64,000 nt of DNA from positions 287,467 to 351,466 of the forward strand of contig JBAZUE010000001.1 in NCBI GenBank assembly GCA_041661605.1, written 5' to 3'. The translations under genes were made by a program, and so were the position numbers. Each line of letters opens with the position of its first letter. Position 1 is the stretch's first letter. The stretch is from Candidatus Omnitrophota bacterium. GTDB taxonomy: Bacteria > Omnitrophota > Gorgyraeia > Gygaellales > Profunditerraquicolaceae. The notes under the pieces were generated by a model. That model was not told the origin of the DNA. It saw only the letters and a list, made by a program, of their open reading frames with translations, and ran no database searches. This document shows, piece after piece, positions 1 through 64,000 of the stretch.

Positions 1-1
1 A

Positions 2-292
2 GATTGGCTGGCAGATCCTTATAAGGGCCGGATCCCGGAAGCAGAGCCTATGCGAGTTTTTAAAAAAAGAGTACATGCAGCCATAAAAAAAATACTTCAG
101 GCCAACCGCGGAAAAACCATTGCCGTGGTCTGTCACGGCGGGGTGATCGGTGTATTTGTCAGCAGCATATTGAAGAGCAGGAGTTTTTGGAAATTCGTTC
201 CTTCTCCGGCAAGCGTAACTGTTGTGGAACACAATAAGAATAAGCTTAGTTTAAAGAAATTTAACCAGATTCAGGGACGTTTCTCAACCTAA
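2..292 (+). CDS. cobC: histidine phosphatase family protein, C-terminal part (alpha-ribazole phosphatase CobC-like); 5' end cut by window edge
   Basis: Frame is open from base 2 (DWLADPYKGRIPEAEP...). VVCHGGVI motif fits the His-phosphatase/PGM superfamily. Sits directly upstream of cobU-cobT-cobS. Confidence 0.6.
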   Translation, partial: DWLADPYKGRIPEAEPMRVFKKRVHAAIKKILQANRGKTIAVVCHGGVIGVFVSSILKSRSFWKFVPSPASVTVVEHNKNKLSLKKFNQIQGRFST

Positions 293-295
293 AGC

Positions 296-370
296 AGGGA
301 CGTTTCTTAAGTTAATCGGAGATGTGTCCCCTATGGGGACAGTTCTCCGATTGGGTTCAGAAACGTCCCT
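296..370. other. 75-nt three-tier hairpin between cobC and cobU
   Basis: Three perfect stems: AGGGACGTTTCT 296-307 / AGAAACGTCCCT 359-370; AATCGGAGA 314-322 / TCTCCGATT 344-352; TGTCCCC 325-331 / GGGGACA 335-341. An extra direct copy of the 5' arm lies at 272-284. Confidence 0.7.
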
Positions 371-379
371 AAAAAGAAT

Positions 380-904
380 ATGAAGAATATAACGTTGATA
401 CTTGGAGGCTCGCGCAGCGGAAAAAGCACCTATGCTTTGAGCCTGGCTAAGAAATATAAGAAAGTCGCCTTTGTAGCCACTTGTCAGGGGTTGGATAAAG
501 AGATGCGGGAGCGCATCAGGCTGCATAAAAAAGCAAGGCCAAAACACTGGGAGACTTTTGAGGAACCTAAGGAGCCGGGAAAACTAATAGGAAAATTAAG
601 CAATAGTTTTGATTGTGTGCTTGTTGATTGTTTGACTCTTTTGGTTTCAAACTTAGTTTTATCCGGGGATAAGCAAGGGCAGGTCCTTAAGAAGATTGAA
701 GAATTATTATCTGTTTTAGATAGGAAGAAAGTAAAAGTAATTCTGGTTTCTAATGAAGTGGGGTTGGGATTGGTCCCCGCCAACAAGCTGGGCAGAGAGT
801 TTCGCGATATCGCAGGAAGAGTGAATCAGATGGTTGCCAATAAAGCTGATGAAGTGTTTTTCACTGTTTCAGGAATAGCCTTAAAGATAAAAGGAGGCAA
901 ATAA
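380..904 (+). CDS. cobU: adenosylcobinamide kinase / adenosylcobinamide-phosphate guanylyltransferase
   Basis: P-loop LILGGSRSGKST; size and cob operon context fit. Confidence 0.9.
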   Translation: MKNITLILGGSRSGKSTYALSLAKKYKKVAFVATCQGLDKEMRERIRLHKKARPKHWETFEEPKEPGKLIGKLSNSFDCVLVDCLTLLVSNLVLSGDKQGQVLKKIEELLSVLDRKKVKVILVSNEVGLGLVPANKLGREFRDIAGRVNQMVANKADEVFFTVSGIALKIKGGK

Positions 905-1963
905 GTGGAGAGGATAAATAATGTAATCAAAAATATTTCAGGAATTGACCCTGTTATTATAAAAAACACGCAGACAAGATTGGATAATTTAACTAAGCCG
1001 TTGGGAAGTTTAGGCAGATTGGAAGAGATAGCTAAACAAATCTGCGGTATTACCGGAAAGATTAATCCATTATTAACCAATAAAGTTATTTTTACTTTAG
1101 CCGCTGATCACGGGGTTACTGATGAGGGGGTAAGCGCTTACCCTAAAGAGGTGACGGCTCAAATGGTTTCTAATTTTATCGCCGGCGGAGCCGGAATAAA
1201 TGTACTGGCAAAACATGTTGGCGCAAGGGTAGTGGTTGTGGATATCGGAGTGGCCGCAGAGCTTAAACCCGGACCAATGCTGCGGGTCAGGAAGATAGGT
1301 TACGGGACAAAAAACATGGCAAAGGGCCCGGCGATGTCAAGAGAGGAAGCGATAAAAGCGATAGAGGGGGGAATAGATTTATTTGAAGAAGAGTTTAAGC
1401 GCGGAATTGATATTGTCGGGACTGGTGAAATGGGTATAGGCAATACTACCGCAGCCAGTGCGATAACCGCTTCTTTTTGCGGTAAGCCGGTTGAAGAGAT
1501 TACAGGAAAAGGGGCTGGCCTGGATGAACCGGGGCTAATGAATAAAATTGAGGTTATTAAAAAATCCCTTTTGGTTAATAAACCTGACCCGGTTGATCCA
1601 ATTGATGTTTTGTCCAAAGTAGGCGGATTTGAGATTGCAGGCCTGGCGGGTATAATCCTGGCTGCTGCTTCCCATAAAACCCCTGTAGTTATTGACGGAT
1701 TTATATCCGGGGCCGCTGCTTTGGTAGCTTTTAAAATTGAGCCTAAAGTAAAAGAATATATGATTGCCGCGCATAAGTCTCAGGAGGGGGGCCATAAAAT
1801 TATTCTTGAGTACATTGGATTAAGGCCGTTGCTGGATTTAGATTTAAGGCTTGGTGAAGGCACTGGAGGAGCCCTTGGGATAGGGTTAGCTGACGCCGCG
1901 ATAAAAATCCTTACCCAGATGGCGACATTTAAAAGCGCCAACGTATCGGAGAAGAATATATGA
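905..1963 (+). CDS. cobT: nicotinate-nucleotide--dimethylbenzimidazole phosphoribosyltransferase
   Basis: GTG start abuts the cobU stop. GEMGIGNTT motif, 352 aa. Confidence 0.9.
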   Translation: MERINNVIKNISGIDPVIIKNTQTRLDNLTKPLGSLGRLEEIAKQICGITGKINPLLTNKVIFTLAADHGVTDEGVSAYPKEVTAQMVSNFIAGGAGINVLAKHVGARVVVVDIGVAAELKPGPMLRVRKIGYGTKNMAKGPAMSREEAIKAIEGGIDLFEEEFKRGIDIVGTGEMGIGNTTAASAITASFCGKPVEEITGKGAGLDEPGLMNKIEVIKKSLLVNKPDPVDPIDVLSKVGGFEIAGLAGIILAAASHKTPVVIDGFISGAAALVAFKIEPKVKEYMIAAHKSQEGGHKIILEYIGLRPLLDLDLRLGEGTGGALGIGLADAAIKILTQMATFKSANVSEKNI

Positions 1964-2700
1964 TCGCATCATTTTTTTTAGCGCTGCAATTTTTAACAAT
2001 CATCCCGATTAGGTTAAAAGAGGCTAAGGAGCAAAAAATAGCAGCCTCACTGGTGTTTTATCCGGTTGTCGGACTGCTCCTGGGGTTATTTTTGGCAGGG
2101 GTAAACGTATCTGTCTCTTTCTTGAATTTTTCTTCCCTTGCCATGAGTGTGATTACCGTGGTTGTTTTGATCATTATTACCGGAGGCCTGCATTTGGATG
2201 GCTTGTCGGATACTGCCGATGCCTTCTTAAGCGGAAAACCTAAGGAACAAATGCTTGAGATAATGCGTGATTCGTGCACCGGGGTAATGGGTGTTTTAAG
2301 CCTGATAAGCGTAATATTGATAAAGATTGTTCTGTTTTTTTCAATAAGTGTATCTTTGCAGCCTATCGCATTGATGTTGATGTGCAGCTTAAGCCGTTGG
2401 TCAGCGGTAGCAACAGTATTCTTTTTTCCTTATGCCCGCAAGGAAGGCAAGGCCGGGGTATTTATCAAAGGTATGAACCTGAATATATTTATCCTTTCTT
2501 CAGTTACGGTGGTTCTTTGTGCTTCTATAGCCTGGCAAGTAAGAGGGCTGATTATATTATTGATCGTTACCGGTTTTAGCTACTTGGCAGGAAAATTCTC
2601 CACTAAAAAGATAGGGGGCATAACCGGTGATACTTTGGGAGCGGGGATTGAACTAACGGAGATAATTACTCTTTTGTCGGTATTTATCCTGGGAAAATAG
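1960..2700 (+). CDS. cobS: adenosylcobinamide-GDP ribazoletransferase (cobalamin synthase)
   Basis: Polytopic membrane protein with LHLDGLSDTADA motif. Start overlaps the cobT stop. Confidence 0.9.
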   Translation: MIASFFLALQFLTIIPIRLKEAKEQKIAASLVFYPVVGLLLGLFLAGVNVSVSFLNFSSLAMSVITVVVLIIITGGLHLDGLSDTADAFLSGKPKEQMLEIMRDSCTGVMGVLSLISVILIKIVLFFSISVSLQPIALMLMCSLSRWSAVATVFFFPYARKEGKAGVFIKGMNLNIFILSSVTVVLCASIAWQVRGLIILLIVTGFSYLAGKFSTKKIGGITGDTLGAGIELTEIITLLSVFILGK

Positions 2701-4212
2701 ATGAAAGCCAAAACATTGCAGGTTTGCGGCACAGGTTCAGGGGTAGGTAAAAGCGTGATTGTTTCTGCCTTATGTAGGATATTTTTGCAGGAGGGTTACC
2801 GTGTGGCACCTTTTAAGGCTCAGAATATGGCTCTGAATTCATTTGTTACCAGAGAGCAGGGTGAGATCGGCCGGGCGCAGGCAACCCAGGCCCAGTCCTG
2901 CCGCATAGAGCCGACAATAGATATGAACCCTGTTTTGATCAAGCCGACCAGCGACGTAGGCGCCCAGGTTATTGTCTTGGGCAAGCCCATCGGGAATATG
3001 AATGCTTTGCGTTACACAAAATATAAAAGCAGACTTCTGGATGTAGTGAGAGGTTCATTCCGAAGATTGGCCGCTGATTATGAGGTTGTAGTAATAGAGG
3101 GGGCAGGCAGCCCCGCGGAGATAAATCTGAAATCGCACGACATAGTCAACCTGAAAATGGCCGCTTACGCCAAAGCTCCTGTTATCCTGGTAGGCGATAT
3201 TGATAAAGGCGGATTTTTTGCCTGGATTGTCGGGACACTGGAATTATTGACTCCCAATGAACGGAGAATGATTAAAGGTATAATTGTAAATAAATTCCGG
3301 GGGGATATAACTTTGCTTAAACCGGGAATAGATTTCCTGGAGAGGCGCACCGGCATCAAGGTGCTGGGGGTAATTCCTTATTATAAGGATATAAAAATCG
3401 CCGAAGAGGACGCTGTGCCTTTAGATAACTTTAAGGATAATCTTTCCGGCAGACAGCGCAGACTTAATATTGATGTAGTCTATCTGCCGCATATCTCCAA
3501 TTTCACGGATTTCGATTGTCTGGAAAAAGAGCCGGATGTGCGCTTACGCTACATAAAAAGCCCTGAAGAATTAAACAAGCCGGATATGATCATTATCCCC
3601 GGGACAAAGAATACTATTTCGGATTTAAGATACCTGATAAAATCGGGATTTATTAAGAGGATATTATCCATTATTAACTCTGGAAAGCCGGTTTCTTTGT
3701 TGGGGATCTGCGGCGGTTATCAGATGTTGGGCAGGAGGATACATGATAAGCATGGGCTGGAATCAAAGCGCAGGCAAATACCGGGATTAAATCTCCTGTC
3801 GGTTGAAACCAGCTTAAAGCCGGATAAAACCCTTGCTCGGGTTGAGGCAAAAGAGCTTTCTTCGGGTTTAAAATTATCAGGGTATGAGATCCATCACGGC
3901 CTAACCCGGATTACAGGAAAGTGTGATCCTCTTTTTGAGGTTTTTGAATCTAACGGCAAGAAAGCAAAATATCCGGAAGGGGCAATAAGTAAAGACCGGC
4001 GTATTTTAGGCACATATATACACGGCATATTTGACGCGGCAGCATTCAGAAGAAGCTTCCTGAACAGGCTAAGAAGGAAAAAAGGATGGCCTGCTTTACC
4101 GGTAAAAGAAAATTTCAATCCGGATAAGGAGTTTGATAAACTTGCGCAGCTGGTAAGGGATAATATTGATATGGGGTTATTGCGCAAGATACTTGCGAAA
4201 GGGCTGCGATGA
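2701..4212 (+). CDS. cobQ: cobyric acid synthase
   Basis: N-terminal CobQ/CobB/MinD-like ATPase (GTGSGVGKS) plus C-terminal glutamine amidotransferase (GICGGYQMLG, HG). Confidence 0.9.
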   Translation: MKAKTLQVCGTGSGVGKSVIVSALCRIFLQEGYRVAPFKAQNMALNSFVTREQGEIGRAQATQAQSCRIEPTIDMNPVLIKPTSDVGAQVIVLGKPIGNMNALRYTKYKSRLLDVVRGSFRRLAADYEVVVIEGAGSPAEINLKSHDIVNLKMAAYAKAPVILVGDIDKGGFFAWIVGTLELLTPNERRMIKGIIVNKFRGDITLLKPGIDFLERRTGIKVLGVIPYYKDIKIAEEDAVPLDNFKDNLSGRQRRLNIDVVYLPHISNFTDFDCLEKEPDVRLRYIKSPEELNKPDMIIIPGTKNTISDLRYLIKSGFIKRILSIINSGKPVSLLGICGGYQMLGRRIHDKHGLESKRRQIPGLNLLSVETSLKPDKTLARVEAKELSSGLKLSGYEIHHGLTRITGKCDPLFEVFESNGKKAKYPEGAISKDRRILGTYIHGIFDAAAFRRSFLNRLRRKKGWPALPVKENFNPDKEFDKLAQLVRDNIDMGLLRKILAKGLR

Positions 4213-4874
4213 AGGTAGCAGGCCTCTGGAGCGCGGGAAAGGACAGTTGTTTTGCCTGTTATAAAGCTATCTCTATGGGGCATGATCTTTCGGTATTATT
4301 CAATTTTACAGATCATGAAGGCAAAAATTCACTTTCTCACGGCCTAACTGCGTCTCTTATTTTAAAACAGGCCCAGCTTACCGGAATCCCGATAGCCCAG
4401 AAGGCAATGCCTAAGAGCAGCGAAGCCTACCGTGAGGAATTTAAGGCTTTGGTTTGTGCCTGGAAAAAGAAGGCGGGTATAGCTGGGATAGTTTTTGGGG
4501 ATATATATCTTAAAGAGCACAAAGAGTGGATTGACGCGGTGTGTCTCGAAGCAGAGGTAAAGCCAATCATGCCATTATGGGGCAGGGACACAAAAGAATT
4601 GATCTTAGAAATCATTGATTCCGATTTTAAGGCCATGGTGGTAGCTGTCAAAGCCGACCTATTGGGCAAGGAATGGTTGGGCCGCATTATGGACAGGAAA
4701 TTTATAGAAGAGCTGAAATCGGGAATTGACCCCTGCGGGGAGAAAGGAGAATTCCATACTTTAGTGGTTGATGGGCCATTGTTCAGGGAGTCGATCAAGA
4801 TATTGGAGACGCAACCTGTATTAAGAGAGAATTTTGGGAAACACTGGTTTTTAGATATTAAAAAATACGCTTAA
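4209..4874 (+). CDS. PP-loop ATP pyrophosphatase of the MJ0570/diphthine-ammonia ligase (ATP_bind_4, PF01902) family
   Basis: N-terminal SAGKDS PP-loop and GEKGEFHTLVVDGP motif. ATGA overlap with the cobQ stop. Confidence 0.7.
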   Translation: MKVAGLWSAGKDSCFACYKAISMGHDLSVLFNFTDHEGKNSLSHGLTASLILKQAQLTGIPIAQKAMPKSSEAYREEFKALVCAWKKKAGIAGIVFGDIYLKEHKEWIDAVCLEAEVKPIMPLWGRDTKELILEIIDSDFKAMVVAVKADLLGKEWLGRIMDRKFIEELKSGIDPCGEKGEFHTLVVDGPLFRESIKILETQPVLRENFGKHWFLDIKKYA

Positions 4875-4884
4875 ACTTCTAAAG

Positions 4885-5000
4885 ATACAAAACCGGATAG
4901 GTGAAGGAAGTCCTGGTGTAATTCCAGGCGCTGTCCCGCAACGGTAAACTGTTTGTGGTTTTAAACAGGAGCCCGGCCGATCATCTGTTTTCGGATAGTA
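4885..5000 (+). promoter_or_regulatory. cobalamin (B12) riboswitch
   Basis: Core GGTGAAGGAAGTCCTGGTGTAATTCCAGGCGCTGTCCCGCAACGGTAAA followed by the B12-box-like CAGGAGCCCGGCCGA. Lies just upstream of a TonB-dependent receptor gene. Boundaries are approximate. Confidence 0.8.
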
Positions 5001-5028
5001 CTTTCGAGGAACGGGAAAGGAAATAATC

Positions 5029-6894
5029 ATGAAAAATGTTTGCAGGAAGTTATTTATACCCGCATTACTAGGAATAATCTTATCAGGTACAGCCCGCGCA
5101 GAAGATGTTGAATTGGATAAAATCGTAGTTACTCCCTCAAGAATAGAAGAATCTTCAGGAGATACCGGCCGCGTAGTTGATGTGGTTACCTCGCAAGAAA
5201 TGGAATCGGAAGGGGCGCAGGATTTAGCGGATACCCTCACGGATTTTACCTCCGTCAATATAAGCAATTACGGCGGGCCAAATGCAACGAAATCAGTAAG
5301 GATGCGGGGTTCCACCTCTGCTCAAGTTTTAGTTTTGATGGATGGCAGGCCGATAAATAATCCAAGAGATGGCGAAGCGGATTTATCCAATATACCTTTA
5401 GATGATATAGCCAGGGTTGAGGTTATGCACGGTCCTGGTTCCAGCCTCTATGGCAGCTCGGCAATGGGAGGGGTGGTTAATATCATTACCAAGAAACCGC
5501 CCAAAGAAGGGATGAAGACTGAGCTCTACAGCAGTTTTGGCACTGCCAGGACCTATGTTGAGCGTATGTTAAATGGGGCAAGGATCTCAAAATTCGGCTA
5601 TCTTATCAGCGGAGGATACCAAAGCTCCCAGGGCTTTCGGGAGAACTCCGAACTGAACGCCAAAGACTGCAATCTTAAATTGGAATATGAACTAAATAGG
5701 GAAAATAGTTTAAAGTTTAATTCCGGTTTTTACAAAAGCAGGGCAGGGACTCCAGGATCAATACAATATTTTGATTCTGATGATAAGCAAAATACTCTGA
5801 ACCGTTTTTTTGATTTTAATTGGAATTTCAAACCGGATGAACAAACCGGGATATCAGCCAGGGCTTATCAGAATTACGACAGGTTGGAATTTATGGAGAA
5901 TTCTTCCGATGGTTCAAATCCTGCTAACCAAAAAGATATCCATAGCACTACAGCAAGAGGCTTTGATCTGCAGCTTGATAAGCAGCTACTGGAAGCCTAT
6001 GGGATAGTATGCGGTTTTAATTACACGAAGAATATGAATGACTCTACTACAAGCGCAAAGCATAAATATATTGTTTCTTCAGGCTACTTGGAAAACCGGC
6101 TGGATTTATTTGAAAAAAAACTGAATGTTAACCTTAGCGCCAGGCTTGACGATTACTCAAATTTCGGCACAGAGGTTAATCCAAGTTTGAATGCTCTCTA
6201 TAAATTCAATGAGGATATAAAATTCCACGGATTGATCAGCCGTTCATTCCGCGCGCCTACTTTTAATGATTTGTATTGGCCGACGACCATTTATCCGCCC
6301 CCTTGGGAGGGTGGGGAATCAGGAAATCCAAATTTAAAACCGGAAAAAGGGATCACGGAAGAATTAGGGGCTGAGGTAAGAATTAATAAGTATCTTTCTT
6401 CAGGATTTACTTATTTCCACAGTGATTTTAAGCAGCTTATACAATGGTCTCCAGATGTAAGTAATATATATCGTCCGGAAAATGTCAACTCCGCGAAAAT
6501 TGATGGCATCGAATTCGGAAACAAGATATTCATTTCAGATAATCTCGACTTGAATATTAATTATACATACTTGGTCGCCAGGGATGAAGATACTCATAAA
6601 TATCTTGTATATCAACCGATGAATAAGGTTGATGCTTGTTTGAAATACCATAGTTACGATGGGTTGATAGTTGAATTAAGGGGGCAATTTACTGGCCAAA
6701 GGTTTAAGGATGCGGAAAATATGATTAAGGTAAAACATTTTTTTGTTTTCGGCCTTAGCGTATCAAAGAAATTCAAAACCGGAATTACCTGTTTTGCCTA
6801 CATCGATAACCTTGCAAACCGCAAATATCAGGTCATTCAGGGTTATCCCATGCCTGGTTTTTCTTTTACCGGCGGCTTGAAAGCTGAGTTCTAA
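5029..6894 (+). CDS. btuB: TonB-dependent outer membrane receptor, vitamin B12 transporter BtuB-like
   Basis: Signal peptide, TonB box and plug (DKIVVTPSRIEES...), beta-barrel ending in F. Preceded by the B12 riboswitch. Confidence 0.85.
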   Translation: MKNVCRKLFIPALLGIILSGTARAEDVELDKIVVTPSRIEESSGDTGRVVDVVTSQEMESEGAQDLADTLTDFTSVNISNYGGPNATKSVRMRGSTSAQVLVLMDGRPINNPRDGEADLSNIPLDDIARVEVMHGPGSSLYGSSAMGGVVNIITKKPPKEGMKTELYSSFGTARTYVERMLNGARISKFGYLISGGYQSSQGFRENSELNAKDCNLKLEYELNRENSLKFNSGFYKSRAGTPGSIQYFDSDDKQNTLNRFFDFNWNFKPDEQTGISARAYQNYDRLEFMENSSDGSNPANQKDIHSTTARGFDLQLDKQLLEAYGIVCGFNYTKNMNDSTTSAKHKYIVSSGYLENRLDLFEKKLNVNLSARLDDYSNFGTEVNPSLNALYKFNEDIKFHGLISRSFRAPTFNDLYWPTTIYPPPWEGGESGNPNLKPEKGITEELGAEVRINKYLSSGFTYFHSDFKQLIQWSPDVSNIYRPENVNSAKIDGIEFGNKIFISDNLDLNINYTYLVARDEDTHKYLVYQPMNKVDACLKYHSYDGLIVELRGQFTGQRFKDAENMIKVKHFFVFGLSVSKKFKTGITCFAYIDNLANRKYQVIQGYPMPGFSFTGGLKAEF

Positions 6895-6910
6895 TGTGAT
6901 AAACTAAGCC

Positions 6911-7630
6911 ATGAATTCTAGCAGGCTTATATGGATTACTCTTGTTGTCTCCATTTTTTCGCACGGGGCGCTGCTTTTACAAAGCCCTAACCTGAATCCT
7001 TTTGTGCCTGCTCCAAAAGAACAGGTCATAAAGGTGCGTTACCTTAAAAAAGAGGAGGCCCCGTCTAAGTCTTTGCTTAAGCAGCCGTTAAATGCGGAAG
7101 CGAAAAAATCACTTTCTAAGCTTGATCCATTCTTAAGGCTTGATTCAAAAATTGTCAATAGGGTCTCCGGCAACAGTGTCCCGCCGCCCTATATTGAAAG
7201 AGAAAATGTTTTTAAAAAAGATACCAGGGCTTTAACGAATAAGTCCCCGGAATTTGCCAAGCCAGCATTCAGCAGCCCTGAGATTATAGCGATAAAAAAG
7301 AAGATTACGCTGCCTGAAATAGAGATGGCCAGGATCAATAATCCCAGCTACATAAGCTATTATCAGATTGTCCGGGAAAAAATCCGCCGCAGCGCTTACC
7401 AGAATTATACTCACAATGAAACAGGGGAAGTTTGTATCTCTTTTATTATATCGAATGAGGGGTATCTCAAAGTTTTTCATTTAATTGAAGCAAAGACTTC
7501 CGCCAGCGATTATTTGAAGGCGATCGCTTTGAGAAGCGTTAAAGATGCATCGCCATTTCCCAACTTTCCCAAAGAATTGGATTATCCCCAGCTTTCCTTT
7601 AATATTATTATCTCTTTTGAGATTGAATAA
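6911..7630 (+). CDS. energy transducer TonB-like protein
   Basis: N-terminal TM anchor, Pro/Lys-rich linker and TonB_C-like C-terminus (GEVCISFIISNEGYL...ASPFPNFP). Confidence 0.6.
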   Translation: MNSSRLIWITLVVSIFSHGALLLQSPNLNPFVPAPKEQVIKVRYLKKEEAPSKSLLKQPLNAEAKKSLSKLDPFLRLDSKIVNRVSGNSVPPPYIERENVFKKDTRALTNKSPEFAKPAFSSPEIIAIKKKITLPEIEMARINNPSYISYYQIVREKIRRSAYQNYTHNETGEVCISFIISNEGYLKVFHLIEAKTSASDYLKAIALRSVKDASPFPNFPKELDYPQLSFNIIISFEIE

Positions 7631-7640
7631 TACCCTATTA

Positions 7641-7669
7641 TTGACACCTTTCTAAAAGAGTGGTATATT
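7641..7669 (+). promoter_or_regulatory. sigma-70 promoter of rpsU
   Basis: TTGACA 7641-7646, 17-nt spacer, TGgTATATT extended -10 (hexamer 7664-7669). Confidence 0.6.
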
Positions 7670-7704
7670 AATTATCTAAATTACAATGAAAGGAGATGAT
7701 CATA

Positions 7705-7866
7705 TTGTCACAGGTAGAAGTCAAGAAAGATGAGTCTTTTGAATCTGCTTTGCGCCGTTTCAAGAAGAAGATTGAACAGGACGGCATCCTGCGTGAAGTC
7801 CGCGACCGCAAGCATTACGAAAAACCCAGCGAGCGCAAAAGAAAAAAAGCTAAAACCAGAAAATAA
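7705..7866 (+). CDS. rpsU: 30S ribosomal protein S21
   Basis: Own translation: (M)[55 protein letters not shown] start 9 nt after GGAG; an in-frame ATG at 7696 is the alternative. Missed by the ORF track because it is under 60 aa. Confidence 0.9.
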
Positions 7867-7868
7867 GC

Positions 7869-8792
7869 ATGACTTTAGCGATATCCACCTCTTGGAACGC
7901 TTATCGTTTTAATGACGGGGAAAAATTGCTCTTTGAAATAAGCCGGCTTGGGTTTAATGCCGTTGAGTTAAGCTTTAATCTTAGCTCTGAGATGGTAGAA
8001 GAGATTTCAGCCTTGGCCCGGAGGCTGAAAATCAGTATTGAAAGCGTGCATAATTATTGCCCTATTCCGGACGGGTTGAGCCGGCAGAAGGCTTTACCGG
8101 ATTATTATTCTCTGGCATCCCCGGATGAAGAAGAGCGTGCTTTAGCAGTAAAATATACAAAACGCAGCATTGCTACGGCCGCCGGATTAGGAGCTAAGGT
8201 TGTTGTCTTGCATTGCGGCAGGGTTGAGGTTGCTGATTATACGCGTAAGTTGATTGATTCGTATAATCAGGGCAAGAATAATTCAGCTGAATTCCGGGAA
8301 CTGAAAAAGAAGATGATCCGGGAGCGCGCGCTTGAATCCGAAAGATTCCTGAAACAGGCTTTATTTAGTATCGAAGAATTAAATGCTTACGCGCAAATAA
8401 AAGGGCTGTTGCTGGGGATAGAAACAAGGTTCTATTACCGGGAAATTCCCAATATTGACGAAATAGGGATTATCCTTGATAAATTTAACAACTCCCAGGT
8501 GTATTATTGGCATGATACCGGACATGCCCAATTAATGGAAAATTTAGGGCTGGCAAGCCATAAAGATTTCCTGGATCGTTTTGGCCGGCGTATGATCGGA
8601 GTGCATTTGCATGATATCCTGGGCTGCCAGGATCACCTTGCGCCTTTGCAGGGAAAATTAGATTTTAGCATGCTCAAGCCTTATTTAAAGAAAAATACTT
8701 TAAAAGTTATCGAGGCGCATCAGCCGGCTACCGCGGAAGAATTAATTAAGAGCCGTAACTTTATATCCCGGGTTTATGATGAACCAGCTTAA
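7869..8792 (+). CDS. sugar phosphate isomerase/epimerase (xylose isomerase-like TIM barrel)
   Basis: AP endonuclease 2/xylose-isomerase-like pattern (VVLHCG, GIETRFYY, HDTGHA, HLHD). Confidence 0.65.
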   Translation: MTLAISTSWNAYRFNDGEKLLFEISRLGFNAVELSFNLSSEMVEEISALARRLKISIESVHNYCPIPDGLSRQKALPDYYSLASPDEEERALAVKYTKRSIATAAGLGAKVVVLHCGRVEVADYTRKLIDSYNQGKNNSAEFRELKKKMIRERALESERFLKQALFSIEELNAYAQIKGLLLGIETRFYYREIPNIDEIGIILDKFNNSQVYYWHDTGHAQLMENLGLASHKDFLDRFGRRMIGVHLHDILGCQDHLAPLQGKLDFSMLKPYLKKNTLKVIEAHQPATAEELIKSRNFISRVYDEPA

Positions 8793-9600
8793 TATCCGAA
8801 AGCCTTCTGTGGCCGGGCAGTTTTATCCGTCAGACCCGGAGGCTATTGTTGAGTTAATTTCTTCTTTTAAGGTTAAGCCAGCGCAAAAGCAGGATGTAAT
8901 TGGATGCATCTTGCCTCATGCCGGATACATTTATTCAGGCAGAGTAGCGACCCAAACCCTATCGGGAATAAATATTAAAGATACAGTCATTCTTTTAGGG
9001 CCTAATCATTACGGAAATGGGCCTGATTTTAGCCTGATGCCCCAGGGGTATTGGCAGACTCCTTTGGGGAATGTTGAAATCGATTCCCGGGTGGCGAATT
9101 TATTTCTGGAGGCTTCAAAATACCTGAAAGCCGATATTTCCGCCCATATGGATGAGCATTCACTGGAAGTAGAGCTGCCTATATTGCAGTATTTTAAAAA
9201 AAGTTTTAAGATTGTTCCCATTACTATTAAAACCGACGATTTAGATAGTCTTAAAGTAGTTGCGGAAGAATTGGCAGGAGTAATTATTAAAAACAATCTT
9301 AAAAGTTCAACCATGTTTATTGCCAGCTCTGATATGACGCATTATGAGCCGCAATCAAGCGCAGAGAAAAAAGATGCTTTGGCGATAGAGGCAATAACTT
9401 CTTTAGATGAAGATAAGCTTGAGTTCGTGGTTAGAAAATCAGCTATTTCCATGTGTGGCTTTGCCCCGGTTGTGGTTTTATTAAGGGCTGCCAGGATTCT
9501 TGGGGCAAAAAAGGGCAGGTTAATTAAATATCAAACCAGCGGTGAGGCCAGCGGTGACACAAGCAGTGTTGTTGGCTACGCCGGAATCACAATCAATTAA
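8776..9600 (+). CDS. MEMO1 family protein (AmmeMemoRadiSam system protein B)
   Basis: AGQFYP, PHAGYIYSG and SSDMTHYE motifs. Confidence 0.85.
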   Translation: MMNQLNIRKPSVAGQFYPSDPEAIVELISSFKVKPAQKQDVIGCILPHAGYIYSGRVATQTLSGINIKDTVILLGPNHYGNGPDFSLMPQGYWQTPLGNVEIDSRVANLFLEASKYLKADISAHMDEHSLEVELPILQYFKKSFKIVPITIKTDDLDSLKVVAEELAGVIIKNNLKSSTMFIASSDMTHYEPQSSAEKKDALAIEAITSLDEDKLEFVVRKSAISMCGFAPVVVLLRAARILGAKKGRLIKYQTSGEASGDTSSVVGYAGITIN

Positions 9601-9604
9601 GAGA

Positions 9605-9952
9605 ATGGATGAGATTAAGAAGAAGGTTGACGAAGACTGGAAACAAAAGATAGAGAAGGAAAAACAGGCTCCGAAAGAGGAAGGTAAATTTGCCCCTCCC
9701 GAACCGGATTTTAAATTTTTTGTCACTACTCTGGCTTTGCAGGCTTCTATTGCTTTAGGCCATATGGTTAATCCTGAGACTCAAAAAACTCAAAAGGAAC
9801 CTCTACAGGCAAAATTTATTATTGATACCCTGGGAATGCTGCAGGAAAAAACCAAGGGCAACTTGTCTCCGGAAGAAACCACTTTGCTTGAAAACCTGCT
9901 TTATGAATTACGGCTGGCTTATCTTGCCCCGGAAAAGGGAGATATAAGATGA
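9605..9952 (+). CDS. DUF1844 domain protein
   Basis: Internal ATG after the upstream stop. Charged N-terminus then the FFVTTLALQASIALG motif. Track ORF 9542 overlaps the previous gene. Confidence 0.6.
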   Translation: MDEIKKKVDEDWKQKIEKEKQAPKEEGKFAPPEPDFKFFVTTLALQASIALGHMVNPETQKTQKEPLQAKFIIDTLGMLQEKTKGNLSPEETTLLENLLYELRLAYLAPEKGDIR

Positions 9953-10107
9953 TTGATAAGGAACTTTTGGATATACTGGCCTGCCCGGCCTGCAAATCCG
10001 ATGTGGAGTTAAAAGACAAGAAAATAGTTTGTAAAAAATGCGGTAAAAGATATCCTGTGCGTGAAGGTGTTCCGGTAATGTTGGTTGATGAGGCAGAAGA
10101 GGCATGA
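9949..10107 (+). CDS. Trm112 family protein (UPF0434/YcaR-like zinc ribbon)
   Basis: Own translation: [56 protein letters not shown] overlaps on both sides. Under 60 aa, so absent from the track. Confidence 0.85.
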
Positions 10108-10547
10108 AAAAGATATTAGTTATACATGGGCCTAATTTAAACCTTTTAGGTAAAAGGGAGCCGGGAATCTATGGCCATCTGACTTTAGCTGCAATTAACC
10201 AGATGCTTAAAGCCCAGGCCAAGAAAGATAAGGTTTCTTTGGTTATCAGGCAGTCTAACCATGAAGGCGCCATTGTGGATTTAATCGGCAGCGCGCGTAA
10301 AAATAAATTTCAGGGCATTTTGATTAATCCGGCGGCTTATACTCATACAAGCGTGGCTGTGCGCGATGCCATAGCCGCATGCGGTTTAATCGTGGTAGAA
10401 GTGCATATCTCTAATATTTATTCCCGCGAAGAGTTCAGGCATAAGTCATTGATCAGCCCTGTAGCTAAAGGTACTATCATGGGCTTTGGGGCAAAAAGTT
10501 ATACTTTAGGTTTAGCTGCCATCCTTGACCTGATCGAGGCAAAATGA
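10104..10547 (+). CDS. aroQ: type II 3-dehydroquinate dehydratase
   Basis: [16 protein letters not shown] and [12 protein letters not shown] motifs. Confidence 0.95.
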
Positions 10548-11602
10548 ACTCCCGTTTAAAAAACGTATATTCCCAATTGAAGCAAAGAAGGCTTGATGGC
10601 CTGCTGGTTTCTTTGCCGGCTAATATTTCCTACCTTACTGAATTTTTAAGCCGTGATTCTTACCTTTTAGTTTCCGAAAAAGAGAATATTTATTTTACCG
10701 ATTCCCGTTATACTGAAGAAGCAGGGGCTTCACTAAGCAGCAATATTAAGCTTAAACAGTGTAATGGTTCGGTGTTTAAGCATATCGCTGAAACATCCCT
10801 GGGCCTGGGGTTAAAAAAGCTGGGGTTTGAGGAGAGGAATCTTGCATACGCGGAGTTTACTAAGATCAAAGAGTATGTTCATGGCTGCCTTGAGCTGATT
10901 CCTACGCACAGCATAGTTGAAGATAAAAGGCAGGTTAAGGATCCCCAGGAGATTAAAAAGCTTAAACAGGCTACCCAAATTACTGCGATGGCTTTGGAAC
11001 ATATTAAGAAGTTTCTTGTTCCCGGGATAAAGGAAATCGAAGTAGCCGCAGAGTTTGAGCGTTTTATAAGATATCATGGCTGTACTGCTTCTGCTTTTGA
11101 TATAATTGTAGCTTCAGGGCCTAACTCCAGCCAGCCGCACCACCTTTGCGGGCAGAGAAGGTTAAAGGATAATGAGCCGGTGCTTATTGATTTAGGTGTT
11201 GACTACCAGGGGTATAAATCTGACTTGACAAGAGTTTTGTTTTTGGGTAAAATAATAGTTCTTGTGCGCAAGGTTTACGATATTGTGCTCAAAGCCCAGG
11301 AATTGGCGATAAAAAGGGTTCGCTCAGGCGCAGAAATGGCTGCGATTGATAAAGTTGCGCGGGAATATATAGCTTCAAAAGGGTACGGGAAATATTTTAC
11401 CCACAACCTTGGCCATGGCCTTGGTTTAGAAGTGCATGAGGATCCGCGTATCTCAGGAAATGAAGCAAGCGCAGTCAGGCCGGGCATGGTTTTTACGATA
11501 GAACCGGGGATATATTTACCGGGAAAGTTCGGGATAAGAATAGAGGATATGATTTTAGTAACCAGTAAAGGATGCGAGGTCTTAAGTGGCGCTATCAATT
11601 AA
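10544..11602 (+). CDS. M24 family Xaa-Pro aminopeptidase
   Basis: Creatinase-like N-terminal domain plus M24 core ([18 protein letters not shown]). Confidence 0.85.
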
Positions 11603-12152
11603 TGAAATCAAATCAGGGGTAACTGTTTTAGTGGATGATATTGTTTATGTCTGTGTTGACGCCCAGCATGTAAAACCCGGCAAAGGCGCAGCTTTTGTGC
11701 GGGCAAGGCTGCGCGACATGAAAACAAATAACATCCAGGAAAAGACATTCCGCGGTGAAGAAAAGATAGAGCAGGCATTTGTTGAGGAGCGTAAGCTGCA
11801 ATATCAGTATTCAAGCAGCGGGATGTTCCATTTTATGGACCAGGATAATTTTGAGGAGATTGCTATTTCTGAGGATATTATCGGGGATAAAGCGAAATTA
11901 TTACAAGATAACCTGGAGATCATGGGGTATTTTTTTAAAGGCGCTGCTTTATCCGTCACTTTGCCGAATTTTATTGAATTTAATATAATAGAAACTGAGC
12001 CGGGTTTTAAAGGCGATTCATCCAAGAGCGGCAATAAGCCGGCTAAGGTGGATACCGGGGCAATCATACTGGTTCCTTTATTCATTAATGTGGGAGATAA
12101 GATCAAAGTAGATACGCGTACAGGCGGGACCTATACCGAAAGGATCAACTGA
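11586..12152 (+). CDS. efp: elongation factor P
   Basis: KPGKGAAFVRARLRDMKT motif, 188 aa. Confidence 0.95.
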   Translation: MALSINEIKSGVTVLVDDIVYVCVDAQHVKPGKGAAFVRARLRDMKTNNIQEKTFRGEEKIEQAFVEERKLQYQYSSSGMFHFMDQDNFEEIAISEDIIGDKAKLLQDNLEIMGYFFKGAALSVTLPNFIEFNIIETEPGFKGDSSKSGNKPAKVDTGAIILVPLFINVGDKIKVDTRTGGTYTERIN

Positions 12153-12610
12153 TGAACATCAAGGAAATCAAAGAGATGATTAATCTGATGAATGAAAATG
12201 GCCTTGTTGAGCTGGAGATAGAAAAGGATGATATGCGCATCCGGCTTAAGAAAACAACCAGCGGCATTGAAGGTTTTAACGGGCCGGTAGTCTTTCAGGG
12301 GCAGAATATTCCTTTGGCCCAAGATAAAGCCCAAAATGTTCCTGCGCCTGAAGAGAAGATTATAGTAAAGACAGTAGAGATCAAGGCCCCAATGGTAGGA
12401 ACTTTTTACCGCGCGCCCAGCCCGGAATCTCCCGCTTATGTTGAGGTTGGGCAGGTTATTGAACCAGGGCAGGTAATTTGTATTATAGAAGCGATGAAGT
12501 TGATGAATGAGATAAAATCAGAGATTAAAGGCAAAATCCTTGAGATATTGGTAGATAACGCTGAGCCGGTAGAGTTTGGCCAGTCTTTATTCCTTATTGA
12601 TCCACTCTAA
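12152..12610 (+). CDS. accB: acetyl-CoA carboxylase biotin carboxyl carrier protein
   Basis: Biotinylation motif EAMKLMNEI. Confidence 0.95.
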   Translation: MNIKEIKEMINLMNENGLVELEIEKDDMRIRLKKTTSGIEGFNGPVVFQGQNIPLAQDKAQNVPAPEEKIIVKTVEIKAPMVGTFYRAPSPESPAYVEVGQVIEPGQVICIIEAMKLMNEIKSEIKGKILEILVDNAEPVEFGQSLFLIDPL

Positions 12611-12613
12611 AAA

Positions 12614-13975
12614 ATGTTCTCTAAAATCCTCATTGCCAACCGAGGCGAAATCGCCTTAAGAATAATCCGCGCCTGTCATGAGATGGGTATCCGTACCGTT
12701 GCCGTCTATTCTCAGGCCGACCGCAACAGCCTGCATGTGCGTTTTGCCGATGAAGCAATTTGCATCGGCCAGGCGTCAAGCAGCAGCAGCTATTTGAATA
12801 TCCCCGCAATTATCAGCGCAGCCGAGATTACCGATGTAGAAGCTATCCACCCGGGTTATGGTTTCTTAGCTGAAAATGCGCATTTCGCTGAGATATGCGA
12901 ATCCTGTAAAATCACTTTTATCGGTCCGACCCCGGAGAATATCCGCCTTATGGGAGATAAAATGGCCGCGCGCACGACTATGCAAAAAGCCGGCCTGCCT
13001 ATTGTGCCGGGAAGCCGGGCGATTATTAAAAATAAAGAAGAAGCGCTTAAGACCGCCAAAGAGATCGGTTATCCTGTTATAATCAAGGCAGCTGCCGGAG
13101 GCGGAGGCAAGGGAATGCGTATTTGCCATAATGATTTAACTTTAGTTTCCAGCCTTTTAACCGCCCAGAGCGAGGCCGAAGCGAATTTCGGCAACTCCAG
13201 CGTTTATATCGAGAAATATATTGAGAAACCGCGCCACATTGAAGTGCAGATTATCGCTGACCGCTTGGGCCATATCTTGCAGCTTGGGGAGAGGGATTGC
13301 AGTATCCAGAGAAGACACCAGAAGCTGCTTGAAGAATCTCCTTCTCCGGCAGTGGATAGTAAAATGCGGCGTAAGCTGGGGGAGTTGGTTTTAAAAGGAA
13401 TGAAATCCATAAATTATCTTAGCTGCGGGACTATTGAGTTTCTACTGGATTCCAAAACCAACAATTTTTATTTTATGGAGATGAATACACGTATTCAGGT
13501 GGAGCATCCGGTTACTGAAATGGTCACCGGTATTGACCTGATTAAGGAGCAGATCCGCGTGGCCAGCGGAGAGAAGCTGAAGATCCAACAGGAGGATGTA
13601 CAGATCAAAGGGGCGGCAATAGAATGCCGTATCAATGCCGAAGACGCGGATAATAATTTTATGCCTTCTCCGGGCAAGATTGAGGCTTTGATCCTTCCCG
13701 GAGGGCCTAATGTACGTCTTGATACGCATATTTATGCAGGTTACGAAGTGCCTTCTTATTATGATTCTCTTGTAGCTAAACTTATTGTTTATGGGGCTAA
13801 CCGTTATGAAGCAATCAGGACTATGCGCAGGGCGTTAAGCGAGTTTTATATCGCTCCTATCAAGACTACTATTCCTTTTCATCTCAAGCTGATGGATAAC
13901 CCTTTGTTTAAGAAAGGGGATATTTCCACGCATTTTGTGCAAGACCTTTTAATAAACGATGCCAAAGGAGAATAA
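12614..13975 (+). CDS. accC: acetyl-CoA carboxylase biotin carboxylase subunit
   Basis: ATP-grasp biotin carboxylase ([33 protein letters not shown]). Confidence 0.95.
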
Positions 13976-14329
13976 GTGAATCGCGATGACTCCAGGAATG
14001 AGCTTGGTAGCGTAAGAATACATAAGAATGTAATTTCTTCTATAGCTTCTATTGCCGCTTTAGAGATTGAAGGGGTAAAGAAGGTAGGGGCAAATTTGAA
14101 GAGCAGCCTTCTTGAATTGATTGGGCAGAAGTCCTTCCTTGCTATAAAAGTGGATATATCTAAGCATGGAGAAGTAAAGGTGGAGATCCCCGTGGTTATT
14201 AAATACGGTTATAACATACCGGATACCGCCGGCCGCGTCCAGGAGAATGTTCATCTGGCATTAGAGAAAATGAGCAATCTTTCAGTGAAAGATATTAATG
14301 TAAATGTGCAGGGCATAGAGAGGGGGTAA
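13976..14329 (+). CDS. Asp23/Gls24 family envelope stress protein
   Basis: Typical Asp23 N-terminus (IHKNVISSIASIAALEIEGV), 117 aa. Confidence 0.8.
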   Translation: MNRDDSRNELGSVRIHKNVISSIASIAALEIEGVKKVGANLKSSLLELIGQKSFLAIKVDISKHGEVKVEIPVVIKYGYNIPDTAGRVQENVHLALEKMSNLSVKDINVNVQGIERG

Positions 14330-14332
14330 ATA

Positions 14333-14941
14333 ATGAAATTTTTTACTGTATTAGGGATCATGTTTTATGCCATTATTATTACCGCTATTGGTTTGGCCCT
14401 TATTGTTTTTTCGTTAAATCTGCTATTACCCCAGGATATTAATAATTTACTTATTTATGCCCAAACCAGCCCGAATTCCAGGTTAGTTATCGGATTTTCA
14501 GGAGTGCTTTTAATTCTTATAAGTTTTTCTTTCGCCCAGATTATCTTAGGCAGATTCCAGAGGGAAAAGACTATCGCTTTTACTACCTCCAGCGGCCAGG
14601 TAACTATTTCACTTTCTGCCGTTGAGGATTTAATCCGCAGGCTGACAGGGGTAATCCCGGAGGTAAAAGAGTTAAGGCCCAATGTTGTGGTAAACAAAAA
14701 GGGCATTATTGTGGATATGCGTATAATCCTGCGATCCGAAGCCAATATCCCCGAGCTTACCTCAAGGCTGCAGGATATCACTAAATCCAAGATCCAGGAG
14801 ATTTTAGGCCTTGAAGAACAGGTTATTATAAGGATACATGTAGCAAAGATCTCGCATGATGAAAAAGATAACCGCAAAAAAAGAGATTTTGACAAAGAAG
14901 ACCCGTCGGCAATACCTTTTAGCGGGTATGGAAGAGTATAA
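14333..14941 (+). CDS. membrane protein, AmaP-like anchor for Asp23 (tentative)
   Basis: Two N-terminal TM helices and a soluble tail. Immediately follows the Asp23 gene. Confidence 0.4.
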   Translation: MKFFTVLGIMFYAIIITAIGLALIVFSLNLLLPQDINNLLIYAQTSPNSRLVIGFSGVLLILISFSFAQIILGRFQREKTIAFTTSSGQVTISLSAVEDLIRRLTGVIPEVKELRPNVVVNKKGIIVDMRIILRSEANIPELTSRLQDITKSKIQEILGLEEQVIIRIHVAKISHDEKDNRKKRDFDKEDPSAIPFSGYGRV

Positions 14942-14956
14942 AGGAGGATCAGGGAA

Positions 14957-15988
14957 ATGGCAAAGATTGGGATTTTGACAGGTGGCGGTGATTGTCCGGG
15001 ATTAAATCCGGTTATCCGAGCGGTAGTGCGTAAGGCCTTGCTTGAAGGCTATGAAATAATAGGCATTAAGAATGGCTGGAAAGGATTAATTGAAAATGAC
15101 ACTATGTCTTTAGATATAAACACCGTTTCCGGAATCCTGCCTAAAGGTGGGACTATCCTGGGAACCAGCCGTACTAACCCGTATAAAAAACCGGGTGACC
15201 TTGAGAAGCTTAGGGATAATTTTAAAAGAATAGGCCTTGATGCCCTGGTTGCTGTCGGAGGGGAAGATACTTTGGGTGTTGCTTCTAAACTGGTTAAAGA
15301 CGGCCTGCCGAATATCGTGGGTGTGCCTAAAACCATTGATAATGATTTGTCGGCTACTGATTATACTTTTGGTTTTGATACAGCTTTGAATGTGGCCATG
15401 GAGTGCATTGACCGTCTGCATACCACAGCCGAAAGCCATCATCGCATTATTGTGGCTGAAGTAATGGGCCGTCACGCCGGCTGGATTGCTTTAGAATCCG
15501 GGATTGCCGGTGGCGCAGATGTGATTTTGATTCCGGAGATACCTATTGATTTAGATGAAGTATGCGCAATTATCAAGAAAAGGCATGAGAGAGGCAAGAC
15601 TTTCAGCATTGTTGTAGTAGCCGAAGGAGCACAGTTTAAGGATGGCACTATGGTTACTCAAGAGCAGAAACTTGATTCATTCGGCCATGTTCGCTTGGGC
15701 GGCATAGGGGAAGATTTAGCCGCACAGATTGAAAAAAGGACCGGTTATGAAACCAGGGTCAGCGTTTTAGGGCATATACAAAGAGGTGGTTCGCCCACTG
15801 CGTTTGATCGTGTATTGGGCACGCGTCTCGGGGTAAAGGCAGTAGAGCTGATTAAGAATAAGAAATTCGGCAGGATGGTAGCTTTGGCCGGTATCAAGAT
15901 TATCGATGTGTCCCTTGAGGAGGCAGTAAAGGCTTTAAAGACTGTTGATGCGGAGCTTTATGATATCGCTAAGGTGTTTTTTGGATAA
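14957..15988 (+). CDS. pfp: 6-phosphofructokinase, probably pyrophosphate-dependent
   Basis: GGGDCPGLN; GGEDT where E. coli PfkA has GGDGS; PKTIDND where E. coli has PGTIDND. Confidence 0.85.
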   Translation: MAKIGILTGGGDCPGLNPVIRAVVRKALLEGYEIIGIKNGWKGLIENDTMSLDINTVSGILPKGGTILGTSRTNPYKKPGDLEKLRDNFKRIGLDALVAVGGEDTLGVASKLVKDGLPNIVGVPKTIDNDLSATDYTFGFDTALNVAMECIDRLHTTAESHHRIIVAEVMGRHAGWIALESGIAGGADVILIPEIPIDLDEVCAIIKKRHERGKTFSIVVVAEGAQFKDGTMVTQEQKLDSFGHVRLGGIGEDLAAQIEKRTGYETRVSVLGHIQRGGSPTAFDRVLGTRLGVKAVELIKNKKFGRMVALAGIKIIDVSLEEAVKALKTVDAELYDIAKVFFG

Positions 15989-16003
15989 AGAGAGGAAGAG
16001 CGC

Positions 16004-16582
16004 ATGCGTGAGAGAATTAAAGATATACTCTTAGAAAGCATCCAGGTTAAAGAAGAGATTCTCCGTAATCAGATAGATTCAATTTTTGAAATATCGCAGC
16101 TTATGATTGATTGCCTTAAGAAGGGCGGTAAGGTAATTGTTTTTGGAAACGGCGGTTCAGCCAGCGACAGCCAGCATATTGCCGCAGAGCTTGTCGGCCG
16201 TTTTAAAAAGGACCGTTCTGCATTAGCCGGGATTGCCTTGACTACCAATACCTCAATATTAACTTCTCTGGCTAATGATTACGGCTATGATGTAGTATTT
16301 GCCAGGCAAGTGGAAGCTTTAGGCAAGAAAAACGATGTAGTTTTGGGGATATCCACCAGTGGAAAAGCAAAGAACGTGGCTCTGGGAATTAAACAGGCCA
16401 AGAAGATGGGGATTAAAACTGTTGCTTTAAGCGGCGGAGACGGGGGGGAGATTGTAAAGCTGGCAGATTTATCCCTGTTAGTGCCATCTAAGATAACCGC
16501 AAGAATCCAGGAAGCGCACATTACCATTGCCCATATAATATGCGAAATGATCGAGCAAGAGCTTTGCCAGGAACAAAAATAA
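16004..16582 (+). CDS. gmhA: D-sedoheptulose 7-phosphate isomerase
   Basis: SIS domain with GNGGSASDSQHIAAEL. Confidence 0.9.
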   Translation: MRERIKDILLESIQVKEEILRNQIDSIFEISQLMIDCLKKGGKVIVFGNGGSASDSQHIAAELVGRFKKDRSALAGIALTTNTSILTSLANDYGYDVVFARQVEALGKKNDVVLGISTSGKAKNVALGIKQAKKMGIKTVALSGGDGGEIVKLADLSLLVPSKITARIQEAHITIAHIICEMIEQELCQEQK

Positions 16583-17052
16583 CCTCGCTTTCAAACCTCA
16601 AGCGTAAAATAGCACGCCTTAAGCAGCTTGGTAAACGTATAGTTTTTACCAACGGCTGTTTTGATATCCTGCATTATGGCCATACCAAATACCTGCAGGA
16701 TGCCAGAAATAAAGGGGATTATCTGGTTGTAGCAGTTAATAGCGATTCTTCCATCAAAAAAATTAAGGCTGATAACCGTCCGGTGGTTGGCCAGGCTGAC
16801 CGTTTAAGAGTAGTAGCCGCTTTAGGATGTGTAGATTTTGTAGTCTTGTTTAAAGAAGATAATCCGTTTAAAGTAATCAAGGCCCTTAAGCCGGACATTT
16901 TGGTTAAAGGATCTGATTGGGCCAAGAAAAAAATTATAGGCGCGGATTTTGTAGAGAGTTATGGCGGCAAGGTTATTATCATTGATTCCGTTAAAGGCCG
17001 TTCAACCAGTGCAATAGTTGAAAAAATCGTCAGGGATTTCGCGAAAAAATAG
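16540..17052 (+). CDS. rfaE2: D-glycero-beta-D-manno-heptose 1-phosphate adenylyltransferase (RfaE domain II)
   Basis: Cytidylyltransferase motif FTNGCFDILHYGH. Overlaps the gmhA end by 43 nt. Confidence 0.85.
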   Translation: MRNDRARALPGTKITSLSNLKRKIARLKQLGKRIVFTNGCFDILHYGHTKYLQDARNKGDYLVVAVNSDSSIKKIKADNRPVVGQADRLRVVAALGCVDFVVLFKEDNPFKVIKALKPDILVKGSDWAKKKIIGADFVESYGGKVIIIDSVKGRSTSAIVEKIVRDFAKK

Positions 17053-17470
17053 CACTCATCGTATAATTGACGCTAATCTGAACCGGGTCAAGGAGGGGTT
17101 GCGTGTTTGCGAGGAGATAACCCGCTTTATCCTGGATAATCATAGATTTACGGCGGATTTTAAGAAAATCAGGCATGAGATCGATAGTATTATCAAAAGA
17201 ACTTATCCTGTCTATCAATTGCTTAAAGATCGTAACAGCAATAGAGATGTTGGAAGGCTGAATTCCCGCGGAGAACTGAAACGCGCCAGTTGCAAAGATA
17301 TTTTTTGGGCCAATATCCAAAGGGTTAAAGAATCCCTGCGCGTACTTGAAGAGTTTAGTAAGCTGGCAGATGACAAAGCCGCTTTGAGTTTTAAAGAGCT
17401 TAGGTATAAAGTTTATGCGATCGAGAAGGATTCTTTTAAAAAAGTCTCTTCTTTACCTGATTCTGGATAG
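17018..17470 (+). CDS. ThiE-associated N-terminal domain protein (ThiD2-like, tentative)
   Basis: RIIDANLNRVKEGLRVCEE motif, which I recall from the domain fused N-terminally to ThiE in some bacteria. Overlaps thiE in another frame. Confidence 0.5.
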   Translation: MKKSSGISRKNSTHRIIDANLNRVKEGLRVCEEITRFILDNHRFTADFKKIRHEIDSIIKRTYPVYQLLKDRNSNRDVGRLNSRGELKRASCKDIFWANIQRVKESLRVLEEFSKLADDKAALSFKELRYKVYAIEKDSFKKVSSLPDSG

Positions 17471-18044
17471 AGCGGATTTTACCGGGTTTCCTTTTGACAA
17501 AATCGGGTTAATTCAGCTGCGGGATAAGCTTTCTGATAAATCCCATATATTAAGTTCTGCGCTTAAGCTGGCAAAACGTTTAAAGAAAACTAAAACGCTC
17601 TTTATCATCAATGATTATATCGATATAGCTATTCTTTCCGGCGCGGACGGAGTGCATCTAGGACAAGAAGATCTTCCGTTAAAAGAAGCCAGGAAACTGT
17701 TAGGGAAGGATAAGATTATCGGCATATCTTGCCATAATCTGAGTCAGGCTTTGAAAGCGCAAAAAGAGGGGGCTGATTACATTGGGATTGGCCCGGTATA
17801 TCCTACTTCCACCAAACCCGGATGCAGGGCAATCGGGTTAGGGGTTTTGCGGCAGTTAAAGGGTAAGATCAAAATACCTTATTTTGCAATAGGTAATATT
17901 AATGAAGGAAGCATAAAAAAAGTCGCTGCTTGCGGAATCAGCCGTATCGCAGTAAGCCGGGCAATCTTGAGAGCTGATGATCCTGAATGCGCGGCAAGCA
18001 GATTGTTTGAGGGGATTAAAGAAAATCACCCTGGAGTAAAATGA
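17415..18044 (+). CDS. thiE: thiamine-phosphate synthase
   Basis: LYLILD start region, GADGVHLGQEDL, and a GISCH...ADYIGIGPVYPT segment. Confidence 0.9.
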   Translation: MRSRRILLKKSLLYLILDRADFTGFPFDKIGLIQLRDKLSDKSHILSSALKLAKRLKKTKTLFIINDYIDIAILSGADGVHLGQEDLPLKEARKLLGKDKIIGISCHNLSQALKAQKEGADYIGIGPVYPTSTKPGCRAIGLGVLRQLKGKIKIPYFAIGNINEGSIKKVAACGISRIAVSRAILRADDPECAASRLFEGIKENHPGVK

Positions 18045-19324
18045 CTCAACTGGAATTTGCAAAGAAAAATATCGTAACCGGAATTATGCGTAAAGTCGCC
18101 CGTCTTGAAGGTATCGAGCCGGTTCAGTTAATGCGGCTTATCCGGCAAGGCAAGGCAGTCATCCCTTTAAATAAAAATCATAAAATCAAGAAACCTTGCG
18201 CAGTAGGCAGCACGCTGTCTACTAAAGTTAACGCTAATATCGGCACCTCTACGGATGAATCAAGGATTTCCGATGAAATAGAGAAGCTTAAAGTTGCCAT
18301 AAAACATGGGGCAGATGCTTTAATGGATTTAAGCGTAGGAGGAGACCTTGCTAAAACAAGGCGGCAGATTCTGAGATATTCAAGCATACCATTAGGCACA
18401 GTGCCGGTATATGAGGTAGCGGTCAGGGCGCAGAAAAAGAATAAAAATTTTGTTAAATTCAACGCCTCCGATATCATGGATGTTTTAAATGAGCAGGCCG
18501 GCCAGGGGGTGGATTTTTTTACCATACATTGCGGGGTAACGCGCAGGAGCCTGAAAGCTTTAGAGAAGCAAAAAAGGCTTATGGGCCTTGTTTCGCGCGG
18601 CGGGGCAATTATCGCTAATTGGATAAAATACCATAATGAAGAAAATCCTTTTTACACGCATTTTGAACAGATCCTTGATATCGCCAATAAATATGATGTA
18701 ACTTTAAGTTTGGGGGATGGGTTAAGGCCGGGCTCAATTTTAGATGCTACAGATAGAGCGCAGATTATGGAATTAAAGATCCTTGGAGAGTTGGCAAAAC
18801 GCGCTAAAGCCAGAGGCGTGCAGGTTATGATCGAAGGTCCGGGGCATGTTCCATTGGATCAGATTAAGAAAAATATTTTACTTGAGAAGGAGTATTGTCA
18901 CGGGGCGCCTTTTTATGTGTTGGGACCGTTAGTTACGGATGTTGCCCCGGGTTATGATCATATTACTTCTGCGATCGGAGGAGCCTTAGCCGCAGGTTTT
19001 GGCGCGGATTTTCTTTGTTATGTAACTCCGGCTGAACACCTGCGTCACCCAACGGTTAATGATGTGCGGGAAGGGGTAATCGCTTCGCGTATTGCCGCTC
19101 ACGCCGGAGATTTGGTAAAACGCAGGAAATCAGCTATAGGCTGGGATAGGGATATTTCAACTGCCCGCAAAGCCAGGGATTGGAAAAAACAGATTCAGCT
19201 GTCTATAGATCCTGATAAAGCTAAAGAATTCCGTTTATCCAGTAAGCCAAAACTTGATGACGTATGCACGATGTGCGGGAAGTATTGCTCTATTAAATTG
19301 ATGGAAGAGTGTAAGGAAAGGTAA
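18041..19324 (+). CDS. thiC: phosphomethylpyrimidine synthase
   Basis: Radical-SAM-type ThiC with C-terminal CTMCGKYCS cluster motif. Confidence 0.95.
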   Translation: MTQLEFAKKNIVTGIMRKVARLEGIEPVQLMRLIRQGKAVIPLNKNHKIKKPCAVGSTLSTKVNANIGTSTDESRISDEIEKLKVAIKHGADALMDLSVGGDLAKTRRQILRYSSIPLGTVPVYEVAVRAQKKNKNFVKFNASDIMDVLNEQAGQGVDFFTIHCGVTRRSLKALEKQKRLMGLVSRGGAIIANWIKYHNEENPFYTHFEQILDIANKYDVTLSLGDGLRPGSILDATDRAQIMELKILGELAKRAKARGVQVMIEGPGHVPLDQIKKNILLEKEYCHGAPFYVLGPLVTDVAPGYDHITSAIGGALAAGFGADFLCYVTPAEHLRHPTVNDVREGVIASRIAAHAGDLVKRRKSAIGWDRDISTARKARDWKKQIQLSIDPDKAKEFRLSSKPKLDDVCTMCGKYCSIKLMEECKER

Positions 19325-19400
19325 GGTTGCGCGGGTACGCATAATAAGGTATCGCAGCACCTCGCGTTTATCGGAGTTACGCGAGTGCGCGCTAGGTAGC

Positions 19401-19471
19401 GCGGGTGTAATTCAGTGGTAGAATGGCAGCTTCCCAAGCTGCATATGGCGGTTCGATTCCGCTCACCCGCT
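19401..19471 (+). tRNA. tRNA-Gly (anticodon CCC)
   Basis: Hand-folded cloverleaf: acceptor GCGGGTG/CACCCGC, anticodon arm GCAGC-TTCCCAA-GCTGC, T loop TTCGATT, discriminator U. No encoded CCA. Confidence 0.9.
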
Positions 19472-19482
19472 ATAAAATCAGT

Positions 19483-20145
19483 ATGATGAAGAGAATAATC
19501 TTGATTCTGATGGCTTTGGTTGTATCCGGTTGCGCAACCAGCCCGACTTATACAGTGACAAGGCCGCCTGTTCCGCACCAGGTTATCTCCGGGCTGCACC
19601 ATCGCGTAGAGCCTAAACAAACGCTCTGGAAGATATCCAGGATGTATAATGTAGATATTGACGATATCTTAAGAGCGAATAATATTTCAGAAGACGCTGC
19701 TATTGAAATTGGGCAGGTATTACTAATACCCGGACGTTTAAAACCTTCGAGCGAGCCGGTAATTTCCAGCGGAGATGATTTTATTTGGCCCCTGAAAGGG
19801 AAGGTACTTGCCGGCTTCGGAGTCAATTACCGGAATCTGATCAACAAGGGAATTAACATTCAGATATCCCTGGATGCTGATATCCTGGCATCGCGCAGCG
19901 GCAGGGTAGTTTTTTACGCCGCTGATTTCGGCAATTTTGGGAGGACTTTGATTATTGACCATGGAAACGGCCTGCGCAGCATTTACTCCGGGGCCTCAGA
20001 TTTTTTTGTCCGGCCGGGAGAAAACGTTCAAAGGGGAGCCTTGATTGGGCGCATCGGCTCAACTTCCAAGGGTAGGAATAATTACTTGCATTTTGAGATC
20101 CGTAAAGGCGCTATGCCCCAGAATCCTTTGTTTTATTTGCCATGA
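19483..20145 (+). CDS. LysM domain / M23 family peptidase lipoprotein (NlpD-like)
   Basis: Start moved to the ATG after the tRNA. Lipobox LVVSGCAT, LysM (HRVEPKQTLWKISRMYNV) and M23 core (LIIDHGNG, HFEIR). Confidence 0.85.
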   Translation: MMKRIILILMALVVSGCATSPTYTVTRPPVPHQVISGLHHRVEPKQTLWKISRMYNVDIDDILRANNISEDAAIEIGQVLLIPGRLKPSSEPVISSGDDFIWPLKGKVLAGFGVNYRNLINKGINIQISLDADILASRSGRVVFYAADFGNFGRTLIIDHGNGLRSIYSGASDFFVRPGENVQRGALIGRIGSTSKGRNNYLHFEIRKGAMPQNPLFYLP

Positions 20146-21752
20146 TAAAAGATAAATTTTTTGACCGAAGAAATTATATTGAGATACTGCAAAAACGCGT
20201 CAGCAGCCTTAAAGATGGTTACCGGCAAAATATAGCCATTATCGGTGAAGAGAACGTCGGTAAGACCAGCATTGTCTATAAATTCCTGGATAAATTCTAT
20301 GACCCGAGGATAATTACAGTGTTTTTGGAAGTCAGGCCGGGATCTTTCCAGGATTTTGCCAAAAGGTTTATCGGCGCTTTGCTATATAATTTTCTGTTAA
20401 ATAGCGGTTTGGAATTAAGGGAAGACCTGGATTTTCTGGTTACCAGGTCTGCCAGTTATATCCCTAATACTGCGCTTAAGATAAACTCCATCCTTGGCGA
20501 CCTGTCCCGAAGAAAGAAAATAAATATTATTACCGAACTTTTCAGCCTTCCTGAATTAATTCACCAGGAAACAGGTAAATTTACCGTTCTTTTCCTGGAT
20601 GAATTTCATAATCTGGAGAATATCGGTATTAAGAATTTATACCGCGAATGGAGTAAACTGCTTATCCTGCAGAAAAATACCCTTTATGTAATAACCAGTT
20701 CAATGATGTTTAAAACCAGGGTTATCCTTTCCAAGCAGCTTTCTTTGTTGTTTGGAAACTTCGAGGTAATTAATGTAGAGCCTTTTGATATGCATACCAG
20801 CGGACATTATCTCGATCACCGTCTACCCGGGATTAAAATGGAGCCGGGATTAAAAGATTTTATAATTAATTTTACCGGAGGTTATCCGCTTTATTTGGAG
20901 CTTATTTCAGACGCCCTGTCTTTGCCTAAAAGGCCAGCGGACCATGTCTGCATAAATCTTGCAGATATCTTTGAAGGACTGCTGTTTGATACTTCAGGTA
21001 TCCTTAACCAGAGGTTCTCTAATTATATCAAACGCTTCCTGGATTCTCCGGCCAGTAATGACTACATATCTATATTGTATTTAGTTGCCAGCGGGCGCAA
21101 TCGCATTAAAGATATCGCCCATATCCTGCGCAAACAAATAAAGGAACTGTCCTCTAAGATTAATTACCTCTTGGAATTAGATGCTATTACGCGAAGCGGA
21201 GATTTTCTTAAAGTAAATGACCGATTATTTGCTTATTGGATGCGTTTTGTTTACCAGGAGAAAATGCATTCTTTGTCATACGATGCCAAGAACCAGAAAG
21301 AAAAGTTTCGTGATAGCATTGAAGGTCTCATCCAGGATTTCCTGAAGCAGTCGCAGAAGCCTCTCTCTAACCGCGTTTTTGAGCTATTACAGCTGTTTGA
21401 GGATGATCTTATGCAGGTTGAGCGTAAGAAAATCAGGCTTAATCATTTCCGCGAGGTAAAGCCTTTAGAGTTTAATCACCGTTCCCTAAAAGACGGTTTA
21501 TTGGGCCGTTCCAGTGATTCACTGTGGATTATGGCGATTAAACCGGAAGCGCTTACCGAGCAGGATATCTCGGAATTTTCCAAAGAGTGCAAGAAATATC
21601 ATCATAAATCCCAGCGTAAAATTATCGTTACTTTAAGGGAAGTTGATCCTAATACCAGGTTGAGGGCGCTGGAGGAAAAGGTCTGGACCTGGGACTTAAA
21701 TAGCCTAAACCAGATTCTGGACTTGTTCTCAAAACCACGGGTGATCGCTTGA
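20142..21752 (+). CDS. AAA ATPase of the archaeal-ATPase type (PF01637-like) with extended C-terminal region
   Basis: Walker A GEENVGKT, Walker B VLFLDEFHNL, 536 aa. ATGA overlaps with both neighbours. Confidence 0.6.
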   Translation: MIKDKFFDRRNYIEILQKRVSSLKDGYRQNIAIIGEENVGKTSIVYKFLDKFYDPRIITVFLEVRPGSFQDFAKRFIGALLYNFLLNSGLELREDLDFLVTRSASYIPNTALKINSILGDLSRRKKINIITELFSLPELIHQETGKFTVLFLDEFHNLENIGIKNLYREWSKLLILQKNTLYVITSSMMFKTRVILSKQLSLLFGNFEVINVEPFDMHTSGHYLDHRLPGIKMEPGLKDFIINFTGGYPLYLELISDALSLPKRPADHVCINLADIFEGLLFDTSGILNQRFSNYIKRFLDSPASNDYISILYLVASGRNRIKDIAHILRKQIKELSSKINYLLELDAITRSGDFLKVNDRLFAYWMRFVYQEKMHSLSYDAKNQKEKFRDSIEGLIQDFLKQSQKPLSNRVFELLQLFEDDLMQVERKKIRLNHFREVKPLEFNHRSLKDGLLGRSSDSLWIMAIKPEALTEQDISEFSKECKKYHHKSQRKIIVTLREVDPNTRLRALEEKVWTWDLNSLNQILDLFSKPRVIA

Positions 21753-22234
21753 AAATAGGTGTAATTTCTGATACGCATATCGCGAATAAATCCGAGCATA
21801 TACCCGGAATTATACTTGATGTCTTTAAACAGATGGATATGGTTATGCATGCCGGTGACATGGTGGATTTAAGGGTGATTGATGAATTAAAATCCGTCTG
21901 TCCAAAAATAGTTGCCGTATCCGGTAATATGGATCTGGAGCCGGTGAAAAAGAAATACCCCATAAAGGAACTCATTGAAATTTCGGGCCATAGGATTGGC
22001 CTTATGCATGGCGGCGGCTCACCTTTGAAGCTGGTCGAACTGCTTAAAGAAGCTTTCAAGAATGATAATCCTGATATTATTATTTTTGGCCACTCTCATA
22101 AGCCGATGAATCAATTTATAGACGGGGTATTGTTTTTTAACCCCGGCAGCGCGACTGATTTTACGGCAGAATATAATTCTTACGGCATAATCGAAATTAA
22201 TGAAGAGGTTAATGCCAGGATAATTAAGGTTTAA
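21749..22234 (+). CDS. YfcE/MJ0936 family metallophosphoesterase
   Basis: Motifs ISDTH, HAGD, GNMD, GHSH. Confidence 0.85.
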   Translation: MKIGVISDTHIANKSEHIPGIILDVFKQMDMVMHAGDMVDLRVIDELKSVCPKIVAVSGNMDLEPVKKKYPIKELIEISGHRIGLMHGGGSPLKLVELLKEAFKNDNPDIIIFGHSHKPMNQFIDGVLFFNPGSATDFTAEYNSYGIIEINEEVNARIIKV

Positions 22235-22236
22235 GA

Positions 22237-22710
22237 ATGGATAAACTGTGGGCGCCCTGGAGGGTTAATTATGTAAGCGCAAAAAGGAAAGGGAAAAAGT
22301 GTATTTTTTGTTATGCCAAGTCAGGCGCTTCCAGGGATTATGTGATTTTCAAAAGCAGGTTTTCTATTGTTATGTTAAATATCTATCCTTATAATAACGG
22401 GCATCTTTTGGTGTCTCCTCTGCGACATATCCGCGACATATCTCAGTTGCGCCAGGAGGAGGTGGTAGATTTATTTAAATGTTTAAATAAGGCAAAATCC
22501 CTGCTGCAAAAGGTATTGCATCCGGAAGGGTTCAATATAGGGATTAATCTGACCCGCGCAGCCGGAGCAGGTATTGCCGGGCACCTGCATCTGCATATTG
22601 TTCCTCGTTGGTCAGGCGATACTAATTTTATGCCTGTTGTTTCAAACACCAAGATTATTTCTCAATCTTTAGATGAATTAGCTAAATCTTTAAAAAATGC
22701 CGATAAATAA
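22237..22710 (+). CDS. HIT family nucleotide hydrolase/transferase
   Basis: Histidine triad HLHLHIVPR. Confidence 0.85.
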   Translation: MDKLWAPWRVNYVSAKRKGKKCIFCYAKSGASRDYVIFKSRFSIVMLNIYPYNNGHLLVSPLRHIRDISQLRQEEVVDLFKCLNKAKSLLQKVLHPEGFNIGINLTRAAGAGIAGHLHLHIVPRWSGDTNFMPVVSNTKIISQSLDELAKSLKNADK

Positions 22711-23848
22711 TATTAAAGAATTCGAAGATAAGTTTCTTGCTCCTTACGCAGCAAAGAGTTGTAATTCACTTGGCCGGGTGCATAAAGAAGACGAGCATCC
22801 TTACCGGTCATGTTATCAGCGTGACCGTGACCGGATTATACATTCTGCCGCTTTTAGAAGGTTAGAATACAAGACCCAGGTTTTTGTCAACCATGAAGGG
22901 GATTATTACCGGACCCGGCTTACTCACAGCATTGAGGTCTCCCAGATTGCCCGCACGATTGCCTGGGCGCTGCGTTTAAACACTGATTTGACTGAAGCGA
23001 TTTCTTTAGCTCACGACCTTGGGCATACCCCTTTTGGTCATTCCGGAGAAGAGGCGCTTAATGAGCTGATGGCTAAGTGGGGAGGGTTTAACCATAACCT
23101 GCAGGGATTGAGAGTGGTAGATTGCCTGGAAGAGCGTTACCCTGCGTTTCCGGGATTAAATTTAAGCTGGGAGGTAAGAGAGGGCATAATCAAACATTCT
23201 TCGGTTTTTGATATCGCGGTCAAGATTAAAGAGTTTTCCCCAAAAAAGATGCCTTCATTAGAGACTCAGCTGGTTGACGCTGCAGATGAGATTGCTTATG
23301 ATAACCACGATCTTGATGACGGCCTGACTTCGGGTTTGATAAAGGAAAAAGATCTGGAAGGGCTTGAAATCTGGGAAAAAATAAATCGCAAAATTAATCA
23401 GAAATATGCTAAAATTGATTTGTCCAGCCGGAAATATCTGGTTATCCGGGGGTTAATTGATTTACAGGTTACGGATTTGATTGAGCATACCCAGAGGGTT
23501 ATTTCCCGGAGCAAGATTAATAGTTATGCTCAGCTGCAAAAGATTAATTATAAAATAGTTGATTTTAGCAAAGAGGTTAAGGAATTGAGAAAACCGCTCC
23601 GGCAGTTTCTCATGCAGAAGCTTTATCATCATTATCGGGTTATGCGCATGAGTATTAAGGCCAAGCGTTTTATACGGGAGTTGTTTTGTGAGTACGCCAT
23701 ACGGCCTAAACAATTGCCCTCTGAAGTGCAGCTTAGGATCCCTGGAGAAGGAGTAAAGCGGGCAGTCTGTGATTATATAGCCGGTATGACTGACCGATAT
23801 GCCTTAGATGAATATAAAAAATTATTCAACCCCTACGAAAAAGTATAG
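22697..23848 (+). CDS. dgt: dGTPase-like deoxyguanosinetriphosphate triphosphohydrolase (HD domain)
   Basis: RTRLTHSIEVSQI and HDLGHTPFGH motifs. Confidence 0.85.
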   Translation: MPINNIKEFEDKFLAPYAAKSCNSLGRVHKEDEHPYRSCYQRDRDRIIHSAAFRRLEYKTQVFVNHEGDYYRTRLTHSIEVSQIARTIAWALRLNTDLTEAISLAHDLGHTPFGHSGEEALNELMAKWGGFNHNLQGLRVVDCLEERYPAFPGLNLSWEVREGIIKHSSVFDIAVKIKEFSPKKMPSLETQLVDAADEIAYDNHDLDDGLTSGLIKEKDLEGLEIWEKINRKINQKYAKIDLSSRKYLVIRGLIDLQVTDLIEHTQRVISRSKINSYAQLQKINYKIVDFSKEVKELRKPLRQFLMQKLYHHYRVMRMSIKAKRFIRELFCEYAIRPKQLPSEVQLRIPGEGVKRAVCDYIAGMTDRYALDEYKKLFNPYEKV

Positions 23849-24875
23849 ATTTTTAGTTTCAGCGGTACATAGCATTTACCGTTTGCTTAACTCTACTTAC
23901 GAGCTTAAGGAATTGATTAGTCGTATGGGCAGGTTATTTTGCCAATTCTTTAATGCCCAATATTGCCTGATTGTCTTGCTTGAGCCAAACAAGAAATATT
24001 CCAGCATTAAATGTTTAATCAAAGATAACAATAAACTGATCGTTGATAAAAAGACCAGGGTCCACGGAAGGATTGAAGAAAAGATAATTAAAAGCTCATC
24101 CGCGGTCAGAAAAGGCGGGCTTCTTGGCGTTCCGCTTATCTGTGAAGATGTTTTGGGTTTTATTATTATAAAACGCGCCAATTCCCATCAGCCATTTGAT
24201 AAGTTTGATCAGGAGATGCTTATGAATATGGCGGAACAAGCGGTTATCGGGATTAAAAACTTACAGTTATACGAGGAACAGCAAAAGATAGTCTTTGGCA
24301 GCATTAAATCATTAGTCACTTTGTTAAATACCCGCGTGCCGCAGGAATATACGCATTCGCCGCATTTTAGCAGATTAGTTTGCGCCCTGGGTACTGAGCT
24401 CCATTTGGGGGAAAAACAGCTTGAAAGCCTTAAATATGCCAGCTTGCTGCATGATACCGGTAAAATTGATATACCTTCTGAGATTTTAACTAAAGCTACC
24501 AAACTTACTTCAGAAGAATATGATATTATTAAAAAGCATCCGGTCAAGGGGGCCCAGATATTGCGGCCTTTACAGATTTTGCGTCCGGTTATTCCGATTA
24601 TCATGCATCATCATGAAAAATATAACGGTACAGGTTATCCTTCTCATCTTAAGGGCGGTCAGATCCCTCTGTGCGCGCGGATTATGTCTGTGGCGGATGC
24701 TTTTGAGGCAATGGTTTACGGCCGGCCATACCGTCAGAGGATGGATATTGATTCTGCCATAAAAGAAATAAAGAAAAAAAGCGGTACGCAATTTGATCCT
24801 AAGATTGTGGAGGCCTTTTTAAAGGTAATTAAAAAATTCAATAAAAGGATTTATCTGAAGCAGGATAAACCTTAA
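23808..24875 (+). CDS. GAF domain-containing HD-GYP phosphodiesterase
   Basis: N-terminal GAF-like region plus LHDTGK and HHHEKYNGTGYP (HD-GYP). Confidence 0.85.
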   Translation: MNIKNYSTPTKKYRFLVSAVHSIYRLLNSTYELKELISRMGRLFCQFFNAQYCLIVLLEPNKKYSSIKCLIKDNNKLIVDKKTRVHGRIEEKIIKSSSAVRKGGLLGVPLICEDVLGFIIIKRANSHQPFDKFDQEMLMNMAEQAVIGIKNLQLYEEQQKIVFGSIKSLVTLLNTRVPQEYTHSPHFSRLVCALGTELHLGEKQLESLKYASLLHDTGKIDIPSEILTKATKLTSEEYDIIKKHPVKGAQILRPLQILRPVIPIIMHHHEKYNGTGYPSHLKGGQIPLCARIMSVADAFEAMVYGRPYRQRMDIDSAIKEIKKKSGTQFDPKIVEAFLKVIKKFNKRIYLKQDKP

Positions 24876-24890
24876 TTATAATATTATTCT

Positions 24891-25334
24891 ATGGCGGATA
24901 AACAGGACTATTCTCAAAACGAGCTATTCACGCAATCTTTGGACAGCGGCCAGTATAAGGCGCGCGTGCCGGCAAACCATTTTTTTACGCGTATCCGGGG
25001 TTATGAAAAGATATTGCTTTTAATCATGGGCTTGGTTTTACTGAGCATTATTTCTTTTTCTTTGGGGGTAGAAAAAGGAAGACGCGTCGTTTTGACTTCA
25101 AGTAATAATGTTGACCCGGCAAGCTATACTATCCAGGTAGCGGCTTTTAAAAACAGGAATCTTGCTCTCCGCCAGGCCCAGATGCTGGCAAAAGCAGGAT
25201 TGTCCCCGTTAGTTTTTGCAAAAGGTAATTATGTCATTTTGTGCGTAGGCAAATTTTCTAATCAAGAGAGCGCGCAACCTTTGCTGATTCAATTGCAGAG
25301 AACCTACGCTGGTTGCCGCATAAGGAGGCTATAA
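24891..25334 (+). CDS. SPOR domain membrane protein
   Basis: One TM helix, then a SPOR-like region (YTIQVAAFKNRNLALRQAQ...). Confidence 0.7.
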   Translation: MADKQDYSQNELFTQSLDSGQYKARVPANHFFTRIRGYEKILLLIMGLVLLSIISFSLGVEKGRRVVLTSSNNVDPASYTIQVAAFKNRNLALRQAQMLAKAGLSPLVFAKGNYVILCVGKFSNQESAQPLLIQLQRTYAGCRIRRL

Positions 25335-25338
25335 AATC

Positions 25339-25635
25339 ATGTCAATACATCCGTCATTAGTTATCTCGGAGAAAGACAAAATGGTTCGTTCGGTATTGAA
25401 GCGCACAGAACGTATCAGGCAGATGCATGAAAAGGGCAAGTGGAAAGAAGGGGACTCGGTTTATGGGTTGCCAAAGATCAAAACCTTAAGGATTAAGATT
25501 AAGAAAGAAAAGGCAGTCAAGGAAGAAACTCCGGGCACTGAGGCTGGAGCAGCTCCGGCACCCGCTGCGCCTGGGGCAAAAGACGCGTCTAAGGCTGCGC
25601 CTAAAGCGCAGTCTAAAGCGCAAGAGAAGAAATAA
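25339..25635 (+). CDS. small basic protein (Chlamydiae/Verrucomicrobia/Planctomycetes type)
   Basis: VLKRTERIRQMHEKGKWKEGDSVYGLPKIK resembles the PVC small basic protein family, which I recall as TIGR04137. Confidence 0.6.
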   Translation: MSIHPSLVISEKDKMVRSVLKRTERIRQMHEKGKWKEGDSVYGLPKIKTLRIKIKKEKAVKEETPGTEAGAAPAPAAPGAKDASKAAPKAQSKAQEKK

Positions 25636-25636
25636 A

Positions 25637-26398
25637 ATGCGGCAGACGGGATCAATTTTTCTGTTGACCTTTTTTCTCTTAAAAACTGTATTTGCGGCTG
25701 AGTTTGCTGCTTTTACCGGGCAGATTAACGCAGATGTTATAAATGTGCGTGTTGATGCTACGGTAAATTCAGCAGCCGCCTGTACGCTTTCTAAGGGGCA
25801 ACTGGTAGAGGTAGTTTCTGAGATTTACGATTGGTATAAGATCCGTCTTCCCAGGCAAGCGCCTTCTTATATAAAGAAAGACCTGGTCGAATGCATTAAG
25901 AATGCTTCGGAAAAATGTTTTAATGCCAAGGTTACCGGAGACAGAGTAAATATCCGGCTTGGCCCAAGTGAATCATCCTGGATCCTGGGGAAGGCAGATA
26001 AGTCAACGGTGGTAAATATTGTTCAGGAGGAAGGCGACTGGTATAAGATTGAACCGGTGCATCAGAGTTATGGCTGGGTGAATAAAAGGTTCATCAATAA
26101 AGATATAGTTGTTACTAAAGAAGAGGATAAGCCGGTTGCGGTTTCACAGCCTGCGGCTTTGGAGTCAAGCGGCCAATTGGTTATTGAAGGCACAATCAGC
26201 CCGTATGGCGTAGTCTTATGGCGCAAGGCAACTCATAAATTAGTTACTGCTAATAAAGAGATATACTTTTTAAAAGGCAACCGAAAAGGTTTGGACAGCC
26301 TTAATTACCACAAAGTAAAAGTTACCGGTAAATTAATCAGCCCGGAAAATAACAAGTACCCGATTATTGAGGTAGCTATTATCGAGGTATTGAATTGA
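25637..26398 (+). CDS. secreted SH3 domain repeat protein
   Basis: Signal peptide and two bacterial SH3-like units (VNVR...DWYKIRLP; VNIRLGP...GDWYKIEP). Confidence 0.7.
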   Translation: MRQTGSIFLLTFFLLKTVFAAEFAAFTGQINADVINVRVDATVNSAAACTLSKGQLVEVVSEIYDWYKIRLPRQAPSYIKKDLVECIKNASEKCFNAKVTGDRVNIRLGPSESSWILGKADKSTVVNIVQEEGDWYKIEPVHQSYGWVNKRFINKDIVVTKEEDKPVAVSQPAALESSGQLVIEGTISPYGVVLWRKATHKLVTANKEIYFLKGNRKGLDSLNYHKVKVTGKLISPENNKYPIIEVAIIEVLN

Positions 26399-27024
26399 GC
26401 CTGCCGCAACTAACTATTTCTTTTATCATTTCTTTCGGTCTTTTATTAATTGCTATGACTGTGCATGAATTTGCGCATGGTCTGGCTGCCTATAAGTTAG
26501 GCGATTCTACAGCCAAATTCTCCGGCCGGCTTACCCTGAATCCCCTGGCGCATATCGATCCCTTTTGGACTATACTCTTGCCGCTTATACTTTTTTTGTC
26601 CACTTCCGGGCATTTTGTTTTTGGGGCTGCCAAACCCGTTCCTATAGATTACCGGGCATTAAAGAATCCAAAAAGAGATATAATCTGGATCGGAGTCAGC
26701 GGGCCGCTGGCTAACCTTATCCTCGCTTTTATTACCGCCCAGGTGTTAAAGTTCATTCCGCTGCCGGCTGTTGCGGTTTATTTGTTTTCGAATTTACTCT
26801 TAATTAATGTCGTTTTGGCTTTATTCAATTTGATTCCGATCCCGCCGTTAGATGGTTCGCGTGTTTTGATGGGGCTGCTGCCTGAAGGGTTATCGCAGAT
26901 GTATACCAGCCTTGAGCGCTATGGTTTTATTATCCTGTTCTTGTTTATATGGCTGGGTGTATTTGACCGCCTGCTTTGGCCGATGGTGGGCTTAGTAATC
27001 AGGTTAATGGGGGTAAGCTATTAA
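26395..27024 (+). CDS. site-2 protease family (M50) membrane metalloprotease
   Basis: HEFAHG motif and multiple TM helices. Confidence 0.8.
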   Translation: MSLPQLTISFIISFGLLLIAMTVHEFAHGLAAYKLGDSTAKFSGRLTLNPLAHIDPFWTILLPLILFLSTSGHFVFGAAKPVPIDYRALKNPKRDIIWIGVSGPLANLILAFITAQVLKFIPLPAVAVYLFSNLLLINVVLALFNLIPIPPLDGSRVLMGLLPEGLSQMYTSLERYGFIILFLFIWLGVFDRLLWPMVGLVIRLMGVSY

Positions 27025-28109
27025 TGCATAAGGTAACGGTTAACTTGGGCAGGCGATCGTATGATATAATTATCGGCAGCTCTATCATTAAAAAACTGGG
27101 CCCGTATTTACTTAAATTAAATATTGGTTTGGATGCTTATATTGTCACCAATACTTTATTAAAAGATAAATATGGAGCAATCCTGTCCAGCGTCTTGTTA
27201 AAAAATGGATTTAACTGCCGTTTTAAAACTGTTTTGGACAGCGAAAAGAGCAAGTCGTTGGAAAGTGCCGGATGCCTAATCAATGATCTGGCTAAGTTTG
27301 ACCGGAAAAGAAAAGTTTTTATCATTGCTTTCGGCGGCGGAGTAGTGGGGGACCTGGCAGGTTTTATCGCTTCGGTGTATAAACGGGGGATTGCTTATGT
27401 GCAGATTCCCACGACTTTGTTGGCCCAGGTGGATTCGGCTATCGGAGGAAAAACCGCAGTTGACCTGGATTTGGGAAAGAACCTGGTTGGCGCGTTTTAT
27501 CAGCCCAACCTTGTATTCAGCGAGATCAATTTTCTAAAATCGCTGGATAAGCGCCAGGTTGCTTCGGGGATGGCAGAGATAATAAAGTATGCTATTATCA
27601 AGGATAACAGCTTATTTTGTTATTTGGAGAAAAAACATAAAGATGTATTTAACGGCCATCCTGCAGTCCTGGAAAGAATAATCAGTGCTTGCAGTAATAT
27701 TAAAGCGGCAATAGTCAGCCGCGATGAAAAAGAGGCATCAGGTTTAAGGACAATTCTAAACTTTGGCCATACTATCGGGCATGCGATTGAGTCCGCTTGC
27801 GCTTACAAAAATTATAATCACGGGGAGGCAGTAAGCCTGGGAATGATTGCGGCTTTAGATTTAAGCTGTAAGCTTGGGTTAATTGAAAACAGGCTATCAT
27901 TACGTATTGAGAATTTAATCAAGCTTTATGGTTTGCCTGTAAAGCTTAAAGGTGTATCCATCGATAAAGTCATTGACGCTTATTATCATGATAAGAAATT
28001 TACCGGTAAGCAGAATAAGCTGGTTTTAATCCGGGGGATAGCTAAGCCGGTAATTGTAAAGAATGTCGCGTTGAATTTGATAAAAGAAGCAGTTGGCGGA
28101 ATAATTTAA
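27024..28109 (+). CDS. aroB: 3-dehydroquinate synthase
   Basis: Start moved to ATG 27024 (MHKVTVNLG...), overlapping the upstream stop. Motifs GGGVVGDLAGF and NFGHTIGHAIE. Confidence 0.9.
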   Translation: MHKVTVNLGRRSYDIIIGSSIIKKLGPYLLKLNIGLDAYIVTNTLLKDKYGAILSSVLLKNGFNCRFKTVLDSEKSKSLESAGCLINDLAKFDRKRKVFIIAFGGGVVGDLAGFIASVYKRGIAYVQIPTTLLAQVDSAIGGKTAVDLDLGKNLVGAFYQPNLVFSEINFLKSLDKRQVASGMAEIIKYAIIKDNSLFCYLEKKHKDVFNGHPAVLERIISACSNIKAAIVSRDEKEASGLRTILNFGHTIGHAIESACAYKNYNHGEAVSLGMIAALDLSCKLGLIENRLSLRIENLIKLYGLPVKLKGVSIDKVIDAYYHDKKFTGKQNKLVLIRGIAKPVIVKNVALNLIKEAVGGII

Positions 28110-28111
28110 GC

Positions 28112-28564
28112 CTACTTGCCGGTGGAAAGAGTAACAATCAAACCTTCGTTATTTAGTTCTACGGTATCCATGGTAATTTTCTCTACTTTAGCTCCATCAA
28201 CTGAGTCATTTTCCTTTACAATCTGGTTGTTCACTAAAGCATAACCGTTATCGTCGGAAAAGAATATTCCGTTTAAGATAAATTTCTTTTCCGGTTTTGG
28301 TTGTTCTTCAGGCGCTAAGACAGGAGCGGCAAGCGGTGGTTGAGCCGGAGCTGTTTGAGGGGGCTCGGATACATGGGGGGAGGAAACCTTGCGGTTAGTA
28401 ATCTTAAATATATAGCTGCCCAGGAGCAGGATAACAGCACATATTAAAAAATATAATAGATAAGTTTTGAGTTTGGGTTTTTTATCCCAGCCGGACGTTT
28501 TCTTAAGTGAATTTCTTTGGATGGATTCTTCGGTTTTCTTTAGAGCTTCGTTAATTATACTCAT
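28112..28564 (-). CDS. GspB/ExeB-like general secretion pathway protein B
   Basis: N-terminal IINEALKKTEES, TM helix, Pro-rich linker and C-terminal LNGIFFSDDNGYALVNNQIVKENDSVDGAKVEKI, which is T2SSB-like. Confidence 0.55.
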   Translation of the reverse strand: MSIINEALKKTEESIQRNSLKKTSGWDKKPKLKTYLLYFLICAVILLLGSYIFKITNRKVSSPHVSEPPQTAPAQPPLAAPVLAPEEQPKPEKKFILNGIFFSDDNGYALVNNQIVKENDSVDGAKVEKITMDTVELNNEGLIVTLSTGK

Positions 28565-28567
28565 AAA

Positions 28568-29386
28568 TTATTCCGCACTCACCGAATAGCTGTCCAGCTC
28601 TTCGGTGCATCTTTTTATAATATCAATACCGATATTATTAGTTTCCACGACAAAACCTGCTAACAGTGCCCGGTCGCAGAGCATATTGATCAGCCTGGGT
28701 GTGCCTGCGGAAAAACGGCTTACCGCATCAATGGCCTCATCGCTGAATTTAATATTTCGTGCGCCGGCTACCTGCAGGCGGTGGTTTATATAGGGTTTTA
28801 TTTCATCCTCATCAAGCGGGCCAATATGGTACCTGACCATGATCCTTTGGCGCAGCTGCCGTAAATCATATAAATTGATCCGGTTGTTTAATTCAGGCTG
28901 GCCCACTAGTATTACCTGGAGCAGCTTATCTTTTTCTGTTTCTAGATTTGAAAGCAGGCGGATCAGTTCGAGCAGGTTGGGTTTTAGATTTTGCGCTTCA
29001 TCGACAATAAGCACCAGATTATTTCCCGCATTCGACTCGCGCAATAAAAAATTATTTAATTCCCAAACCATATCCAGTTTAACCTTGTTTTTAGGGGAGA
29101 TTCCGAAATCCTTGATGATTGATTCCAGGAGTTGGGTTTCGGAGAAGGCAGGATTCAGGATAAAGGCTGTTTTTACGTTTTTGCCTACCTGATTTAAGAA
29201 GAAACGGCAGGTGGTTGTTTTGCCGGTGCCTATTTCTCCGGTTAAAACGATAATCCCTTTTCTTTGGGAAACCCCGTAAACCAAATGAGAGATGGCTTCT
29301 TTATGTTTTTTACTTGAGAAAAAAAAGGCAGGGTCACTGGTTACATTAAAAGGCCTTTCTTTTAACCCATAAAATTGGCAATACAT
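28568..29386 (-). CDS. ExeA/GspA/MshM family AAA ATPase
   Basis: YCQFYGLKERPF N-terminus, Walker A GEIGTGKTT, Walker B LIVDEAQNL. Confidence 0.85.
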   Translation of the reverse strand: MYCQFYGLKERPFNVTSDPAFFFSSKKHKEAISHLVYGVSQRKGIIVLTGEIGTGKTTTCRFFLNQVGKNVKTAFILNPAFSETQLLESIIKDFGISPKNKVKLDMVWELNNFLLRESNAGNNLVLIVDEAQNLKPNLLELIRLLSNLETEKDKLLQVILVGQPELNNRINLYDLRQLRQRIMVRYHIGPLDEDEIKPYINHRLQVAGARNIKFSDEAIDAVSRFSAGTPRLINMLCDRALLAGFVVETNNIGIDIIKRCTEELDSYSVSAE

Positions 29387-29435
29387 TTGCTCACCTCTGA
29401 ATTATTATAACAGGATCACAAAAGTTTGTAAAGTA

Positions 29436-29464
29436 TTGACATATTTATGAATATATGTTATATT
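29436..29464 (+). promoter_or_regulatory. sigma-70 promoter of the PilZ block
   Basis: TTGACA 29436-29441, 17-nt spacer, TGtTATATT (hexamer 29459-29464). Confidence 0.55.
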
Positions 29465-29520
29465 TTTCAATCAGAGGTAAGAGAAATAGCCACGGCTGCC
29501 TCAAAGCTAAAAAGGCACAA

Positions 29521-29871
29521 ATGGCCATTTTACCAAAAGAAAAGGATTATCGTCGTTTCCCGAGGGTGGATTCCCGCCTGCCGGTTCGTTATCAGCTTGG
29601 CGGCGGCCAGGATTTTGATAATGTTCTCTGTAACGACATCAGCTGTGGCGGTATAAAGTTCACCAGCGAAAGGTTTATTCCTACTTCTACCCCGGTAATG
29701 CTTGAAATAAATGTTTTAAACCGCCTGATAAGGCCTATCGGCAAGATATCCTGGTCAACTCCGCTGGCTCATTCTGACCGCAATCAAATGGGTATAGAAT
29801 TTACGGATTTTAATGTACTGGAAAGAAATTATCTTAAAGATTTTGTGAACATGCAGTTGGGGCAAATTTAA
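29521..29871 (+). CDS. PilZ domain protein
   Basis: RRFPR (RxxxR) and NDISCGG (D/NxSxxG) motifs. Start moved to ATG 29521. Confidence 0.85.
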   Translation: MAILPKEKDYRRFPRVDSRLPVRYQLGGGQDFDNVLCNDISCGGIKFTSERFIPTSTPVMLEINVLNRLIRPIGKISWSTPLAHSDRNQMGIEFTDFNVLERNYLKDFVNMQLGQI

Positions 29872-29893
29872 CTCAATGAAAGGAAAATTATAA

Positions 29894-30091
29894 ATGGCAG
29901 CTGAAGCAGTTAAAGAGGCGCAGGCGGAAGTAAAACCAAAGGCAGAAAAACAGACTAATTGTCTGGCTTGTAATAAATTGATTAAAAAGTTAAAAAGATA
30001 TTATCGTAACGGGAAATTCTATTGCAGTAAAAAATGCTGGCGCGCCTTTCTTGATAAAAACAAGGCAGGGGCAGCAGAAGATAAAAAATAA
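29894..30091 (+). CDS. small Lys-rich zinc-ribbon protein
   Basis: CLAC...CSKKC four-Cys pattern, 65 aa, good upstream AGGA. Confidence 0.5.
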   Translation: MAAEAVKEAQAEVKPKAEKQTNCLACNKLIKKLKRYYRNGKFYCSKKCWRAFLDKNKAGAAEDKK

Positions 30092-30438
30092 TGAAGACTG
30101 TTAAAGAACGCAGGGTTCATCCACGTTTAGAGCATAAGCTGCCGTTTAATGTCGCGGTAAACGGATATGATTTCTCCACTACTACGCATAACATAAGCTG
30201 CGTCGGGGCTTATTGCCACCTGGAAAAGTATATCCCGCCTTTTACTAAGATTTCCGTAAAACTGAGCCTGCCCAGCAAGGGCCAGGCAGACAAAAATGCC
30301 ATTGTCGAATGTAAGGGCGTGGTTGTAAGAAGCGAAGATGAGACCGAAGGCGGTTTTAACATCGCCATATTCTTTAATCAAATGCGCGATGGGGAACGTA
30401 AGAAAATCACTGCGTATATAAACAGGTTCCTGCATTAA
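30091..30438 (+). CDS. PilZ domain protein
   Basis: RRVHPR and HNISCVG motifs. Confidence 0.8.
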   Translation: MKTVKERRVHPRLEHKLPFNVAVNGYDFSTTTHNISCVGAYCHLEKYIPPFTKISVKLSLPSKGQADKNAIVECKGVVVRSEDETEGGFNIAIFFNQMRDGERKKITAYINRFLH

Positions 30439-30960
30439 TTGCTATTGGGAAAAGCCAGAAAATACAATCAGCTCGGCAAGCTTATCATAGGCTTCATCTA
30501 TAAGGATGAGGCTATTTTTATAAAATCCAGGGATAAATTAAAAAAGATATTCGGTAGGATTGATTTAGAATCTGGCCCCATTGATTTCAATTACACTCAT
30601 TATTATGAAAAGGAGATGGGGGCTGGATTAAAAAGAAGGTTTATCAGTTTTGGCAAATTAATCCCTATCCAGGATTTATACCGCATCAAACTTTATACCA
30701 ACAGGCTTGAAGCAAAATTCTCAAACTCCGGGAAGCGCCAGGTGAACATTGATCCGGGGTATGTGGATTTGGCCAAACTAGTGCTTGCCTCGACTAAAGA
30801 TTACGCTCACAGGATATATTTACGTAAAGGTATTTTTGCCGAGATAACGCTAAGTTACAGAAGTAACTCATTTGTTCCTAATGATTGGACCTATCCGGAT
30901 TATCGCAGCCAGGAGTATATTGATATTTTTAATAAAGTAAGGAAACTCTATGCCTCATAA
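30439..30960 (+). CDS. DUF4416-like protein (tentative)
   Basis: TTG start. About 170 aa with a DPGYVDLAKLVLASTKDYAHRIYL segment, which I recall as DUF4416. Confidence 0.45.
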   Translation: MLLGKARKYNQLGKLIIGFIYKDEAIFIKSRDKLKKIFGRIDLESGPIDFNYTHYYEKEMGAGLKRRFISFGKLIPIQDLYRIKLYTNRLEAKFSNSGKRQVNIDPGYVDLAKLVLASTKDYAHRIYLRKGIFAEITLSYRSNSFVPNDWTYPDYRSQEYIDIFNKVRKLYAS

Positions 30961-31930
30961 AAATGGCCCCCTGTTAAAATATCCTTCATATCTTGAGTCA
31001 AGTAAAAACGGTAAATTAAAGATAGTCACTGAAAAGCTTTTTGCCGGTCTTAAATCATGCGATATCTGCCCCCGGAGTTGTAAGGTTAACCGCCTGGAAG
31101 GTAAGGTCGGTTTTTGCAAGACCGCTGTATTGCCGAAGGTCTATAGTTTTATGTGCCACTACGGCGAGGAGCCGCCTGTATCAGGCTCCAAGGGCAGCGG
31201 CACAATATTCTTTAGCCATTGCAATATGGGCTGCGTATACTGCCAGAATTATGAATTCAGCCAATTAGGAAAAGGCAGGGAGTATGAATTTACGGAGCTG
31301 GCGCAGATAATGTTGACTCTTCAGGAATCAGGTTGTCATAATATTAACCTTGTTACGCCAACTCATGTTTTGCCGCAGATACTTAAAGCTTTGGAGCTGG
31401 CTATTGCAGGAGGATTAAAAATACCATTGGTTTATAATACCAGCGGTTATGAATCGTCTCAAATTTTAAAATTGCTTGATGGGATAGTGGATATATATCT
31501 TGCGGATATGCGTTACGCAGATAGAGAGATTTCGCGTAAGCTTTCATCGGCTCCTGACTATCCGCAATACAACCAGGAGGCGATAAAAGAGATGCACCGT
31601 CAGGTTGGTCTGGCAGAGTTTAATGAAGAAGGGCTAATTAAAAAAGGATTGATTATAAGGCATCTTGTATTACCAAACCATGCTTCTGGAACGGACAAAA
31701 TTATGCAGTTTATTGCCAAAGATATTTCCGTGGATACGTATATTAGTTTAATGAGCCAGTATTTGCCTTATTATAAGGCTTCTGCTTATCCGCAGATCAG
31801 CCGGCGCCTGAATAATGAGGAATATGAAGAGGCCAAAAAAATACTTGAACGATATAATCTGCTTAATGGCTGGATCCAGGAATCATACGGCTCAGAGCGT
31901 TTTGCCGGAGTAAATATTAAACCTGTCTAA
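30950..31930 (+). CDS. radical SAM protein, PflX (COG1313)-like
   Basis: CDICPRSCKVNRLEGKVGFC N-terminal cluster plus the CNMGCVYC radical SAM motif. Confidence 0.8.
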   Translation: MPHKNGPLLKYPSYLESSKNGKLKIVTEKLFAGLKSCDICPRSCKVNRLEGKVGFCKTAVLPKVYSFMCHYGEEPPVSGSKGSGTIFFSHCNMGCVYCQNYEFSQLGKGREYEFTELAQIMLTLQESGCHNINLVTPTHVLPQILKALELAIAGGLKIPLVYNTSGYESSQILKLLDGIVDIYLADMRYADREISRKLSSAPDYPQYNQEAIKEMHRQVGLAEFNEEGLIKKGLIIRHLVLPNHASGTDKIMQFIAKDISVDTYISLMSQYLPYYKASAYPQISRRLNNEEYEEAKKILERYNLLNGWIQESYGSERFAGVNIKPV

Positions 31931-31932
31931 AT

Positions 31933-32418
31933 ATGAGTAAAGAATCAATTTTCAGGAAGATTATTAATTTCATCTTTGCCAAGTTATTTAAGATCAATGA
32001 CTCTGCGCAGAAGATCGCTTTAGGGGTTGGTTTAGGTGTATTTTCAGGGATTATCCCGGGAACCGGCCCGGCCGCGGCACTATTTTTGGCCTTTGTTTTC
32101 CGGGCTAACCGGGCTGCCGCGTTGTTGGGGAGCATATTGACCAATACCTGGCTTAGCGTGGTAACTTTTATTTTAGCGATAAAAATCGGCTCTATTGTAC
32201 TTAGCAGGCATTGGCAGGAAGTATATCAGAAGGCTCAAGGCCTAATCCGTGGTTTTCACTGGGGGAGTTTTTTGAAACTTTCTTTACTGGATGTGGTTTT
32301 GCCGGTTATGACCGGATATTTGATTATTGGTTTATTTTTAGGGCTGGCCAGCTACCTGGTATCTCTTCTGATAATCAGAAGAAGCTTCTATAAAAGTAAC
32401 CCTGGATCAGCAGCTTAG
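31933..32418 (+). CDS. DUF2062 domain membrane protein
   Basis: KIALGVGLGVFSGIIPGTGP motif and several TM helices. Confidence 0.7.
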   Translation: MSKESIFRKIINFIFAKLFKINDSAQKIALGVGLGVFSGIIPGTGPAAALFLAFVFRANRAAALLGSILTNTWLSVVTFILAIKIGSIVLSRHWQEVYQKAQGLIRGFHWGSFLKLSLLDVVLPVMTGYLIIGLFLGLASYLVSLLIIRRSFYKSNPGSAA

Positions 32419-32470
32419 CGTTTATTGTCCCTGAGAGAATAACCGTGGGGGTATTTTTATAATTAATTAT

Positions 32471-32498
32471 TTGACATTGTAACTTATAATATTATAAT
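32471..32498 (+). promoter_or_regulatory. sigma-70 promoter of the envelope lipoprotein cluster
   Basis: TTGACA 32471-32476, 16-nt spacer, TATAAT 32493-32498. Confidence 0.6.
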
Positions 32499-32536
32499 GA
32501 ATCAATAATCTTTTGTTATTGGAGATTGACAAAAAT

Positions 32537-34066
32537 ATGCATCTTAGAGTGGGTAAGTTAATCCTCGCTACCCTTATCGTTTTTTCAATTACCTTTCCTG
32601 TTTTTGCTAAAGGAACTCAAAATTCCAATCCCGAAGAAGTAAAATACAGCCCAAAAAATCTGGTTGATGAAGACGCCATGCAGGCAGAGATGGATTTTTA
32701 TGCCGGTAATGACCATGAAGCAGAGTTGATCTTTAAGGGTTTGAAAGCAAAAAAAGATCACGATGTCGCGCTCTGGAGCAATCAATTGGGCTCCTTGTAT
32801 TTGACTCAGGGCAAAACCAAGGAAGCCGAAGAGTCTTTTATGGATGCCTATCTTGTGATGAATAATATCGCTGCTTTTAAGGATTTGGAATTACATTCTG
32901 TGGGGTTAATGGGAGCTGAGGCGACTAAGGCGTATAAAGGTGACCCCTACGAGAAAGTATTTAATTCTTTTTATGTAGGAATCCTTCTTTGTTCAAGTAA
33001 CGATTTTGAAAATGCGCTGGCTGCTTTTAAGAACGGAATCTTATGCGATTCCGATGTAGAATGTAATCTTTATAAGAGTGACGTAACCTTGCTCTATTTG
33101 ATGGCTTCCCGTCTTGAATCCCTTCAGAAAAACCAATCCCTGGCGGATGATTATTTTAAGCAGGCCAAAGAAGCCTTTAATCTTTCTTACCCGGATAACC
33201 GCCAGTTCGTCTCACAAGAACAGGGTTTATTGGATGATTTAACCAAGAAACAGAAAATTCTCTCTGATAAAGAAGCTCCGTATAAAAATGGGGCCGTGGC
33301 AGAAGCTGCCTCTCAGGGGCAAGGAAAGAATTCCGCTGGAGAAAAGAAGGCAAAGAAGATGCCTGCTAAAGAGGAAAAAGAAATTAATGTTTTAAAGTCA
33401 GATATCTCTAAACTTGAAGCTGATATTAAGGCGTTAGCGGATACGATAGAGGAAAATGGCCGTAAGATTGCAACAACAAGCCTAAATGATTTAGTTAATC
33501 TTAATAATAATACCTTGTTATGCATTGAAACAGGAAGGAGCCCGCTTAAATATCAGGTAGGCAACTATGGAGAAAAGGCGGTTTTTACTATAAAACCTTA
33601 TCGAAGCAGAGGATTTAGCGTTACTGTTGATAATTTTATCAAGATTAAAACGGAGAGTTTCCTTAAAAACAACGACGTTTATTATCAGGCTTCTACCCGT
33701 GGCGGCAGGGTTATGGACGGCATATTAAAAGGTAAGGCAGATTTTAAGAAGACGACCGCGGATGTTTCGAATTTACTTTCTAATGTGTCGCAGGTATATG
33801 ATCCTTACGGCGTATTATCGCTTTTTAGTTTAGCTGCGGGGGCTGTCAGTAACGCTACTAATCCTTATGCTGACGCTAGGCATTGGAGCTTACTGCCTGC
33901 GGAAATTCAGCTGGTCCCCATGCACTTAGATCCCGGGAAGCATAAGATACAAATTGATGCATATGATTCTGCTGGAAAAATAATTGAGAGTTATAAAACA
34001 GAGATTGAAATTACGGATATTCCTAATAACATTATTTTTAAACGATTCCGCGAGAAAACATTATAA
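32537..34066 (+). CDS. large secreted protein with TPR-like N-terminal region, function unknown
   Basis: ATG 32537 follows GGAG and lies downstream of the promoter; the track start 32513 (TTG) is less likely. Signal peptide ...FPVFA, TPR-like helices and a Lys/Glu-rich coiled segment. Confidence 0.6.
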   Translation: MHLRVGKLILATLIVFSITFPVFAKGTQNSNPEEVKYSPKNLVDEDAMQAEMDFYAGNDHEAELIFKGLKAKKDHDVALWSNQLGSLYLTQGKTKEAEESFMDAYLVMNNIAAFKDLELHSVGLMGAEATKAYKGDPYEKVFNSFYVGILLCSSNDFENALAAFKNGILCDSDVECNLYKSDVTLLYLMASRLESLQKNQSLADDYFKQAKEAFNLSYPDNRQFVSQEQGLLDDLTKKQKILSDKEAPYKNGAVAEAASQGQGKNSAGEKKAKKMPAKEEKEINVLKSDISKLEADIKALADTIEENGRKIATTSLNDLVNLNNNTLLCIETGRSPLKYQVGNYGEKAVFTIKPYRSRGFSVTVDNFIKIKTESFLKNNDVYYQASTRGGRVMDGILKGKADFKKTTADVSNLLSNVSQVYDPYGVLSLFSLAAGAVSNATNPYADARHWSLLPAEIQLVPMHLDPGKHKIQIDAYDSAGKIIESYKTEIEITDIPNNIIFKRFREKTL

Positions 34067-34067
34067 A

Positions 34068-34634
34068 ATGAAAAAAACATTCCTTATTATTGCATCGGTT
34101 TTCTTCCTTTCCGGCTGCGCTGTCGTTAACCCGTATGTCTTGACTAAGAATCAAACTAATCTTGATTTGAGCAATAACCGGGGAGTAGCCCTATTTACCT
34201 TAAGAATAAAGAATTCAGGGAGCGACCACCTTTTTTTGTCGTCCTTTGCGGTTCGCGAAGCCAATCAGTATAAATCTTACAACACATTAGGCTATTATTA
34301 TATACCGCTTACCGGGGAAAACTATTCTGCCTCGGACGACTTATATTTTTGCACCGCGGTTCTCACCAGGGGTATATACCGGCTGGATTCGTTTAGTGGA
34401 TTGACTAATTCTTTTTTTAGTGCTCCGTATACGCTAAAAGGTGATAAGATTTTTGACGTGTATCCCAATAAGATAAACTATATAGGCAGTCTTGACTTCG
34501 GCGATTTAGACACTAAAATTGCGCTTATCTCTTTAAAAGGACTGAAAGATAGCTACGAGCAGGATGTAAAGAAATTTAAGGAAATCTTTCCGGTGTTAAA
34601 AGATAAAGAAATCGGTAAAGATTTATTCTATTAG
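34068..34634 (+). CDS. lipoprotein, function unknown
   Basis: Start moved to ATG 34068. Lipobox FLSGCAV. Confidence 0.65.
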   Translation: MKKTFLIIASVFFLSGCAVVNPYVLTKNQTNLDLSNNRGVALFTLRIKNSGSDHLFLSSFAVREANQYKSYNTLGYYYIPLTGENYSASDDLYFCTAVLTRGIYRLDSFSGLTNSFFSAPYTLKGDKIFDVYPNKINYIGSLDFGDLDTKIALISLKGLKDSYEQDVKKFKEIFPVLKDKEIGKDLFY

Positions 34635-34646
34635 AAAGGAGCGGTA

Positions 34647-35246
34647 ATGAGGCTTTCAGTGATTATTTTTGGGGCGTTTTGTTTATTTTTAGCGGCAGGA
34701 TGTTCAACAGTAGAGACTTCTTATACTAAAACTATCCAGCCTGACCAGGATGACGGGTTGGGCGGAACAGGCATAGAATCTACGGATATCCGCACTGTTG
34801 CCAGAAATATGGCTGCTTCAATATTGGATGTTCCGCAAATATCAAGGGTTCAAGGCGCTGCGCCTAAAGTAGCGCTTTTGCCCGTGAAGAACTCTACGCG
34901 TTTTATAATCAATAAAGATATATTTACCAAGAAAATCCGTATTGAGCTTAATCAAAACGCAATGGGTAAAATTACTTTTCTTGCCCGCGACCGGATGGAT
35001 GATATTTTAAAGGAAAGGCAAGCCAAGCGCGATGGTTTAGTCGGCTCAAGTAAACAAGAAGATATAAAGGGGGTAGATTTCTATCTTACCGGAGAATTAA
35101 TGGGGCTGAGCAAGGCTAATAACGGGGATAGGTCGGATTATATCTCAATGTCATTCCAGCTTATTGATGCCGAAACTTCAGAGGTTGTCTGGGAAAATGA
35201 ATATGAAGTCAAGCGCGTAGGAACGGCAGGGGTTGTTTATCAATAA
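34647..35246 (+). CDS. LpoB-like (COG3417) lipoprotein
   Basis: Lipobox LAAGCS. GGTGIESTDIRTVARNMAASIL and YLTGEL...SFQLIDAETSEVVW segments fit the penicillin-binding protein activator LpoB family. Confidence 0.7.
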   Translation: MRLSVIIFGAFCLFLAAGCSTVETSYTKTIQPDQDDGLGGTGIESTDIRTVARNMAASILDVPQISRVQGAAPKVALLPVKNSTRFIINKDIFTKKIRIELNQNAMGKITFLARDRMDDILKERQAKRDGLVGSSKQEDIKGVDFYLTGELMGLSKANNGDRSDYISMSFQLIDAETSEVVWENEYEVKRVGTAGVVYQ

Positions 35247-35269
35247 ACTTTATTGAGGAGATAACAGCT

Positions 35270-35677
35270 ATGTGGAAAAAAATGTTGTTGTTGGTTTTAT
35301 CGATTTCAATCGCAGGCTGTGCGTCGGTTCCGGCTAAAGGGATCAAGCCTAAAAAAGCATCCCAGCTTTATGAAGAGACTGAAACCTTTGTCTATCTCAG
35401 TAAGGGTTTAAATAAACAGCTGATGCTGGCAGACCAGGCAATATCAGCCACCGAAGACGGCAGGTTAGTAGTAAAAGCCAAATTGTTTAATAAACTGGCT
35501 GAGGATTTGCGCGCGCAGATCCAGACCATTTTTAAAGATAAAGACGGTTATCCTACCGGTGATGAGACGAACTGGGAATTAGTTGTCATTCCGCATAATG
35601 CTTATTATTACTATGAAGCTAAAGCTATGAATACAAAGGCCGAGAAGTATGTTACACGCTGCCGTTATGCCGAATAA
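35270..35677 (+). CDS. YcfL-like (DUF1425) lipoprotein
   Basis: Lipobox IAGCAS, about 130 aa beta-rich. Adjacent to the LpoB-like gene, matching the E. coli ycfL-lpoB pairing. Confidence 0.5.
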   Translation: MWKKMLLLVLSISIAGCASVPAKGIKPKKASQLYEETETFVYLSKGLNKQLMLADQAISATEDGRLVVKAKLFNKLAEDLRAQIQTIFKDKDGYPTGDETNWELVVIPHNAYYYYEAKAMNTKAEKYVTRCRYAE

Positions 35678-35692
35678 GGGGGAAAAATAGCT

Positions 35693-37321
35693 ATGGTTAA
35701 AAATATTTCAATTTTCTTGGCAGGGTTAGGCTTTTTAATTTTAAGCGGATCCGGAGTTTTTGGGCAGGAGCAGCAAGAGAATAAAACATACAACTATGAG
35801 CAGAAGGCCGTCAGTAAAATTGTTAAGAAGGATTTAAGGATTACGGCTGCGGTTTTTGTATCCGAGAACAATCTAAAATATAAAGACAGCCTCTTTAATC
35901 CTCCGCAAGAGGAATTGCTTCAGGCAAACGCTATTTCTGTAGATAGGGCTGATATTAAAATTGATAATAGTCAGAAACAACCAGAAAAGAAAACTGATTC
36001 GGAACTGGTAACCGGTCTTTTAACTAACGCTTTGCGTGAAAGCGGGAAAATTTCCGTTATTGAACGGCAGGATATTAATGCTATTTTACGAGAGGCGGAG
36101 TTTAGTAATTCTAAATGGGTTAATTCTGAGCAGGCGGCTAAAATAGGAAATATCTATGGTGTTAAATATATTATAATTGCGAATCTGCTTAAGGGGCAAG
36201 CAGGGGAAAGGGTTGCCCCGAATAATTATGTTTTGGCTTTACGTTTGTGCGAAGTTGAAACCGGCAATATATCTTCTACGGGACAGGGCGATGGCCAGAC
36301 AGTAAGAGATGCGGTTATTAATGCCGTAAAGGATTTCTCTTCTAAAATTAATAGCCAACCTTGGAGTTCGCGTATTATTAAAATTGAAGAAGGTTTTGTA
36401 TATCTTGGCGCAGGAAGCGCCGAGGGATTAGAAAATAAAGATGTATTGGAGGTCTATAAGTTAAAAAGTAAGATCGTTGATCCTGAAACAAACAAAGTTT
36501 TAGGTTCAGATAAGACAAGAATAGGCAGGCTTGAGATAGTTGATATTTTGAGTCCTGATTTGTCCAAAGCTAGAGTTTTGGAGTCTTCGGAACCTATTAC
36601 TACGGATTTTATTGTTCAGGCAAGCTCAACGCTGGATGCCGGCACTGATGAGGCAGGAAAATGGAAGAAAATTTATGGAGATGTTTCTTTAGATAAGCCT
36701 AAGACTGAAGCATCTAAGGGTGCTATCTCTTCCTCTGATAGTTCCGCCGAAAATATGAGCATGTCAATTGAAGGGTTGGTTCAGCTTGCTAGCCCGGCAA
36801 TAGTTATGATTACCACCGTCAGCAATACCGGTGGCGCCCTGGGCAGCGGTTTTCTTATTAGTTCTGATGGAACCATTGTTACCAATTATCATGTTATTAA
36901 GGGAGCGGAAGGCCTGGGCGTAAAATTTGCACAGGAAAAAGAGTTAATTACCAATGTAAGCGTAATAAAAACCGATGCTATCCGGGATATAGCTTTGATT
37001 AAAATCAACACCCCGGTTAATGCCGCTCCTTTGTCTTTGGGAGATTCAGAGCAAATATCTGTAGGTGAGCGTGTAGTTGCTATTGGTAACCCGCAGGGAT
37101 TACAGAATACAGTATCTGACGGACTAGTGAGCGCGGTGCGTGATGCCGGAGGTGTAAAACAAATTCAGATTAGCGTGCCTATCTCCCATGGCTCAAGCGG
37201 AGGCGCGCTGATAAATATGCGCGGACAGGCTATCGGAATTACTTCTTCAGGTTATGATCAGGCGCAGAACCTGAATTTTGCTATTCCTATAAATTACGTT
37301 AAAGAATACCTGCAGCAGTAA
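35693..37321 (+). CDS. secreted fusion protein: CsgG/FlgT-N-like domain + beta-barrel middle domain + trypsin-like (S1C) serine protease
   Basis: GKISVIERQDINAILREAEFSNSKW...YGVKYIIIANL is CsgG-like. C-terminus has TNYHVI, DIALIKI and SHGSSGGALIN, a His/Asp/Ser triad context. Confidence 0.7.
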   Translation: MVKNISIFLAGLGFLILSGSGVFGQEQQENKTYNYEQKAVSKIVKKDLRITAAVFVSENNLKYKDSLFNPPQEELLQANAISVDRADIKIDNSQKQPEKKTDSELVTGLLTNALRESGKISVIERQDINAILREAEFSNSKWVNSEQAAKIGNIYGVKYIIIANLLKGQAGERVAPNNYVLALRLCEVETGNISSTGQGDGQTVRDAVINAVKDFSSKINSQPWSSRIIKIEEGFVYLGAGSAEGLENKDVLEVYKLKSKIVDPETNKVLGSDKTRIGRLEIVDILSPDLSKARVLESSEPITTDFIVQASSTLDAGTDEAGKWKKIYGDVSLDKPKTEASKGAISSSDSSAENMSMSIEGLVQLASPAIVMITTVSNTGGALGSGFLISSDGTIVTNYHVIKGAEGLGVKFAQEKELITNVSVIKTDAIRDIALIKINTPVNAAPLSLGDSEQISVGERVVAIGNPQGLQNTVSDGLVSAVRDAGGVKQIQISVPISHGSSGGALINMRGQAIGITSSGYDQAQNLNFAIPINYVKEYLQQ

Positions 37322-37494
37322 ACCGTTTTCATCCTCTAATCCATCCATAACTGTTTTTGGATTCCTAAAATTTACAACTGACTCTTAAGTTATATTTAGC
37401 AAGATAGTCTTATAATAGAATGATTTTTTAAGCTTGCTAAAAATAAAATTAAGAGTTAAAATAAGTAAAAATTTAAGATTAAGGGGAGGTTTTC

Positions 37495-38241
37495 ATGAAG
37501 AAGTTAGTCTTGCTGCGCCACGGAGAAAGCACCTGGAATAGAGAGAACCGTTTTACCGGATGGACTGATGTGGATTTATCCGGACAGGGTATTCAAGAGG
37601 CAAAGAAAGCCGGAGAGGTGCTTAAAAAGGAAGGTTTTGTTTTTGATATAGCTTTTACTTCAGTATTAAAAAGAGCCATCCGTACCCTCTGGCTGACACT
37701 TGATGAAATGGATTTAATGTGGATACCGGTTTATAATTCCTGGCGGCTTAATGAAAGGCATTATGGGGCTCTGCAGGGATTAAATAAATCCGAGACTGCG
37801 GCTAAATATGGCGAAGAGCAGGTTTTGATCTGGAGAAGAAGTTATGATACCCCGCCTATGCCTTTGGATAAAAATGATCCGCGTTATCCGGGTAATGATC
37901 CGCGATACAAAGAGCTCAAATCACAAGAGATTCCTCTTACGGAATGTCTAAAAGACACAGTGGAGCGTTTCCTGCCTTATTGGCATAAAACTATTGCTCC
38001 GGCCGTGAAAAGCGGAAAGCGCGTAATCATCGCCGCTCACGGTAATTCTCTGCGCGCCTTGGTTAAATACCTGGATAATATTTCCGAAGATAAAATAGTC
38101 AATTTAAATATTCCTACAGCCATGCCTCTGGTTTATGAACTGGAAGATAACTTAAAACCGATTAAAAGTTATTACCTTGGTGATCCTGAAGCAGTAAAGA
38201 AGGCTATGGATGCTGTGGCAAATCAGGGCAAGGCAAAATAG
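37495..38241 (+). CDS. gpmA: 2,3-bisphosphoglycerate-dependent phosphoglycerate mutase
   Basis: [17 protein letters not shown] and [10 protein letters not shown] motifs. Confidence 0.95.
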
Positions 38242-38251
38242 GGGGTATGTA

Positions 38252-38830
38252 ATGAGCAAATCAATCAAAGGTACAAAAACAGAGCAGAATTTACTTAAAT
38301 CTTTTGCGGGTGAGTCTCAGGCGCGTAATCGCTATACGTATTTTGCTTCAGTTGCCAAAAAAGAAGGCCTGGTGCAGATCTCCAATATTTTTACGGAAAC
38401 CGCGGAAAACGAGAAAGAGCACGCCAAGGTATTTTTTAAACACCTTGAAGGCGGGGATGTGGAGATTACCGCGGTTTATCCTGCCGGCATCATAAAGGAT
38501 ACAAAAACTAATTTAGAAGCAGCAGCAGCAGGCGAAAACATGGAGTGGACTATGCTATATGCCGACTTCGCCAAGATCGCAAAAGATGAAGGCTTCCCGG
38601 AGATAGCCCGCTCATTTGAACAAGTAGCCAAGGTTGAGAGGTTTCACGAATTCCGTTATCGCAAATTAATTAATAATCTTGTTAACAGCGAGGTATTTAA
38701 GAAGAGATCAAGTATAAAATGGCACTGTACTAATTGTGGTTATGTTTTTGAAGGAGTTGAAGCTCCTAAAGAGTGCCCTGCCTGTAAACATCCGCAGGCT
38801 TTTTTTGAAGTTCTTGCAGAGAATTATTAA
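38252..38830 (+). CDS. rbr: rubrerythrin
   Basis: Start moved to ATG 38252. Ferritin-like diiron domain plus C-terminal rubredoxin CTNCG...CPAC. Confidence 0.9.
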
Positions 38831-38866
38831 TTAAGGGATATTGATGAAGCTAAGAAAGGAGCATAG

Positions 38867-39571
38867 ATGAGGAAAATGTTTTTGATATTTAGCGGCATGG
38901 CTATTTGTTTATTTTTAACTGGCGCTTATGCGGCATTCGCTCAAGAGGAAGCCAGGCAGGAAATAGGCTATGATAAGCAGCAGATTAAGGCGCAAAAACA
39001 AGAGATATCACAAAATGCCCAGGCAGCTAAACAGGAAGAAGTTAAATTGAAAGAGCAAATAAAAGCTGCCATGGATTCAGGCGATACAGAGACAGCTCAA
39101 CAGCTTAGAGAGCAGCTCAGGGCTATCCATCAGGAAAATTTACAAGAAAAAACGCAAGACAAGCAGGAGATGCAGGCAGCTAAAAAAGAGCTAAGAAGCG
39201 ATATTGGAGAAGCACAGCAAGCGGATGATTTTTTCCCTGACGCGCCGATAGCCAAGCCAAGCGCAGGCCCTGATTGGGAAAATAAATCTTTGCCGATAGC
39301 CAAGCCAAGCGCAGGCCCTGATTTGGAAAATGCGCCCGTGTTTCAAGGTGGGCCGGGTATCGGTCCCAAGATAAAGCCGGCACTTGATAAAGATAATAAT
39401 CCTCCCGGGCCTAAAGGTGGAGCAGGCACTAATTGGGAAAACAAGCCCGGGCCACAGGGCGGTCCAGGGGCTTCGCCTGATAAAAAACCCGGATTGGTTA
39501 ATCCTCCGGGACCCAAAGGCGGACCAGGCGCCGGGCCAGGAAAACCTAAGTTAGCCCCCGGAGGTAAATGA
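38867..39571 (+). CDS. secreted Gln/Glu-rich and Pro/Gly-rich repeat protein
   Basis: Signal peptide, a QQ/EE coiled region, then PIAKPSAGPD(W/L)EN and NPPGPKGG repeats. Confidence 0.6.
   Translation: MRKMFLIFSGMAICLFLTGAYAAFAQEEARQEIGYDKQQIKAQKQEISQNAQAAKQEEVKLKEQIKAAMDSGDTETAQQLREQLRAIHQENLQEKTQDKQEMQAAKKELRSDIGEAQQADDFFPDAPIAKPSAGPDWENKSLPIAKPSAGPDLENAPVFQGGPGIGPKIKPALDKDNNPPGPKGGAGTNWENKPGPQGGPGASPDKKPGLVNPPGPKGGPGAGPGKPKLAPGGK
39244..39330 (+). repeat. 48-nt period tandem duplication inside the repeat protein gene
   Basis: 39-nt core at 39244-39282 and 39292-39330 matches at 38 of 39 positions. Confidence 0.9.
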
Positions 39572-40086
39572 GTAAAATATTCAAAAAAGTTATTTTTATC
39601 TTCTGTGGTTTTGTGTTGTTATCATCAGGAATTAATGCAGAAGGAGGCTTAAATATGCGGTTATCCAGCCCCGAATTTGAGCATAAAACATTTATTCCTC
39701 AGAAATTTACTTGTCAGGGCAAAGGTATAAATCCCGGGTTAATTATTGAAGGTATTCCTGAGAATGCTAAAAGCCTGGCTTTGATTATGGATGATCCTGA
39801 TGCACCAAGCGGCGATTTTGTCCACTGGGTACTTTATGATATCCCGGTTACCAACCGTATAGGCGAGAATACTATTCCCGGTAAACAAGGACTTAATTCT
39901 TCAGGTAAGTTAAGTTATGCCAGTCCTTGTCCGCCAACAGGAGCGCACCGCTATTTCTTTAAAGTCTATGCCTTGGATAAAATGTTAAATTCAAGGGAGG
40001 GAATGAGTAAATCTGAACTGGAAAAAGAGATTGCCGCTCATTTATTAGATAAGGCCGAATTAATCGGCCTGTATCAAAGAAAATGA
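39568..40086 (+). CDS. YbhB/YbcL family Raf kinase inhibitor-like protein (PEBP)
   Basis: DDPDAPSGDFVHWVLYDIP and GAHRYFFKVYALD motifs. Confidence 0.9.
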   Translation: MSKIFKKVIFIFCGFVLLSSGINAEGGLNMRLSSPEFEHKTFIPQKFTCQGKGINPGLIIEGIPENAKSLALIMDDPDAPSGDFVHWVLYDIPVTNRIGENTIPGKQGLNSSGKLSYASPCPPTGAHRYFFKVYALDKMLNSREGMSKSELEKEIAAHLLDKAELIGLYQRK

Positions 40087-40110
40087 AGTTTTTTGGATTA
40101 TAGATATTTT

Positions 40111-40356
40111 ATGTCTTGGTATGTTTATATTATTGAGTGTAAGGATTCCCTGCTTTATACCGGCATTACTAAAGACTTAGAACGCAGGGTTAAAGAGCAT
40201 AACAGCGGAAATGGCTGCCGGTTTACCAGGTATAGGGCGCCGGTTAAACTGATGCATAGCGAAAGAGTCAGAAGCAGGCCTCAGGCTTTAATAAGGGAAG
40301 CAGAGATCAAACGTTTTCCGCGCATGAAGAAATTGGAGTTGTTTAACGGATATTAA
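40111..40356 (+). CDS. GIY-YIG nuclease domain protein
   Basis: WYVYIIECKDSLLYTGITKDLERRVKEHNSG. ATG 40111 preferred over the TTG at 40093. Confidence 0.85.
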   Translation: MSWYVYIIECKDSLLYTGITKDLERRVKEHNSGNGCRFTRYRAPVKLMHSERVRSRPQALIREAEIKRFPRMKKLELFNGY

Positions 40357-40358
40357 AT

Positions 40359-40853
40359 ATGGCAAACTTTTCTTTTGATATTGTTTCAGAGGTAGACTTA
40401 CAGGAAACGGACAACGCGGTAAACCAGGCAATTAAAGAATTGAGCCAGCGTTATGATTTTAAGAACAGCAAGGCTTCGATTGCCTTTGATCGCAAAGAGA
40501 AAAAGATTACTTTAATCGCGGATGATGATTTCAAGCTGCGCGCGCTCACGGATATCCTGGTAACCCGTTTAGCAAAACGGGGAGTTTCGATTAAGGCCTT
40601 TAAGTTTAATGAACCTGAAAAGGCATTTGAAGGTTATTTGCGCCAGATAGTCGATATATGTATGGGTATTGATAAAGAGAGAGCTAGGGAACTTATTGTT
40701 GTTATAAAAGGCCTGGGGTTAAAGGTGCAGGCTCAGATAGAAGGGGAAAAGATCAAGGTTAGTTCAGCCAAGAAAGATGAACTGCAGACGGTTATCAGCC
40801 ACCTCAGGAGTCTGGATTTTCCCCTGCCTCTTAATTTTTGTAATTACAGGTAA
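40359..40853 (+). CDS. yajQ: YajQ family nucleotide (cyclic di-GMP)-binding protein
   Basis: FSFDIVSEVDLQETDNAVNQA N-terminus, 164 aa. Confidence 0.9.
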   Translation: MANFSFDIVSEVDLQETDNAVNQAIKELSQRYDFKNSKASIAFDRKEKKITLIADDDFKLRALTDILVTRLAKRGVSIKAFKFNEPEKAFEGYLRQIVDICMGIDKERARELIVVIKGLGLKVQAQIEGEKIKVSSAKKDELQTVISHLRSLDFPLPLNFCNYR

Positions 40854-40928
40854 AGGCTGATCGGGAAAAACCGGTTTAATATTGAGTTAATTATGTTATA
40901 ATAACAAATAAGCTGAAAGGACAGGATA

Positions 40929-41333
40929 ATGATAAATTACGCCAAGATTAGTATGGTAGTTTTTTGTATTATATTTTTTAGCGGTATTAATGGTTTCACA
41001 CAGCAGGATCCTACCCAGCAGGTTGTTACGGAATTTCAGAAAATGGATAGGGACCAGAATGGAATGGTTGCTCCTGATGAGATGCAGCTATATCAGAAAG
41101 AACAATTTAATGAGTTAGATAAAGATAAGAGCGGGGATCTTGACACAGGGGAGTTAGCAGCGGATACAACCAAAATGCAACAGGCAGCGGATAAAGATAT
41201 GAACGGTAAGGTTACCCAGGAAGAATCCGACTCGCAATTTAAGGAATATTTCCAAGAAATTGATAAAGATAAGAATGGCCAGATCTCCGAAGCTGAATAT
41301 ACGGATTACTGGAAGTTGATACATAGGTTTTAA
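40929..41333 (+). CDS. secreted EF-hand calcium-binding protein
   Basis: Signal peptide plus four DxDxNG/DxDxSG loops (DRDQNGMV, DKDKSGDL, DKDMNGKV, DKDKNGQI). Confidence 0.8.
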   Translation: MINYAKISMVVFCIIFFSGINGFTQQDPTQQVVTEFQKMDRDQNGMVAPDEMQLYQKEQFNELDKDKSGDLDTGELAADTTKMQQAADKDMNGKVTQEESDSQFKEYFQEIDKDKNGQISEAEYTDYWKLIHRF

Positions 41334-41409
41334 AAATTGGATTAACTGATCCAACCTGTCCCCAAACAACCTTCTTTTACCAGTTTTCGGATACCAACCT
41401 AAAAAATAT

Positions 41410-43035
41410 ATGATTTCTGTAAATAATGTATCGGTACAATTCGGGCAGCGTAAGCTTTTTTCTAACGTAAACATTGTTTTTTCTCCGGGGAATTGCTATG
41501 GATTGATCGGCGCCAATGGTTCGGGTAAATCCACTTTTTTAAAAGTCCTCTCCGGAGAAGTTGATTCGTCTGCAGGAGAGGTTGCTATCCTTCCAGGGAA
41601 AAGACTATCCATATTAAAACAAGACCAATTCGCTTTTGATGATTATATTGTCTTGACTACAGTCATTATGGGGCATAAAAAGCTTTATGAAATTATGGTT
41701 GAAAAAGATAAATTGTACTCCAAATCTCCCTTTACGGATGCCGACGGTATTCGCGCATCGGAACTTGAGGGGGAATTTGCTGAGCTGGAAGGCTGGAACG
41801 CGGAATCCGAAGCGGCCAAATTGTTAAGCGAACTGGGTATTGAAGAATCGCTGCATACAGCGCAAATGAAGCAGCTTGAAGCCGGCCAGAAGGTGCGGGT
41901 ATTATTAGCCCAGGCTTTATTCGGAAATCCCGATATCCTCCTGTTAGATGAACCTACTAACTATCTGGATGTTGAATCAAGCATGTGGCTTGAGGAATTT
42001 TTGTGTAATTTCGAAAATACCGCAATTGTTGTTTCGCATGACCGCCATTTTCTGGATAAAGTATGCACTCATATCGCGGATATTGATTTTGGTAAAATCC
42101 ACCTGTATCCCGGAAATTATACTTTTTGGTCAGAAGCAAGCCAGCTTGCCGCGCGGCAACGCAGTGAATCGAATAAAAAGATAGAAGAGAAGCGCAAGGA
42201 GTTAAAAGAGTTTATTATGCGTTTTGCCAATAACGCCTCTAAATCACGCCAGGCTACCAGCAGAAAAAAGATCCTTGAAAAACTTACCGTACCGGATATA
42301 GAACCGTCTTCGCGTAAGTATCCTTATATTAATTTTGAACCGGAACGTGAGGCTGGAAATGATCTGTTGAGCATCTCTAATCTGTTTAAAGCAGTTGAAG
42401 GACAGCAGATGTTCGAAAGGTTGAATATTACCGTTCAGAAGGGGGATAAAATTGCCTTTGTAGGCTTAAATGATTTGGCTAAGACAGTGCTCTTTCAGGT
42501 TTTGATGAATGAAACCCAGGCTGATAGCGGAAGTTTCAAATGGGGTTTCTCAACCAAGCGGGCCTATTCCCCCAGGGACAATGCCGCTTTTTTTAATGCG
42601 CAGTTAAGTGTTGCTGATTGGCTTAAGCAATATTCAACCAATACTGATAAGGAATTTATTCATGCCTTCCTGGGCCGCATGCTTTTTTCGGGAGAAGAAT
42701 CACTTAAGCCGGTAAATGTTTTATCCGGAGGTGAAAGGGCAAGATGCATGTTAACGCGCATGATGGTAGCTTGCCCTAACGTGCTTATTTTAGATGAGCC
42801 GACTAACCACCTTGATTTGGAATCAATCACTGCTTTAAACCGGGGCCTGGAGAAATTCCGCGGCACAATTTTGTTTTCTTCTCATGACCATCAGTTAGTG
42901 CAGACTGTAGCTAACCGGATTATTGAGATTGGCCCTAAAGGGTATATTGACCGGATGGATACCAGTTTTGACGAATATCTTGCCAATGAACAAATTACTG
43001 CCCAGCGTCACGAATTGTATAAAACTACGCATTAA
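41410..43035 (+). CDS. ABC-F family ATPase
   Basis: Two ABC cassettes (GANGSGKST; LSGGERARC), no TM domain, charged inter-domain linker. Confidence 0.9.
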   Translation: MISVNNVSVQFGQRKLFSNVNIVFSPGNCYGLIGANGSGKSTFLKVLSGEVDSSAGEVAILPGKRLSILKQDQFAFDDYIVLTTVIMGHKKLYEIMVEKDKLYSKSPFTDADGIRASELEGEFAELEGWNAESEAAKLLSELGIEESLHTAQMKQLEAGQKVRVLLAQALFGNPDILLLDEPTNYLDVESSMWLEEFLCNFENTAIVVSHDRHFLDKVCTHIADIDFGKIHLYPGNYTFWSEASQLAARQRSESNKKIEEKRKELKEFIMRFANNASKSRQATSRKKILEKLTVPDIEPSSRKYPYINFEPEREAGNDLLSISNLFKAVEGQQMFERLNITVQKGDKIAFVGLNDLAKTVLFQVLMNETQADSGSFKWGFSTKRAYSPRDNAAFFNAQLSVADWLKQYSTNTDKEFIHAFLGRMLFSGEESLKPVNVLSGGERARCMLTRMMVACPNVLILDEPTNHLDLESITALNRGLEKFRGTILFSSHDHQLVQTVANRIIEIGPKGYIDRMDTSFDEYLANEQITAQRHELYKTTH

Positions 43036-43082
43036 TTGTGTTATAATACTTAAAAAATAACGGTTAAGCTATTCCTTTAAAC

Positions 43083-43598
43083 ATGGAAGTAAAGATAATC
43101 CGCAGCAAGAAGCGCTTACGTACAGTAAGCGCGCGTTTGGTTCAAGATTCGCTTTTGGTTAGCGCGCCCTTAATGCTTTCGCAGGAGCGTTTGGATAAAA
43201 TTGTCGCTGGTTTTAAATTAAAATTCGCCAGGAAGAGGCTTAAGGAAGAGTTGGGAAAAGAGCGTAATCTTTCGGATTTGTCCAGCAAGCTTAACAAAAT
43301 CTATTTCGACAATAAGTTAAGGATTGAATCCATAGAATATGTTACTACCCAGAATAGTAAATTTGGTTGCTGCAATTATAGTTCCGGCCGAATCCGTATA
43401 TCGCATAAAATAGGCCTGATGCCGGAGTGGGTCAGGAGGTACGTTGTAATCCATGAAATGGCGCATTTGATAGAGCCGAATCATGGCCGGGAATTTTGGA
43501 AGATTGTTTACCGTTATAGGCTTGCTGAGAGAGCCAGGGGTTATCTGATGGCCATAGGCAGACAGATCGATGAAGGAGAGCTAAGCTGTGAAAAGTAA
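43083..43598 (+). CDS. YgjP-like (DUF45) M48 family metal-dependent hydrolase
   Basis: HEMAHLIEPNH contains HExxH. Confidence 0.75.
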   Translation: MEVKIIRSKKRLRTVSARLVQDSLLVSAPLMLSQERLDKIVAGFKLKFARKRLKEELGKERNLSDLSSKLNKIYFDNKLRIESIEYVTTQNSKFGCCNYSSGRIRISHKIGLMPEWVRRYVVIHEMAHLIEPNHGREFWKIVYRYRLAERARGYLMAIGRQIDEGELSCEK

Positions 43599-44655
43599 AG
43601 TATATTTTATTTCACTAAAAGATTCTGATAATCTCCAGTTAATTAATGATAAGCTTAAAAATTTATTAGATAAAAGCAGGGTTTTTGATTTCATCCCTAA
43701 AGCAGGCAGGGTGGCAATAAAGGTTCATTTTGGCGAGGAAGGAAACACCGGTTTTGTAAGGCCGGAACATTTGCGCGTAATCTGCGATGAGATCGCCGGC
43801 AGGGGAGCCAGCGCATTTTTATCAGACGCAAATACGCTTTACCGCGGCCGGCGCCTGAATTCCCCCGACCACCTAAAGCTTGCCTATGAACATGGTTTTA
43901 CAAAGGAGGCAACCGGAGTGGAGGTGATTATTCCGGATGATACTAAAAAAGAAAATGTATCTGTTGTAGGAATTAACCAGAAGCACATTAAGGATGCTAA
44001 AATTGCCCGTATCTTTGCCGATTCAGATGCGCTGGTTGCAGTGAGCCATTTTAAAGGGCATATCTTAACTGGTTTCGGAGGCGCGTTAAAAAACATCGGC
44101 ATGGGTTGTGCTACAAGAGAGGGCAAACTTGCGCAGCATTGCGATCTTGCTCCTGTTGTTCATTCTGATAGGTGTATCGGCTGCGGGGAATGTGAAATAA
44201 TTTGTCCGGTGGGCGCTATTATTCTTAAAAACAAAAAATCCGTAGTGGATAAGCTCAAGTGTATAGGTTGCGCTAGCTGCCTGGCTGTTTGCCCCACTAT
44301 GGCCATGTTTATTGATTTTAATGCCGGAGACAAAGTGCAGTATAAAATGGTTGAATATGCCTTGGCTGTGCTTAAGGACAGAAAAGATAAAACAGGATTT
44401 ATAAACTTTGCCGTTAAAATCAACAAGGAATGTGATTGCTGGGGTATGGAGAATCCGCGCATTGCCCCGGATGTCGGGATATTGGCCTCTAATGATCCCG
44501 TAAGCATAGACAAAGCAAGTTTTGATCTGGTAAATAAGGCCTGCGGTAAGGATATTTTTAAAGCAACCCATCCTGAAGGAGACGGATTAAGACAGCTTGA
44601 GTATGCCCAGGAAATAGGGTTGGGAAGCCTTGATTACGAGTTGATAGAACTATAG
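43588..44655 (+). CDS. DUF362 domain protein with 4Fe-4S dicluster ferredoxin insert
   Basis: CIGCGECEIICP and CIGCASCLAVCP motifs within a DUF362-like frame. Confidence 0.75.
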   Translation: MKSKVYFISLKDSDNLQLINDKLKNLLDKSRVFDFIPKAGRVAIKVHFGEEGNTGFVRPEHLRVICDEIAGRGASAFLSDANTLYRGRRLNSPDHLKLAYEHGFTKEATGVEVIIPDDTKKENVSVVGINQKHIKDAKIARIFADSDALVAVSHFKGHILTGFGGALKNIGMGCATREGKLAQHCDLAPVVHSDRCIGCGECEIICPVGAIILKNKKSVVDKLKCIGCASCLAVCPTMAMFIDFNAGDKVQYKMVEYALAVLKDRKDKTGFINFAVKINKECDCWGMENPRIAPDVGILASNDPVSIDKASFDLVNKACGKDIFKATHPEGDGLRQLEYAQEIGLGSLDYELIEL

Positions 44656-44691
44656 CGGCTGAAGTGGTATAATAAAATAATAAAGTTTATA

Positions 44692-45735
44692 ATGAAGAAT
44701 AGCGGACGTGTCTATCTTTGGGGGGTTATTTTTTCGCTTGTTTTATTATTGTGGTGGCGTATGGAGGGTTTTGTGAAAGAGCCTCAAGATATAAAAATAT
44801 TCGATGCTTCATCAGGGCAGATTAAAGAAGTTGATAGGGTTTATAAGACTGACGCAGAATGGAAGAAAATTCTTAGCCCTGAGCAGTATCAAGTCACAAG
44901 GTTAAAAGGCACAGAAAAGCCCTTTAGCGGGAAATGCGCTATTCCTAAAATAGGCAAGCAGGGATTATTCCAATGCGTTTGTTGCGGCACAGATTTGTTT
45001 TTAATTGAGAAAGAGTTTGAATCCGGAACTGGTTGGCCTAGTTTCTGGGAGCCGGTTTCAGAGTTGAATGTCAAAGAACAAGTTGATAATACTTTGGGGA
45101 TGCAAAGAATCGAAGTACAATGCGCTCGATGCGAAGCCCATCTGGGCCATGTTTTTGAGGATGGACCTGCGCCAACAGGAAAGAGGTATTGTATAAATTT
45201 AGTGGCGCTTAAATTTGTGGAGATTGATAAACCTAAAAAAGAAAAGTTAGAAAAAGCTATTTTTGCCGCAGGTTGTTTTTGGGGGGTTGAGGCTGCTTTT
45301 GCGGAAATAAAAGGGGTACTTAAAACTGCTGTTGGTTTTACCGGAGGCAGATTAAAGAATCCAAGTTATGAAGATGTCTCTACTGGCAAGACCGCTCATG
45401 CGGAGTCCGTGGAATTAGAGTTTGATCCAAACGTTGTTTCTTATGAAAAACTTTTGGATGTTTTTTGGAGTATTCATGATCCCACTACTCCAAATAGGCA
45501 GGGTCCTGATATCGGCAGCCAGTATCGCTCGGCAATCTTTTATAATTCTCCTGAGCAGGAGAAGGCCGCTTTGTTATCTGAAAAGAAACTTCAGGAATCA
45601 GGAAGGCTTAAGAGGCCGATTGTGACAGAGATTGTCCCCGCGGGGGTGTTTTACCGGGCTGAAGAATATCATCAGCGTTATTTTCAGAAACAAGGCATTA
45701 AACCAACATGCCATATACCTTTAAAACAAAGGTGA
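44692..45735 (+). CDS. msrBA: bifunctional methionine sulfoxide reductase MsrB/MsrA with N-terminal TM anchor
   Basis: MsrB CxxC pairs and RYCIN, followed by MsrA GCFWG. Confidence 0.9.
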
Positions 45736-45748
45736 GATAGAGGAGGAG

Positions 45749-46702
45749 TTGATGTTTAGGGAGAAAATTAAGGTTTTGGATTGTACGATCAGGGATGGCG
45801 GGTTAATGAACAAGCATGAATTTGAGCCGCGTTTTGTGCGTGAGGTTTATAAAGCTATTTCAGAAGCGGGCGTAGATTATATGGAAATTGGTTACAAGAA
45901 TTCCAGGCGGCTTTTTAACAGCAAAGAGTTTGGCAAATGGAAATTCTGCGATGATGAAGATATAAGGAAGGTAACTGAAGGGATCCAATCCAGAACTAAA
46001 ATCTCGGTTATGGTTGATGTAGACAGGGTAGATGTGGAGGATGTCTTGCCCAAGAAGGACAGCCCCGTGGATATGATCAGGGTTGCTACTTATGTTAAAG
46101 ATGTGGATAAGGCGATATACCTGGTAAACCATTTTGCCGATAAAGGATATGAGACTACGGTGAATATCATGGCAATATCCCGCGCCCTGGATAATGAGCT
46201 TACGGAATGTTTGCAGCAGCTGGAAAAAGAATCTAAAGCGCAGATTGTATATATCGTGGACAGTTTTGGTTCTTTATATCAGGAGACAACCGAATTCCTG
46301 GTTAAAAAAGCAAAAAGTATTCTAAAGACCAAGGAAATCGGAATGCACGCGCATAATAACCAACAACTTGCTTTTGCCAATACTATTGAGGCAATCATTC
46401 ATGATACCAATTATGTGGATGGATCTATTTTTGGCCTGGGCAGGGCTGCGGGTAATTGCCCTACGGAACTGATATTGGGATTCTTGAAAAATCCCAAATA
46501 TGACATCCGGCCAATCCTGGATGTTATCTCCAAGGAGTTTATCCCTTTGCAGAAGAAGATAGAATGGGGTTACTTTATTCCTTACGCGATAACCGGAATT
46601 CTTGATGAACATCCGCGTTCGGCGATTGCTTTACGGGAAAGTGATAAAAAAGAGAATTACCGCGAGTACTATGAGAGTTTACTCAGTGAAGTAGAGGAAT
46701 GA
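45749..46702 (+). CDS. HMGL-like aldolase / pyruvate carboxyltransferase domain protein
   Basis: LDCTIRDGG motif and TIM-barrel-like length. Confidence 0.6.
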   Translation: MMFREKIKVLDCTIRDGGLMNKHEFEPRFVREVYKAISEAGVDYMEIGYKNSRRLFNSKEFGKWKFCDDEDIRKVTEGIQSRTKISVMVDVDRVDVEDVLPKKDSPVDMIRVATYVKDVDKAIYLVNHFADKGYETTVNIMAISRALDNELTECLQQLEKESKAQIVYIVDSFGSLYQETTEFLVKKAKSILKTKEIGMHAHNNQQLAFANTIEAIIHDTNYVDGSIFGLGRAAGNCPTELILGFLKNPKYDIRPILDVISKEFIPLQKKIEWGYFIPYAITGILDEHPRSAIALRESDKKENYREYYESLLSEVEE

Positions 46703-46717
46703 GGTTTATAATCTATT

Positions 46718-47350
46718 ATGGATATAGCCAATTTTAAGAAAAAACCCATTCTTGGTATCTTGCGCGGGGTCAAGGCTGATATTATTGAGCCATTGCTGGA
46801 GTCGGTAATTCGCGCCGGCCTTGAAACTCTGGAGATAACCATGAATACTGCGGGTGCCCCGGAATTAATCCGCAAAGCAAAAAAAGCCTGCGGGAACCGA
46901 CTGAACTTGGGCGCAGGGACAGTACTTACGATGCAGGATTTAAAATCGGCCTTAGAAAGCGGCGCCAGTTTTATTGTCATGCCGGTACTGATTAATGATA
47001 TCGTAAAATATTGCGTAAATAATAAAATACCCGTTTTTCCCGGAGCGCTTAGCCCCCAGGAAATATATCTGGCGCATGATGCAGGCGCTAGTATGGTTAA
47101 AGTTTTCCCATCAAGATTCTTTGGCCCGGAATATTTCCGCGAACTCAAAGGTCCTTTTAATAACATAGAGCTTTTGGCTTGCGGCGGCGTTACTCCTGAT
47201 AACCTGAAGGAATATTTTTCCAATGGCGCCAGCGCCGTATCTTTTGGCGCCAGCGTTTTTAGAAAGGATTGGCTGGCTAAAGGTGATTTTGAGTCTATCT
47301 CTCAAGCAGTTAAAAGATTCGTTGACGCCTGGGAAAAAGAGGAGGATTAA
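46718..47350 (+). CDS. eda: KDPG / 4-hydroxy-2-oxoglutarate aldolase
   Basis: ILGILRGV, GAGTVL and VKVFP motifs. Confidence 0.85.
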   Translation: MDIANFKKKPILGILRGVKADIIEPLLESVIRAGLETLEITMNTAGAPELIRKAKKACGNRLNLGAGTVLTMQDLKSALESGASFIVMPVLINDIVKYCVNNKIPVFPGALSPQEIYLAHDAGASMVKVFPSRFFGPEYFRELKGPFNNIELLACGGVTPDNLKEYFSNGASAVSFGASVFRKDWLAKGDFESISQAVKRFVDAWEKEED

Positions 47351-47353
47351 GAT

Positions 47354-47530
47354 ATGGCAATTAAAGGGAAGAATAAAAAGAAAGGTTCGGCACTTCTTTT
47401 TGGTGAGAGTATTACGGATAAGATCCGCAGGCGGGCGCAGGAACTTTATGAAAAAAGGGGCTGTGTACCGGGAAATGATTGGGCAGATTGGTTTGAGGCG
47501 GAAAGACAAATAAAAGCTGAACTGAAATAG
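47354..47530 (+). CDS. DUF2934 domain small protein
   Basis: Own translation: MAIKGKNKKKGSALLFGESITDKIRRRAQELYEKRGCVPGNDWADWFEAERQIKAELK. GGAGG lies upstream. 58 aa, so absent from the track. Confidence 0.7.
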   Translation: MAIKGKNKKKGSALLFGESITDKIRRRAQELYEKRGCVPGNDWADWFEAERQIKAELK

Positions 47531-47551
47531 TTTAAGAAGCAGGAGGGGGAG

Positions 47552-47914
47552 ATGAGGTTTATATATATATTTTGTTTGACCATGGTTATTTTCTTTAATT
47601 TCTCAGGAATTTTAAGGGCGGAACTTGGTGAGCAAGATACCAGGTGGGCAGGGACGCCTGTGCATAAGCTGGAGAGAGGCCTGATAAATATTGTTACTTG
47701 CCCGGTGGAATTGCCTGCGAGTATGCTTAGTGTTGCTGACGAAAAAGGGCAAATCTTTGGTTTTTTTATTGGTACAGCTGAAGGGTTATTTACAACTTTA
47801 TTCAGGGCCTTATCAGGTCTATATGATACAGCAACCTTCTTAATTCCTTCATATTCTAAGCCGATCATGGAACCAGAATATGCCCTTCAAAGTTTAGATA
47901 ACGCTCAAAAGTAG
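47552..47914 (+). CDS. putative exosortase-associated protein, TIGR04073 family
   Basis: Signal peptide, then the HKLERGLINIVTCPVELP and GLFTTLFRALSGLYDTATFLIP signature. Confidence 0.7.
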   Translation: MRFIYIFCLTMVIFFNFSGILRAELGEQDTRWAGTPVHKLERGLINIVTCPVELPASMLSVADEKGQIFGFFIGTAEGLFTTLFRALSGLYDTATFLIPSYSKPIMEPEYALQSLDNAQK

Positions 47915-47958
47915 AAGGCAGTAGAATATAACTTTATTATTATCTCTAATTTTTTTTC

Positions 47959-47988
47959 TTGACAAACCACACAAATGTGTGGTATATC
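47959..47988 (+). promoter_or_regulatory. lexA promoter with embedded palindromic operator
   Basis: TTGACA 47959-47964 and TGgTATATC (hexamer 47983-47988). The inverted repeat ACCACACA-AA-TGTGTGGT (47966-47983) fills the spacer. Confidence 0.65.
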
Positions 47989-47989
47989 T

Positions 47990-48598
47990 ATGCCCATGGA
48001 AGAGAAGCCGTATTTGACGCCAAAGCAGGAAAGGGTGCTTAATTTTATCCGAAAACGGGTAGGGGAGAGGCTCCCTCCTACAATCAGGGAAATAGGAGAG
48101 GAGCTGGGGTTTAAGTCCACCGGCACAGTAAGGGATTATTTAAAGGCTTTAATGCAGAAAGGTTTGGTGAGGCGTATGAATAATAAGTCCAGGGCAATTG
48201 AATTGACTGAACGGGCATCTTTTAAAATACCTATAATCGGCACCATAATGGCCGGTAAACCGAATTTGGCTTATGAAGAAATCCAGGGTTATGTTGATGC
48301 AGATGATTTGTTTCTTGGGCGTTTGGGATTTGACGATGTGTTCGCTTTAAGGGTTAAAGGTGACAGCATGATCGATGCCGGCATCCTTGATGGCGATGTC
48401 GCCATTATCAAGAAGCGCCCTAATGCCGACAATAACGATATAGTTGCCGCGTTATTGGATAATAATGAGGTTACTTTAAAAAGACTGCGTAATCGCGCTG
48501 GTAAGTTCCATCTGGAAGCCGCGAATGCAAATTACCCGCCAATTTTCGAAGAGTTTAAAGTTATCGGCAAGCTTATTACAGTAATCAGAAAATATTAA
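47990..48598 (+). CDS. lexA: LexA repressor
   Basis: LTPKQERVLNFI winged-helix N-terminus, AG cleavage site (IMAGKP), S24 peptidase GDSM...K. The track start 47975 lies inside the promoter, so the real start is 47990 or 47996. Confidence 0.9.
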   Translation: MPMEEKPYLTPKQERVLNFIRKRVGERLPPTIREIGEELGFKSTGTVRDYLKALMQKGLVRRMNNKSRAIELTERASFKIPIIGTIMAGKPNLAYEEIQGYVDADDLFLGRLGFDDVFALRVKGDSMIDAGILDGDVAIIKKRPNADNNDIVAALLDNNEVTLKRLRNRAGKFHLEAANANYPPIFEEFKVIGKLITVIRKY

Positions 48599-48609
48599 TT
48601 TGGTGCCGG

Positions 48610-48918
48610 ATGAATCAGAATAGTTTTAGCCCTAAGGCCCGCTGGGACAGGTTTGAACCGGAAACACGCGGCTTTAATCCCGATGCCTTAAATGAGCGTA
48701 TCGAAGTTTTGGTTAATTTTAAACATGCCAGGATATTCCCTAAAAGTTTTGTCTGGCATGGCAAAGAATATGTCATCGATAATATTACTTATAATTGGCA
48801 GGAGCGCATTGGTCAGGCGTTGATCAATTACTTTTCCGTGCTTTGCGCAAACCAGATATACCAGATATCTTTTAATAATTCCACCTTCCGCTGGCAGATT
48901 GACAAACTTATACAATAA
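48610..48918 (+). CDS. hypothetical protein between lexA and dinB
   Basis: 102-aa ORF, co-directional and tightly spaced with lexA and dinB. I recognise no family. Confidence 0.5.
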   Translation: MNQNSFSPKARWDRFEPETRGFNPDALNERIEVLVNFKHARIFPKSFVWHGKEYVIDNITYNWQERIGQALINYFSVLCANQIYQISFNNSTFRWQIDKLIQ

Positions 48919-48945
48919 AAATTCGAACATCTTAAGGTTTGATTT

Positions 48946-50049
48946 ATGATTTTACATGTTGATATGGATGCTTTTTTTGCTTCAATTGAAGAGGCAATTA
49001 ACCCCAGGCTTAAAGGCAAGCCTTTGATTGTCGGCTCGCGTGGCAATAGAATGCACACTGTAGTTTGCGCGGCCAATTATGCGGCTAAAGCCTTAGGCAT
49101 CCACTCCGGTATGCCTACCAGGAGAGCTTATAGTATTTACTCTAAGTTGGAATTTGTGGCAGCTGATCAAGCTAAATATATCTGGACTTCGGAGCAGATT
49201 TTCGAGCTTCTGAAGGGGTTTAAGTTCCCCTTAAACTATGCTTCAATTGATGAATTTCAGCTGGACCTTTCCGGCCACCTAAACCCGGTAAGTTTGGGTA
49301 AAGAAATTAAAACGCAGATATATGCAAACTTTAACATTAGCGCATCGGTGGGTATAGCTAAAAATTGGCTATTGGCTAAGCTGGCTTCCAAGCTAAATAA
49401 ACCGGATGGCTTAACCCTGATTGATGATTCAAACTTTGAACAAACTTTACGTAAAGCCAGCCTGGATAAGCTTTGCGGTATGGGTGGTAAAGGCGGCCAG
49501 ATTTTAATGGCTAAAGGGATAAAAACCTGCTGGGACTTATACCTAGACTTACCGGGATTTTTTAATAATAATCCCGGTAAGTTTGATGAAAATCCCGGTA
49601 AGTCTAGTGAAAAGCCTAAGTCGGTGAGCCATTCATATACCTTACCCAAAGATCAAATAAACCCCCAGGTTATCCAAGCCTGGGTCAGGCTTCTGTCTGA
49701 AATGGTTGCCACAAGGCTTAGGCAGCAAAATCTAACCAGCGCAACTGTTCATCTTTGGCTAAACGGCCCTGAAATTGGTGATTTTGGGGCTCAAAGAACC
49801 CACCAGACATCAACCAATGACGGCTATGAGATTTGCCAAAGAGCCTTTAAGATAATGTCAAAATCTTTCCTTAAGGAGCCCAAAATCCGGGCAATTGGGG
49901 TCACTTGCAGCGGCCTTTCTTGGAACAGCTATCAACCTCTACTTAGCGAAGAAATACGCAGAGAGGGGCTTATTCAGGCCCTGGATCGCATAAATAACCG
50001 CTTTGGGGAGGGGGTAATTTATCCCGCAATTACTGCTTTAACCCGCTAA
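48946..50049 (+). CDS. dinB: DNA polymerase IV (Y-family)
   Basis: ILHVDMDAFFASIE and SIDEFQLDLS catalytic motifs. Confidence 0.9.
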   Translation: MILHVDMDAFFASIEEAINPRLKGKPLIVGSRGNRMHTVVCAANYAAKALGIHSGMPTRRAYSIYSKLEFVAADQAKYIWTSEQIFELLKGFKFPLNYASIDEFQLDLSGHLNPVSLGKEIKTQIYANFNISASVGIAKNWLLAKLASKLNKPDGLTLIDDSNFEQTLRKASLDKLCGMGGKGGQILMAKGIKTCWDLYLDLPGFFNNNPGKFDENPGKSSEKPKSVSHSYTLPKDQINPQVIQAWVRLLSEMVATRLRQQNLTSATVHLWLNGPEIGDFGAQRTHQTSTNDGYEICQRAFKIMSKSFLKEPKIRAIGVTCSGLSWNSYQPLLSEEIRREGLIQALDRINNRFGEGVIYPAITALTR

Positions 50050-50262
50050 AAAATCTTCAATTAAACGTAAAAAATCCTTATAGCCGCATATATAAAGTTT
50101 CCTACAAGTGTTAAGCTTATAGAATAGCGGTAAGTTTAAGTAAAGAGGAAATGCCTTTTCCACAGTTTAAAAACAGCCTTAGATAACTCATTATCCCCTA
50201 TAGACTTATATATACTTACGCAAGATAAGGAAGTTAACATAAGATATATTATAGGAAGTTGC

Positions 50263-50290
50263 TTGACAAGGCCCAAGCTCACGCTATAAT
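50263..50290 (+). promoter_or_regulatory. consensus sigma-70 promoter facing the 3' end of the DUF134 gene
   Basis: TTGACA 50263-50268, 16-nt spacer, TATAAT 50285-50290. Confidence 0.6.
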
Positions 50291-50329
50291 GGTTTAAAGT
50301 AAAATTTTAATGGTTTATTGGAGGTTTAT

Positions 50330-50413
50330 ATGTTTTGGTTGGTGAGAATAGTTCAAATTACCCTGCTTTTTCTTCTGATTTTGTTTCCGTTGGCAGAGTA
50401 TTTTTTGTACTGA
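50330..50413 (+). CDS. 27-aa hydrophobic peptide (candidate small membrane peptide / type I toxin-like)
   Basis: GGAGG 50320-50324 lies 5 nt before the ATG. Own translation: MFWLVRIVQITLLFLLILFPLAEYFLY. Overlaps the 3' end of the convergent DUF134 gene by 56 nt. Confidence 0.4.
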   Translation: MFWLVRIVQITLLFLLILFPLAEYFLY

Positions 50414-50705
50414 TTATATACTGGCCGCCTTGTATTCTAATTAACGATCCGGTAGTTAACCCTTGGGCAATTAGTTTATGCGCCCTCCTAAGGATCCGAC
50501 TAAAGGTTTGTTGGGATATACGCATGGATTTAGCTGCCTCTTTCTGTGCCAAACCCTGATAATCTGCCAATCTTAAGGCCTCAAATTCGTCAATTTTAAG
50601 CTCCACTTCATCAGGCCTTCCTGGTTTGCCTCTGGGGCTAAATTGGCTGATTTTAGGGTCAATTTTGACTATTCTATATTTTCTGGGCCTTCCTCGAGGA
50701 CGCAT
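50358..50705 (-). CDS. DUF134 (UPF0251) predicted DNA-binding protein
   Basis: MRPRGRPRKYRIV N-terminus and sigma-70 region-4-like HTH (LAQKEAAKSMRISQQTFSRILRRA). Confidence 0.85.
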   Translation of the reverse strand: MRPRGRPRKYRIVKIDPKISQFSPRGKPGRPDEVELKIDEFEALRLADYQGLAQKEAAKSMRISQQTFSRILRRAHKLIAQGLTTGSLIRIQGGQYIISTKNTLPTETKSEEKAG

Positions 50706-50736
50706 TTACTTAGTTTTACCTACGTTTAACGCCGGG

Positions 50737-50789
50737 TTTATTATGAGTACCTACTCGCAGTCAATTGGTATTTATTATGGGTACTTACT
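50737..50789. repeat. two 19-nt direct repeats upstream of the DUF134 gene
   Basis: TTTATTATGAGTACCTACT (50737-50755) and TTTATTATGGGTACTTACT (50771-50789) match at 17 of 19 positions. Confidence 0.8.
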
Positions 50790-50839
50790 TATAAATGGTT
50801 ATTTTTTAGGGCCTGCTTGTGCTCAACAGGCCCTAAGAG

Positions 50840-51265
50840 TTATAATTTATAAACTTTATCGCCCTGCCTGACCCGGGAGCTGACTTGCAGCCCGATTTCA
50901 TCGCCTTTTTTGGCGCTCGAGATGTCTACCCGGTCTATTTGCATTGAGGTTATAATTTGAGTAAGATCAGTGGTATGTCCCTTTATCTTTACTGTATTAC
51001 CCATTACCAAAGGTTCTTTTAATTTAATTACCGCGGCTTGTACATGAGGAAAATAATGTGTGATTAAACCAACAAGTTTCCCCTCCTGCTTCTTAACCGA
51101 TTTCTTTGATACAGCTCTTTTTTTAGCTGCCCCTTTCTTAATCGGGAGTTTTTTAGGCGTCTTTTTTACTGTTTTTTTGACCCCTTTTTTAGCCGCTTTC
51201 TTGACTTTTTTCCCTTGTGGTTTGCGCAAGGATTTGCGGGTGCTCAACTTTTTTTTCAAAGCCAT
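50840..51265 (-). CDS. Lys/Ala-rich (histone H1-like tail) protein with C-terminal EF-Tu domain-2-like beta-barrel
   Basis: About 55 N-terminal residues of KKxxKK repeats, then GLITHYFPHVQAAVIKL...GDEIGLQV. Confidence 0.55.
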   Translation of the reverse strand: MALKKKLSTRKSLRKPQGKKVKKAAKKGVKKTVKKTPKKLPIKKGAAKKRAVSKKSVKKQEGKLVGLITHYFPHVQAAVIKLKEPLVMGNTVKIKGHTTDLTQIITSMQIDRVDISSAKKGDEIGLQVSSRVRQGDKVYKL

Positions 51266-51288
51266 GGCGACACCTCCTTTTACAGAGT

Positions 51289-51615
51289 TTAAAGGATTAC
51301 CTCTTCAGATATTGCGGTTATAACCGGTATGCGGCAATATATGCCTAAGGCAGCCTGCATAATACCCCAGATGGAGATTAAGAAAAATAAAGCGTAGCCG
51401 AATACTCCGATTAACCAGCCTAACAAAGGTATTATCGATAGTATAAAAGCCGTAACTTCCATGACGAAAAGTACCAGGCCCTGTTTGGCATGGTAAAGAG
51501 CGAATTTGTTGTCCTTTTTTAGAATCAGGGTAATAATACAAAGGAAACAAACATATGAAATTATGGCGAAGAATTTACCTTCGCGTATTATATTTTCATT
51601 TTCCGGGTTTTCCAT
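51289..51615 (-). CDS. DUF4870 domain membrane protein
   Basis: FAIISYVCFLCIITLILKKDNKFALYHAKQGLVL signature and 3 TM helices. Confidence 0.7.
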   Translation of the reverse strand: MENPENENIIREGKFFAIISYVCFLCIITLILKKDNKFALYHAKQGLVLFVMEVTAFILSIIPLLGWLIGVFGYALFFLISIWGIMQAALGIYCRIPVITAISEEVIL

Positions 51616-51620
51616 TTATC

Positions 51621-52712
51621 TTATTTTTTAATTTCGAGCAAAGAATCCATAGTCCCGTACGGGTTTACCTGCTTTAACGGGTTGCCGGGGTCTTCGGACC
51701 AGTTCCCGTCAATTACAAAACGATACCGGTATTTGCCGTTGTTGAGGTTTATACTTTTAGTCCAACTGCCGTTATTCTGAGTCATGCGGCTATTTTCATC
51801 CAGTTTCCAGTTATTGAATTCACCGGCAAGGTAAACTTCTCTTGCATCCGGGGCTTTAACTGTAAGCGTGATTTCGTTTAATTTTGGAAGGGTTTCTTTT
51901 AAGATCTCTTTCATGCGTTTTTCCAGGCTTTTCTCGGTAACCTGTCCGGCAGGAGCATTTTCCTGGGTAATGATTTCCCGCGAAAGACTGAAATAATCTT
52001 TTGCTCCGCGGCAGTATTTATCATAGTTAAATACGTGCAGGCCTTCGTTCTGGGCTTCCTTCAATTTCACGTTTACATGAATAATATTAGAAAACATCTT
52101 ATTTTTGTAATCAGTTTTAATTTTATCAAGCATCTTAAATGAATGCTGAAGGCGTGAATCAAAATTAGTGACTAAAACATGAAAATCAACTTCATGATTT
52201 AATCTCTCTTTGACCAGGTTGACAATGCTGGTTAATTGGCTTAAGCCTTCCAGGGAAAACCTGCTGGCTTCAACCGGTATTATTATTTCGCTTGCTGAAC
52301 GAATAGCGTTAATGGTTAAAATTCCCAGGTTCGGCGGGCAGTCAATTAAGATATAGTCGTAGTTATTTCTAAATGCAGTCAGGGTATCGCGCAGCCGGCT
52401 TTCCCGGCCGATTTCGCCGCTTAGTTCTTGTTCCAAAGTGCTCAGGATCAAGCTGGATGGCGCGATATCAAAATTCTCGCCTAAATTCTGGATGATTTCT
52501 TCCAGCTGGCATTTTTTATGCGTGATTTTGGAAAGTACATTATAAATACTTAAATCGGCTTTTATATTCAGGCCGCTGGTCGCATGCGCTTGCGGGTCAA
52601 GGTCAATAAGCAGGACTTTGCGGTTATTAGACGCTAAAGCAGCCGCTAAATTTATGGATGTAGTTGTTTTGCCGCAGCCGCCTTTTTGATTAGCGATTGA
52701 TATAATGCGCAT
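51621..52712 (-). CDS. ParA/Soj-type ATPase fused to a C-terminal CBM48 (AMPK-beta type) glycogen-binding domain
   Basis: Deviant Walker A NQKGGCGKTT and IDCPP. C-terminal EVYLAGEFNNWKLD...GKYRYRFVIDGNWSEDPGNP matches the CBM48/AMPK1_CBM pattern. Confidence 0.8.
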   Translation of the reverse strand: MRIISIANQKGGCGKTTTSINLAAALASNNRKVLLIDLDPQAHATSGLNIKADLSIYNVLSKITHKKCQLEEIIQNLGENFDIAPSSLILSTLEQELSGEIGRESRLRDTLTAFRNNYDYILIDCPPNLGILTINAIRSASEIIIPVEASRFSLEGLSQLTSIVNLVKERLNHEVDFHVLVTNFDSRLQHSFKMLDKIKTDYKNKMFSNIIHVNVKLKEAQNEGLHVFNYDKYCRGAKDYFSLSREIITQENAPAGQVTEKSLEKRMKEILKETLPKLNEITLTVKAPDAREVYLAGEFNNWKLDENSRMTQNNGSWTKSINLNNGKYRYRFVIDGNWSEDPGNPLKQVNPYGTMDSLLEIKK

Positions 52713-52749
52713 GAGCGTTTCCTCCTTAGAATTATTCTTTCTTAGTTAG

Positions 52750-53322
52750 CTATTTAACTACCCTGACATCATCTATATAAACAACACCGGATTTTTCTTT
52801 TGCGTTCCATTCTTCAACGCTGAAAGACAATGTTTTCATCTGGCCCCAGTCGTTGATTTTGGCAAACCGGCTTAAATTTATCTCATGGTTTCCCCATTTT
52901 CCCGAAATATCTTTAATGTAAATCTCCGCTTTTTCGTTAAAACGGTTGATAAACTCTACCCTTAAGGCAAATATATCCTTAGGGTTGGTTTTTCTCGCCG
53001 CGAAAACCAAAGTTTTATATTTAGACAGGTTTAATTGTTTAAGTTCCAGGGAAAAAGTTTCTTTTTTAGCGGGGTCAAAATTAAAATTTAATTTAGCGGT
53101 GTCCTGGAATAAAAATAAGGCGATATGCGCGTTATGATTACGATAATTAAGGTTGGAGTAAGCGATGCCGCTGCCTAAACCTAAAACCAACAGTACTCCG
53201 ACGAGGATTAAATTGCGGATTGGTTTTGGATACGCTTTTGACTTGCGTTTTTTCTTTGATGATTTAGAAGAGGCATCCAGGTAAATATTTGCCAGATGCT
53301 CGTAGATTTCTTTCTTGTCCAT
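52750..53322 (-). CDS. single-pass membrane protein with C-terminal beta-sandwich (CBM/CIA30-like, tentative)
   Basis: Lys-rich cytoplasmic N-terminus and TM helix LILVGVLLVLGLGSGIAY. The C-terminal ~130 aa end in VVYIDDVRVV. Confidence 0.5.
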   Translation of the reverse strand: MDKKEIYEHLANIYLDASSKSSKKKRKSKAYPKPIRNLILVGVLLVLGLGSGIAYSNLNYRNHNAHIALFLFQDTAKLNFNFDPAKKETFSLELKQLNLSKYKTLVFAARKTNPKDIFALRVEFINRFNEKAEIYIKDISGKWGNHEINLSRFAKINDWGQMKTLSFSVEEWNAKEKSGVVYIDDVRVVK

Positions 53323-53357
53323 TTGAGTCTATTTTATAACACAAAAGCCAAGCTGTG

Positions 53358-54923
53358 TCAAGGGTTTAGATAGGCTGGCGCGTCCTGTTTAATCAATTTA
53401 TAGAAATTAGTTAAGTGCAGCCGGAATAGACGGTCAAATGAACCATCTGGGTCTTCACCTGCCCACCAAAACCAGTCGCTTCCCTCTAAGATATACATTT
53501 GCTTCCAGGCCAGTTCGCTTACCGGTTCCTTGGATCGTTCTAAGGCTTTTCTGGCATCAGTCAGCCATTCCCAGCACTTTACTTTACTGGGGTTACCTAT
53601 CCATTTGCCGAATTCACCATAAATCCAGGAACCCGCGCTTAAGCGTTTGATTTCAGTTTTTGCAGGGTTATGTTTTAAGTATTCCTCTACGGTTGTTGTC
53701 TTTACGAAATCGCTGTCTGAAATCCGCTGATAAAGTAATTCCAGGAAATCATGGCCGTCATTGCGGAAGAATTCCCAGGCGTTTTCTCCGTCCATGGCGA
53801 TGGTAACTAAAATGTCCTTATCCTTTCCGCCGTAGGCGGATCCGCCTTTGGCGGAAAATGCCTTGTCAATATTTTCCAAGTGCCCCATGAAATTATTTAC
53901 CGCGTCGGTTTCTTTCATGCCATGGTAATTAAAGCCTATTAAGTCCGAAAGATTCCGGTCCCGAAAAACGATGCTAAGTTCTCCTTTTTTTCTTTTTAAG
54001 AGGTGGGGTTGATACAGGAGTTTAGTGTTGCGCCTTTTCAATTTTAAAGATTTAAACAGGATCGCCTCATCCGTAACGATCCAATTTATGCCGGATTCAA
54101 TAATGAATGGCAGGATATGCTCGCTCACCGCTTCTTCCGACGGCCACATGCCCTGGGGGGATGCGCCAAATCTTTGTTTGTAGAATTCTACCGCGCTGTC
54201 GATATGTTTTTTTGCATCGAGCGGGTAGTTAAATTCTTTTTTTGGCAAGATTGTTTTCTTGTTTGCTTCCTTGGCAATATTAGTATTACACAATAAAGGA
54301 AGAATTGGATGATAATATGGAGTAACGCTTATTTCAATCTGTTTATTTTCTTTAAAAAGCCGGTATGCAGGAATGATCTCTTTTAATATTAGCAGCTGTT
54401 TATCTAAAACAATATGCTTGTCCTCTTCTTTGAAAAACCTTTCTTTGGCGGATACTTTTCTTAGTTCGGGAATCTTCTGCCGGAATGATGGATCAATCCA
54501 GGCCAGGTTAAAGTAAAGCTGCAGGTCAAGATAATCCTGGGTGGAGAATTCCGTATTACGTTGTTTTTTAAGGTAAAGTTCATAATAACGAGGGAAAGTT
54601 GCGATGACTTTCTCTTTGTTTATGGAGAAGAAATTCTGCAGGATGAAATCTTTATCGTGCTTAGTCAGTTCAGAGGCGGGTTTTTTGGTCAGTTCGCTGA
54701 ATTTGTCTTTAACTAAGCCGTTATTATAGTCTTCTACTTGTTCAAACAAGGATGGTACTACATTAAAGGTTTGTTTGATCTTTGGAAACTTTTCCAAAAT
54801 CTGCACCATATCCAGGTAATCCTTGACCCCATGCAGCCTGACCCAGGGCAAGTTGCTCTCCTGCGTCAAGAGGTTCTTGTAGTACGGTTGGTGCATATGG
54901 AAGATAAAGGCGAGGTTTAGCAT
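53358..54923 (-). CDS. glycoside hydrolase family 57 alpha-glucan-active enzyme
   Basis: All five GH57 regions are visible: HMHQPYY, QIEISVTPYYHPILPLL, GMWPSEEAV (nucleophile Glu), AMDGENAWE (acid/base Asp), EGSDWFWW. Confidence 0.9.
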   Translation of the reverse strand: MLNLAFIFHMHQPYYKNLLTQESNLPWVRLHGVKDYLDMVQILEKFPKIKQTFNVVPSLFEQVEDYNNGLVKDKFSELTKKPASELTKHDKDFILQNFFSINKEKVIATFPRYYELYLKKQRNTEFSTQDYLDLQLYFNLAWIDPSFRQKIPELRKVSAKERFFKEEDKHIVLDKQLLILKEIIPAYRLFKENKQIEISVTPYYHPILPLLCNTNIAKEANKKTILPKKEFNYPLDAKKHIDSAVEFYKQRFGASPQGMWPSEEAVSEHILPFIIESGINWIVTDEAILFKSLKLKRRNTKLLYQPHLLKRKKGELSIVFRDRNLSDLIGFNYHGMKETDAVNNFMGHLENIDKAFSAKGGSAYGGKDKDILVTIAMDGENAWEFFRNDGHDFLELLYQRISDSDFVKTTTVEEYLKHNPAKTEIKRLSAGSWIYGEFGKWIGNPSKVKCWEWLTDARKALERSKEPVSELAWKQMYILEGSDWFWWAGEDPDGSFDRLFRLHLTNFYKLIKQDAPAYLNP

Positions 54924-54940
54924 AAATTTAATTATTAAAA

Positions 54941-54972
54941 AACCCTCGGGAGATTTGCATCCCCCGAGGGTT
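54941..54972 (-). terminator. rho-independent terminator downstream of the porin gene
   Basis: Stem AACCCTCGGG / CCCGAGGGTT with an 11 to 12 nt loop. Read on the minus strand it is followed by TTTTTTAATAAT. Confidence 0.75.
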
Positions 54973-54994
54973 TAGTATTTCTACATAAGTTGTA

Positions 54995-56314
54995 TTAGAA
55001 TGTAACCTTCATTGAACCGATCAACTGAGTTGCATTAGCTGTATCAGAAGTTAATGCGTTGCCTGGTGAGAATAACCCAGCAGTTAAGCCAAACTGTACA
55101 TCTTCAGTGTAATCATAGGTGACAGTGCCATCAATGGCGCTACCGAGGTGTGTTTTACCGGTATAGGTACCAGTGTAATATGTAGATCCACCGTCATAGG
55201 TGTGCGGAACAGTAAATGATGCACTGTTCTTTTGAGCTACATCATAATATCCATAAACAACAGATACAGTAACATCATCAACAGGTTTACAGCTACCTTT
55301 TAAATTGAAAGCATTCATGTTTGAGAAAGGCAGAATCGTGTAAACGATATTGTTGAGTTTTTGATCATAGAACATAGGGTCCCAACCCTGATTTCTAGTG
55401 CCACCAGTGTTAGCTCCAGAAAGATAGGTATAAGAAGCACCAATCTTAGGAGTGGTTTTTACTTTAGCAAAGGTATAATCTGCCATTGCTTGTAAAGCCC
55501 ATGCGTCATGCCTTTTCTGACCAGTAGCTGATGCAGTGTTTCTTCCAAACTGATATGCGGCTTCTAAAGATGTAGACAGATTCTCAATCGGATTACTGGA
55601 AATTAAAGCACCGATGGTTGAAAGTTGATCTGTCCTGGAGCCATTAGCAATAGGTTGGTTATTATCTTTTTTAAGCCAGTAATATGCAGAAACATTGGTT
55701 TTTTTGTTTAATGCATAGTTAGCATTAATACCGGTTAAGCTGACAGTATTTCTATCAGTAGAATTGGTTTGTTTAACTTGAGCATAAACTAAATCCACAA
55801 CTAATGGGTCATAGTCTAAAGTTGCGCGTATAGCATCAAAACCTTTTCTTTCGCTTAGATCAGTAGGAATACTTGTTGAAGTACTATTTACTTTTGCATT
55901 TCCTATGATAAGCGAATTACCGAAGCTGATTTCTTGACGACCGATAGTTAAGCTTAAAGGAGAATATAAAAATTCCTTTAAGGTAACAAAAGCTAGGTCA
56001 AGATCAATATCGGAGTTAGTAGCGCCATCATTTTGTCCGTTCCAGATTCTTTCGTTGATTAACCTTACGGTGGCCATGACATTATCAGTAAGATCTGCAT
56101 CAATGCGCACTCTTGTTTGAGTCATTAAGAAATTTTGTTTCAAAATGCTCTTATCGGCAGTGTTGGTGTTTGTCAAATTAAAATGGTTTCTTGCAACTCC
56201 ACTTGCAATAATGTCTCCACTTACCTTTACGTTCTGTACTTCGGCGTAGGCGGCGCTGAATGTCAGCCCGACTAGCAAAGCAAGCGCTAATACTAAAATC
56301 AAGCGTTTACCCAT
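54995..56314 (-). CDS. outer membrane beta-barrel porin (alginate-export-like)
   Basis: Signal peptide ...AAYA, alternating beta-strand pattern, C-terminal ...MKVTF. Confidence 0.65.
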   Translation of the reverse strand: MGKRLILVLALALLVGLTFSAAYAEVQNVKVSGDIIASGVARNHFNLTNTNTADKSILKQNFLMTQTRVRIDADLTDNVMATVRLINERIWNGQNDGATNSDIDLDLAFVTLKEFLYSPLSLTIGRQEISFGNSLIIGNAKVNSTSTSIPTDLSERKGFDAIRATLDYDPLVVDLVYAQVKQTNSTDRNTVSLTGINANYALNKKTNVSAYYWLKKDNNQPIANGSRTDQLSTIGALISSNPIENLSTSLEAAYQFGRNTASATGQKRHDAWALQAMADYTFAKVKTTPKIGASYTYLSGANTGGTRNQGWDPMFYDQKLNNIVYTILPFSNMNAFNLKGSCKPVDDVTVSVVYGYYDVAQKNSASFTVPHTYDGGSTYYTGTYTGKTHLGSAIDGTVTYDYTEDVQFGLTAGLFSPGNALTSDTANATQLIGSMKVTF

Positions 56315-56430
56315 TTTTTTACTCCTCCTTTTTTGTTAACTGTTTTTTATATGGTTAACTAGGCCAATAAACTTATCGCCTAGGATAATTTTTATTCGCA
56401 AGGATTTTTCTATATCAAAGCTTAAGGATT

Positions 56431-56458
56431 ATTTTACATACAACTCTTTAATTGTCAA
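56431..56458 (-). promoter_or_regulatory. sigma-70 promoter of the porin gene
   Basis: On the minus strand: TTGACA (56458-56453), 16-nt spacer, TAAAAT (56436-31). Implies a 5' UTR of roughly 110 nt. Confidence 0.5.
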
Positions 56459-56474
56459 GAGTTTTTTACTCCGT

Positions 56475-56945
56475 TTACTTTACCGGGGATTTGGCTTTTT
56501 TAGCCGCTACCTGTGATTTGGGGCCTAATGAAATAGTTAAAATAATGGTGCTTCCCTTCGGTTCCATGGTGATAATGCAGGTCTCATTTTCTCTTTCAAA
56601 GTTTAAAAGCCTTTGGCCGTATTCAACAATATTTACCAGGTTCCAATTATACATAGCCATTTGTTCTTTATAAAAGTTAACTACCTGGTCAGGGTTAACC
56701 TTACCCTGGTATTTTAATACGCCTACGCGCACTCCGGAGCTTTCAAAAGAGTATGACTGGGCAGGCAGGCTTTTTAAGCCGACAGGAACCGGCACATCGC
56801 TAAATTTCAGGATTGCCTGGGGCTCAAGTAAGCCGGGATTAATTGATTTGGTGTCGCTGCTGCTTGATAAGGTTGAGCAACCCGTAAGGGCAGTAGTTAG
56901 CAGGCAGCAAGTAATAAATAAGGAAAACAATTTTATAACTTTCAT
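56475..56945 (-). CDS. lipoprotein, function unknown
   Basis: Lipobox ALTGCST, 156 aa. Confidence 0.6.
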   Translation of the reverse strand: MKVIKLFSLFITCCLLTTALTGCSTLSSSSDTKSINPGLLEPQAILKFSDVPVPVGLKSLPAQSYSFESSGVRVGVLKYQGKVNPDQVVNFYKEQMAMYNWNLVNIVEYGQRLLNFERENETCIITMEPKGSTIILTISLGPKSQVAAKKAKSPVK

Positions 56946-57601
56946 CTCCCCTCCCTTTTGGCTAAAAAAGCTTTAACATCTTCATAAATTTTATCGATTT
57001 CAGCTTGGGATAAACCTGAATCCAATCCTACCCTGGTTAATTCATCCGGTGAAATAATATCTTCCGGGGCATGGCTGTCATTATTTAAAATTAATTTTGC
57101 TCCGGATTTTCTGGCCTGTTTGATTACGTGGGCATTAGTCTGGCTGTGGCCGCGCCGGCTGGTAATTTCAAGGAATATCCCGCGATCTTTGGCAAGCTTT
57201 GCGTCTTCATCAGAGATCAGCCCGGGATGCGCCAGGATATCAATATCAGCCATTAAAGCTAAGTGATTGGTACCTTTTGCCACTGGCTCAACCGGAGTTT
57301 CTCCATGGGCAATAATAATTTTGATTCCTTCTTTTCTGGCTAAGCTAGCTAAAGGCTTAAATTGCTCCGGAGGCAAATGAGTTAATTCAATTCCCGGAAG
57401 TACTTTGATCTTTGAGTTTTTTGGCCAGCGCCGGCAGAACTCAACAATTGCTTTGGCAGCCTGCCTGATATTGCTGTAATCAGCATGGTCGGTTATGGCG
57501 ATTACCTTATAACCCTTGTCTTGATAGCGTACGGCGACTTCAGAGGGAAGCAGCTCTCCGTCGCTTAAGAATGTATGTGCGTGTAAATTATAATCGTACA
57601 T
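56942..57601 (-). CDS. PHP domain phosphoesterase (histidinol phosphatase-like)
   Basis: Start moved to ATG 57601 (MYDYNLHAHTFLSDGE...), because the track start 57640 runs into the tRNA-Arg gene. Confidence 0.8.
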   Translation of the reverse strand: MYDYNLHAHTFLSDGELLPSEVAVRYQDKGYKVIAITDHADYSNIRQAAKAIVEFCRRWPKNSKIKVLPGIELTHLPPEQFKPLASLARKEGIKIIIAHGETPVEPVAKGTNHLALMADIDILAHPGLISDEDAKLAKDRGIFLEITSRRGHSQTNAHVIKQARKSGAKLILNNDSHAPEDIISPDELTRVGLDSGLSQAEIDKIYEDVKAFLAKREGR

Positions 57602-57610
57602 AATATTTAG

Positions 57611-57684
57611 TGCCCCTGGCAGGAATCGAACCTGCCGCACGCAGTTTAGGAAACTGCTGCTCTATCCTTATGAGCTACAGGGGC
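57611..57684 (-). tRNA. tRNA-Arg (anticodon CCT)
   Basis: Hand-folded from the reverse complement: acceptor GCCCCTG/CAGGGGC, anticodon arm GCAGT-TTCCTAA-ACTGC, T loop TTCGATT, discriminator A. Confidence 0.9.
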
Positions 57685-57705
57685 AGATTGTGCCCTCGCG
57701 GGCTA

Positions 57706-58239
57706 TTATTCACCGCAAAACTTAATCAGAGAGAATAGCGGATAATCTTTTAATTTATCCCTGCCATGCAAATCAACCAGTTCGATGACAAACCCTATCC
57801 CTACTATCTTCCCACGCAGCTGGGTTACCAGCTCAACCACTGCTTTTACTGTCCCGCCGGTAGCTAAAAGGTCATCGATAATCAAAACTTTTTCACCGTT
57901 GGTTATAGCGTCTTTATGGATCTCCAAGGTATCCGTGCCATATTCAAGCTCATAGGAGGCAGAAATAGTTTTATATGGCAGTTTGCCTTTTTTGCGCACT
58001 GGTACGAAACCCGCTCCGATTTTATGCGCTAACGCCGCGCCAAAAATAAAACCACGCGCCTCTACCCCGACTATTTTATCAATTTTCTTCCCTTTGTATT
58101 TCTTTGCCAGCAAATCAATTGATTTTTTAAACGCGGATTTATTCTGGATTAAAGTGGTCACGTCGCGGAAAAGGATTCCGGGTTTGGGGAAATCAGGGAT
58201 ATTTCTTATGGATTTTTCCAATAAAGAGTTGTTTTTCAT
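57706..58239 (-). CDS. apt: adenine phosphoribosyltransferase
   Basis: VLIIDDLLATGGT PRPP motif, 177 aa. Confidence 0.95.
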   Translation of the reverse strand: MKNNSLLEKSIRNIPDFPKPGILFRDVTTLIQNKSAFKKSIDLLAKKYKGKKIDKIVGVEARGFIFGAALAHKIGAGFVPVRKKGKLPYKTISASYELEYGTDTLEIHKDAITNGEKVLIIDDLLATGGTVKAVVELVTQLRGKIVGIGFVIELVDLHGRDKLKDYPLFSLIKFCGE

Positions 58240-59051
58240 AGTTCCTTCTCCTGCCCGATGACGAATTTCTTTAATTTTCTTAAGGCTGCCTCTTCGATTT
58301 GGCGGATCCTTTCGCGCGAAACACCCATTTTTTTGGCAACCTCAGCCAGTGTCTGCGGCTTGGTGTGGCTTAACCCGAAGCGCAGGTCCAGAATTTCCCG
58401 TTCACGCTCAGACATAACCTCCAGGAGATTGTCAACTCTTTCCCGGTCAAGAAAATGTTCGATCTCCGCGTCCGGGGGAGCGGTATTTTTATCTTCCACT
58501 AATTCCGATATCTGGTTATCGTTGTCTTCGCCAATGGGAGCTTCAAGCGAGGATGTGGTGCTGGACATCCAAAAATTAATCTTCCCTGTTTTCTCGGGAG
58601 AAAGTTTTAATTTTTTGGCAATCTCTTCATCGCTGGGAACACGTTTTAGTTTTTGACTTAATCGCTCCCTGCACTTCTTCCACTTGGTGATCAGGTCGTT
58701 CATATATACCGGCACGCGGATCATCTTGCCTTGTTCGCTGATAGAACGGGTAATCCCCTGTTTGATCCACCAGGCGGCGTAGGTTGAAAAACGAAAACCC
58801 TTGCGGTGGTCAAATTTCTCTACCGCTTTCATTAAACCGAGGTTGCCTTCTTCTATCAAATCCAAGAATGGGGTACCCAGGCGCATATATCTTTTTGCGA
58901 TATTGATTACCAGGCGCAGGTTTGCCTGGATCATTTCCTTACGCGCCATTTCATCCCCGCGGCGGATCTTTTTGTTCAGGTCAATTTCCTGCTGGGCAGT
59001 TAAAAGCGGGATTTGCCTGACTTCTTTGAGATACGTTTTTAATGCTTCCAT
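58236..59051 (-). CDS. RNA polymerase sigma-70 family factor (group 1/2-like, lacking a long region 1)
   Basis: Region 2 DLIEEGNLGLMKAVEKFDHRKGFRFSTYAAWWIKQ and region 4.2 TLAEVAKKMGVSRERIRQIE. Confidence 0.85.
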   Translation of the reverse strand: MEALKTYLKEVRQIPLLTAQQEIDLNKKIRRGDEMARKEMIQANLRLVINIAKRYMRLGTPFLDLIEEGNLGLMKAVEKFDHRKGFRFSTYAAWWIKQGITRSISEQGKMIRVPVYMNDLITKWKKCRERLSQKLKRVPSDEEIAKKLKLSPEKTGKINFWMSSTTSSLEAPIGEDNDNQISELVEDKNTAPPDAEIEHFLDRERVDNLLEVMSEREREILDLRFGLSHTKPQTLAEVAKKMGVSRERIRQIEEAALRKLKKFVIGQEKEL

Positions 59052-59054
59052 AGT

Positions 59055-61778
59055 TTACTTTAATGCTGCTTGAGCTGCTGCTAATTTTGCAATCGGTACC
59101 CTAAACGGTGAACAGCTTACGTAATCCATGCCTACCTTGTGGCAGAATTCCACGGATTTAGGTTCTCCGCCGTGTTCTCCGCAGATGCCGACCTCAAGGT
59201 TTTTGTTGGTCGAACGGCCGCGGGCAATGCCCATTTTGATCAGCTCTCCGATACCTTCCTGGTCGATGCTTTGAAACGGGTCCTCCGGCAGGATGCCTTT
59301 TTTAATATAATCCGGCAGGAAACCGCCGATGTCATCTCTTGAGAAACCAAAACCCATTTGGGTCATATCATTGGTTCCAAAGGAGAAGAATTGGGCGACA
59401 GTTGCCAGTTTATTTGCGACAAAGGCAGCGCGCGGAATTTCAATCATTGTTCCAAAAAGATGTTTGATCTTTTTTAACCCGTATTTTGCCAATACCTCTT
59501 TGTATATTTGTTTGGCAATAACGAGCTGATCTTCGAGCTCTTTTACATCGCAGACAACCGGGATCATAATCTCCGGGTAAGGATGTTTGCCTTCTTTGAG
59601 CAATTCAGCCGCAGATTCCAGGATTGCGCGGATTTGCATGGAGCTTACCTCTGGATATGTAACTCCTAAGCGAACTCCGCGATGGCCCATCATCGGATTG
59701 GATTCATGCAAGGCCTCAGCCCTTTTGGAAAGTTCCTGCATGCTGATGTTCAGTTCTTTGGCGAGCTGTTCAAGTTTTGCCTGTTCACGCGGCACAAATT
59801 CATGCAATGGCGGGTCCAGCAGCCGAATTACAACCGGAAAGCCGTCCATGGCCTCAATTGTGCCTTTAATGTCTTTTTTCACAAAGGGGAACAATTCATC
59901 CAGCGCCTTCTGTCTTTCTTCAAGGGTATTGGAAACAATCATTTTACGCAGCAAGAACAGAGGTTGATCAGAACCTTTACCATAGAACATATGTTCAGTG
60001 CGGAAAAGCCCGATGCCTTCGGCTCCGAATTGGCGTGCTTTTTGGGCATCTTCCGGAGTATCAGCATTGGTGCGTATGCCTAATTTTCTTACAGCATCGC
60101 ACATTCTCAAGAATTCCGAAAGTATCGTGTTTTCTTCAGAAGCATCCATCATCGGCAGTTTGCCTTCATAGACATTGCCTTTGGTGCCGTTTAAGGTAAT
60201 CCAGTCTCCTTCTTTAAGGGTTTTATCCGCTACATGCACTAATTTTTTTTCGATTTCTACATGCATGCCGCTGCATCCAACAATACAGCATTTACCCCAG
60301 CCGCGGGCAACTAATGCCGCGTGTGAGGTCATCCCGCCGCGGGCAGTAAGGATTGCCTGGGCAGCGCGCATACCTTCAACATCTTCCGGGTTAGTTTCTT
60401 CGCGGACCAGGATTACTTGTTTGCCTGTTTTTGCCCATTCTACCGCATCGCTCGAAGAGAAAACAATCTGTCCGCAAGCGCCGCCCGGGCCGGCAGGTAA
60501 ACCTTTAGCAAAAGGCTTGACACCCAATTCTGTTTTCGGGTCAATAATCGGATGAAGCAATTCATCAAGCTGTGACGGGGTAACCCGCATTACAGCCTGT
60601 TCTTTTTTAATCATTTTTTCTTTGACCATATCTACTGCCATACGTACCGCTGCCGGGCCGTTACGTTTGCCTATGCGGCATTGCAGCATAAACAGTTTGC
60701 CCTTTTCAATGGTAAATTCGATATCCTGCATATCATGGTAGTGTTTTTCCAGGCGGTCCTGGATAGCATAAAGTTCTTTGTAAATCTTCGGCATTGCTTT
60801 TTCTAAAGTAAGCAGCTCTTTGTTGTGGCTGCTGGTAGAGTATTCATTAATCGGCGCTGGTGTACGGATACCGGCAACTACGTCTTCACCCTGGGCGTTA
60901 ATCAGGTATTCTCCGTAGAAGTTATTTTCCCCGTTTCCCGGATTACGCGTAAAGGCTACGCCGGTTGCCGAGTCGTTGCCCATATTTCCAAAGACCATGG
61001 TCTGCACGTTTACCGCAGTGCCCCAGGCATCCGGTATATTTTCAATTCTGCGGTAGCTTATGGCGCGTTTTCCATTCCAGGATGAGAATACGGCGCCGAT
61101 GCCTCCCCATAGCTGCTCCATAGGTTGGTCAGGGAATTCCTTCCCCAGTACTTCTTTGATTCTAATTTTGAACTGGGCGCAGAGTTTCTTTAAGTCCTCG
61201 ACATTTAAATCCGTGTCACTGGTATAGTTTTTCGACTTTTTTAAATCAGCCATGACCTTTTCAAGCTGTTTACGGATTCCCTCTTCGCCTTTTGGTTCAA
61301 TGCCGGCAGCTTTTTCCATGACTACATCGGAATACATCATGATCAAGCGGCGGTAGGCATCATAAACAAAACGGCTGTTTCCGCCGCTCTGTTTGATTAA
61401 GCCGGGGATAGTCTTCTCGGTTAGCCCCACATTTAAAACTGTTTCCATCATTCCCGGCATAGATTTTCTTGCTCCGCTTCGTACGGAAAATAACAACGGG
61501 TTGTTGGTGTCCCCGAATTTTCTATCCATCAGTTTTTCAACTTTTTCCAGGGCTTTTTCTACCTGGGCTTTTAGTTCTTTAGGGTATTTCTTTTTATTCT
61601 GGTAATAATATGTGCAGACCTCTGTTGTGCAGGTGAACCCTGGAGGCACCGGGAGTAATAAATTTTTATTCCCGGCCATCTCAGCAAGGTTTGCGCCTTT
61701 TCCACCCAAGAGGTTCTTCATGCTTTCATTGCCGTCTGCTTTGCCGCCGCCAAAACTGTAAACATATTTCTTTGCCAT
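59055..61778 (-). CDS. ppdK: pyruvate, phosphate dikinase
   Basis: 907 aa. Phosphohistidine motif GGMTSHAALVARGWGK and a PEP-utilizing C-terminal domain. Confidence 0.95.
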   Translation of the reverse strand: MAKKYVYSFGGGKADGNESMKNLLGGKGANLAEMAGNKNLLLPVPPGFTCTTEVCTYYYQNKKKYPKELKAQVEKALEKVEKLMDRKFGDTNNPLLFSVRSGARKSMPGMMETVLNVGLTEKTIPGLIKQSGGNSRFVYDAYRRLIMMYSDVVMEKAAGIEPKGEEGIRKQLEKVMADLKKSKNYTSDTDLNVEDLKKLCAQFKIRIKEVLGKEFPDQPMEQLWGGIGAVFSSWNGKRAISYRRIENIPDAWGTAVNVQTMVFGNMGNDSATGVAFTRNPGNGENNFYGEYLINAQGEDVVAGIRTPAPINEYSTSSHNKELLTLEKAMPKIYKELYAIQDRLEKHYHDMQDIEFTIEKGKLFMLQCRIGKRNGPAAVRMAVDMVKEKMIKKEQAVMRVTPSQLDELLHPIIDPKTELGVKPFAKGLPAGPGGACGQIVFSSSDAVEWAKTGKQVILVREETNPEDVEGMRAAQAILTARGGMTSHAALVARGWGKCCIVGCSGMHVEIEKKLVHVADKTLKEGDWITLNGTKGNVYEGKLPMMDASEENTILSEFLRMCDAVRKLGIRTNADTPEDAQKARQFGAEGIGLFRTEHMFYGKGSDQPLFLLRKMIVSNTLEERQKALDELFPFVKKDIKGTIEAMDGFPVVIRLLDPPLHEFVPREQAKLEQLAKELNISMQELSKRAEALHESNPMMGHRGVRLGVTYPEVSSMQIRAILESAAELLKEGKHPYPEIMIPVVCDVKELEDQLVIAKQIYKEVLAKYGLKKIKHLFGTMIEIPRAAFVANKLATVAQFFSFGTNDMTQMGFGFSRDDIGGFLPDYIKKGILPEDPFQSIDQEGIGELIKMGIARGRSTNKNLEVGICGEHGGEPKSVEFCHKVGMDYVSCSPFRVPIAKLAAAQAALK

Positions 61779-61842
61779 TACTTTTTAAACCCTTCCTTTC
61801 TTAGCTAATGGCTTTGGCTATAGTAAGCCAAACCATTGTTCT

Positions 61843-63147
61843 CTAACGAAGCTGTTCTACTAAATATTCTTTTAACCTGTCTATCGAAATTCTTTCCTGT
61901 AACATGGTGTCTCTGCTGCGTACGGTTACCTGTTTATCCTCCAATGTCTGCACATCCACGGTCACGCAATAAAGCGTGCCCACTTCATCCTGCCTGCGGT
62001 AAAGCTTGCCGATAGATCCCGTATCATCATAAACCGTCACAAAAGATTTTTTCAGGTCCCGGGAGATTTTATTGGCAAGTTCGGTGATTTCCGGCCTGTT
62101 GCGTAAAAGTGGCAACACCGCCACTTTCGTAGGCGCAAGGTCTTTGTGGATTTTCAGGACCACACGTAAATCGTCCCTGACTTTTTCTTCATGATAGGCA
62201 TCAACTAAAAATGCCAGGACCGCCCGGTCAACTCCGCCTGAAGGCTCAATGATATATGGAAAAAATTTTTCTTTTGTGGAGTCGTCAAAATATTGAAGAT
62301 CTTTGCCGCTGTATTGGGAATGCTGTTTTAAATCGAAATCCGCGCGGTTAGCGATCCCCTCTAATTCGCTCCAGCCGAAAGGGAAATTATATTCCACGTC
62401 CATACAGGCATGGGCGTAGTGGGCTAACTCGTCTTTACCATGCTGGCGTTTTCTTAAGTTTTCACTTTTCATCCCAAGGGCTAAATACCAGTTGAAGCGG
62501 TATTCTATCCATTCATTAAGCGCCCTATCCGCATCGCTGGGTTTTACGAAATACTCTATTTCCATTTGCTCAAATTCACGGGTGCGAAAGGTAAAATTAC
62601 CCGGAGTTATTTCATTGCGGAAGGATTTTCCGATTTGAGCCAGGCCAAAAGGAAGCTTGGGATGCCGGGAATCAAGGATATTCAGAAAATTGACAAACAT
62701 CCCCTGGGCTGTTTCCGGACGGATATAAATTATATTTGAAGTATCCTCAACCGGACCCTGGTGGGTTTTAAACATCAAATTAAACGGACGGGATTCGGTA
62801 AGTTCTCCGGAGCATTCCGGGCAATGAGCCTTATCTTTTAAGTCAGCGCTCTTAAAGCGCCGCTTGCAGTTTTTACAGTCGCTCTTTAAGTCAAAGAAGT
62901 TATGTACATGGCCGCTTGCCTCCCAGGTCGTCGGATGCATGAGTATAGCCGAATCCATGCCCAGGATATCATTACGTTCATAGACATTGGATTTCCACCA
63001 GGCGCGCTTCAGGTTATTTTTCAGTTCCACTCCGTAAGGGCCGTAATCCCAGGTATTGGCCAGGCCCCCATAGATCTCGCTGCTTTGAAAAATAAGCCCC
63101 CTGCGTTTGCACAGGGAAACCACCTTATCCATTAAGTTTTCAGTCAT
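61843..63147 (-). CDS. glyQS: glycine--tRNA ligase (homodimeric type)
   Basis: RRGLIFQSSEIYGG and WDYGPYG motifs, class II core. Confidence 0.95.
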   Translation of the reverse strand: MTENLMDKVVSLCKRRGLIFQSSEIYGGLANTWDYGPYGVELKNNLKRAWWKSNVYERNDILGMDSAILMHPTTWEASGHVHNFFDLKSDCKNCKRRFKSADLKDKAHCPECSGELTESRPFNLMFKTHQGPVEDTSNIIYIRPETAQGMFVNFLNILDSRHPKLPFGLAQIGKSFRNEITPGNFTFRTREFEQMEIEYFVKPSDADRALNEWIEYRFNWYLALGMKSENLRKRQHGKDELAHYAHACMDVEYNFPFGWSELEGIANRADFDLKQHSQYSGKDLQYFDDSTKEKFFPYIIEPSGGVDRAVLAFLVDAYHEEKVRDDLRVVLKIHKDLAPTKVAVLPLLRNRPEITELANKISRDLKKSFVTVYDDTGSIGKLYRRQDEVGTLYCVTVDVQTLEDKQVTVRSRDTMLQERISIDRLKEYLVEQLR

Positions 63148-63207
63148 AGTTCTATATTTTTAGCACAGTATAACTTAAAGAGCAAGAAGATTTTGAGTAT
63201 CCTTGCA

Positions 63208-63924
63208 TCAGTCTATAGGTTTTAATGTTGAAATTATAGCAAACACGTTATTTAAATCCAGGTGGCCGCCGGTATCTTTTATATACACCTTAAAAAAGTT
63301 GTCTTTGGCATCAAGCACATTGCAGTCAAAATAATTATTCGGTTTGGTCATGGTGTAATTAATAAATCCCCTCTTTTCGTTCAGTTTAAATTCGATCAAG
63401 CGGCAGATATTTTGGGGGCCTATATCCGGGGTGAAGACGCTTTTCATAATGGTAAAGAAGGCATCGGTAATATTATTTACCTTGTTAAGGTTAGCATACA
63501 TGAGCCTGCGGATAAATTCATAATTATTGAGTATCCCCTGTTTTTTTACGTCCGGATAAAGTTTTATAAAGGCATTCGGCTCCTGGCGCAAAAGGTAAAT
63601 AACCGGGGTATTCTCTGTCCGTCTTCTTTTGTAATACCTTCTTTTAATCAATTCTTGTATTAAATTAAAACCTTTAGGTATGGAGATAGACATTTTTGGG
63701 AATTTTTGCGGGATTAGAGTATCAATGTATTCTTTATTGAGTTCAGGAGCTAAAGCTTTTTCATCCGGTTGCATACACAGTATAGGAACGGTTTTGCAGT
63801 CGCCAATCCCGTATGAAATATATTGTCTCAGGATATTTGGCCCTCCAAACTTGATGATGAAACCTATACAAAGGGCAAGTATAATCAGGCTGCTTATAAA
63901 TTTTAAGAACCGGTTAGATGCCAT
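63208..63924 (-). CDS. membrane-anchored hypothetical protein
   Basis: N-terminal TM helix (FISSLIILALCIGFII). No family recognised. Confidence 0.45.
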   Translation of the reverse strand: MASNRFLKFISSLIILALCIGFIIKFGGPNILRQYISYGIGDCKTVPILCMQPDEKALAPELNKEYIDTLIPQKFPKMSISIPKGFNLIQELIKRRYYKRRRTENTPVIYLLRQEPNAFIKLYPDVKKQGILNNYEFIRRLMYANLNKVNNITDAFFTIMKSVFTPDIGPQNICRLIEFKLNEKRGFINYTMTKPNNYFDCNVLDAKDNFFKVYIKDTGGHLDLNNVFAIISTLKPID

Positions 63925-64000
63925 TTAGCTTCTTAAACTCCTCTTCTTTTATACTGAAAGAATATTGCTCAGAAGGAAATTTTTCCTGTATAACTTCGTT
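63914..64000 (-). CDS. 3' end of an unidentified gene (5' part outside the window)
   Basis: Frame open from the window edge: NEVIQEKFPSEQYSFSIKEEEFKKLNGI, then stop. Overlaps the next start by 11 nt. Confidence 0.3.
   Translation of the reverse strand, partial: NEVIQEKFPSEQYSFSIKEEEFKKLNGI

Follow-up and report, generated by a model that had tools for sequence, protein, structure and literature searches.

A predicted FlgT-like/HtrA-type protease fusion closes a putative lipoprotein operon in Omnitrophota

Proteases of the HtrA/DegP/DegQ/DegS type (MEROPS S1C) are periplasmic, adopt a chymotrypsin fold, and carry their catalytic residues in the order His-Asp-Ser together with a GxSGG motif. 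FlgT, a Vibrio flagellar H-ring protein, has an alpha/beta domain followed by a beta-roll and is secreted and not lipidated; it forms a ring and contacts the tails of lipoproteins (bioRxiv 10.64898/2025.12.04.692373). FlgT-C-like domains (CI and CII) are also present in TsaP, a secretin-associated LysM protein (PDB 6ve2 and 3jc8) that forms a ring around PilQ (bioRxiv 10.1101/2020.05.29.123786). The alpha/beta core fold is common to lipoproteins of the LpoB, CsgG, PelC, GNA1162, and TolB-N type. In Escherichia coli, the DUF1425 gene ycfL adjoins lpoB, and cj0089-cj0090-cj0091 of Campylobacter jejuni and HP0018/HP1457 of Helicobacter combine a TPR protein with an LpoB homolog (PMC3100323, PMC11394524).

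Here we describe a gene that joins a FlgT-like module to an S1C protease domain, found in a stretch of 64,000 nucleotides (the window) from a Candidatus Omnitrophota bacterium (contig JBAZUE010000001.1). The encoded protein shares with the HtrA proteases the fold, triad order, GxSGG motif, and predicted location but, unlike them, has no PDZ domain, and its accessory module is N terminal and of an unrelated fold. It resembles FlgT in the order of the alpha/beta domain and beta-roll and in being apparently secreted and nonlipidated but differs in that it has no direct Pfam FlgT match, its gene context is not flagellar, and a protease follows at the C terminus. The beta-roll is common to TsaP and the fusion protein, which has a single one and no LysM domain, whereas TsaP lacks the alpha/beta domain and the protease. 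In contrast to the LpoB, CsgG, PelC, GNA1162, and TolB-N lipoproteins, the fusion protein is not lipidated and lacks the channel part of CsgG. As for gene context, the ycfL-lpoB pair matches the cluster described here in placing a DUF1425 gene beside an LpoB-family gene, and the cj0089-cj0091 and HP0018/HP1457 operons are like it in composition only; unlike the cluster, none of these operons contains a FlgT-like gene or a protease. Both halves of the fusion belong to known fold families, and the operon context is what is new here. Literature searches (DUF1425, YcfL with LpoB, CsgG-like proteases, and Omnitrophota proteases) returned no study of this architecture, nor did they turn up a characterized representative of either the combination or the operon.

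Domain architecture of the fusion protein

The first-pass annotation of this locus had described a CsgG/FlgT-like N-terminal module and a trypsin-like protease without PDZ domains within one open reading frame, and Pfam, alignment, and Foldseek results agree with that description. The reading frame starts with ATG, ends at a stop codon, and exactly fills the interval given first below.

35693..37321, forward strand: gene 5, FlgT-like/HtrA-type protease fusion, 542 aa, stop codon included
35693..35764, forward strand: Sec-type signal peptide read from the sequence, residues 1-24, with presumed cleavage after SGSGVFG and before QEQ; no lipobox cysteine
35828..36352, forward strand: CsgG/LpoB/TolB-N-fold alpha/beta domain, residues 46-220 (Pfam, AlphaFold2, Foldseek, residue conservation)
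36362..36628, forward strand: beta-roll/beta-barrel domain of the FlgT-C/TsaP CI-CII type, residues 224-312 (AlphaFold2, Foldseek, TsaP profile match, FlgT_C matches of relatives)
36650..36679, forward strand: short conserved helix EAGKWKKIYG, residues 320-329, with near-invariant W324; last element of the N-terminal module
36680..36766, forward strand: Ser/Lys/Glu-rich low-confidence linker, residues 330-358 (AlphaFold2, homolog alignment)
36767..37318, forward strand: HtrA-type (S1C) chymotrypsin-fold protease domain, residues 359-542, with no PDZ domain after it
36890-36892, 36986-36988, and 37196-37198, forward strand: catalytic codons H400, D432, and S502

The gene product is predicted to be a secreted, nonlipidated periplasmic protein of two units. 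At the point equivalent to the presumed signal peptide cleavage, homologs read AFA followed by QDQ, and no canonical lipobox was found in the 27 aligned homologs. The N-terminal unit (approximately residues 30 to 330) is a FlgT-like module made up of the alpha/beta domain, the beta-roll, and the conserved Trp helix, and FlgT was its best structural match, across both domains. The segments quoted earlier as a CsgG/FlgT-N motif are present (GKISVIERQDINAILREAEF, residues 118 to 137; YGVKYIIIANL, residues 155 to 165), and this part of the protein was matched by the Pfam families CsgG (PF03783; residues 103 to 164; E = 8e-11; 42.1 bits versus a gathering score of 20.8) and LpoB (PF13036; residues 100 to 194; E = 2e-6). 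Similarity to the CsgG/LpoB/FlgT fold by Pfam and Foldseek thus bore out the proposed fold of the module, but the proposed extent (approximately residues 100 to 215) had to be corrected, since the domain already begins at about residue 46. Strand 1 comprises residues 50 to 58 and is separated from the first helix by an insert (residues 59 to 101; 42 residues) that is conserved, is modeled with low confidence, and contains the invariant residues S66, F68, and N69. The middle segment that had been called beta-barrel-like (FVYLGAGSAEGLENKDVLEVYKL, residues 235 to 257; GRLEIVDI, residues 278 to 285) falls within a region that AlphaFold2 models as an all-beta domain (residues 225 to 309; pLDDT of 75 to 85); Foldseek also matched this domain to the N-terminal barrels of F1-ATPase. 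Across residues 313 to 355, pLDDT dropped below 50, the linker differs in sequence and length between homologs, and the AlphaFold2 model as a whole (pTM of 0.38) shows no confident interdomain packing.

The C-terminal unit is, judging from its sequence, a catalytically intact, PDZ-less serine protease of the HtrA family. Residues 384 to 516 matched Pfam Trypsin_2 (PF13365; E = 4e-29), and Foldseek superimposed the domain on DegP, DegQ, and HtrA1 with 35% identity and an rmsd of 2 to 2.8 Å over ~190 residues. The His, Asp, and Ser contexts noted in the first reading are all found here (TNYHVI, residues 397 to 402; DIALIKI, residues 432 to 438; GSSGGALIN, residues 500 to 508). The triad aligns with those of Thermotoga maritima HtrA and MucD, and an alignment of the domain that included structures 1l1j and 8k2y kept both the triad and the GxSGG motif. 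The absence of PDZ domains likewise held up: no PDZ family matched in Pfam even at an E value of ≤1, and the protein ends with the final helix of its protease part. The score against the HtrA/Do family model TIGR02037 (NCBIfam) was below the curated cutoff (146.4 versus 416.2 bits). The closest relatives of the protease domain share 45 to 55% identity with it; nearly all of them lack PDZ domains and have additional, unrelated domains, including TPR, MORN, Cu_amine_oxidN1, and zinc ribbon modules. The S1C domain of Clostridium thermocellum RsgI9 (PDB 7sjy), an example of these PDZ-less Trypsin_2 proteases, matched at an E value of 3e-24; none of the listed relatives has a module of the CsgG/LpoB/FlgT type. 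A search of other genomes recovered the fusion architecture from dozens of independent assemblies, and more than 60 independent sequence clusters contain the fused reading frame, so an assembly or frameshift artifact was rejected. The fusion is rare, and every named example comes from Omnitrophota, an uncultured phylum.

The five-gene cluster and its protease-less counterparts

The fusion gene is the last of five genes that, from their arrangement, appear to constitute a tightly packed operon, a context added by the present analysis. The order is TPR protein, small lipoprotein, LpoB-like protein, DUF1425/YcfL-like protein, and fusion protein; the intergenic gaps measure 1 to 23 nt, and purine-rich Shine-Dalgarno-like runs are present in three of the gaps read.

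32471..32498, forward strand: sigma-70-type promoter-like site upstream of gene 1 (TTGACA, 16 nt, TATAAT; 12/12), a consensus match only
32513..34066, forward strand: gene 1, secreted TPR-containing protein, 517 aa from a TTG start (weak TPR Pfam matches)
34068..34634, forward strand: gene 2, small lipoprotein of no known family, 188 aa, lipobox LSGC
34647..35246, forward strand: gene 3, LpoB-family lipoprotein, 199 aa, lipobox AAGC (PF13036, E = 6e-22)
35270..35677, forward strand: gene 4, DUF1425/YcfL-like lipoprotein, 135 aa, lipobox IAGC (weak PF07233 match, E = 2e-3)

The ATG at 32537, with GGAG lying 12 nt before it, is a likelier start for gene 1; the resulting protein would have 509 aa, the length of database entry P0325. 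The gene 1 product carries a signal peptide in this copy and a lipobox in some orthologs, and its orthologs adjoin LpoB/DUF1425 genes in 20 loci. Gene 3 was found in every evaluable locus but is not an LpoB equivalog (TIGR02722; 70 bits versus a cutoff of 110.55). Orthologs of gene 4 in two other loci (L001 and L032) were assigned to PF07233 and are tied to this copy by phmmer E values of 1e-20 to 1e-79. In 22 species, every evaluable locus keeps these genes together, with differing flanks and in two gene orders (orthologs of gene 2 occur in loci with gene order A), and the adjacent LpoB-family/DUF1425 pair is retained in all of these loci. DUF1425 genes also adjoin distant stand-alone relatives of ~300 aa. 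PDB sequence searches with the DUF1425-like, LpoB-like, and TPR neighbors returned nothing meaningful, and the E. coli proteins are only ~22 to 24% identical to their counterparts in the cluster, over partial alignments. When the TPR protein was used in a profile search, homologs came only from Omnitrophota, plus one from Phycisphaerae, and no Campylobacter or Helicobacter proteins were reached; the link to cj0089 and HP0018 is therefore one of analogy in operon composition.

Approximately 35 ortholog clusters lack the protease and end ~10 residues past the Trp helix (W-x-x-I-[YF]-G); in some Omnitrophota, such a protease-less version fills the same gene position. No protease remnant was found in these orthologs, and the fetched flanks of their loci (up to ~7 kb per side) contained no match to the fused protease. 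A Trypsin_2 gene lying just downstream of the protease-less ortholog in locus L033 was considered as a “split” fusion and rejected (E value of only 0.013; no signal peptide). In the tree, the protease-less forms nest among the protease-bearing forms; the fused proteases form a single clade, and their tree mirrors that of the N-terminal module. These relationships indicate a single fusion event in an Omnitrophota ancestor, followed by at least two losses of the protease. Residues that are invariant in the N-terminal module, among them those in segments modeled with low confidence (Y35, K46, S66, F68, N69, and W324), are equally invariant in the protease-less forms. The FlgT-like module, conserved even where the protease is missing, is thus the core of the pair and the protease its accessory. 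No PDZ domain was replaced, as the nearest relatives of the protease are themselves PDZ-less. The repeated loss also means that proteolysis is not essential to the function of the cluster.

Possible roles of the FlgT-like module and the protease

We propose, with a probability of roughly 0.55, that the FlgT-like module docks a flexible protease onto an outer membrane lipoprotein complex for local proteolysis in the envelope. The module would assemble with the outer membrane lipoproteins and the TPR protein of the operon; in the flagellar H ring, FlgT is bound to the tails of two lipoproteins, FlgH and FlgP (bioRxiv 10.64898/2025.12.04.692373), and TsaP around its secretin would represent a similar arrangement. 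The module would keep the protease beneath the outer membrane on a flexible tether of ~30 residues, and the protease would there degrade or process envelope proteins met by the complex. Our most specific guess, by analogy with NlpI-Prc and LbcA-CtpA, is that this might serve to control peptidoglycan-remodeling enzymes or misfolded envelope proteins. In both of those systems, peptidoglycan hydrolases are degraded by a periplasmic protease that works with a TPR lipoprotein adaptor. The two proteases, Prc and CtpA, belong to S41 and contain PDZ domains, and the analogy with the cluster is a functional one only (a TPR envelope protein plus a periplasmic protease).

A different relationship between the two units had been put forward in the first-pass annotation, namely, that the N-terminal module may take over the targeting role of the PDZ domains. 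As such a PDZ substitute, the module would recognize substrates or activating ligands and switch the protease on allosterically, in the manner of the PDZ domains of DegS and DegP. HtrA proteases normally need a regulatory accessory domain, and the fusion protein has no other; moreover, the alignment with T. maritima HtrA shows a loop shortened by 8 residues before “IQISVPI,” in our reading the L3 sensor loop of HtrA, so that regulation must differ from the canonical scheme. However, the module occurs, with equal conservation, in proteins that have no protease, the nearest protease relatives lack PDZ domains while having many unrelated partner domains, and the low-confidence linker and lack of confident packing fit tethering better than PDZ-like allosteric gating. 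We consider allosteric substitution possible but doubtful. Targeting or anchoring by the N-terminal module is still what we would best infer, and the earlier functional reading is supported in part; the autonomous module and the PDZ-less protease relatives speak against an actual replacement of PDZ domains.

It is very unlikely that the protein is an ortholog of FlgT or TsaP that rings a flagellar L/P ring or a secretin and has a protease attached. FlgT was the best structural match to the N-terminal half in Foldseek (8z5n, E = 2e-10; 3w1e, E = 1e-9), ahead of TolB-N, CsgG, PelC, LpoB, and GNA1162, and aligned over both domains (310 to 331 columns) with TM-scores of 0.39 to 0.48, values obtained with a model whose mean pLDDT was 62 (55 to 75 in the alpha/beta domain). 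The TsaP beta-roll (6ve2) was the best sequence-profile match in the PDB (E = 3.6e-4), and one distant relative adjoins a secretin/T2SS-E/F cluster, on the opposite strand. Against orthology, identity to FlgT is just 8 to 9%, and the conserved partners are LpoB-like, DUF1425, and TPR proteins; the LysM domain is absent. No flagellar, MotX/Y, FlgO/P, or secretin genes were found in the operon or in the scanned open reading frames (18 to 50 kb of the window), and no flagellar families occurred among the listed neighbors of related loci. [quoted passage not shown] Identification of the fusion protein as a true LpoB was rejected (TIGR02722, 34.4 bits versus a cutoff of 110.55; no lipobox). The window contains no PBP1b gene.

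Could the C-terminal domain instead be a degenerate protease that acts as a noncatalytic binding or chaperone domain? Pseudoproteases exist among HtrA relatives, MamO being an example, and we counted this in favor of the idea, along with the repeated loss of the domain while the cluster persists. Yet all full-length homolog clusters (61/61) keep H400, D432, S502, and the GSSGG oxyanion motif without change (the triad is also invariant in 27/27 aligned homologs), and no part of the protein is better conserved than the protease domain, which makes degeneration scarcely plausible. A CsgG-like outer membrane secretion channel fused to a protease, as the above-threshold Pfam match and the JGI automatic name ([quoted passage not shown]) would have it, can be dismissed, because its defining features failed: the match spans only model positions 37 to 97 of 210, corresponding to the soluble alpha/beta core, the lipobox is absent, no csgA/B/E/F genes lie near the fusion gene, and TM-scores normalized to CsgG are ≤0.36 (Foldseek).

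Meaning for the cell envelope

The useful result is the context, in which a FlgT-like module is a fixed member of a cluster of LpoB-like, YcfL-like, and TPR lipoproteins. Parts of this cluster recur in E. coli (ycfL-lpoB), in Campylobacter and Helicobacter (cj0089-91 and HP0018/HP1457), and in Planctomycetota. To our knowledge, no function is known for YcfL/DUF1425, nor is there an explanation for LpoB-family proteins outside the enterobacteria. Our results suggest that the complex handles envelope proteins, with a protease that was attached by evolution and sometimes removed, and lineages with and without the protease provide a natural comparison. In a more speculative and, in our view, unlikely version, the five genes would encode an unrecognized periplasmic machine, a FlgT/TsaP-like ring seated on LpoB- and YcfL-like lipoproteins with a TPR adaptor and, in most Omnitrophota, HtrA proteases tethered as a crown, which would prune peptidoglycan-remodeling enzymes or other envelope proteins, much like NlpI-Prc but built from unrelated parts. 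Such a machine would make the fusion a guilt-by-association clue to the function of YcfL/DUF1425 and would also matter for the stand-alone “CsgG-like + FlgT_C” proteins, a very large family with 9,309 cluster representatives at an E value of ≤1e-3. For biologists who study the bacterial envelope, the finding is of moderate relevance.

Domain architecture of the FlgT-like protease fusion

The gene at 35693-37321 (+) is an ATG-start ORF (stop codon included in the end coordinate) encoding 542 aa. The identical protein has been deposited with a Candidatus Omnitrophota MAG, on a contig of 922 kb, under the bare name "trypsin-like peptidase domain-containing protein." Pfam scanning directly established the domain composition: CsgG (PF03783; residues 103-164, E 8e-11, above gathering score), LpoB (PF13036; residues 100-194, E 2e-6), and Trypsin_2 (PF13365; residues 384-516, E 4e-29), with no PDZ family detected in the protein up to E ≤ 1. 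NCBIfam recognized the protease core alone of the Do/HtrA family, at 146 bits, below the cut-off of 416. An AlphaFold2 model (27-sequence alignment; mean pLDDT, 65) showed the following parts.

Predicted structure of the fusion protein
Residues 2-19: hydrophobic N-terminal helix
Residues 50-220: alpha/beta domain, with an insert (59-101) at low confidence
Residues 225-309: all-beta domain, pLDDT 75-85
Residues 320-328: short helix
After the short helix to about residue 355: low-confidence stretch
Residues 359-542: protease domain, pLDDT 80-90

The N terminus (MVKNISIFLAGLGFLILSGSGVFG followed by QEQ), as read from the sequence, is laid out like a Sec signal peptide and lacks a lipobox cysteine; because of this, the protein should be soluble in the periplasm, like FlgT and unlike CsgG and LpoB.

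Residues 30-345 were modeled on their own and compared with the PDB using Foldseek. The top two matches were both FlgT (8z5n, the LPHT ring, E 2e-10; 3w1e, the crystal structure, E 1e-9), and since 310 to 331 columns were aligned in each case, the match takes in both domains. Next came TolB-N, CsgG, PelC, LpoB, GNA1162, and CT253 for the alpha/beta domain and the N-terminal barrels of F1/V1-ATPases for the beta domain. A sequence profile of the N-terminal half matched the TsaP beta-roll (6ve2; E 3.6e-4) and CsgG (E 7e-3); the CI and CII domains of TsaP are described as FlgT-C-like (bioRxiv 10.1101/2020.05.29.123786). "FlgT-like" is thus the most accurate label for the entire N-terminal half. 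The residues that are invariant in this module, including several in segments modeled at low confidence (Y35, Q37, K46, S66, F68, N69, and W324), are just as invariant in proteins that have no protease; for this reason, they serve the module's own function, and binding of partners would be the natural reading.

The protease domain aligns with Thermotoga maritima HtrA and MucD, and in superposition the model matches DegP, DegQ, and HtrA1 with an rmsd of 2 to 2.8 Å and 35% identity. His400, Asp432, and Ser502 form an intact triad, invariant in 27/27 aligned homologues. Compared with T. maritima HtrA, the loop preceding "IQISVPI," which we take to be the L3 sensor loop, is shorter by 8 residues. 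The first-pass annotation had proposed a CsgG/FlgT-type N-terminal module, a beta-barrel-like middle segment, and a C-terminal protease without PDZ domains. All of the motifs it quoted were found (residues 118-137, 155-165, 235-257, 278-285, 397-402, 432-438, and 500-508), and each of the three parts was borne out. The nearest relatives of the protease domain (45 to 55% identity) carry unrelated additional domains, and because nearly all are PDZ-less, the absence of PDZ is evidently the norm in this subfamily rather than a loss.

A conserved envelope gene cluster

The fusion gene is the last of five close-packed genes on one strand, separated by gaps of 1 to 23 nt, with purine-rich, Shine-Dalgarno-like runs in three of the intergenic gaps read; operon membership is established.

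The cluster in the window
32471-32498, just before the cluster: perfect sigma-70 consensus, TTGACA-16 nt-TATAAT (consensus match)
32513 (or 32537)-34066 (+): gene 1, secreted TPR protein
34068-34634 (+): gene 2, lipoprotein of no known family
34647-35246 (+): gene 3, LpoB-family lipoprotein (PF13036, E 6e-22)
35270-35677 (+): gene 4, DUF1425/YcfL-like lipoprotein
35693-37321 (+): gene 5, fusion

The TTG at 32513, listed mechanically as the start of gene 1, lies just 15 nt past the -10 box; the ATG at 32537 is the likelier start, because it has GGAG upstream and agrees with a 509-aa database entry (P0325). The cluster is flanked by unrelated housekeeping genes (upstream, radical SAM and DUF2062; downstream, gpmA and rubrerythrin).

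Elsewhere in the window, 16 kb upstream, is a LysM plus M23 peptidase gene of the peptidoglycan hydrolase type (19423-20145, +). The gene at 38867-39571 (+) encodes a 234-aa secreted protein, without a Pfam family at E ≤ 0.001, that is Gln/Glu/Lys rich in its N-terminal half and Pro/Gly rich in its C-terminal half, where near-identical repeats (PIAKPSAGPDWENKS / PIAKPSAGPDLENAP) and several "PGPKGGxG" units occur. Almost every long ORF before ~50 kb is on the + strand, and almost every one from ~51.6 kb onward is on the - strand; at this switch (~50000-51600), the positive GC skew falls to about zero or below and AT skew becomes negative. Such a pattern could mark a replication terminus or some other kind of strand switch.

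The five proteins were compared with 26 related loci using phmmer. In every evaluable locus, representing 22 species-level genomes, the LpoB-like, DUF1425-like, FlgT-like, and TPR genes were linked, in the order TPR, lipoprotein, LpoB, DUF1425, fusion or the order LpoB, DUF1425, FlgT-like, TPR, while the flanking genes varied from locus to locus. One subclade (L001:9627-11529 and L017:7610-8893) has two extra genes after the fusion gene, encoding a Lipoprotein_16 (YajG-like) protein, a weak match, and a 413- to 428-aa paralogue of the cluster's TPR protein (phmmer E 1e-25). A Phycisphaerae MAG (GCA_021736645.1; L032:7001-10170) has the TPR (505 aa), lipoprotein (185 aa), LpoB, and DUF1425 genes with no FlgT-like gene after them; the four-gene core thus extends outside Omnitrophota and is more widespread than the fusion.

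Distant stand-alone FlgT-like relatives were directly downstream of or beside DUF1425 genes in 4/4 evaluable cases. On one JGI contig (that of P0129), such a pair is back-to-back with an opposite-strand secretin/T2SS-E/T2SS-F cluster, of note given the resemblance of the beta-roll domain to secretin-associated TsaP. In Escherichia coli K-12, ycfL (DUF1425) likewise adjoins lpoB, although the YcfL and LpoB proteins show only remote similarity to their counterparts here. In Campylobacter jejuni, the TPR lipoprotein Cj0089, Cj0090, and the LpoB homologue Cj0091 share one operon (PMC3100323). In Helicobacter, losing HP0018, the homologue of Cj0089, produced an envelope and vesiculation phenotype.

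Distribution and history of the fusion

Searching 1.84 billion cluster representatives with the N-terminal profile returned 9,309 proteins at E ≤ 1e-3 (1,380 at E ≤ 1e-10), most of them stand-alone and ~300 aa long and some ~900 aa long with 3 to 5 copies of the module. A Pfam scan of 71 relatives found CsgG in 70, LpoB in 56, FlgT_C in 33, FlgT_M in 22, and Trypsin_2 in 2; further partners were TPR with PDZ, CARDB with PEGA and an OMP barrel, and FGE-sulfatase. From these counts, the module is widespread, with many partners, and its fusion to a protease is rare. The architecture does recur in other genomes, where the first-pass annotation had advised looking for it: the family comprises 61 full-length clusters and ~35 genuine protease-less clusters, several of the latter on contigs of >100 kb, and the named fusion proteins are confined to Omnitrophota and to MAGs that are unclassified or probably mislabeled.

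In four loci (L013, L019, L020, and L024), the FlgT-like gene encodes only ~333 to 368 aa (stop-to-stop ORF lengths). Protease-less proteins end ~10 residues past the conserved W-x-x-I-[YF]-G helix. The next gene starts directly afterward, with no protease remnant in L013, and the flanks fetched for the four loci (≤ ~7 kb per side) gave no match to the fused protease. In a neighbor-joining tree of the N-module, protease-less forms are nested at two places among protease-bearing forms; the fused proteases form one clade apart from six PDZ-less outgroups and branch in a pattern that mirrors the N-module tree. Taken together, these observations establish a single origin of the fusion and are most parsimoniously read as one fusion followed by at least two losses of the protease. 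The protease is optional; its repeated loss shows that the complex can function in its absence.

In one lineage with a protease-less FlgT-like gene (P0126, 325 aa), another gene of the same cluster (L033:10941-11699; ENA ERZ27245622 k141_449181) starts 24 nt downstream and encodes a separate Trypsin_2 protein of 252 aa, its H/D/S triad intact. It was rejected as a simple split of the fusion, as it has no signal peptide and only remote similarity to the fused protease (BLASTP E 0.013); it may be there by coincidence, or a trypsin-fold protease may have been recruited independently.

Possible roles of the fusion protein

The fusion is an HtrA-type protease recruited to the FlgT-like subunit of a conserved, uncharacterized LpoB/YcfL/TPR envelope cluster. 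The Vibrio H ring is formed by 26 copies of FlgT, which clamp the lipoprotein FlgH at its N-terminal loop and bind the lipoprotein FlgP via the FlgP C-terminal tail (bioRxiv 10.64898/2025.12.04.692373); TsaP forms a ring round a secretin. We infer that the FlgT-like module joins the TPR protein and the three lipoproteins of the operon as a structural subunit of an envelope complex. By analogy with FlgT and TsaP, its conserved low-confidence motifs could be binding sites for lipoprotein tails, the module itself could oligomerize, and the protease, on a linker of ~30 residues, would act on proteins near the complex. In NlpI-Prc and LbcA-CtpA, a TPR lipoprotein acts as the adaptor that brings peptidoglycan hydrolases to a periplasmic protease. 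That logic and the TPR/LpoB-like company suggest, more specifically, regulated turnover of peptidoglycan-remodeling enzymes; the protease could equally well serve general quality control of the envelope.

The first-pass annotation had the architecture right and suggested that the N-module may take over the targeting role of PDZ domains. PDZ-like regulation of the protease is disfavored: the module is autonomous and conserved independently of the protease, the protease's relatives are themselves PDZ-less, and the linker is flexible. The structural match to FlgT could also mean a true FlgT or TsaP orthologue; against this, there are no flagellar or secretin genes in the operon or among the ORFs scanned between 18 and 50 kb of the window, and identity to FlgT is 8 to 9%. 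A CsgG channel was rejected (no lipobox, a partial Pfam match, and no csg genes), and a pseudo-protease is contradicted by conservation of the triad in 61/61 full-length homologue clusters.

The genomic context is the main new result. Its main value is that a protease, with natural protease-less controls, is now tied to the uncharacterized YcfL/DUF1425 and non-enterobacterial LpoB-like families.

Follow-up and report, generated by a model that had tools for sequence, protein, structure and literature searches.

Small hydrophobic proteins such as Ibs, TisB, and ShoB are toxins of E. coli, and the txpA/RatA and bsrG/SR4 loci of B. subtilis are type I toxin-antitoxin pairs whose two genes converge and overlap at their 3′ ends. 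Known type I toxin mRNAs are translationally locked. MgtS, AcrZ, KdpF, and the 29-aa division inhibitor SidA of Caulobacter are also small bacterial membrane proteins, and they modulate larger ones.

The locus described here lies in a 64-kb stretch of Candidatus Omnitrophota DNA, all of which was analyzed and which is referred to below as the window. Like the products of txpA/RatA, bsrG/SR4, Ibs, TisB, and ShoB, its predicted peptide falls within the range of 19 to 35 aa, consists of one hydrophobic helix, would be read from an mRNA whose 3′ end is complementary to a convergent transcript, and is patchily distributed. Unlike those in txpA/RatA and bsrG/SR4, its partner is a protein-coding mRNA and not a dedicated small RNA. 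With the class of MgtS, AcrZ, KdpF, and SidA, it shares a length of 25 to 30 aa, one transmembrane helix, a basic N-terminus, a Shine-Dalgarno (SD) sequence and ATG of its own, and the tendency to be missed by annotation; unlike the members of that class, it is without homology, lies outside any membrane-complex operon, has no LexA-type operator, and is antisense to the tail of another gene.

The best reading of the locus is that of a predicted small membrane-peptide gene, unannotated and patchily kept, that forms a cis-antisense pair with the tail of a DUF134 gene. That the gene is real and accessory and sits between a dif site and the 3′ end of DUF134 is, in our judgment, slightly better than an even proposition.

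Results

The gap downstream of dinB is the replication terminus and holds a predicted dif site

The elements of the locus are listed below by window coordinates and strand.

48946 to 50049, plus strand: dinB, Y-family DNA polymerase (Pfam IMS and IMS_C), the final plus-strand gene before the terminus
50053 to 50231, no strand assigned: conserved noncoding flank on the XerD side of dif (72 to 87% DNA identity over ~210 nt in many genomes)
50066 to 50105, minus strand: terminator-like hairpin followed by U6 (−9.7 kcal/mol, z −2.4)
50232 to 50259, minus strand: predicted dif, the 28-bp XerC/XerD chromosome-dimer resolution site (likeness to B. subtilis and E. coli dif)
50263 to 50290, plus strand: putative sigma-70-type promoter (12 of 12 consensus positions)
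50320 to 50324, plus strand: Shine-Dalgarno GGAGG, 5 nt before the ATG
50330 to 50413, plus strand: predicted 27-codon ORF with its stop, MFWLVRIVQITLLFLLILFPLAEYFLY (GRAVY 1.85; family HMM)
50358 to 50413, no strand assigned: 56 nt shared by the peptide ORF and the end of DUF134 (its last 18 codons and stop)
50358 to 50705, minus strand: DUF134 gene (PF02001), small helix-turn-helix protein (Pfam E value 1.7e-25), convergent with the peptide gene

A preliminary description of this DNA had pointed out an AT-rich gap after dinB and a convergent gene for a DUF134 regulator. Pfam supported both gene assignments, and the gap measures 308 nt from the dinB stop to the DUF134 stop, with a GC content of 0.33 to 0.36. 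This gap is the replication terminus of the Candidatus Omnitrophota chromosome, as seen from the reversal of gene strand and base skews. Of the ORFs with 150 aa or more, those up to 50049 are on the plus strand with four exceptions, and those from 51621 on are all on the minus strand; DUF134 and its neighbors (50358 to 51615) are on the minus strand as well, and the switch of the large ORFs from plus to minus falls between 50049 and 50358. The GC skew is +0.142 to the left of the gap and −0.021 to its right, and the cumulative AT skew reaches its maximum at 50304.

The preliminary description had overlooked the dif site and the conserved flank in the gap. When the gap was compared by blastn with the sequences that follow DUF134 at 67 related genome loci, approximately 210 nt (50050 to 50260) were 72 to 87% identical in many genomes, and a block of ~30 nt was invariant even where DUF134 identity was only ~50%. 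This block is the predicted dif. On the minus strand, it reads ACTTCCTATAA-TATATC-TTATGTTAACT (as a whole, ACTTCCTATAATATATCTTATGTTAACT) and has an 11-6-11 architecture, in which two 11-bp, partly palindromic arms surround a 6-bp center: the XerC-type arm at 50259 to 50249, the center at 50248 to 50243, and the XerD-type arm at 50242 to 50232. Against the reference sequences of PMC3025954, of which that of B. subtilis is experimentally defined, 25 of the 28 positions are identical to B. subtilis dif (ACTTCCTAGAATATATATTATGTAAACT) and 19 of the 28 to E. coli dif, with 10 of 11 in the XerD arm. The site is present in a single copy in the window, with up to 3 mismatches allowed.

Where enough downstream sequence is available, most loci have the same 28-mer 11 to 115 nt past the DUF134 stop, and across Omnitrophota dif follows DUF134 in most such loci. 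Among genome loci, almost all of its substitutions fall within the 6-bp center, the pattern that a Xer site should show, and the arms are invariant. Given the similarity of its core, its location at the terminus, its single copy, and its variable center, we identify 50232 to 50259 from its sequence as the dif/Xer site, and the dif of Omnitrophota is now defined to that extent. It shares with the B. subtilis and E. coli sites the 28-bp 11-6-11 layout, the single copy, and the switch in gene strand and skew. Unlike them, it is tightly linked to DUF134 and to a conserved 180-nt flank with an oriented array of 18-nt motifs, and in some Omnitrophota lineages a consensus promoter lies 0 to 3 nt from its XerC arm.

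A crude search of the 64-kb window returned no tyrosine-recombinase motif; Xer genes are usually sited elsewhere in the genome than dif. A phage or Xer-integrating element as the carrier of the locus was considered and rejected, with 24 IMG/VR contigs having the same dif arms and lacking DUF134, the flank, and the peptide. Additional genes separate DUF134 from a dif-like site in three loci (L016, L018, and L059), and the XerC arm of this site is a different one. We also observed an identity mosaic across dif, in which the window is closest to locus L002 in dinB (97%) and to locus L003 in the DUF134 upstream region (99%).

The conserved flank carries a DnaA-box-like sequence and an oriented motif

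The flank holds an 18-nt motif, GCGGTAAGTTTAAGTAAA (50127 to 50144), and a DnaA-box-like sequence, TTTTCCACA (50156 to 50164), which stays at a fixed place in the flank across relatives. On the XerD side of dif, a stretch of 950 nt holds five copies of the 18-nt motif (CCGGTAAGTyTrrkTrAA), and the rest of the 64 kb holds none. Four of the five are inside dinB, in two different reading frames, and more than 20 genomes keep the motif at conserved positions with respect to dif. Directly before the DUF134 start codon there is another, looser copy in inverted orientation. The terminator-like hairpin at 50066 to 50105 would stop a minus-strand transcript from the DUF134/dif side, and in many relatives hairpins of differing sequence abut the same U-run.

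A role for the 180-nt flank as a structured RNA was ruled out: RNAalifold on 44 sequences gave −5.6 and −10.3 kcal/mol with no consensus structure on either strand, single-sequence folds were no better than shuffles (z −0.83 and −0.29), and a long-range GTAAGT/ACTTAC pairing, checked by hand, was without covariation. A known RNA in the gap was likewise discarded, the Rfam search (E up to 10, 49000 to 52000) giving only sub-threshold microRNA matches to a hairpin inside dinB. No tRNA or tmRNA was found near the gap.

A consensus promoter and a strong SD sequence precede a predicted 27-aa hydrophobic peptide

The layout on which the preliminary description was built was reproduced in full. TTGACA (50263 to 50268) and TATAAT (50285 to 50290) are separated by a 16-nt spacer, GGAGG (50320 to 50324) is followed by TTTAT and the ATG at 50330, and the 27 codons that follow, ending in a TGA at 50413, encode the hydrophobic peptide MFWLVRIVQITLLFLLILFPLAEYFLY, which overlaps the 3′ end of DUF134 by 56 nt (50358 to 50413). 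That the two transcripts are complementary, as had been stated, we accept on the condition that both genes are transcribed. The list of ORFs gives the peptide frame with an upstream TTG start (50318 to 50413). The peptide has a basic residue near its N-terminus (R6) and one hydrophobic helix, and the sequence of its C-terminal tail is set by the DUF134 codons of the opposite strand.

The promoter is more than a chance match, because exact TTGACA-N16-18-TATAAT sequences occur at two sites in the 64 kb and at none in 100 shuffles. The other of these sites, at 32471, lies ahead of a real 517-aa gene that has a ribosome-binding site of its own, and the peptide promoter is the sole site matching all 12 consensus positions within the 12 kb scanned. 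Its −35 hexamer begins 3 nt from the end of dif, on the XerC-arm side, and the AT-rich dif occupies the position of a UP element. In L002 (which is the same as contig L069), the promoter is identical to that of the window save for one spacer base. Versions with 10 of the 12 positions abut dif in four loci (L091, L093, L095, and L118), and in these four and L102 the −35 (TTGAC followed by C or T, or TTGGCA) takes the final base of dif as its first T.

Transcription would start near 50297. The predicted mRNA from 50297 to 50440 has a folding energy of −23.7 kcal/mol (z 0.12 against shuffles) and no unusual structure hiding the SD sequence; a structured leader of the toxin type was ruled out on this value. 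SOS control of the peptide was also rejected, as there is no LexA-box-like palindrome near 50263; the palindrome of the lexA promoter, CCACACAAATGTGTGG, is at 47967 to 47982.

The peptide ORF recurs at diverged DUF134 loci

We collected 67 genome and 80 metagenome DUF134 loci, reduced them to 98 distinct sequences, and examined the antisense frame ending at the stop that is fixed by the conserved Ile-Ser codons of DUF134. In most loci, this frame stays open for a few codons at most. In 12 of the 98 (the window, L002, L017, L082, L102, L091, L095, L093, L118, L058, L042, and L148 with L037), it holds an ATG-initiated ORF of 22 to 29 aa with a GRAVY of at least 1.7 and the same stop. Conservation at homologous loci, which the preliminary description had proposed as its own check, was thus found at the same frame and position. 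Examples of the homologous peptides are MLLWLVRIVQIILFFLLVLFPLAEYFLS, MVKFLRLVVIILILLLVLFPALNPGGN, and MLKRLLIVIIVLVFLLILFPLLRLGVN; L113 carries a truncated copy and L020 a partial one.

Shuffled spacers gave an expectation of 1.13 hydrophobic ATG-initiated ORFs in the fixed frame (maximum of 4 in 300 trials) against the 12 observed, and of 0.14 ORFs with an SD sequence matching GGAGG at 4 or more of 5 positions against the 7 of 12 observed. A promoter with at least 10 of the 12 consensus positions is present at 6 of the 12 ORF loci and at 1 of the 86 loci without the ORF (Fisher P value of 5.8e-6), figures that, like those from the shuffles, overstate independence because the loci are phylogenetically related. 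Four to six of the ORF loci have weak promoters only (6 to 9 of 12 positions). The N-terminal 8 to 12 codons lie outside DUF134, where the spacer is otherwise unalignable; the ATG, the open frame, and the hydrophobic residues are still kept there, and a Lys or Arg is found among these codons in 11 of the 12 loci. At the level of sequence, the start codon, ribosome-binding site, and open frame are kept across diverged relatives beyond chance, with the relatedness of the loci as a caveat. A 3-nt indel that keeps the frame and lies outside DUF134 distinguishes the ORF of the window from that of L002, and the two loci are 91% identical from promoter to ATG versus 71% at the third codon positions of DUF134, a degree of conservation that could reflect recent recombination because of the identity mosaic around dif.

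When the window and all loci were translated into six-frame ORFs (~1 Mb), a profile HMM of the 12 peptides matched this position only, and it also recovered L113 and L020, both of which were outside its training set. There is one copy per locus; neither the 64-kb window nor the flanks of the related loci contain another. Seven family members gave no match past threshold in Pfam, NCBIfam, or PHROGs. An exhaustive search with the 31-aa TTG-extended peptide returned 0 matches among 1.84 billion predicted-proteome representatives, a null that says little because of the query length and the cut-offs of gene callers.

The nearest relatives (L003, L072/73, L014, and L004) are without the module, which indicates that the peptide gene is dispensable. 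L003, whose DUF134 is 97% identical, retains a promoter with 9 of the 12 positions and has lost the ORF to a deletion of ~30 nt. Because the ORF loci are scattered among loci without the ORF in a neighbor-joining tree, the gene is accessory and has been repeatedly lost or gained. Strong selection on the module is made less likely by this scatter, by its absence from the nearest relatives, and by the relatedness of the loci.

The peptide gene appears overprinted on the DUF134 tail

The 56-nt overlap is in the nondomain C-terminal tail of DUF134, since PF02001 covers residues 1 to 98 of 115. The two frames are offset by one base in the overlap, and an overlap of 50 to 80 nt with the 3′ end of DUF134 is kept at all 12 ORF loci. 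The hydrophobic core of the peptide is the complement of the A-rich, disordered DUF134 tail, which is rich in Lys, Glu, and Thr. Hydrophobic codons come at no cost in the T-rich antisense of such a tail, a point against the preferred reading. The last residues and the stop of the peptide are dictated by the ISSR codons of DUF134, with the conserved Ile-Ser pair (ATC AGT) fixing the stop. Part of what the peptides have in common, the LFP motif, is moreover a reflection of an "ET" motif in the DUF134 tail. As the core is the antisense of the DUF134 tail and the end and stop are set by DUF134 codons, the peptide gene most likely arose by overprinting. Its core and its stop resemble those of a gene overprinted de novo on an antisense strand, a complement of an A-rich tail ended by conserved codons of the partner, and near-promoters such as TACACC-N17-TAAAAT are already present in loci without the ORF. 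Unlike other overprinted genes of this kind, this young gene has expression signals that fully match the consensus, and it is found again in several lineages.

Proposed expression and role of the peptide

We propose that a housekeeping-sigma RNA polymerase would start near 50297 from the consensus promoter, whose −35 lies 3 nt past the XerC arm of dif, and that a 33-nt unstructured leader would present GGAGG to the ribosome. The 27-residue product would form a single membrane-inserted helix, its basic N-terminus facing the cytoplasm. Because the peptide and DUF134 genes converge and overlap, their transcription and their RNAs would have to interfere with each other, probably through polymerase collision and an RNA duplex of at least 56 bp. 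A protein on dif could, moreover, hinder the peptide promoter. We infer that the peptide is most likely a small and benign membrane protein that acts as a modulator of some other membrane component, and not a toxin.

Discussion

Three other explanations of the locus were weighed. The preliminary description had likened it to type I toxin-antitoxin loci, a comparison that stands for the layout, with its small hydrophobic ORF and convergent overlap, and falls for the family match and the structured leader. Under this explanation, the peptide would be a membrane-damaging toxin, silenced by the 3′ part of the DUF134 mRNA or by read-through across dif as the antisense RNA. The ORF is indeed small and strongly hydrophobic with a basic N-terminus, the convergent overlap of 50 to 80 nt is kept at 12 of 12 ORF loci, and the distribution is patchy and accessory. 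The window also has no strong terminator between the DUF134 stop and dif, and since the terminator-like hairpin of the minus strand comes only beyond dif, DUF134 read-through could cover the whole peptide mRNA, including its SD sequence. However, no toxin family was matched in Pfam, NCBIfam, or PHROGs, and no minus-strand promoter for an antisense RNA (at least 9 of 12 positions) was found in or just beyond the overlap; a minus-strand TATAAT inside dif has a −35 partner that matches at only 2 to 4 of 6 positions (TTTnCC) across loci. The RNA of leader and ORF is no more structured than shuffles, there is one copy per locus with no second in the window or the related-locus flanks, and the promoter has no LexA-box-like palindrome.

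The expression signals themselves also argue against a toxin. A promoter matching all 12 consensus positions together with GGAGG would be hard to tolerate on an unprotected toxin gene, and the consensus promoter, strong SD sequence, and open leader are the opposite of the restraint seen in known type I toxins. Unlike those toxins, the peptide belongs by sequence to none of the Hok, Ldr, TisB, Ibs, ShoB, Fst, and TxpA/BsrG families, its leader is unstructured, and its signals are of consensus strength. We regard a type I toxin module as unlikely.

Alternatively, the promoter alone could be functional and the ORF incidental, with convergent transcription lowering DUF134 expression by an antisense effect or by collision, or shielding dif from DUF134 read-through in place of the hairpin of relatives. 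Loci without the ORF have a spacer hairpin with an A/T-run, whose stem shows compensatory changes (CGCC/GGCG in L009 versus CGGC/GCCG in L022), and the window is without this hairpin. The promoter of the window is directed into DUF134, with no plus-strand terminator after the peptide ORF. But this explanation does not say why an SD sequence and ATG co-occur, why the lengths fall in a narrow range, why the N-terminus is basic, or why a hydrophobic frame is maintained outside DUF134, and several ORF loci have weak promoters only. We therefore consider it distinctly unlikely, somewhat more so than the toxin module.

A neutral by-product, in which promoter-like and ORF-like sequences neither expressed nor selected arose by chance in an AT-rich, insertion-prone spacer, is improbable: Phe, Leu, and Ile are bound to be abundant in the antisense of a Lys/Glu-rich tail, 86 of 98 relatives are without the ORF, and the dif-adjacent spacer is highly variable and accepts insertions, but for exact consensus promoters the expectation in 64 kb is 0, the ORFs number 12 against 1.1 expected (7 against 0.14 with an SD sequence), promoter and ORF are associated (P value of 5.8e-6), and the module of the window and L002 is conserved above the synonymous-site level.

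Under the preferred reading, that of a small membrane-peptide gene paired with the DUF134 tail, the unusual feature of the gene is its position against dif. We know of no described consensus promoter whose start borders on the XerC arm of dif, and this locus could therefore reveal whether dif occupancy can control a neighboring gene. The XerC side of dif suggests itself as a landing pad for accessory genes, which we note as a lead and not as a conclusion. Because the −35 is 0 to 3 nt from the XerC arm and dif is at the UP-element position, the state of dif might even gate the promoter: binding of XerC/XerD to dif, or their synapsis there with FtsK, would switch it off or on, peptide output would be coupled to termination or dimer resolution, the peptide would perhaps be a brake on cell division or envelope synthesis, and DUF134 would perhaps be a terminus-binding counter-regulator that recognizes the oriented 18-nt motif array. 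This last idea is a highly speculative one, to which we attach very little weight.

DUF134 itself may be a terminus-associated DNA-binding protein, given its linkage to dif and to the oriented 18-nt motif array, although we put this forward as a lead rather than a conclusion. The putative target sequences are CCGGTAAGTTTRRKTAAA and the palindrome ATGAGTAGGTACTCAT. No sequence relative of DUF134 was found in the PDB, our literature searches on DUF134 and on XerD in Omnitrophota returned nothing relevant, and the family has no function known to us.

If the peptide is expressed, it would represent an unannotated family of membrane proteins of 22 to 29 residues in an uncultivated phylum, and its gene would be a clear example of one born antisense to the disordered tail of another. 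The linkage of DUF134, dif, and the motif array may matter more than the peptide, as it gives DUF134 a testable hypothesis of terminus-associated DNA binding.

An 18-nt motif array near dif

A repeated 18-nt motif with the consensus CCGGTAAGTyTrrkTrAA was found grouped on the XerD side of dif, the 28-bp XerC/XerD site at the replication terminus, inside a stretch of 950 nt. Allowing up to three mismatches, the 64 kb contained seven matches against 0.43 expected, five of the seven being good, and none lay in the rest of the 64 kb outside the dif-proximal cluster. The motif scan of the window gave the following copies, together with a looser one just 5′ of the gene for the small helix-turn-helix protein DUF134:

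49285-49302, plus strand, 18-nt motif copy
49538-49555, minus strand, 18-nt motif copy
49574-49591, plus strand, 18-nt motif copy
49595-49612, plus strand, 18-nt motif copy
50127-50144, plus strand, 18-nt motif copy
about 50706-50725, minus strand, looser inverted copy directly 5′ of the DUF134 ATG

Because this related inverted copy abuts the DUF134 start codon, the motif copies converge on dif. Their offsets from dif (-105, -640, -660, -696, -948, and sometimes -1320) are kept in more than 20 genomes, and four of the copies lie within the coding sequence of dinB, a Y-family DNA polymerase gene, spread over two different reading frames. The DUF134 protein may use the copies as operators, or they may represent Ter-like or accessory sites.

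The interior of dinB at 49530-49616 also forms a long imperfect hairpin made of inverted motif copies, and this region encodes a low-complexity insert, NPGKFDENPGKSSEKP, in the dinB product. In Rfam, the hairpin gave spurious microRNA matches that stayed sub-threshold.

Promoters and putative minus-strand transcription

dinB is the last gene of an operon that begins with lexA, followed by a weak, sub-threshold DUF6504 match (48610-48918). The lexA promoter, TTGACA-N17-GTATAT (within window positions 47959-47990), encloses a perfect palindrome, CCACACAAATGTGTGG, which is a candidate LexA box of this lineage and differs from the consensus sequences of E. coli and Gram-positives. Besides the promoter of the 27-aa hydrophobic ORF, the window holds only one other exact consensus promoter (32471-32498), located 5′ of a gene (start near 32538) for a 517-aa protein with an apparent signal peptide; real genes in this organism are thus shown to use the E. 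coli-type consensus.

On the minus strand, a terminator-like hairpin followed by U6 (50066-50105; -9.7 kcal/mol, z -2.4) faces the DUF134/dif side, implying a putative minus-strand transcript that crosses dif. In relatives, the same U-run is adjoined by hairpins of differing sequence. On this strand dif also includes a TATAAT, and 16 nt upstream of it lies a conserved TTTnCC.

Variation at the terminus

Over the region compared (48946-50839), dinB of the window was 97% identical to that of the related locus L002 and 92.5% to that of L003, whereas the DUF134 upstream region was 99% identical to L003 and 88% to L002. This mosaic identity across dif indicates probable recombination at or near the terminus.

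In the conserved non-coding flank of dif, a DnaA-box-like sequence, TTTTCCACA (50156-50164), occupies a fixed place about 75 nt from dif, and the exact consensus TTATCCACA is found at that position in six related loci (L018, L019, L026, L054, L055, and L059). Such a sequence is unexpected at a replication terminus.

In three genomes, an insertion of 370 to 1180 nt separates DUF134 from a dif-like site:

L018, 3227-4432, region of the insertion
L016, 4315-4709, region of the insertion
L059, 4327-5304, region of the insertion

These inserts, which may be Xer-integrated elements, code for a helix-turn-helix protein of 100 aa and for another protein, about 196 aa long, that resembles a LAGLIDADG endonuclease; the dif-like sites beyond them have a differing XerC arm, TTATATCCACT or TTATGGGCACT. 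The pattern AGTTAACATAA-N6-TTATAGGAAGT, with varied central regions, was present in 24 IMG/VR contigs classed as viral (L149-L172), often close to the contig end; none of the 24 carried DUF134 or the conserved flank. These sites may represent dif-mimicking attachment sites of phages or the borders of prophages at dif.

Linkage of DUF134 to dif

The DUF134 promoter region (about 50730-50800) is strongly conserved. It contains a palindrome, ATGAGTAGGTACTCAT, and a direct repeat, AGTArGTACyCATAATAAA, which together look like a putative operator for a dimeric regulator. No canonical GGAGG precedes the DUF134 ATG.

In most of the sampled Omnitrophota loci with enough downstream sequence (L002-L148), dif lies 11 to 115 nt past the DUF134 stop codon, and the linkage persists even at 52 to 60% DUF134 protein identity. 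It is a possible clue to the function of a family for which none is known.
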